DNA of 63,762 nt, filler included, from Reclinomonas americana ATCC 50394 (lineage: Eukaryota), in NCBI GenBank assembly GCA_048213135.1. It is 21 parts of 21 records of this genome, joined end to end, with 100 filler letters (N's around TTAATTAATTAA, not from the genome) between each part and the next. Parts side by side here need not be neighbours in the genome. Positions count along the whole stretch, not along the records: positions 48,617 to 56,739 come from AFZH01018052.1; 20 more parts are not named here. One strand, written 5' to 3'. How positions within the stretch are numbered: the stretch's first letter is position 1; every line of letters starts with the position of its first letter. Of this stretch, positions 1 through 63,762 are shown one piece after another. The position numbers and the translations under genes were made by a program. The notes below the pieces were generated by a model. The model was given only the letters and a program-made list of their open reading frames with translations. It ran no database searches and was not told the DNA's origin.

Positions 1-18854: not shown

Positions 18855-20214
18855 TCGACGTCGGTCGACCGCGTCATGTGGTTCATGGCATTCTCACACA
18901 CGGAGATGATGCGCGAGTCGGCCTCGTCGGCCACCTCCATCCACGAGTGCAGTAGGGGCAAGGCTGCGCGCAGGAAAGCTCGTGAGACACAGAATGGTTC
19001 ACAGGCAGCAGGGAAGGACTGCGCACCTTGTTCGCACACGCGATTGAATTGCTCACTGCATTGCGCCACCAGCGGCACGTCGCTCGAGTTGTCAAACTTG
19101 AGCGTCTTGGCGGCGTACACCATGTTGAGCGCCAGGCTGACCCAGTAGGCCACGCTGGCCACGCGGGTCAGGGCTGCGAGAGAGGGAGGGAGGGAGGGAG
19201 GGAGAGGGAGAGGGAGAGGGAGAGGGAGAGGGAGAGGGAGAGGGAGAGGGAGAGGGAGAGGGAGAGGGAGCTTTGAGCGGCGACGAATAAAATATTGAAG
19301 GTGGGGTAATGAAAAAACAACACCTTCCACGACATCGGCAATGCCAATCGCAGACTGCTTGTCCAATGTTTGTGGCGATGAGCTGGTGGTGGCACAGGGT
19401 CAGTCAGGAGTAGAGAGATATGCAGGGGAAGGAAGGGAAGGGGAAGGGAAGGAAACAGAAGGAAACAGAAGGAAACAGAAGGAAACAGAAGGCATCAGAA
19501 GGAAACAGAAGGAAACAGAGGGAAACAGAAGGAAACAGAAGGAAACAGAAGGAAACAGAAGGAAAAAGAAGGAAACGGAAGGAAACAGAAGGAAACAGAA
19601 GGAAACAGAAGGAAACAGAAGGAAAAAGAAAGAAGCAGAGGGAAACAGAAGGGAACAGAAGGAAACAGAAGGAAACAGAGGGAAACAGAAGGAAACAGAA
19701 GGAAACAGAAGGAAAAAGAAGGAAGCAGAAGGAAACAGAAGGAAATAGAAGGAAGCAGAAGGAAACAGAAGGCATCAGAAGGAAACAGAAGGAAACAGAA
19801 GGAAAAAGAAGGAAGCAGAAGGAAACAGAAGGAAACAGCAGGCATCAGAAGGAAACAGAAGGAAACAGAAGGAAACAGAAGGAAACAGAAAGGAAAAGAA
19901 GGAAGCAGAAGGAAAGAGAAGGAAACAGAAGGAAAGAGAAGGAAATGGGAAAGAGAAGACCGCTCAGGGATTAAGGAACAGAGACTGAAACTTGCTGAAT
20001 TCCACAATACATCACACGTCTCTCTCTCTCTCNNNNNNNNNNNNNNNNNNNNNNNNNNNNNNNNNNNNNNNNNNNNTTAATTAATTAANNNNNNNNNNNN
20101 NNNNNNNNNNNNNNNNNNNNNNNNNNNNNNNNCGGACCGTACCACGGGTACGGTTAAGGTAAACGAACGAAGAACGTAGAACTTACGTACTCGTACTACT
20201 ACAACTACACTACA

Positions 20215-20269
<55 letters not shown>

Positions 20270-23200
20270 CTCTGCTCTCAGTGTCCTCCTCTTCATTCCC
20301 TGCTCTCTCTTCTTCTCGGTTACCAACCTGGTAAACGCCTGCTCCAGCGGCGAGCCATACTGCCGCAGCATCTGCTCGCACTGTCGCAACAGGCGGACCC
20401 ACTCGCACTCCGCCAGCCACGCAAAGGCACGAGCTCCGTGTCGCGCGCGCTCCGTACCCTCCAGCAGGCGACGAATGTCCGACACAATCGGTGCCCACAC
20501 GGCGGCATCCCACTGCGCGAGTTCCTGCTCCAGTGCCGACTCGGTCTGCGTCGAGAGTGCGGGAGAAGCGTGAGGATCACCAATAAACATCATCAACCGA
20601 GGCGCGCCTCCAACAGTACCAGTGGTCCCTCACGCTCCGGCAGCAACGCCACCGACGCTGTGGTGATGCGCTCGAGCACCGACTCGCGCAACTGATGCAG
20701 CTTTTCCACAAACACTCGATCGTAGCCTCGGATCTGCAACTGATGAGCAGGTGGCGCACATACCAATAATGACATACACGATCACGCACCATGCGCGAGA
20801 CGGAGAGCGAAATGTGCAGCGCCTTGCGCCGACTGGCAAACTCCTCTGACCTCGCCACTAGCCACAATCGAATGTCGGCAATGTCGGACGGTGCACTCGG
20901 TGATTGGTGTGAGTTGATAATCTCTGCGCAGCGGATACGAATGAGCAGCAAAATGCGGTCACTTCTCTCGTCGTCATGCACGCAACTCTGCACTACCGGC
21001 AACAGAATGGCACTTCTGGAAGGCGCTCGCTGGGGCGCCGGCGCGGGTGCCGGTGCGGGTGCGGCGACAGGCTGTGGAGGAGGCGCGGCGGCCTTGGCGG
21101 CTGCCAGCGCGGCACGAGCTTCATTGAGCTGTGCGCGCAGCAACATGGCATCCTCCAGCCGGTCCTCCTCTTTGGCCAGATTGTACTCGCGCTCCACTGC
21201 TCGAATGGCAGTCTCCAGCTTGTCAAACGACAAGGCCGGCGCGGGCGCTGGTGGTGGGGGTGGAGGTGGCGGCGGAGGCGCAGCCGCGGCAGTGGGAGGA
21301 CGGGTGATGGTCGTCCACATGTCCAGCGCCTCGCTATAGCGACCCACGCGGACGAGCTCATAAAAGGCGCTGCAGGCATTGCGCACGCCGTAAAAGATGC
21401 ATTGCGGATCTGATACGGCGGCGAAACTCGTGCGGTAGGCTGGGCGAAAAAGGACACACATGAGTGACACACACTCACGACTCGCACCCTCTATTTCTAC
21501 GCATACCATTCATGTCAATCGCAGCGTCGACACTCTCCGCGCGTCCCACCAGCGGGTTATCAATGGTGGCAGTCTTCTTGGGAGGGTGAGCGGCAGCAGT
21601 ACTGTCGTGATGGCGGTTGACGGCTGGCGGTGATGGCGGCGGGAGGGGTGGGGACGGCGAGGAGGGCGAGGAGGGAGACGGGGGCGACACGGCCACGGAG
21701 AGGGTTGCGGCGGTAGTGGTGGTGATGGTGGGTGGTGCACCGCCGGGGGGTTTCTTGAGGATGGAGCCACGTGGGGCCGTGGGTGGGAGGTCCGGGGTGG
21801 AAGAGGACTGTGGAGGCAAAGGGTGGTGTTAGGGGAAGGGGAAGAGAAGGGGAAGGGGGAGGGGAAGGGGAAGCACAGAGGGAAGACATGCATCTGTCTC
21901 ACACGGTTCCCTCTTCGTTACTCTCTCTCAGAGAAGGAGACACGGACATGTTCTCACTGTGACTTCCTCTCCGTCGTACTCTGCGCCGTGGCATCTTTCT
22001 TCTTCTCTTTTGCTGAGACGGGGCATTGGAGGGAGCGTGCAAAGTCTCACTCTGGCTTGATCTGTGTCCTTGTCTCTCTGCGGCCCTCTCTGCACGACTC
22101 TCTGTGCATCCCTCTCACACGCGTGGGGAAAGTGCAGGGTACGGGAAGAGAGGCAGAGGTGACGGCCCTCTCTGGTCCCTCTGGCGCTCTGGCATTCTTT
22201 CCTCTTCTTATTTGCTGAGAGGGGGCATTGGAGGGAGCGTGCGCAGTCTCACTCTGCCTTATTCTGCACTCCCTGAGCCCCATTCCGCACGCGTCTTTGT
22301 GCATCCCTCTCACATGTGTGGGGAAAGTGCAGGGCAAAGAGAAGAGAGTCAGAGATGACACATACACATTCTCACTGCGCCTTATCTCCGTGCCCCTCTG
22401 CGTTCTGGCATTCTTTTCTATTTTCTATCGCTGAGAAGGGGAAATGGGGAGAGGAGACAATATACACACTCCCTCTGCTTCGCATACAGTGTCCTTGCTC
22501 TCTGTTTGCTTTCCCCTCAGCGGCCCTCTCTGCACTAACTCTCTGTGCATCCCTCCCACACGCGTGGGGAAAGGGACAGCGAATATAGTCAGAAGTGACA
22601 TACAAAATACGCTTACTCTGCCTTTCTCTGTTTCCCTCTGGGTCAACCTCCCTCTCTCTCCCCGACACACTCACCTCACCGGCCGTCGGCCACACCTCAT
22701 CCGGTCCGACATAGGGCGGCGCGTCGTGATACGTGTTGTGATCAAAGTCGAACTTGACGCGCGTGGCCACGTGCGAGGGACGCGGATCTGTACACTCACA
22801 CACGGTGAGCGGGCGTCCGACACCCCATTTCCACAAATGTGGGTGACACGCAACTGCTCAAGTACACGGCATTCCACTCGCGCACTTTCGGGTGCGCCTT
22901 GGGGGGCTCTGGAGCCGCGGCGGCGGTCAGGGATGCGCGCAGGCTCGACGCAGAAGGGAAACCCGACTTGCGCGATCCCGCTGGTGGTTTGGGAGCTTCG
23001 CGCACCTCCACTGCGCGGCAGGCATGGTGAGAACACAAGGTTAAAAAAGGGAGGTCGATCACATATCACACACCCTTTGGCGCAGGCGCGACGATTGTCG
23101 GTGGCGCAGGCACTGGAGCGGCGGCAAATTCGGCCCACTCGTCATCCGCGCCGGCGGTGGCCGGCGCTTGCACTGCTGGCGCCTGCTGTTGAGGAGGTGA

Positions 23201-26200
23201 CCACGAGAAGTCCATCTGCGAGGCGAATGTACTGTATACAGGCGACGCGGCAAGGGGATCGGGCGTCGGCGGCGTGAAGCAGTCGGCTGGATTGGGCGAA
23301 AAGTCGCTGCCAGAGTCGGCCATGACCACGGCCGCCACTTGTGGCACTTGCACCTTGACCTGCGGCGGACCTTTGGGTGCGGCGGGGGGCCAGGCGGGTG
23401 CTGCGACGGTGGTGGCCGCGTGTTCGCCCGCGGTGGTGTGATCGGCAAAGCTTTCCCATTCGTCGCCGTCGTCGTCGGCAGCGGCAGAGGCGGCGGCAAT
23501 GGGGGTGGCTGGAAGAGAGAAGGATGGAAGGGAAAGAGGAGAAGGGATGTGAGGGGAATGGATGCGAGGAAAAGGGGAAGGGGAAGAGGGAATGGGGTGT
23601 GAGCGGCGAGGAGAAGAGAAAAGACGAGAAGAGGAGTGCGGGAAGGAATGTGAGGGGACGAAGAAAGAGGAGAAGAATTCTCGAGGAAGGGAATGAGAGA
23701 AGGGGAGTGAAGAGAAGGCAACATGGGGCAGGGGATGAGGAGAAAATGATGCGGGGATGGGGAGTGAGGAAAGGAGAACGAGGAGCGAATTATGGGCGGT
23801 GAGAAGAATGACAGGAAACGAGAAGCGGGATGTGAGGAGAATGGGACTGTGAGAGCAGTGCGAGGAGAAGGAGATGCGGCATAAATGGAGTAAGGGAAAG
23901 GGGTGAGGTAAAGGAATAAAATGGAGTCGATCCGCATGAACCACAGAACAGACAATGAGTCGCATACGACAAAAAACTCACCTTGCACAGGCGCACTGAA
24001 GCCAAATGGATCAACGAGAGCAGCAGTCGCGTGCGATACGACAGGTGGATGCGCGACCGCGTGCATCGACTGCGGCAGCGGCGGCGGCGGTGGCGTCCAT
24101 TGCGGCGGTGCAGGTTGCGCAGCTGCCGGTGGCTGTTGTTCCTGCTGCGCCGGCTCGTCCTCTCCAAACAGGCGCTTGCCTGCAACATGAGAGGATGAGC
24201 AACCAACACATCATCGCACTCGCCTGTCAACGCACCCGCATTGAGGCTGCTGCGCAAGTCGGCCTCAAAGTTCGCCGCGGCCTTGGAGATGAGCTCGTTC
24301 ACGCTGAGCGATGAAGCTCCCGCCGGCTTGGCGGGTGGCGGATCGTGAACGTGGCGCTTCACGGTCACATGCGCGTGCTCCGTGCGCTGCAGCGCACCCA
24401 CTTGCTCGAGACGCACAGCACCGAGCGACACTTCCTCCTCCTTGACCAGCGACTCTTGCTGCGCCTTGCCGGGCACATAGAGCGGCTTGGGCAGGTCGTC
24501 GTCTTCGGAAACGGCAGCGGTGGGAGCGGCAGGTGGCGGTATGGGTAGAGAGGTGACGGGTGCTGGTGCTGGCGGAGCAGGAGGAGTGATGCGTTGTTGT
24601 TCTTGTTGTTGTTGTTGCTGTGGATCGGGGGCCACAGTGTCCGTCGCGCTGCGCGATGGTGAGGGAGAGTGAGGTCGAGCGTTGCACGTGCACATAGTAT
24701 GCGTGGACTGCACACCTCTGAAACTCCGAAAAATCGTCGTCATCGTCGTCAGTCGTTCTCGGCGCCATTGGCTGCACTGCGGGGGGTGCGATGGGTGGAG
24801 GAGCAGTGTAGGGTGGCATGGAGGGAGGTGGGCCGGTGGGGGGTGCGGCGTAGGGGTAGCCGTAGTGCGGGGCGGGGGGTGGTGGGTAGCCGTAGGGAGC
24901 GGGGGGCATCTAAAAGGGAAAGGGGGGGGGGGGAAGGGAGAGTAAAGGAAAGGGTGAGTGAAGGAAAGGGTGAGAATGAGACGGAGACATTCACAGTGGA
25001 GACGCAGAAAGACGCAGGAAGCTTAAGACAAACGAAAGGATGCGAAAGAGAGAAGCAAGAGGGAATGTCAGCATGGAGACGACGCATTTTCCCACAACGT
25101 CCACAATGATTGAGTGGAATAGAGAGAGAAGAGAGATTGAGAGGAAGGGAGAGGGAGCTGAGTCCAAACAAGGGCAGACAGAAACGGAGAGAGCAAGAGT
25201 AGCAGAGATAGTGCGAGATCAATGCAGAGAAAGCGAGGAAGACAGAGCCCTCGGAGACAAAAGAAAGATGGAAAATGAGACAAAACAAGGACAACACGAG
25301 AGAGAGAGAAAGAGGAAGAGGAAGAGTGAGGGAGAAAGAGTCCGCATCGAGTGTGAGAAGACGAAGAAGAAACAGTCAAAGAGAAGTGCAAGACAACGCG
25401 AGAGACAAACTGAGACGAGCGGGACGAGAGACAAGGAAGAGAAAGAAGGAGAGAGAGAGAGAAGGAGAGAGAAAGAGAGAGAGACGCGGAAGGAAGACAG
25501 AGAGAATGAATAGAAAGGGAAGGAAGAGAGAGAAGGAGAGGGAGAAAGAAAGAAAGAGAGAGAGAGAGAGAGGAGAGGCAACACACACACATCGGAAACA
25601 GAGGTCTCGTCGGGGTTGAAAAAAGCACACCACTACCCACGGCAACAAGCTCACCTCTGGAGCGCCCCACGTCCGCGGTGATGCCATCGGCGCAGCATGC
25701 TGATAGGCCTACAAAATGAGAGGTGAGCGATGAATGCACTGTGGCGCATGCGGGTCGAGCTTTACCTCCGGTGCGTGCATGGGCTGCGTTTATCAGAAAA
25801 AAGTGAGTGAAAGGAATACGTCAGACACACCGTCCTCTTTAACACACCTCTGCACCCCACGTGCGTGGCGAGGCCATTGGTGGCTGTGCGTGGTACCCGT
25901 GCGGCTGCCGCGAAGGTGTTAGAGAGCGACCTGTTGACACAGCTAATGCGGAGAAACAAACCGGCGGCACTCCGTAGGGAGCATGCAGCGGTGGAACCGC
26001 GGCGTATGGAGATTGCTGTGATGCGATGCACAGATCAGCACCTTTCAGTGACATGCATGAAGCCTTGTTCATCGCACCTCTGGCGGACGACCACCATACG
26101 CCGGAGCTGGTGGATAGCCGTGCATTGGCTGCAAAGATGCACATCGTCAGACGAAGAAGTGGAGAGGAAGACAAGCGATGGAGGAGACACGTACATCGAC

Positions 26201-27428
26201 GGGCGGATAATAGGGATGTGCGGAAGCGGCACCATACGGCTGTGGGGAAGAAGTGAGCGACTTGCACGGCGTTCCTCTTCCCAAGAATCGAACTCACATC
26301 TGGCGCACCCGCGCCGTACAATGGCGGCACGGGTGGCTGCTGCTGCGGGTGCGATGGATAGCTGGCGGCTGGTGGGTATCCAGCATGCGGCTGCGAGTGC
26401 ACCCAAACGAGTAAGTTTCCTCTTCCATACAGCAGTGCATGTGCCTGGACAAACATCTACGGAAACATCTACGGGTCGCGGAGCCGCTGGCTGTGGTGCC
26501 GGTGCCGGTGCAGCAGCAGCAGCAGGTGGCCTTGACGCTGCGGCGGCGGGAGCGGCTGGTTTCGCGGGCTGTGCGACAACACGTGAGTGGACGATGAGGA
26601 CACAGAATTGTCGCAGAAATGTCCGCACCGAGCTGAACATGGGTGGCGGGGCGGCATCGGCGCCCGACGATTGGAACGAGCTCCAGTCGTCGTCGTCGTC
26701 GCCCTTGTTGCCAGAGGAGGCGGCGGGTTTGCGGCCANNNNNNNNNNNNNNNNNNNNNNNNNNNNNNNNNNNNNNNNNNNNTTAATTAATTAANNNNNNN
26801 NNNNNNNNNNNNNNNNNNNNNNNNNNNNNNNNNNNNNGGGGAAGGGGATTTAGGGAAGGGATTTAGGGGAAGGGACGAAGAGGGAGGGATGGAAAGGTAG
26901 GGGACGATGAAGGTGAAGGAAACCGAGGTGATCAAAGGGAAGGAGATCCGGGGATAATGCAAGGATGAAACGATGGGGAAGGGTGACGAGAGAGTTCAAG
27001 TGGAATGGATACGACAATGGGGAAAGGCGATTAGCGATCGAGAGGAATCGCAGCGAGCGGCGGTGATCGAGAAAACGAAGCGAGATGGAGATCCAAGGCT
27101 GAGCGGCAGAGGCGAGATATGATACGCTTGAAGAGGGCACAGGAGGACACGATGTTCATCAACGTACAGTGCAGCGGGATGGAGATCCAAGGCTGAGCGG
27201 CAGAGGCGTGAAAATAAACGCTAGAATAGAGCACAGGAGGACAGGATGTTCATGAACGCGCAGTGCAGCGAGAATACAGGTCAGCAGAGAAGAGACTCAA
27301 AGCACTTGGGAGCTTGCAACACAGTGCAACAGTGCTTGACAACGTGCAACGAAGCATTGAGAACGAGGAATAAAGAGATACTGCTGATGCAAGCAGTGCA
27401 GTAGGAGACAACTGGCGCGACACTTGCT

Positions 27429-27462
<34 letters not shown>

Positions 27463-28058
27463 GAGGCGGGATGGAACAAGATGCACACGATCGCTGCGAA
27501 AGCATGAATGCAGTCTCGGGTAACCAGGAATCAAGCGACACTGCGGATGACGAGTGTCTCCCTGCGCCCTATCCCACTCGCGCAACATGAGCTTCGGTGC
27601 CGGCTGCTGCTGTGGAGGCGCAGGCGGTGGTGGCTGCTGCTGTTGCTGCTGATGTTGCATTGGCGGAGGCGGTGCGTATCCATACGGAGGAGCACCGTAC
27701 ATGCCACCAGGATACATGCCGGGTGGAGGAGGAGGAGGAGGAGCATATGCCGCACCAGGGTACATGCCGCCACCAGGTGGACCAGGGGCGTACATCTGTC
27801 AAGGGGAAAAGAGTGCAAATTGGCTATGAGTGAGAAAAGCGAATGAGAAAGGGGGCATGAGTGAGCTTCAAGGTGTGCGTGAGAGAGAGAAGGAGAGAGA
27901 GTGAGAGAAGAGAGAGGATGTGAGGCAAGGATAAGCCNNNNNNNNNNNNNNNNNNNNNNNNNNNNNNNNNNNNNNNNNNNNTTAATTAATTAANNNNNNN
28001 NNNNNNNNNNNNNNNNNNNNNNNNNNNNNNNNNNNNNTTACTCTCTCTCTCTCTCTCA

Positions 28059-28090
<32 letters not shown>

Positions 28091-28425
28091 ATGTGTGTGT
28101 GTGTGTGTGCAATCCTCACTGCAGTCACTCTCTCTCTCTCTCTCACAGACAATGAGCGCACCTGATGCGGATACTGCTGCTGCTGTTGAGGAGGAGGAGG
28201 ATACCCATAAGCTGCTCACACACAAAGTCAGTCAAAGAGAGAGAGAGAGAGAGTGAGAGAAAGAGAGAAGAGTTGTTGTTGACACGCGTTCGTAACGATG
28301 ATGATGATGGTACATTGGGTAAGCCCCGTATGGCGGTTGTTGTTGAGGAGGAGGCCCACCTGTGCAACATATGTGAGAGAGAGACAGAAGAGTGTGTGTG
28401 AGAGAGAGGCACGCGCGCAACTCAT
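18855..28425 (-). CDS. Large Pro/Tyr-rich protein with acidic WxxF/FxxF motifs and a UVR-like helical hairpin; possible clathrin-adaptor accessory protein
   Basis: Spliced start MSGPPPQQQPPYGAY; motifs DDDDDWSSF, DDDDDFSEF, DDGDEWESF, DDEWAEF; LETAIRAVEREYNLAKEEDRLEDAMLLRAQL; helical C-terminal exons. It crosses gaps and could be more than one gene. Confidence 0.6.
19440..19945. repeat. 10-bp intronic minisatellite GGAAACAGAA
   Basis: About 50 tandem copies with minor variants. Confidence 0.95.
21880..22600. repeat. Degenerate ~200-bp tandem triplication in an intron
   Basis: GGGCATTGGAGGGAGCGTGC at ~22021 and ~22223; TGTGCATCCCTC..ACA.G.GTGGGGAAAG at ~22103, ~22297 and ~22544. Confidence 0.8.
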
Positions 28426-28489
28426 TCGCTCGACGTCGACAATTCGTTGTTCAGTTGTCCTGTGCGTGAATATCAAGATGGATGGGGAG

Positions 28490-28905
28490 AGAGGTGGTTG
28501 AGGAGAAGGTGGATACGCGTTGTCCGTGTAAATGCTTGCATGCGTGGAGAGCGACGTGCAAGGAGGTGACTTGCATTTCGAACAAATCCAGTTTTTGACT
28601 TCGAAGGCGTTGGCCTGCTCGAATATGCTCGTAGATCGTGTGCGTGGGAAAGGAGTAGGTGAATACGCGCTGCTGTTGCGCCTTCATGTGCACAGAGACT
28701 TGCAAGGAGGTGCATTTCGAACAAATCCAGCTTCTGGGCTCGAAGTCGTTGGCATGTGTGAGGATACCTGGCGATCGTGCGGGTGGGCAAGGAGAAGGTG
28801 GATGCGCGTTATTAGTGCGCCTGCATGTGCACAGTGACGTGCAACGAGGTGACTTGCATTTCGAACAAATCCAGTTTTTGATTTCTGAGCTCGAGGTCGT
28901 TGATG
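28490..28905. repeat. Three diverged ~140-bp units in a divergent intergenic region
   Basis: CATTTCGAACAAATCCAG at 28574, 28713 and 28857 with conserved flanks. Confidence 0.85.
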
Positions 28906-29501
28906 CAGTGCCAGCACACACATTCCGGCTCCCGAAGCCGTAGTTGTGACTCCCTGTACTTAATAGCGAAGGGTACCTGTTGCCTATTAGAGCAATGGAG
29001 TCGTGATGCAACCCAAAAACCTGCATCCGAATTCGATTTCCCGAGCCGCAGAGCGTTCGTTAGTGCCGCTGCTTTCAAGACGAGCGGTTGTGAGAATGTT
29101 GTGCCTGTGGTCCATCAACAGCTTTTGCCGGCTTACTGGTGGTTGAATTTTGTTCGAATTCGACTTCGCGAATTGCAAAACAAATCCCATGCCGACACAT
29201 GGCCATCGCTCAATGAATAAAACAACTGACTTCTCCTATCAACCGGCTTCCGTAGCAGGAGGCACATGCCAACCAAGTGCTTGCTGCGGTTTTTCGCAAC
29301 GTCGAGGTTTTGATCACGCGCAAAATTCCACCTTTCTGCTCCCAAAACACTGGCCACGGCGAAGCAAATGCACAATTAATTTCTGCCATAGAACGGCCGG
29401 TAACACGCGCTGCAGTGCACAGAAACATAGCAACGTCGCGTGTGTCCTGCACGCTCATTTCTCCGCTCACACCTGCTTGAAGAGAAGAGAGACAGAGGCG
29501 A

Positions 29502-29617
29502 ATGAGTCGAGCAAGTGCACTTCTCGCTGTTGCGCTGCTCATTGTCGCGCTGAGCACTGCGTGTGCCGCGCAGTCGGGTGAGTGACATGGCCATTTTAGT
29601 GACACACTCACATAAAC

Positions 29618-29649
<32 letters not shown>

Positions 29650-32600
29650 CAGGAGAGAGATAAAGGGAGGAGAGCGAGTGAGTGTGTGTGAGAGAAGAAA
29701 AGCAAGCATGAAAATGTGAGTTTGTGTGATCACTTTGCACTGAGTGAGCATAACAGTGAGACACACACACATGCACTCTCTGTCTCTCTCTCTCTGTCAT
29801 GAACACATGCAAGTNNNNNNNNNNNNNNNNNNNNNNNNNNNNNNNNNNNNNNNNNNNNTTAATTAATTAANNNNNNNNNNNNNNNNNNNNNNNNNNNNNN
29901 NNNNNNNNNNNNNNCATGCAACGCAACTGGGGGTCATTGCCGACTTGAAATATTGATCATGTCATTGTCGAGAATGTTTGCATCTCGCGTCTAACAACTC
30001 TCATTTTCTCTCTCTCTTTCTCCTCTCCTGTCCACTCTCTCTCTCTCTCTCTCTCACGCACTCACTCTCTCACACGCATTCGCAGCATTCTCTCTCTCTC
30101 TCTTTTCTTGCCTCTCTTTCATTCCCTTGTCTCCCTTCCCTCCCTCACACATACGAAAGCCCTGCATTCCTTCACTTTGCGCACTCACCCCCCCCCCCGT
30201 CCTTTGCTCTCTCCCTCTTGTCTCTCTCCCTCTCTCTCTTTCTTTCTTTCTCTCTCTCTCACTCGCCCTTCTGTATCCCATCTCTTGCTCTCTCTCCCTC
30301 TCTCTTTCTCTCTATCACGCTCACTTCCTTATCTTCCTCCCTCTATCGCTGTCCTTCTTTTCCTTCTCTCCTTTCATTCCTTTTCCCTTTCCTTCCCTCC
30401 CTTCTCCCTTCCCTTCCTCCCTTCCTCCACCCCCTCTAGTCACCTTCTCTTCTCCTTTGTTTGTTTCTCCAGATGGACTCACGGTGAACACGCGCTCTGG
30501 ACCTATCCGCGGCTACATGCGCGATGGAGTGCGGCTGTTCTTGGGAGTGCCGTTTGCGCAGCCGCCGGTGGGAGATTTGCGGTGGGCGAACCCGGTGCGC
30601 GAGAATGCGTGGATGTCGGTGAGGGGTGAGTATGACAGCCGGAGGGGAGGAGGAGGAGGGAGAAGGGAATGAGAAATTAGAGACATCAAGGGAGATGGAC
30701 GAGATGGGTGAGGTCATGATTGGCACGTATGGAGAACGTGAAAAGAGGACCCAAGTGCTGAAAGCAGAATGCAGCATCGAGAGCAGGAGAGGGATCGACA
30801 GAAGCAAAGAAAGAACGAGTGACAGAATGAGACACATTCTGAGTGTGGGAGGGTGAGAGAGACTAGAGGGTGAGGTGAAGGCGGCAGAAGACGCAATGGA
30901 GGGTTGCGAGAGGCTGGCAAGTGAGTGGGACGGCAAGAGAGATAATGAGCACGTGTGTGAACGGCGAGAAACTCGGAGTCGGTGCTGAGATGACCTGACT
31001 GGGGTGACTGTTGGAGGAAAGAGCGAGGGAACAGCACGATTAGGGTTCTGAGTAATGCCCACGCAGATGCCACCCAATTCTCCGCCGGTTGCATGCAGGA
31101 TTGCGTGCTGCCGCCCAACACGTGCCCCCCGAGCATCTCCGAGGTATGTCTCTCTCTCTCTCTCTCGCTCTCTCTCTCTCTCTGTGCATGTGTGCGTGAG
31201 TGTGTCTGTCTGTGTCTGTCTGTCTGTCCGTCTGTCCTTCTCTCTCTGTCTGTCTCTCCCTCTGTCTCTCCCTCTGTCTCTTTCTCTGTCTCTCCCTCTG
31301 TCTCTCCCTCCCTCACCGTCCCCTCCCCCTCGCTCCCCGTATCTCTCTCTATTAGTCTTTCTCTTTCTCTCTGTCTATCTCTCTCTCTCTCTCCCTCCCN
31401 NNNNNNNNNNNNNNNNNNNNNNNNNNNNNNNNNNNNNNNNNNNTTAATTAATTAANNNNNNNNNNNNNNNNNNNNNNNNNNNNNNNNNNNNNNNNNNNNC
31501 GCTCTCCCCCTTCGCTCTTCCCCCTTCGCTCTCCCCTCCATCTCACCCATCTCTCCACCACTCAGTCACCGAGGACCTTGCTGGCGACTTTGGCACGGAG
31601 GACCAGCGCGAGGCCATGCGGGTGCGGTTCTCTCTCCCCACTTTCCCACTTTTCTCCACTCTCCTCTCACGCATCTCCCCGTGTCCGCAGTGGGTCCGAG
31701 ACAGCATCGCCAACTTTGGCGGCGACCCGAACAACATTACTCTGTTCGGCCAGTCAGCCGGCGGCACCTCTATTGCCGTGCACATGGCGTCAAACAAGAG
31801 CACTGTTTCGTCTCCTTCTCCACTCTCCTCTCTCATAACTTTGTCTCACCGCTGCTGTGCGCTCGCAGGGCCTATTCCACCGCGCCATTATCGAGAGCAA
31901 CCCGTTCGGCTTGCCGTTCAAGAACGTGAAGGAGAGCGTGCAGTTTGGTGGCGAATTCGCCAAGGTCATTGGCTGCGGCGATCGCGATGTGTCCTGCTTG
32001 CGCGGCCGCACCCCGGCGCAAGTGGTGACGGCACAAAAGGAGGCGAAGCACACGGACATTTTCAATGTGTTGTTGTGTGAGTTTTGGTTGCCGGCTTCAT
32101 GTTCCCTGTCCTCTCGCTGTGCTCTCCTTTCTCCCGCTGCTCTCTTTCTTTCGCTGTGCTCTCCTTCCCTCTCCTTCTTCTCTTCTTTCTCTTCCTTTCG
32201 CTGCTCTCTTCCTCTCGCTTCTCACTTCACCCTGTCCTTCCACCTCCCTCTCGCACAGCCGTGTACCGATGGGCCCCCACCGTCGGCCACGCTGACGTCC
32301 CGGAGCAGCCACTGGCCCTGTTCATGCGCGGCCACCTCGCCAACCCCGTGCCGCTCATGATTGGCACGGTCGCCGAGGAGGGCCTGATGTTTATCCACAT
32401 GGTCAGTGTGAATCACGGCCACGTTCCGATGATGTTTTGCTGAAGTGGTGTGGGTGGCAACAGGGTCTGGCCAAGCCGCTGCCATCGGTCGAGTACGACG
32501 CCATTCTTGGCCTGATTTTCAACGTCAAGGCCTTTGAGGTCCGCAACGAGTACCCAGCGCCGTCGAACACCACCGATTACCGCGGAGTCATGTCCACTGT

Positions 32601-45917: not shown

Positions 45918-47467
45918 ATGTCGCGATCACCAACTCGTACATTTCTGGCTTTCGCCATGCTGCTGCTGTGCTTGCAAGCAACAAACGGTTCGTGAATTCA
46001 CTCTGTGTGTGCCTTGTATTCGTTCTCCCGCCCACTGACGATTATGTGTTGCGACCAACAGTGTTGGCACAAGTGCCACCAGTGACCACCCTGCCGGCCA
46101 CCCACCCTCCACGGCACGGCCAGTTTCGGATCAGCGAGTACGTACGCCTCATTCCACGTTTCCGCAGACATGGTGTCATACAACTCGACCGCTGCACACC
46201 CGCCGACGCCAGCAGCCAACACAGACTTCTCGGTGGTCCTCACTGGCCTGCAGCCGAATCACCAGTACTGCTACTTTACACAGTTGCAGAATTCGAGTCC
46301 GATTGCAGTTTTCCCACCGGTGAATGGCGCCACGCTGTGCTTCACCACGCTGACGAACCTGCCGGCGACGGCGGCGCTCTCCCCGCAATCGTACCCCGCG
46401 CCCTCGATCGCCGGCCAGCTGCTGGGCACGCTCACTCCGGAGGGCGGCGACTGGCAGACCTACACGTTTACCGTGACCGGCGGTGTCGATGCCGTCTCAG
46501 TATACGTGATCGGCAACAAGTTGTACGCCACGGTGGGCGGCCTCCAACACGTTCTGCAGGTCACTATCGGCACGACAGGCAGCGGCTCCACTCACCCGAC
46601 CACCAACACGCCGTTTGTCATTGTTCCGATTGGTTAGTGGAGGAAGGGGAAAGAGTGGTGGGGAAGCCACAACGAATAGCTGGGTGCTAACGTCAATAGG
46701 CGGGGGAGTGACAGAGCAGTGCGCAGAGAGTGAGAGGAACAGCGAGCAGAGCTAGCAGCCAAGCGATATGAATTCGCTACGACATAGCATGGTGTTCTAC
46801 GGAAACAAACCAGCAGCAGAAGTGATGTATGTGAAGGGATGAATCCGAAAGAGAGCACAACAAGAAGAGACAATATGAGAAGCAATGAGAGTGGACTTTC
46901 AAGAAAACAGTGCAAGTAGCCATGCGAGGAGCACTCACTGCGCATCACCAGTGTCGCCGCTGCCGGAGCCGTCCATGACATGCGAATGTCCGATCCCGCA
47001 AGCGCAGAACTGCACGGTTTCCGTGCCGACACATGGTGATCCTCTGCCTTGCCCTGCGGAATGCCCTCCCTATGATCCTCCCTCTACTCCTTCTACTCCC
47101 GCTCCCCAGTGCTCCCCGGTGTCCATGCCGGCGGTTCTTATCGGGGCGGCCATCGGTGCCGCTGCCATGTTTTCAATGATGTGCTGCCTGGGGTGCTGCT
47201 GCTTCTGCTGCCGTCGTCGTCGCCGAAAGGAGCGCGCCGGCGCTGTTGCTGCTGCCACGGACGGGAAGGTGCGTTGTGAACGGAATCGCTGTTGCTGCAA
47301 GAGACTCAAGCGAAAACAAAATGCAGACGCCCGGCAATGACGTTGAGAACGCACACTCACCCGAGACAACTGGCACCGACGAGCTGAGCCAGCACGAGTC
47401 GGCTGCAGCAGTGGCGGCGAGTGTAACAGATGTTGCGCTGGATATGGGTGCGGTGCCGGAGCTGTAG
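45918..47467 (+). CDS. Type I membrane protein: signal peptide, FN3-like domain, Pro/Cys stalk, TM helix, Cys-rich juxtamembrane; apparent frameshift at ~46103
   Basis: MSRSPTRTFLAFAMLLLCLQ; FSVVLTGLQPNHQYCY (FN3 LxxLxPxxxY); AVLIGAAIGAAAMFSMMCCLGCCCFCCRRRRR. Confidence 0.7.
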
Positions 47468-47651
47468 GTGCAAGGAAGGGAAGGTTATGTAAAAGTAAAC
47501 ATGATGTAGTTGCACGTGATGACAGAGTGATTGAAACACTGAAGCTCGCTAACTGTACGCTGGCGCTGCTGGTCACTGAGAGAGAGAGAGAGAGAGGAGG
47601 CACATGAATAAACGACAAAGAGTAAGAAGCACGAGTGCGCAGTGAGTGGGT

Positions 47652-50173
47652 TCATTTTGATTTCTTCTTGGCCGGCATCTTGCTCACGAATCGATGGGCA
47701 CGCTCGTCAATGTAGCGCCAGGGTACGTCGGCCCACTCGCCGGCTGTGGTGGCATGTCAGTGGCGCGGATAGAAATTGGGAGAACAGAAAACGCACCCGA
47801 GTCAATGCCGATGCGGCGGGTGGCGAGGACGTGCTCGTCGGGAGTGGGTTCGCCGGGCTCGAGGTAGATCTCTTCGTTGAGGTGGAGGTGCTGGCCGTCG
47901 TGGGCGTCACGGGTGATCTGTGGGGGAGGATGAGGGAAAGGCAAAGGCTAGGAAAACACAACACACGTACATGCATCGACTGGCACAGTTTGGAGGGACC
48001 GGAGCACAGGTCGGTGAGTGCAAAGGAGCTTGCCTGTGACGTGCGTGGTGAGTGCAACGGGAGGGGAGGGTTTTGATGCGCTGTGAGGGCACAAACCGGC
48101 GCGTTGCCGCGAGAGGCCGCAGCACGGAAATTCATCATGTGCTCGATGCCTTCGAGGGGTTCGAGGGCGCGGATCTGGGTGGGAGGAGAGTGAATGACAA
48201 GGGAAGGCAAAGGGAAGAGACAGACAGAAGAGGAAAGAGATACTGGCAGTCAATAGCACATCAAGAGTGAAAGTGAATCAGAAGAGACAGGCAGTGAGAA
48301 GAGAGAGAGAACAAAGAATACGGCGGAGGAGGTGGAGGAGGTGGCGGTGGAGGAGGAGGTGGTGGTGGTGGAGGAGGAGGAGATGGAGGAGGAGGAGGAG
48401 ATGGAGGAGGAGGAGTGAGAAGAGATAAAAGAGAAGAAGAAGACAAACAGAAGAGAGAAGAAGTAGAGAGAGAGACGAGAGAAGAAAGAAGAAACGAAAA
48501 CGAAACGAAAACGAAANNNNNNNNNNNNNNNNNNNNNNNNNNNNNNNNNNNNNNNNNNNNTTAATTAATTAANNNNNNNNNNNNNNNNNNNNNNNNNNNN
48601 NNNNNNNNNNNNNNNNTGGAGGAGGAGGAGTGAGAAGAAGAATAAAAAGAAGAAGAAGAAGAACAAAAACAAGAAGAAGAAGAAGAAAATGATGATGACG
48701 ATGAAGAACAAGAACAACAACAAGAAGAAGAAGAAGTAGAAGAGGACTGAAAAGGAAGAAGACGTGGAAGAAATAAGTGAAAAGAAGAAGAAGAAGAAGA
48801 AGAAGAAGATGGCGCGAAAGAAGCTGGAGACGGAGAAGAAGGCGCGGAAGGAGGAGGAGGAGGTAGCGGCGGTAGAGATGGTAGAAGAGAGGAAGGAAAA
48901 GACGGCGAAGGAGTACAGTTGGAGGTGGTGGAAGAAGGAAGAGAAAAATAACGGGAACAAAAAAGGACAAGTCCACCACAGCGGCCACGAGAGCGGCAGA
49001 CCATCACGCAGGAGGGGCAACGATGGCAGGAAAGCCAGAAGAATGGGGATGAACGCTGGAAAGCAGGGAAACACAGAGTTGCAGCGAGTGCGAGAGAGTG
49101 AGAGTGCGAGAGAAGGAAAATACACACGAGACATCGCCCTTCCCCTCTGACGCGCTCACCAGCACTCCATGCGGCGAATGCGTCGTGCAAATGACGTTGA
49201 TGCAGCAGTAGCCGTGGATGGGATACACGTATGCATGGCCCGGGCCCTTGTACATGCTCTCGTTCTTCTTGGTTCGACGGCCGCCGTCTGCGAAGGAGGA
49301 GGAAGGAGGAGATGAGGATGAAGAGATGTCACACGGAATTAAGAGGATGCAAGAAAGTGAAAGGAAGGGAGAGAGGTGGAATGGCTTGGTCGACAGATAG
49401 AAAGGGGTTGAAGAGGGAGCGCGCAGTGAGAGAGATGAGGATCAAAGGAGTTTGCAGGAGGGATTCTGTGTTCAAAGTGAGTGAGGAAGGGGACGAAGAG
49501 AGGGGGACGGAGAGGCAGAGAGAGAGAGAGAGAGAGAGAATGTGGGCAGGGGAAGGAGAGGAAGAGATGAGGGAGAGGGGCAACGAAGAAGAGAGGGAGG
49601 AGGAAGAGAAAGCACGCAACACGAGTGAGCAGCTCGATCATCGGGTCCAGCATATGCCTTTTTGACACAGGATGAGAAGTCGATGCAGAGCAGAGGACGA
49701 GGAGAGAAGAGGTGGGAAGGAGAGAGCGCAACTTCCACCTCCACAATGCGACCGCGCATTACCACGTCGTCACCAATCCTGTGAGAAGAGTGAGTGAGCG
49801 AGAGAGTGAGTGAGTGAGTGAGAGGAATGCACTTCCTTTCTCCTCTTCATCTCTTCTCCTCTCCCTCCTCTCCTTCTCTTCTCTCTCTCCCCTCTCTCCT
49901 CTCCTCTCTTCTCTCTCCTCTCTCCTCCTCTCTTCCCTTCTCTTCTCCCACACACACTCACCTCCCACACACTCACCTCCGCACAAGCACAGCACCCAAC
50001 AATCGCTTGGCCACATCGTGCACACTCGACTCTGGCGCAAAGATGACTTGCCACAGTGAATCAACCTCTGCAGTTGCTTCAGTGCGGATGCAGGCGCGTT
50101 TCCGGTCGGGTTCTGGTAATGAGGAAGAGGAAGTGGCGTCTTCTGTTACGGAGCGAGTGCGACGACGACTCAT
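47652..50173 (-). CDS. MPG: 3-methyladenine DNA glycosylase (MPG/AAG family), 8 exons
   Basis: Spliced motifs AKRLLGAVLVR, GRIVEVEAY.GPDDRAAHS, PGHAYVY, VLIRALEPLEG, LCSGPSKLCQ, RIGI and PWRY. Confidence 0.92.
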
Positions 50174-50396
50174 TGTGTGATAAGTTTGTGTGATTGACAG
50201 GATTTTTGGCGTGTTTGTCGGATTTGTGGAGGGGAAGAGGTGATGGCGTTTGTGTGTACGCGCATTGTGTTCAGGGTGTGATGGCACAGGTGCTTGGTTT
50301 GCTGGGATGAATGCGAGTCCTTTGAATTGCTGGCAGATCCGACAAACCCGACGACAGTGACAAGTTTCTTTCAGTTCATCATCCGTCACGCACACA

Positions 50397-50430
50397 ATGT
50401 CGGTGCGTCTGTCACACTCTTCTCTCTTGC

Positions 50431-50479
<49 letters not shown>

Positions 50480-53400
50480 CACACTTTTCGCACACACTCT
50501 CTTTCTCGTTTATACATGTTTGTATTGTTTGCATTTACACTGTTCTCCTCTCGCGCCCACTTTGTCACCTCTCACTCATCGCTCTCTCCCCACCCTCTCT
50601 TCTCGTGCAGTTCTCTGTGCATGTGAGTGCGGCGCATGATTCGTCGCTGTCGGTGGTGGTGGAGGGCATGGCGGCCATGTCCACTCTCGCAGACTTGCTG
50701 CGTGAGGCCACACGCTTGCTGCGAGAGAAGAGTGGAGACGAGGAGATGGAGATTGTGGGAGTGGAGAGGCCGGTGCCATATGATATCGTAGACGGTGGCG
50801 GCATTCCGCTTCGCATTTTGGGCATCAATTCATCCACTCATCTCGTCGTCCGCGTGAATGTACGCGTGGCGCCGCAGTCGAGTGGATGGAGTGGGAGTGG
50901 GAGCGGAAGGTGTGTATGTTGGATGTGTTTGTGGTTCATTCACTGTGCCAAACATGCCACTCACTCTCACGTCTCCCAGCAGCAACTCGGAGCGAGTGAC
51001 TCGGTTGGTTTTTTGTCTTCATCAACCTCTTCTCCCCCTCCCATGTTCTACTCTCCATGAGAGTCTGCGCTGACCCAGTCTGTGTGTACACAGCATAATC
51101 AACTCGCAGCGCATCAGCATGGCCTTCGAGGTGGTGGAGGAGGCCGTGCGTCTGTGCTGTCAACGTACACTGGCGCAGTTCAGTCGAGATCATTCCGACT
51201 TTGACGTGCGGGCGTGGGTGCCGAGTTTCACGCCCGCCGGTATGGATGCGGTGGCAGTGAGGACGTGGCGTGAACGACATGCCCCTCTCCTCCCCTCTCG
51301 AGTCAGGCTGTTTGAGGAGAAGCATTCGGTGGTGTTGTCCTGGCGTGTGGCATTCGACACCAACCCCTCATCCGACCCTCTGTGTGACGGTTTCGACACG
51401 ACGGCACTCACCTCCATCATGCTGTATGGTGGACTCGTTCAAGACAATGGTCGCAAGGTGCTTGTGATTGACAATTCCGGCGTTCGAAAGACCTTGGAGG
51501 AGCTGGTTACTATCAGAAACAAGCTAAGGCACGACGAGATGCCATTCACGCAGGCCACTGTGCAGCAGTACCTTGGTGACGGTGGTGTCTTCCTCTCCAT
51601 CCTCTCTCGACTGCCGTTGACGGCTGACGAGGTTGCTCGATTCATTGCGCGTATCCGTGAGGCACGTCACGTGCAGCTAACTATCAGCACATTCGATGAA
51701 CGACTTCATCGACTGGCTGTGCGTGAGCTCTCATTCTACCAACACGACGAGAACGTGCGCAAAGACATGCAGATGTATGTGCCACTGCTGTGCTCCCGCG
51801 ATCGTGAAGTCTCGTCGAGGTACAAGATGGCAGATCTGTTATCTGAGGTGGATGCGTTCCTCTCCGACACCAACACCTCGCAGCGCGTGTTGGTGTTGTT
51901 TGGCAACAGCGGGGCCGGTAAGACCACCACCATGTCGGTGCTGGCCGAGCGAGCATGGCAACAGTGGCAGACGAGGGAAAGCAGACGAGTGCCTGTGCGT
52001 GTGCCTCTCGGTGCTCTGCGCAATGCCGATGAGCGATTGTTGGAGGAGGCACTGGAGCGACTGTCGCCTGACTTGGGTCTTGACGAGGATGTGCGACGGT
52101 TGAAGGAGGAACCACTGCTGTTGTTGCTTGACGGATACGATGAGTTGTATCGCGGTGTAAATCTGTTTGTCAAGAACCAGCTGGATGTGTGTCGCGATGT
52201 GAAGGTGATTATCACCTGTCGCGGCGATTATGCGCTGACGGCACTGGGTGGTGTGACGCAGTATCGACGGTACTTTGCACCAATGAATGCGCGAGGACAG
52301 CTGTGCATACAGCAGTTGATGGAGCGACATATTGCACCATTTGACAAGAAGCAGATTGAGGAGTACTTTGAGCGGCTGGTGCAAGTGGATGGTGATGATG
52401 ATGAAGTGCGATGGTCGACTGCGGAGGAGTACATTCTTGAACTGAAGAGTGTCCATGGGCTTGATACTCTGGTGTCGAATCCGTTTATGCTGGCTGTGGT
52501 GGCTCGTGTGTTGCCGCAGTTGGTGGCGAATGGTGTGCAACGACCGACTCGGTGCGATGTATTTGACCGATTCATTCGACAGTGGATTGCGAGGGAGCAG
52601 GAGAGGCAGACGCGCCTTGGCGCAAAGCGTGTACCGAGTGAGGACGTGTGTCTCTCGTTCTGCGAGGGACTGGCAAGGTTGATGCATGAGAGGAATATGG
52701 TGCGGGTGGTGCCAGAGGAGCAAGCGTCTGAAGAAGACGTTGCTGACTTTGGTGGTGCGCCACTCGATCGTCGGCGAGTGGAAGAGGGACCGTTTGACAA
52801 GTTCCTCGGTCATAAGAATCAGCATGTGCGAGTGTGCTGTCCGATTGTGCGACGGTACGGGACGACGCAGTGGGGATTCGTGCATCTGTCGTTGCTGGAG
52901 CACTGTGTGGCACGACATGTGTTTGCGTGGGAGACGTGGGATGAGAAGAGGAGACTTTCGGTGCAAGATGTGCAGCAGCATGTGTTGGCTGTGCGACTCC
53001 TCAATGATCGACCCTCGTTGGTGGAGCAGATGGCCGAGGTGGTGCGACGGTCTCCTGCATTGCAAGCGAGACTGTGGGAGGTAATTGAGCTGTCACGGGA
53101 GGTGGATAGCATGAGGTTGGTGACAGCAGCCGCGAATGCAGCAACGGTGTTGTGCGTGGCACAAGTGTCGTTCAGTGGGCGAGATCTGTCGGGAGTGCGA
53201 GTGAGGGGTGCGGATTTGAGGGATGCAGTGATGCACCGGACGGTGTGGAGGGGTGCGGATTTGCGAGGAGTGAATGTGTGCATGGCGTATGCGAGCGATG
53301 CGGATTTCAGAGGGGCGGATGTGACGGATGTGAAGTGGCCGAAGATGCCGATGGTAGGGCACACAGGCTCGGTAAACGCCGTCGGCATCTCTGTAGACAA

Positions 53401-55198
53401 TCAGTACATTGTGAGTGGGAGTTTTGACAAGACTGTACGAGTGTGGTCTGTGGCGAGTGGACAGCTAGTAAGGCAGTTCATTGGGCATGCGGAAGTTGTT
53501 CGTTCTGTTGCTTTTACGCCTGATGGTCAGTATGTTGTAAGTGGGAGCGGAGACACAACAGTTCGCGTGTGGTCGCTTGTGAACGGCGATGAGGTGATTT
53601 CAATGCACGGGCACTCGTTGTCTGTGCTCTCTGTTACTGTTTCTCCTGATAGTCAGTTTGTGGTGAGCGGGAGTCAGGATTCGACCGGACGACTGTGGTC
53701 GCTGGAGAGTGGAGACGAAGTGCGACGGATGGAGGGCCACTCTGCTGCTGTAAGATGCGTCATATTTACGTCAGACAGTCAGCACATAGTGAGTGGAAGT
53801 GAGGATAAGTCTGTGCGAATGTGGTCGTGTGCAACTGGAGAAGAAGTACAACGGTTTACGGGGCACAAGCATATGGTATTATGTGTTGCCATCACTCCCG
53901 ATGGTCAGCAGATCGTGAGTGGGGGGACCGATAGGACAGTGCGTTTGTGGTCTGTGGCGAGTGGAGAAGAGATGCGACGGATGGAGGGACATGGTGGCAT
54001 TGTACTCTCTGTCGCTGTAACCCTCGATGGTCAGCACATAGTTAGTGGGAGTCGTGATCGCACTGCACGAAAGTGGTCACCAATAAGCGGCGCTGAATTG
54101 CATCGATACGACTTGTCTGTGGATGAAGTGAATTGTATTGTTTTTTCTGTCAACAGGCAACTTGCTGTCACTGGCAGCTGTGACTTTGCCGTGCGGGCGT
54201 TGTCGCTGGGTGGAATCGATGAGTCCAGACGGCCACGGGAACACGCTGGCTTGGTGAACGCTATCGCCGTCACGCCTGACTGTCGGTACGTCGTGAGTGG
54301 CGGCTTGGACAAAACAGTGCGTTTGTGGTCGCTGGCGAGTGGAGAAGAATTGCGACGCTTTGAGGGGCACACTGATCCGGTGTCCTCTGTTGCTGTCACC
54401 CACGATGGCCAACGCGTCGTCAGTGGGAGCTTTGACGGTTCTGTACGAATATGGTTGCTGACGAGTGGAAAGGAAATTCAGCGCTTGACGGGACACGCTG
54501 CTGGAGTGCGCTTAGTTGCTGTCGCTCGTGATTGTCGGCATATTGCGAGTGTGAGTAGTGACGACACCGTGCGGCTTTGGTCTTTGGTGGGCGAAGGAGA
54601 ATTGCTGCATGTCTGGGAAGCTGCAAGTGGGGCTCAAGCCGTCGCCTTTTCTCCCGATGGGCAGTACCTTGTGTGTGGAAGTAACGACGACACAGTACGA
54701 GTGTGGTCTCTTGACAGTCGAGAGGATGTGCAACATTTCATGGTTAGCAGAGTGATCGTTTCTATCGGTGTCACTGCTGATAGTAAGTTTGTGGTAAGCG
54801 GGGGCACTGACGAGAAACTGCGGCTGTGGCCGCTGGCAAATGACACGGAGGTACGAATATTTGGCGGATGTGCTTCGCAAGCTATTTCGATCGCGCTTGC
54901 TCCTGACGGCCAGAATACTGTATGCGGAAGTTGTGAACCAACTGTTCGTGTGTGGTCCACCAGCGCGTATGTGCGTTACGGTGAAACTCACAATGTTGAA
55001 AGGATATTGCGGATATCTTCACTCGCCGATCATGTGGACTGTATTTCTAGCTATGCTGCCCCCGCCGATCTGTTGATATTTTCGGTTGACGCCGCGATCC
55101 ACATACTGCGACGAGATGCCGAGGGAGAGCTGCTCTTGAGGGTGCTTGGTAATTTTCTTCCGAGTTTCGATGGCGCATTGCTTGGGTTCTTGACGTGA
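50397..55198 (+). CDS. NLR-like STAND protein: ubiquitin-like, HEPN, NACHT, pentapeptide, WD40 x13-14
   Basis: Exons 50397-50402, 50611-50909, ~50980-51003 and 51094-55198 splice in frame. Motifs: FDTTALTSIM...IRNKLRH; Walker A GNSGAGKT; Walker B LLLLLDGYDE; KVIITCR; SNPFML; FVHLSLLEH; AAANAATVL followed by pentapeptides; 42-aa GH...W repeats. Confidence 0.92.
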
Positions 55199-56009
55199 TC
55201 GCTCAAGTGCTCAGGTTGTTGACGGTATCAATGAAATGCATATTTTGATTACAGTCCGTGTTTGCCTTGTATAAATTACTGGCCTGTGACGTGCGCAAAG
55301 ATGGAGAGAGAGAGAATCGAAGCTGAAGAATGAGCTATTCTACGTGCGCTTGAGCCACATACCAGCATCGCACCGGACGGGCCCTATGCGGTTTGAAGTC
55401 GAAAATCACTTGCCAATCGTTTCAGTTGCCGTAGTAGGAGGCCTTTCTTAATTTTGAAGACGCTGACAAGTACCCAGACCAGTCTGGCATGGCCTGTTCG
55501 CCGGAATCCATGCTGACATTACTTTTATTCCATCTGCTGCTCTGCGCCATTGATTGACGCCATTAGTTGACGATATGGTGGCCGAAACCACTTCACCGCT
55601 TCTCTCTTGCGGTAAGTGCAAAGCTCTGAGTCTCATAGGCAGGAAGTGTTGTGAGCGAGGTGAGAGCTGCACGTGATATTCTGGTAGGTCGTGTAGAAGG
55701 AGCGACCAAATTTGCAATTAGCGACTCTTGGCAGAGGGGCAGCCTGCGCTCTCGAGATCGCGATCGTGCCTCAGCGTGTCTCTTCTGGTGCCGACCTTTC
55801 CTTCTAGTCTATTCCACTCCATGCATACACGTTTCCTCTCTTTTCGGCCTGCAACACGCATCTCACATTGTTGGCGTAATTTGTCGGATTTGTTCGAGAT
55901 CGATTTCCGGCTGCACGCCAGCCACGCCGGTCACTCCCAACCTGACTCTCCTCCTGCCATCACAGCATTTTTTATCCCGAGTCCCCTGAGCAAAGATCAC
56001 GTAGTCATA

Positions 56010-56739
56010 ATGCGGTTGCGCCAGGCACTGCCAACATGTATCCTTCTCATTGGACTGTTTGTCTGTGGAGGTTTGTGTTTCCCACAAATTGTCTTTTCTC
56101 TCCATCAACTCACCTCGATCAATCGCACAGCTGCCGCTCAAGACGCAACCTCTGGCATCACCAACGTGCCGCGCGACACGAGCTCATCGAGCTCACCCAA
56201 GTCGTCCATCCCTCTCTTCGCCTGGCTCGCCGGTGGAGGTGGCTTTGCGGGAGTCGCGCTCGGTGTCGTCATTGGCTGTTGCTGGTGTGGCGGGTGCGGG
56301 TGGCTGAGGCGCTGCTGCTGCTGCTGCTGTGAAAGGAAACCCACAACTGCACGCAACGACGTGGATCTGGAGGCCGGACGTATGGTGTGTGGGAGAAGGA
56401 GCGAAAGAGACGAATAGAAGAGTTAGAAAGAGAGAAGGACGCAGAGGCAGAAAAGAAGAGAGGCAGCGAGCATGAGTAATAACTGCAAGGAACACCATGA
56501 GTTTCGACAACCAAGCATGTGACAGAAGTGACAGAGAATGAGAAAGAGAAGGCGTATCAAGAGAAAGGGATGCAGAGACAGGGGGAAAGAGAAAGAGAGG
56601 AGTTTGAACAGCGAGGGTGAGAGATACCCTGTAAGAGCGCCATGAGTTTCGACAGCCAAGCACGTGACAGAGAGGGACCACAAGAGACACAATCGCCCAC
56701 TCATGCCTTCTTTCTCACACACAGCACGGCGCCGCCCGC
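56010..56739 (+). CDS. Small single-pass membrane protein with a Cys-rich juxtamembrane tail, 3' end in a gap
   Basis: Signal-peptide exon MRLRQALPTCILLIGLFVCG, short Ser-rich ectodomain, Gly-rich TM helix, then CCWCGGCGWLRRCCCCCC. Confidence 0.65.
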
Positions 56740-56839
56740 NNNNNNNNNNNNNNNNNNNNNNNNNNNNNNNNNNNNNNNNNNNNTTAATTAATTAANNNNN
56801 NNNNNNNNNNNNNNNNNNNNNNNNNNNNNNNNNNNNNNN

Positions 56840-58606
56840 ACAATGGTCAGTGAGAGCGAGAGCCGCAGGAAGCAGAGAGACGTGCTGTCTCATGCATGCA
56901 TGCGTGTGCATAGGTGCGGTGCACCTGACGCCGCTGCACACGACGCTGCAGTTCACACCGGGTTCCGAAGACGATCCGCAGTCGGCGTTCACGGCGGCGG
57001 CGACCACCACCAGCACCTCGGCGTCGGCCTCGGCTGCTGCTGCGGCGGCGTCGAGCATGGAACGCGCCGCGGCGATGAAGGTCGATGGGTGAGTGCCTCT
57101 CTTCTGTCTCTCTTGTCCTGGCCTGTGCCATGCTCTGATCTCTGTGCGGTGTGAGTAGTGCTTCTGGAGGCTCGTCGGCGGCAATGGCCGGTGCGTCGCC
57201 GGAACCGAAGCGACGCGAGAGTCATCGACAACTGGAGGCCTACATGCGATCGTATCCGTACATGGTGGAGCGAGAACGCGAGGAGAAGTTTATCGAGTAT
57301 GCCTACCGACCGCCTTCGGTGTGTGTATGCATGCATGCATGTGCGTGTGTGTGCGTGTCGGCTGCGTGAAATGGTCCTCACGACCGTGCTGCAGGATCGG
57401 AGATCGCAGGAGATGCGGCAACGACTGGCCGCTGAGCCGCGGCACATGCGCTCGGTTCGCGACTTGTGCGGGGGAAGATACTAATGTCTGGTCTCATTGC
57501 ATCGTACACTGCAGGGACCTGCATTCGACATGTCGCCACAAGCGTTCCTCGACGCACTGTGTCCCATGGAGGATCGCACGGCGGGGGGCCAGGGAGTCAG
57601 AAGTGTGTCATTTCCTTGCCGCGAGTTGTTGTTGTCTGTGGCTTACATTCCATCTCACGAGCAGGTGCCGCGGATCACTCGGCACGAGTCAACAGCCAGG
57701 CGCAACTCAATCACAACATCAATGCCGAGCTGGCGGCCAAGGGTGGTCTCAAGCTGCGACCGATTGCCGATGTGGCCTCCACATTCACGATGCCTCGGTT
57801 CGATGCATGTCTGGCGTGATTGGAGGGGGAAAGGGTGACTGATTGACCATGGTGGTGAGCAGACCATCGCTGTTCTCGGCCACTGGTTTGCCAAAGATCC
57901 GGACGTTGCGAGAGCGCATCCGATTGTTGTTGGAGGAAGGTGTGTGTGTTGCGCGTTGTAAGTGAGGTGGATGAGCGACATTGCTCATGTTTCTTTCACG
58001 ACATGAAGCTCGCATCGTCAAGTTCTCTCGTGTGGAGGCTCTGTGCATAACAGAGGAGCATGCGGCGGTGGATGTTGTGCGTGAACTGCGTGCCGTGGCA
58101 TGCATGGTGCGCGGAGCATGGGTGTACCGAAGGTACGGCGTCGACACAGAAGGGCGCTCCGCCGGGGATGCTCATCACTCACACACGACGGCACAGTGAG
58201 TTTGTCTTCCCGGAGCTGCCGTACATGGTGGAGATCCGTGATCGCATTCTGCTCGAGTTTGTCAATCACGAATTCGTGGAGAAGAGGAATCTGCCGACGG
58301 AGCTCATGAATGTCGATCGCGAAATCATCCAGTTGCGTGACTTTGAGGACAGAGAGCGGCAAGACCGCGCAGCGACTCATGCATTCCACAGCTTCCTGTT
58401 CACGGAGGTGGCCGAACTGGTGCCCGGCAAGAGACATTGGCGCTTGCGGGTGACCGACGATGAGCAGGCGCTGGTGGACAGGTGAGTCGTCGATCTATTT
58501 CCGAGGTTGCCTTGTAGTCGCCTCTCACGCCTTCCTTATCGTGAACAGATTTCCGGAGTTGCTGCAAAACGACTCGGACTTGTACTGGCCGTCACGGCGC
58601 GACGAG
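56840..58606 (+). CDS. POLR3E: RNA polymerase III subunit RPC5 (Sin-like), both ends in gaps
   Basis: VHLTPLHTTLQFTP, RSYPYM...EE, MSPQAFLDAL, LRAVACMVRGAWVYRSE, RDRILLEF and DRFPELLQ...W are colinear with RPC5. Confidence 0.85.
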
Positions 58607-58811
58607 NNNNNNNNNNNNNNNNNNNNNNNNNNNNNNNNNNNNNNNNNNNNTTAATTAATTAANNNNNNNNNNNNNNNNNNNNNNNNNNNNNNNNNNNNNN
58701 NNNNNNCAATGGACAAGAGGGGGGAGAGAGAGCGAGGCGAAGGAAAACAGAGTGGCGATGCACGTAAGCACGCGCGCGCGCGTCATCGCATCACACCGCC
58801 AATCCCGAGCA

Positions 58812-60893
58812 TCACTCCACAGTCATCATCTCGTAGCCACCAGACTGGTCGTACGAGTAGCGTTGTGCGAAGGCAGCTGTTGCGCACGAATGGCAATCGA
58901 TCAGTCTTCTGCTCGACAACAACGCGTGTGTGGAACAGTGCCGCCTCTCACCCTTTTGGTTGAATGGTGTGTGGTGGTACGGCTCAATGACTTCCAATGG
59001 TACGCCTGTTGAGCTGCCGGATGCCTCGCCTGCGCCGCCGTGGTACATGACATCGTCGCACTGGAAGCTGACGGCTGAGTCTGTCGAATCGGCCGAGCCA
59101 CCACGGTCAATGCCGTCGCCGAGCGACTGATGCGACTCGACGCACACGCCCTGCGACGCCTGAATGTGCGCGCCAATGCGGCACACCACTTGCTCTGTGC
59201 AGCAATGGCACGACGACTCGTGGACACTGGCCGAGTGGGCGCACAGCTGTGTGGTTCGCGTGTGAGCAATCTTTGTGCAAGAAGAGAACGATCTCCAATA
59301 AACAAGCAAACAAACAAACCTCCTGCTGGTAGCGCTGGAAGTCGCTGGTGGAGATTGACAGGTTGAAGTTGATGAGGTAGAGGAACTCGAGCTCCAGTGC
59401 GTTCATCTCCTTGTTCGAGACACCACCGACGCGGGCGTAGTAGCCGTTGTTGTAGTAGACATCGTCAAAGAACTTGGCGGCCGTCATCACCGAGGTGACC
59501 AACAATCGGTGCACGTTCAGCGTTGAGATGATGAAGCCCGGATTCCGGTGAATCAGACGGTCGAGGTAGATCAGGGCAACCACAAAGCACTCGGGTGAGC
59601 AGTGCGCGTACTTGACAAGCCGGTCGAGGTAGGCGCGAATGGTGATGGCTGGTGTCTTGAGCGCGTGGAAAATCGTGACTTGTTGTGCTGACAATGACAA
59701 CTGTGCGCGGGGGAGAGGCGTGGTGAGAGACTGAGGAAAGAGGGTGGAGGGAGAGAGGGTGGAGAGGCGGGGACACCCGAATTGAACATTGGTGGCGGGG
59801 GAAAAGAGGGCCGGACATGAAGAGAAACACAACGACACGGCACAAGCACGGCACAAGCACACGTGCCGGGCAAAACAAGTAGGAGCAATCCCAAAGTGGA
59901 AACGGGTGCCGCCACGCAACCGGAAGGCAGGTGCAAGGGAGAAAGCGGATGAAACGCAGAATCGATCTTTTTTCGGCAATGTGCGACTGAAGGAATTGAT
60001 AGGGCGCATATTGACCACACACACACACACACACACTCGGCAGAATGTGCACCCCCGAGGGGGGCGTGACAGAAGAGGGAGAAGGAGGAGGAGGAGGCGT
60101 GGGGGAAAAACTTGCAGACTCAAAGTGGCCACGTCCGCTCATCGCAACGCGTGCACCACCCTCCACAGCCATCCACACACGCACGCAGAGACCCGCGCCC
60201 GCGGGGCAAACGGAAGAGTAGCCAATGCACGTCCACAAGCACACCGAGAGAAAATGTGTAGACACCGGAGTGAAAGAAGAGCGGGGAGAGAAGTGGTGAA
60301 CTGCGAGAAGGAATCTCGTGCAGCAGTCATACCGACAACGACTACAAAATAAAAACGCCTCTCTCTTCTCACAGGCACGCACGCACACAAGCACACACAC
60401 ACACCCCAAGCAGCGGGGAGAGGAAGAGCGAAAGAAAGAAAGAGAGGCGCGGGGCAGGGGGAGGAGGAGATGGCGCGATCAAAAAAGACCAAGATGGAAA
60501 TCGCGCGGCCCGCTAACCGTCTCTCGCGCCCGCGCGCTCTCGTTAATTGCACCCTCTCTTTCCCTCCCCACACATACACACCCACTGTGCCCAACACAAC
60601 ACACACCAAGAAAAAAAGCGCACAAGACAACATGGAAGCGCATCATCATCATTCATCACAACACTCACCTCATCATTACGCGACGTGATTTGTGACAGGA
60701 CTGTGCGCGTGGTGACACGAGGTGAGCGACACGCAGTGAGAGGGGGAAGGCGGCCAACAGCAAGTGGAGACGCACCACAGCTGAGAATGGGCACAAAGAA
60801 TGCGTTGGCGGTTTCGGCATCGGCCAGTGACTGTGTCGCCTCCTCAATCAGACACAACGGTGGCGACGGTGGCGGTGGTGGTGCACGACGATG
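58812..60893 (-). CDS. PHO80-like (cyclin P/U) cyclin, 5' end in a gap
   Basis: VLSQITSRND...IFHALKTPAITIRAYLDRLVKYAHCSPECFVVALIYLDR...NVHRLLVTSVMTAAKFFDDVYYNNGYYARVGG...LELEFL. Confidence 0.9.
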
Positions 60894-60993
60894 NNNNNNN
60901 NNNNNNNNNNNNNNNNNNNNNNNNNNNNNNNNNNNNNTTAATTAATTAANNNNNNNNNNNNNNNNNNNNNNNNNNNNNNNNNNNNNNNNNNNN

Positions 60994-61224
60994 TTCTTTG
61001 TGCATCCGAAGTGGGCGCGGCGCGGCTGCGGTCGCCACCTGCTGCACACGTGCGAGCGTGCGTTGCAGGAGGCGGGGTTCCGCGTCGCCGAGCTGGTGGC
61101 CACGCGAACTGGCGAGCCGCTCTACGCGGCGCATGGCTTTGAGGTGGTGGAGAGATACGAGCTGGCGATGAGCGGCAGTGAGGAGAGGCTGCCGGTGGCG
61201 CGCATGAGAAGAGTGTATCGGTGA
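60994..61224 (+). CDS. GNAT acetyltransferase, C-terminal half
   Basis: Motif A FVHPKWARRGCGRHLL and motif B ATRTGEPLYAAHGF. Confidence 0.85.
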   Translation, partial: FFVHPKWARRGCGRHLLHTCERALQEAGFRVAELVATRTGEPLYAAHGFEVVERYELAMSGSEERLPVARMRRVYR

Positions 61225-61261
61225 CTCATTCGTCGCGCGCGGACCACACTGCTTTTTTTAG

Positions 61262-62124
61262 ATGGACTTGTCGGTGTTGTGGCTGTTCTTTGCGATTCTC
61301 GTGTTCTTCCACGCGGGAGAGGTGCTGCTGGTGTGGGCCTACAACCCAGAGCAGCTGAGCTGGGACTGTTGCGTCATGTGCATGAAAGAGAGTGTGTGCA
61401 TGCCCTTCTCAATCAATCACACACATGCACAGCGACGCTGATCACGTGGCCGTACACGTTTGCGGTGTCATGTGGTGTGAGCGAGTTTGTGGCGACCGAG
61501 TGGATGTGGCCGTCGCTGAAGCACGTCGATGCCATCTTCTACTTGGGATTGACAATGGCGGTGGTGGGCGAGCTGCTGCGCAAGGTCGGTATGGTCACGG
61601 CCAAGCACAACTTTACGCACCTGGTGAGTGAGCGCGCGCGCGCATCCACATCGGTGTTGTTGTTGTTGTGCTCATCGCCGAGGCAGGTGCAATACGAGAA
61701 GCGCCAGAAGCATCGACTCGTCACCTGGGGCATCTACAGGTCTCTCTCTCTCTCTCTCTCTTGCACTGCGTGTGCGCCCTCTCACTGCTGCCGTCCTGTC
61801 TCATGCCCCGTGATTGCATGCAGATTCGTGCGGCATCCGGGCTACCTTGGCTTCCTGCTCTTCGCCGTCGGTCTGCAAGTGATGCTGCACAATGTGGTGT
61901 CGACACTCGGCTTTGCCTACGTGCTGTGGAGGTTCTTCACCGATCGTCTCGAGTTGCGTTGTGCGCTCACCAGCAGGTGTGGGAGAGAGAGAGAGAGAGA
62001 TATCGAACCTGCTCACTTGTCTGCTTGCGACAGGGACGAGGAGGAGATGCTGGGCAAGTTCTTTGGTGCCGAGCATGCGGCGTATCGTGCGCGTGTGTGG
62101 AGTGGCATCCCGGGATGGCCGTGA
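61262..62124 (+). CDS. ICMT: Isoprenylcysteine carboxyl methyltransferase, 5 exons
   Basis: GELLRKVGMVTAKHNFTH, HRLVTWGIYRFVRHPGYLG, FFTDRLEDEE..L..FFG. Confidence 0.92.
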
Positions 62125-62220
62125 GAAGGAGGAAGAGAAGCTTGCAGTCATAAAGAGCGGAGTCCTCTCGTTGCATTTCGTCCTTTGCCAGTTTGTGGTT
62201 GTGCGCCCATCGCTGCGACG

Positions 62221-62384
62221 ATGTGGAACCGTTTGAGCACGCTGTACGAGCAGTACAAGATACCCTTCACCGTCATCTCCACGATGCTCACCACTGGCGA
62301 GTTGTCTCTCCTCACACACAAACACACACGCGCGCGCGCGCGAGTAGATTCACTCGCACTCATCTTGCCATCCTTCGCATAGGT
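62221..62384 (+). CDS. First exon of an unknown, probably small membrane protein; truncated by a gap
   Basis: MWNRLSTLYEQYKIPFTVISTMLTT followed by an intron-like segment ending CATAG. Confidence 0.4.
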
Positions 62385-62484
62385 NNNNNNNNNNNNNNNN
62401 NNNNNNNNNNNNNNNNNNNNNNNNNNNNTTAATTAATTAANNNNNNNNNNNNNNNNNNNNNNNNNNNNNNNNNNNNNNNNNNNN

Positions 62485-63495
62485 ACTCAAAGCCGACACC
62501 CACACCCTTGCAACCCTCGCGAGTCACCGGCTCGTACTGCGACATACGACTGACCTTGTGCCAGGCACGAGTCTCTGTGCGCACCAGTGAGCGCTCGCAG
62601 GTGTGGCGGCTCTGCGTGAAGACGACGACGACGACTCCTCACCAGGTGTCAGCATGTACACATGGGCACTCGTCTCACCCGGCACTGCGCTGCCGTTCAC
62701 TGCACACCGGCTGCGCATCAGTACTTGTCGACTGGCAGAAAAACCCCGAGCGACACACTCCTCTACTGACCTGCCAGCACCAAATGGTCGTTGAATTGCA
62801 CTGCTGTGGAGTACATGCGTTCACGAGGCTTCGCGCCACCGACTGCGTCCTTGCTCCACACAAACTGCTCCTCGGCGAGCAAATGCGACAGCGATGAGCC
62901 TTCGGCGGCAGCGGAGGGGCCGGCCGCTGTCGACGCACCCGCCATCATGGTCTCTGTGCTGTCCACGGCCATTGGTCGCACACCCGTCGCCGCCACTACG
63001 TGGTGAATCGTGAGCAAGCAGCGAGTGGGCGATGTAATCCACTGATCGCCACGCACCGGCTTGTGACAGGCGGCGAAAGTGGTGCGGCAGGAAGGAGCGA
63101 ATGATCGAGGCCAGCGAGTGGTTGCGCACCAAGTGAAACGACGTCAACTTCTTGCCCGTCATCGGCGACGACGCATGTCGATCGAGCCACTCGACAATCG
63201 ACGCTCGCTCATACGTAATGCCGTCGCCCACGCAGATCACCGGATCCTTCATGACGTTCTTGGTGATGGGACACAGAAACTCGTGTGGCACCTACACGAT
63301 GTGAGCGATGAAGGAGAGAAAGAGGCTCGTGCGTGGGAACACAGTCGAACCTCATCATCGGGGTTCAGGAACTGTGAGAAGAAGCTCTTGGAGACGCGCG
63401 ACAGACACTCCTCGGCCGCCTCGACATCGCCAGCTGTGATGGCAGTCGCATCGGACTCCTCCTGTCGGAGACAACTCCTGTTATCACACCGATCG

Positions 63496-63539
<44 letters not shown>

Positions 63540-63762
63540 TGCATACGCGCACGCACAGTGAATCGCTCCAGCAGCGACTGCGCCAGCTTGGCCGTGTGTT
63601 CGAGTGTCGGCCGCGTCGACGACTCGGGAATATTGCGCGCTGGTGCCAGAGCTCGGTAGGCGCGAATCAATCGCTCAAACCGCTCACTGCCTACGGTTGC
63701 ACATCGACCCACAAAGAAGGAGAAGAGAGACTGTGAGCAGGCGCGACACAATCACACAAAGG
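62485..63762 (-). CDS. U-box E3 ligase-like protein with a downstream kelch-like segment, partial
   Basis: VPHEFLCPITKNVMKDPVI..DGITYERASIVEWL...SPMTGKKL...N.SL is a canonical U-box; the next exon has KPRERMYSTAVQFNDHLVLA (kelch-like). Confidence 0.82.

Follow-up and report, generated by a model that had tools for sequence, protein, structure and literature searches.

A gene in the genome assembly of Reclinomonas americana ATCC 50394 appears to encode a single eukaryotic switch protein of the STAND/NLR type, in which a probable Swt1-type HEPN head is followed by a linker, a NACHT NTPase, pentapeptide repeats, and about two WD40 propellers – and to which an upstream exon may add a ubiquitin-like module. 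We consider this reading of the whole gene reasonably likely. The confidence differs between its parts: the NACHT, pentapeptide, and WD40 regions score above curated Pfam cut-offs, whereas the HEPN assignment of the head draws on sub-threshold matches from several methods.

Gene structure and coding frame

We analyzed a window of 63,762 nucleotides – the whole stretch of DNA, assembled from short contigs – in an assembly from an intron-bearing eukaryote. Because the contigs are chained through artificial 100-nt linkers, genes that lie side by side in the window are unproven as neighbors. CT/GA microsatellites of the same style occur on the contig carrying the gene and at many other contig ends.

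The gene contains an open, intact ORF at 51119–55198 on the plus strand that encodes 1359 amino acids (Table 1). The initial annotation had placed the gene at 50397–55198; the ORF upholds this from position 51119 onward, and the 5′ part (50397–51118) was not confirmed. By codon log-odds, the N-terminus of the ORF scores 0.21 bits per codon.

Some features of the locus would fit something other than a working host gene – a recent transfer, a copy undergoing decay, or a contig that belongs to a different organism. The ORF differs from genes on other contigs in GC3 (0.578, versus 0.66–0.82 in their exons) and in codon score, which is ~0 (−0.028) under a model trained on those exons, though well above that of the other two frames. 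The window is made of short, artificially joined contigs, and PMC11291939 puts forward movement of this protein class between endosymbionts and fungi. Against such an origin, the frame stays open over 4080 nt, all NTPase motifs are intact, an exon–intron signal is present, and the microsatellite style is common to other contig ends. We regard a non-working or foreign locus as highly improbable.

Table 1. Features of the gene and its upstream region. Positions refer to the window and amino acid numbers to the main ORF.
Feature	Position (nt)	Strand	Basis
CT-rich tract with (CT)n run; CAG end at 50608–50610	50420–50610	+	Read from sequence
Candidate upstream coding exon, 83 codons, out of frame with the main ORF	50611–50859	+	Codon statistics only
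Candidate intron, 250 nt, phase 0; GT at 50860, AG at 51108–51109	50860–51109	+	Drop in coding signal and in-phase GT-AG
N-terminal helical domain, probable distant Swt1-type HEPN, aa 1–168	51119–51622	+	Sub-threshold profile, alignment, and language-model evidence
Helical linker from head domain to P-loop, aa 169–255	51623–51883	+	AF2 model conditioned on alignment A2
NACHT NTPase core, aa 256–418	51884–52372	+	Pfam PF05729 and motifs
Helical and winged-helix region C-terminal to the NACHT core, aa 419–679	52373–53155	+	Within relatives' coverage; NPFML
Pentapeptide-repeat segment, about aa 680–735	53156–53323	+	Pfam PF00805 and sequence reading
13 WD40 repeats, aa 736–1280	53324–54958	+	Pfam WD40 and repeat register
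C-terminal tail, 79 aa, then stop codon	54959–55198	+	Sequence reading

A NACHT–pentapeptide–WD40 chassis

The NLR-like layout proposed in the initial annotation was borne out, with all three domain classes above their Pfam cut-offs. NACHT (PF05729) matched aa 256–418 (E = 8.4e-09; 35.9 bits against a cut-off of 26.7), Pentapeptide (PF00805) had its best stretch at aa 685–717 (E = 2.4e-06; 27.5 bits against 20.2), and WD40 (PF00400) matched in 11 stretches (E = 3.9e-106; 343.5 bits against 27). Repeat register resolves 13 WD40 units, 12 of 42 amino acids and one of 41, and the 79-residue tail is possibly a degenerate 14th blade. At the DNA level, Tandem Repeats Finder detected no array of the ~126-nt WD40 period in the WD40 region, where it reported two short, low-scoring rows of period 9–10.

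Walker A, Walker B, and the sensor motif of the NTPase are all intact. Walker A reads GNSGAGKT (aa 262–269; 51902–51925), fitting GxxxxGK[ST], and Walker B reads LLLLDGYDE (aa 334–342; 52118–52144), fitting hhhhDGxDE. IITCR follows at aa 364–368 (52208–52222) and NPFML at aa 454–458 (52478–52492).

A search with aa 200–740 returned 410 proteins at E ≤ 0.001 (best 2.6e-46), with 26–31% identity and 81–100% coverage. Among the 120 relatives listed, every entry with an organism name came from Mortierellaceae, Mycoavidus, Glomeribacter, or a Mortierella endosymbiont. Ciach et al. 2024 (PMC11291939) describe the NACHT–pentapeptide–WD40 layout in Mortierellomycota and the endosymbionts Mycoavidus and Glomeribacter. 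The initial annotation's statement that this layout is typical of Mortierella and its endosymbionts is borne out; the ciliates that it also named are absent from the organism-labeled entries among the 120 listed of the 410 relatives.

The Mortierellomycota/Mycoavidus/Glomeribacter receptors share the domain order of the R. americana protein – NACHT, pentapeptide repeats, WD40 – and give the best sequence matches to aa 200–740, but identity is only about 30%. The N-terminal modules differ and are mostly long and Arm-like in these relatives, as indicated by the median position of Walker A, which is 620 in those listed and 262 here.

A probable Swt1-type HEPN head

The N-terminal region carries FDTTALTSIM (aa 92–101; 51392–51421), which begins with FDTTAL (aa 92–97), and RNKLRH (aa 133–138; 51515–51532). 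The motif positions reported earlier, R133 at 51515 and H138 at 51530, are both exact. The second motif has the HEPN form Rx4-6H with a polar residue after the arginine (R133-N134-K-L-R-H138). A bare Rx4H is meaningless by itself, because 56,129 of 100,000 shuffles of this arginine-rich N-terminus carry one; RNxxxH arose in 1667 of 100,000 (1.7%).

Conventional homology searches with the head returned little. phmmer found no match to the N-terminal 234 residues among 1.84 billion representatives, and no head homologue reached E ≤ 0.001 among proteins of 747–2379 amino acids. The whole 234-residue piece had no Pfam match, PADLOC and NCBIfam yielded nothing for the head, and sequence comparison of the head with the PDB produced only noise (E = 0.31–0.35). 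Scanning the genome contigs with aa 1–754 confirmed no relative.

When the head was searched as sub-windows, HEPN_Swt1 (PF18731) was reported in six of eight (E = 0.078–0.21; 12.3–13.7 bits), with aa 123–154 matching profile positions 76–106 of 115. At about 13 bits, these matches fall far under the curated cut-off of 27.5 bits. The sole other Pfam family, Radical_SAM, appeared in three of eight sub-windows (E = 0.11–0.16) and was regarded as noise. HEPN_DZIP3 (PF18738) gave no match at E ≤ 10, either with the domain or with any of the eight sub-windows. In the language-model search with aa 1–235, the top-ranked look-alike was an HEPN_Swt1 cluster (0.81), followed by an HEPN_DZIP3 cluster (0.79). 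This ranking serves only as a lead; scores below 0.9 are common with shuffled proteins. This sub-threshold signal would favor the Swt1 family over DZIP3. The initial annotation had described a DZIP3/Swt1-type HEPN; the Swt1 part agrees with a consistent if sub-threshold body of evidence, and the DZIP3 part has no PF18738 match behind it.

Direct comparison with bacterial Swt1-family proteins pointed the same way. We built an HMM from 12 bacterial PF18731 matches above cut-off, drawn from 401 genomes, and it scored the head at 7.8 bits (E = 1.4e-4 for one target). None of the 120 natural NACHT relatives listed (of 410) equaled this score; the best reached 5.7 bits, and no Swt1-HEPN-like head was seen among them. 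hhalign of the head against the bacterial family gave P = 0.0031 and a probability of 10%, and its score with mact 0.05 was equaled by 1 of 176 shuffles. Pairwise BLASTP was not significant. A profile search with alignment A2 produced 3948 matches; the 120 listed were all solo PF18731 proteins of 133–195 amino acids, those with an organism name came mostly from alphaproteobacteria, and no close relative of the head was among them (best phmmer E = 2.4).

Structure prediction gave no reliable fold for the head. The single-sequence AF2 model of the head was unusable (pLDDT 36.8). The model conditioned on alignment A2 is all-alpha (pLDDT 66.3), from an input alignment that presupposes homology, and contains one long helix at aa 169–214 (pLDDT about 72–93). 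A Foldseek comparison, suggested at the outset as a check for a HEPN fold, found no PDB match to the conditioned model at E ≤ 0.001. A wide structure search (VIA) was dominated by the long helix (aa 166–215), for which all matches were to coiled coils and further long helices. Dimer prediction with two copies of aa 1–168 and no alignment left the fold uncertain.

These results could be read as describing an unrelated, lineage-specific helical domain – an adaptor or a helical extension of the NACHT module – in which RNxxxH and the profile matches arose by chance. Every sequence search fell short of conventional significance, the structure searches gave no match, language-model scores in this range are frequent with shuffled proteins, and the motif from which the HEPN hypothesis was first picked also contributes to the score. 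Chance would nevertheless have to explain why three different methods agree on one small family among 24,736 Pfam models, and why the similarity is collinear over about 120 columns, extending past the motif (in the mact 0.05 and global alignments). It would also have to produce scores that shuffling rarely reached: the HMM score was equaled by 2 of 5000 head shuffles, the local hhalign score by 0 of 360, and the global hhalign score (17.2, against a shuffle maximum of 12.0) by 0 of 166. We consider an unrelated domain unlikely, and the head is probably a distant Swt1-type HEPN domain, as judged from these comparisons.

Whether such a domain would cut RNA is a separate matter. In an unforced MAFFT alignment, H138 falls in the invariant histidine column, and R133, W50, L97, and L18 fall in columns conserved in 11 of the 12 bacterial members. 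Nine columns are conserved in 10 or more of the 12 members; the head matches five of them and differs in four (alanine to R137, arginine to Q150, tryptophan to G111, and valine to L58), so that nuclease activity would be in doubt even for a genuine HEPN fold. Two of the replaced residues, the alanine before the histidine (now Arg137) and the arginine (now Gln150), are invariant in the bacterial members.

Together with Gly111 in a conserved tryptophan column, these two changes are what a catalytically dead HEPN derivative might show – one acting as an RNA-binding or homotypic adaptor, with the killing or signaling activity elsewhere. The HEPN domain of eukaryotic Swt1 has itself been suggested to play this role, and Anantharaman et al. 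(PMC3710099) regard the inactive HEPN domains of the Swt1 type and of nematodes as likely sensors. The core R-N-x3-H of the head is complete, however, and inactive versions usually lose exactly those three residues. A dead head is, to our mind, quite unlikely, and a Swt1-type HEPN domain with its core motif retained is the reading carried forward below.

A candidate upstream exon and intron

Codon statistics found no coding signal on the plus strand from 49000 to about 50500. Downstream, the segment at 50605–50859 scores 0.32 bits per codon, versus −0.53 and −0.41 in the other two frames, before the signal drops to about 0 over 50860–51057. The candidate exon within this segment scores 0.213 when the codon model is trained solely on other contigs. 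As read from the DNA, the CT-rich tract ahead of it is a candidate polypyrimidine tract and acceptor.

The gene itself seems to contain one intron or more. The upstream exon could be linked to the main ORF through many in-phase GT-AG pairs; an alternative to the junction in Table 1 would pair a donor at 50910 (AAG/GTGTGT) with an acceptor that ends at 51078, 51093, or 51117.

The initial annotation had included a ubiquitin-like module in the protein. The product of the upstream exon has no Pfam match at E ≤ 10, and its language-model look-alikes are unnamed clusters (0.86), with Rad60-SLD at rank 6 (0.84) and ubiquitin at rank 25 (0.82). We treat a ubiquitin-like (beta-grasp) identity as a weak lead. 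Our literature search found no description of a Ubl–HEPN pairing; if the two are paired here, the Ubl could regulate or localize the nuclease.

Relation to known HEPN and NACHT proteins

The HEPN–NACHT design is not new in kind, being known from animals and bacteria. Takeuchi et al. 2022 (PMC9646362) and Anantharaman et al. 2013 (PMC3710099) report HEPN–NACHT proteins in cnidarians, cephalochordates, and oysters, and the former describes more than 50 such oyster proteins, with C-terminal repeats that include LRR, TPR, or WD40. As presented in these sources, the animal DZIP3/hRUL138-like proteins of bivalves, cnidarians, and others have an N-terminal HEPN with Rx4H, usually RN, then NACHT and C-terminal repeats, an arrangement shared by the R. 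americana protein. They differ from it in two respects: the head here has no PF18738 match and a weak PF18731 signal instead, and the NACHT belongs to the Mortierella/bacterial type and has a pentapeptide spacer.

Bacterial Swt1-family (PF18731) proteins occur as solo proteins of about 190 amino acids and as fusions of 1000–1200. The head shares with them a collinear series of a D-x-x-x-L helix, a helix ending in T-I-R-N-x-x-x-H, and the next helix, but its match lies under every conventional threshold and departs from the family at the four conserved columns noted above. The bacterial examples that we retrieved lack a NACHT–WD40 fusion.

Bacterial counterparts of the overall design also exist. 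Kibby et al. (10.1101/2022.07.19.500537) list HEPN RNases among the effectors of bNACHT antiphage proteins, and pentapeptide and beta-propeller repeats among the sensors – a combination of sensor repeats, NACHT, and an N-terminal effector that follows the same logic as the protein described here. HEPN–STAND proteins in bacteria are already described there and in PMC3710099. In contrast to bNACHT genes, the gene reported here lies in an intron-bearing eukaryotic assembly and apparently has at least one intron.

Proposed function and significance

HEPN enzymes form a composite, metal-independent RNase site. Under the mechanism that we propose, in which only the domain layout is observed, a trigger would be bound by the WD40 propellers, and the NACHT module would then swap nucleotide and oligomerize. 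Oligomerization would pair the HEPN heads, so that R-N-H of two heads could make up a composite RNase site. RNA cleavage might lead to cell arrest or death, or might destroy the RNA of an invader.

A more specific evolutionary reading is that a non-animal eukaryote has its own RNase-armed NLR, with a fast-evolving HEPN head and possibly a separate-exon Ubl placed on a bacterial/Mortierella-type chassis – an independent third assembly of a HEPN-NLR. We offer this reading tentatively and think it rather unlikely as a whole.

The finding reveals no new principle. The head, without a detectable relative among the 1.84 billion representatives, shows how fast effector heads diverge. If it is an active HEPN RNase, R. 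americana would represent a further eukaryotic lineage that arms NLR-type switches with an RNA-cutting effector. Such an RNase-armed switch would be built on a chassis that has otherwise been described in bacteria and early-diverging fungi, and would bear on the shuffling and transfer of immune modules between kingdoms.

An intact gene with an NLR-like layout

The main gene is real and intact, and its layout is NLR-like. Walker A, Walker B, IITCR and NPFML motifs are all preserved, and Tandem Repeats Finder reported no DNA-level array with the WD40 period. The initial annotation had read the product as Ubl-HEPN-NACHT-pentapeptide-WD40; Pfam bears out the last three modules, and the HEPN effector is likely, short of proof.

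Features of the main gene and of the window. Residues count from M1 at 51119; other positions are nucleotides.
Feature	Position	Strand	Details
Main ORF	51119-55198	+	single and uninterrupted, 1359 codons
Contig of the NLR-like gene	48617-56739		8.1 kb
FDTTALTSIM	aa 92-101	+	present
RNKLRH	aa 133-138	+	R at 51515, H at 51530
Predicted N-terminal helices (AF2 alignment model)	aa 2-24, 44-57, 60-69, 94-103, 120-137, 145-152, 157-164, 169-214		
NACHT	aa 256-418	+	Pfam, 35.9 bits (cut-off 26.7)
Walker A	aa 262-269		intact
Walker B	aa 334-342		intact
IITCR sensor motif	aa 364-368		intact
NPFML	aa 454-458		intact
Pentapeptide repeats	aa 685-717	+	Pfam, 27.5 bits (cut-off 20.2)
WD40 region	11 stretches	+	Pfam, 343.5 bits
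WD40 units	aa 736-1280		13 (12 of 42 residues, 1 of 41)
Tail	C-terminal to WD40 units		79 residues
Candidate upstream exon	~50611-50859	+	83 codons
Candidate splice pair	GT 50860 + AG 51109	+	
Candidate splice pair	donor AAG/GTGTGT at 50910 + acceptor ending 51078, 51093 or 51117	+	more canonical donor
Linkers	3927-4026, 5174-5273 ... 62385-62484		20 sites
SMC-family exons	10315-15931	-	several large: SMC_N N- and C-terminal halves, hinge, coiled coil
Carboxylesterase pieces	29995-33757	+	three ORF pieces, successive profile positions 4-56, 200-270, 429-515
GA-rich low-complexity tract	48620-48920		left contig end; spurious minus-strand coding signal (poly-Ser/Glu-type ORFs)
Downstream ORF	55728-56417	+	same contig as main ORF
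PHO80-type cyclin	59110-60138	-	E 3.8e-37
Isoprenylcysteine carboxyl methyltransferase fragment	61225-62121	+	E 1.6e-13

To place the NACHT-pentapeptide-WD40 chassis, we used residues 200-740 as a query, which gave 410 matches at E ≤ 0.001 among 7999 scored candidates (best E 2.6e-46; 26-31% identity). Among the 120 matches listed of these 410, every organism-named one belongs to Mortierellaceae, Mycoavidus, Glomeribacter or a Mortierella endosymbiont. According to Ciach et al. (PMC11291939), Mortierellomycota either acquired their NACHT-PPR-WD40 receptors from Mycoavidus or share them with it. None of the 120 listed relatives carries a head like that of the main ORF, and Walker A, located in 116 of them, has a median position of 620 – implying a head swap with respect to the closest relatives.

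The GC3 of the main ORF is 0.578, compared with 0.66-0.82 for exons on other contigs, and it scores about zero under a codon model derived from those exons, still far above its own other frames. Both values are compatible with a foreign gene or with a fast-evolving one and are proof of neither.

The N-terminal domain is probably a divergent HEPN

Direct searches with the head identified no relatives. The 234-residue head piece had no match at E ≤ 10 in Pfam, PADLOC or NCBIfam, and sequence comparison with the PDB returned noise (E 0.31 and 0.35). At E ≤ 0.001, phmmer found 0 proteins among 1.84 billion cluster representatives, and residues 1-240 had no match among proteins of 747-2379 residues. 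The two motifs that had originally suggested a HEPN nuclease, FDTTALTSIM and RNKLRH, are present where they had been placed. A bare Rx4H is no better than chance in this Arg-rich N-terminus (56129 of 100000 shuffles); the fuller RNxxxH arises in 1667 of 100000, and given these frequencies we treat it as a lead rather than as evidence.

Several weak signals nonetheless appear to converge on one family, PF18731 (HEPN_Swt1). A Pfam rescan of eight head sub-windows matched this family in six (E 0.078-0.21; 12.3-13.7 bits), always aligning residues 123-154 with profile positions 76-106 of 115, at less than half of the family cut-off; the sole other family was Radical_SAM (3/8; E 0.11-0.16). In a protein-language-model atlas, residues 1-235 fell nearest to a HEPN_Swt1 cluster (rank 1, 0.81) and a HEPN_DZIP3 cluster (rank 2, 0.79), both under the 0.9 below which scores serve as leads only.

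For a more sensitive comparison, we searched 401 Pseudomonadota genomes for PF18731, found 14 places in 13 genomes, and built a family alignment and HMM from the 12 above cut-off, leaving out the two below it. The HMM scored the head at 7.8 bits (E 1.4e-4 for a single target), aligning residues 118-141 with the family helix that ends in R-N-x3-H. This full score was equalled by 2 of 5000 shuffles and the best-domain score by 4 of 5000; the maximum among the 120 listed of 410 natural NACHT relatives, all far longer than the query, was 5.7 bits. With hhalign, head and family matched at P = 0.0031, yet with a probability of 10%; the local score was reached in 0/360 shuffles, the score of an alignment covering residues 13-163 (mact 0.05) in 1/176, and the global score of 17.2 in 0/166 (shuffle maximum 12.0). 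Unforced MAFFT placed the head collinear with the family, with H138 in the invariant His column and R133, W50, L97 and L18 in columns that are conserved across 11 of the 12 members.

Other observations speak against the HEPN reading, as does the low Pfam score. Pairwise BLASTP against one family member was not significant, and four of nine family-conserved columns differ; among them, the Ala invariant before His is Arg137, and the invariant Arg of the next helix is Gln150. The sequence tests are also not fully independent of the HEPN hypothesis, since the motif from which it was picked contributes to the scores.

From the single sequence, AF2 gave no usable model (pLDDT 36.8). On an alignment with the 12 bacterial members, which presupposes HEPN homology, it gave an all-alpha model (pLDDT 66.3; pTM 0.60), for which Foldseek returned no PDB match at E ≤ 0.001; the long helix 166-215 dominated the matches of a VIA structure search. 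On balance, a HEPN fold of the Swt1/DZIP3 group is quite probable for the head, and we lean, with less assurance, towards its being an active RNase effector.

The bacterial loci vary in architecture. In L013, L014, L015, L019 and L020 the Swt1-type HEPN lies inside open frames 1050-1223 aa long, suggestive of large fusions; L016, L018, L021, L022 and L023 encode it as a solo domain of ~190-205 aa. L018, L022 and L023 have RxxIAH instead of RNxxAH.

A likely upstream coding exon

A TGA at 51071-51073 closes the main frame, making M1 the first possible start in the main exon. Upstream, in a frame other than that of the main ORF, 50605-50859 has a coding log-odds of 0.32 bits/codon (-0.53 and -0.41 in the other two frames; 0.21 for the main ORF N-terminus), and the exon scores 0.213 under the model trained only on exons of other contigs. 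The signal is near zero across 50860-51057 and returns in the main frame at 51082; the + strand has none from 49000 to ~50500. A good candidate acceptor would be the CAG at 50608-50610, which closes a CT-rich tract. Several in-phase GT-AG pairs could link this exon to the main ORF, which proves nothing because about a third of such pairs are in phase by chance. An upstream coding exon is thus likely, and a gene start at 50397 is possible. Its 83-residue product had no Pfam match; its closest atlas neighbours were unnamed clusters (0.86), while Rad60-SLD came at rank 6 (0.84) and a ubiquitin-family cluster at rank 25 (0.82). The ubiquitin-like module of the initial annotation is accordingly a possible reading.

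Genomic setting

The window is a chain of contigs of ~1-8 kb joined by 20 identical artificial linkers of 100 nt (44 N + TTAATTAATTAA + 44 N, with TTAATTAATTAA giving stops in all six frames), so gene adjacency across linkers is no evidence of synteny. Many contigs end at CT/GA microsatellites. Elsewhere, ORFs matching SMC, carboxylesterase, PHO80-type cyclin, ICMT and others come in several pieces, which identifies the source as an intron-bearing eukaryote. The linker at 14824-14923 interrupts the SMC exons, and the carboxylesterase pieces look like a multi-exon gene across the linker at 31400-31499. Part of the downstream ORF resembles a small membrane protein in having a hydrophobic leader, a stretch rich in Ser, a single hydrophobic span and a tail rich in Cys; the codon statistics of this ORF are near zero, so it may be no gene.

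Relation to known HEPN systems and a predicted mechanism

A HEPN head on a NACHT switch is an established kind of architecture, as animal and bacterial examples have been described. Anantharaman et al. 2013 (PMC3710099) report DZIP3-type HEPN fused to NACHT, CARD, DEATH and LRR in animals, CXorf38-type HEPN fused to NACHT in cephalochordates and cnidarians, HEPN-STAND fusions in bacteria, and active Swt1-family solos in Naegleria, dictyostelids and Daphnia. In the oyster, Takeuchi et al. 2022 (PMC9646362) report over 50 proteins in which NACHT carries a DZIP3-like HEPN at the N-terminus, some NACHT proteins with C-terminal WD40 repeats, and RN as typical of Rx4H. For bacterial NACHT proteins, the preprint of Kibby et al. 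lists HEPN as one of the effectors and counts pentapeptide and beta-propeller repeats among the sensors. The word HEPN is absent from the main text of Wojciechowski et al. 2022 on fungal NLR N-termini (PMC9815663), whose supplements may list more domains. What is particular here is the combination, in a eukaryote, of a very divergent Swt1-like head with a pentapeptide-WD40 chassis of Mortierella/bacterial type and, possibly, a Ubl exon.

By analogy with these families, and as a prediction for the main gene itself, the WD40 propellers would bind a trigger and the NACHT module, with ATP, would oligomerise, the pentapeptide beta-helix acting as a rigid spacer. Oligomerisation would pair the HEPN heads, so that R133, N134 and H138 of two heads form a composite RNase site; should the Ubl module be real, its role could be to tether the head or to regulate it. 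RNA cleavage would then arrest growth, kill the cell or destroy invader RNA.
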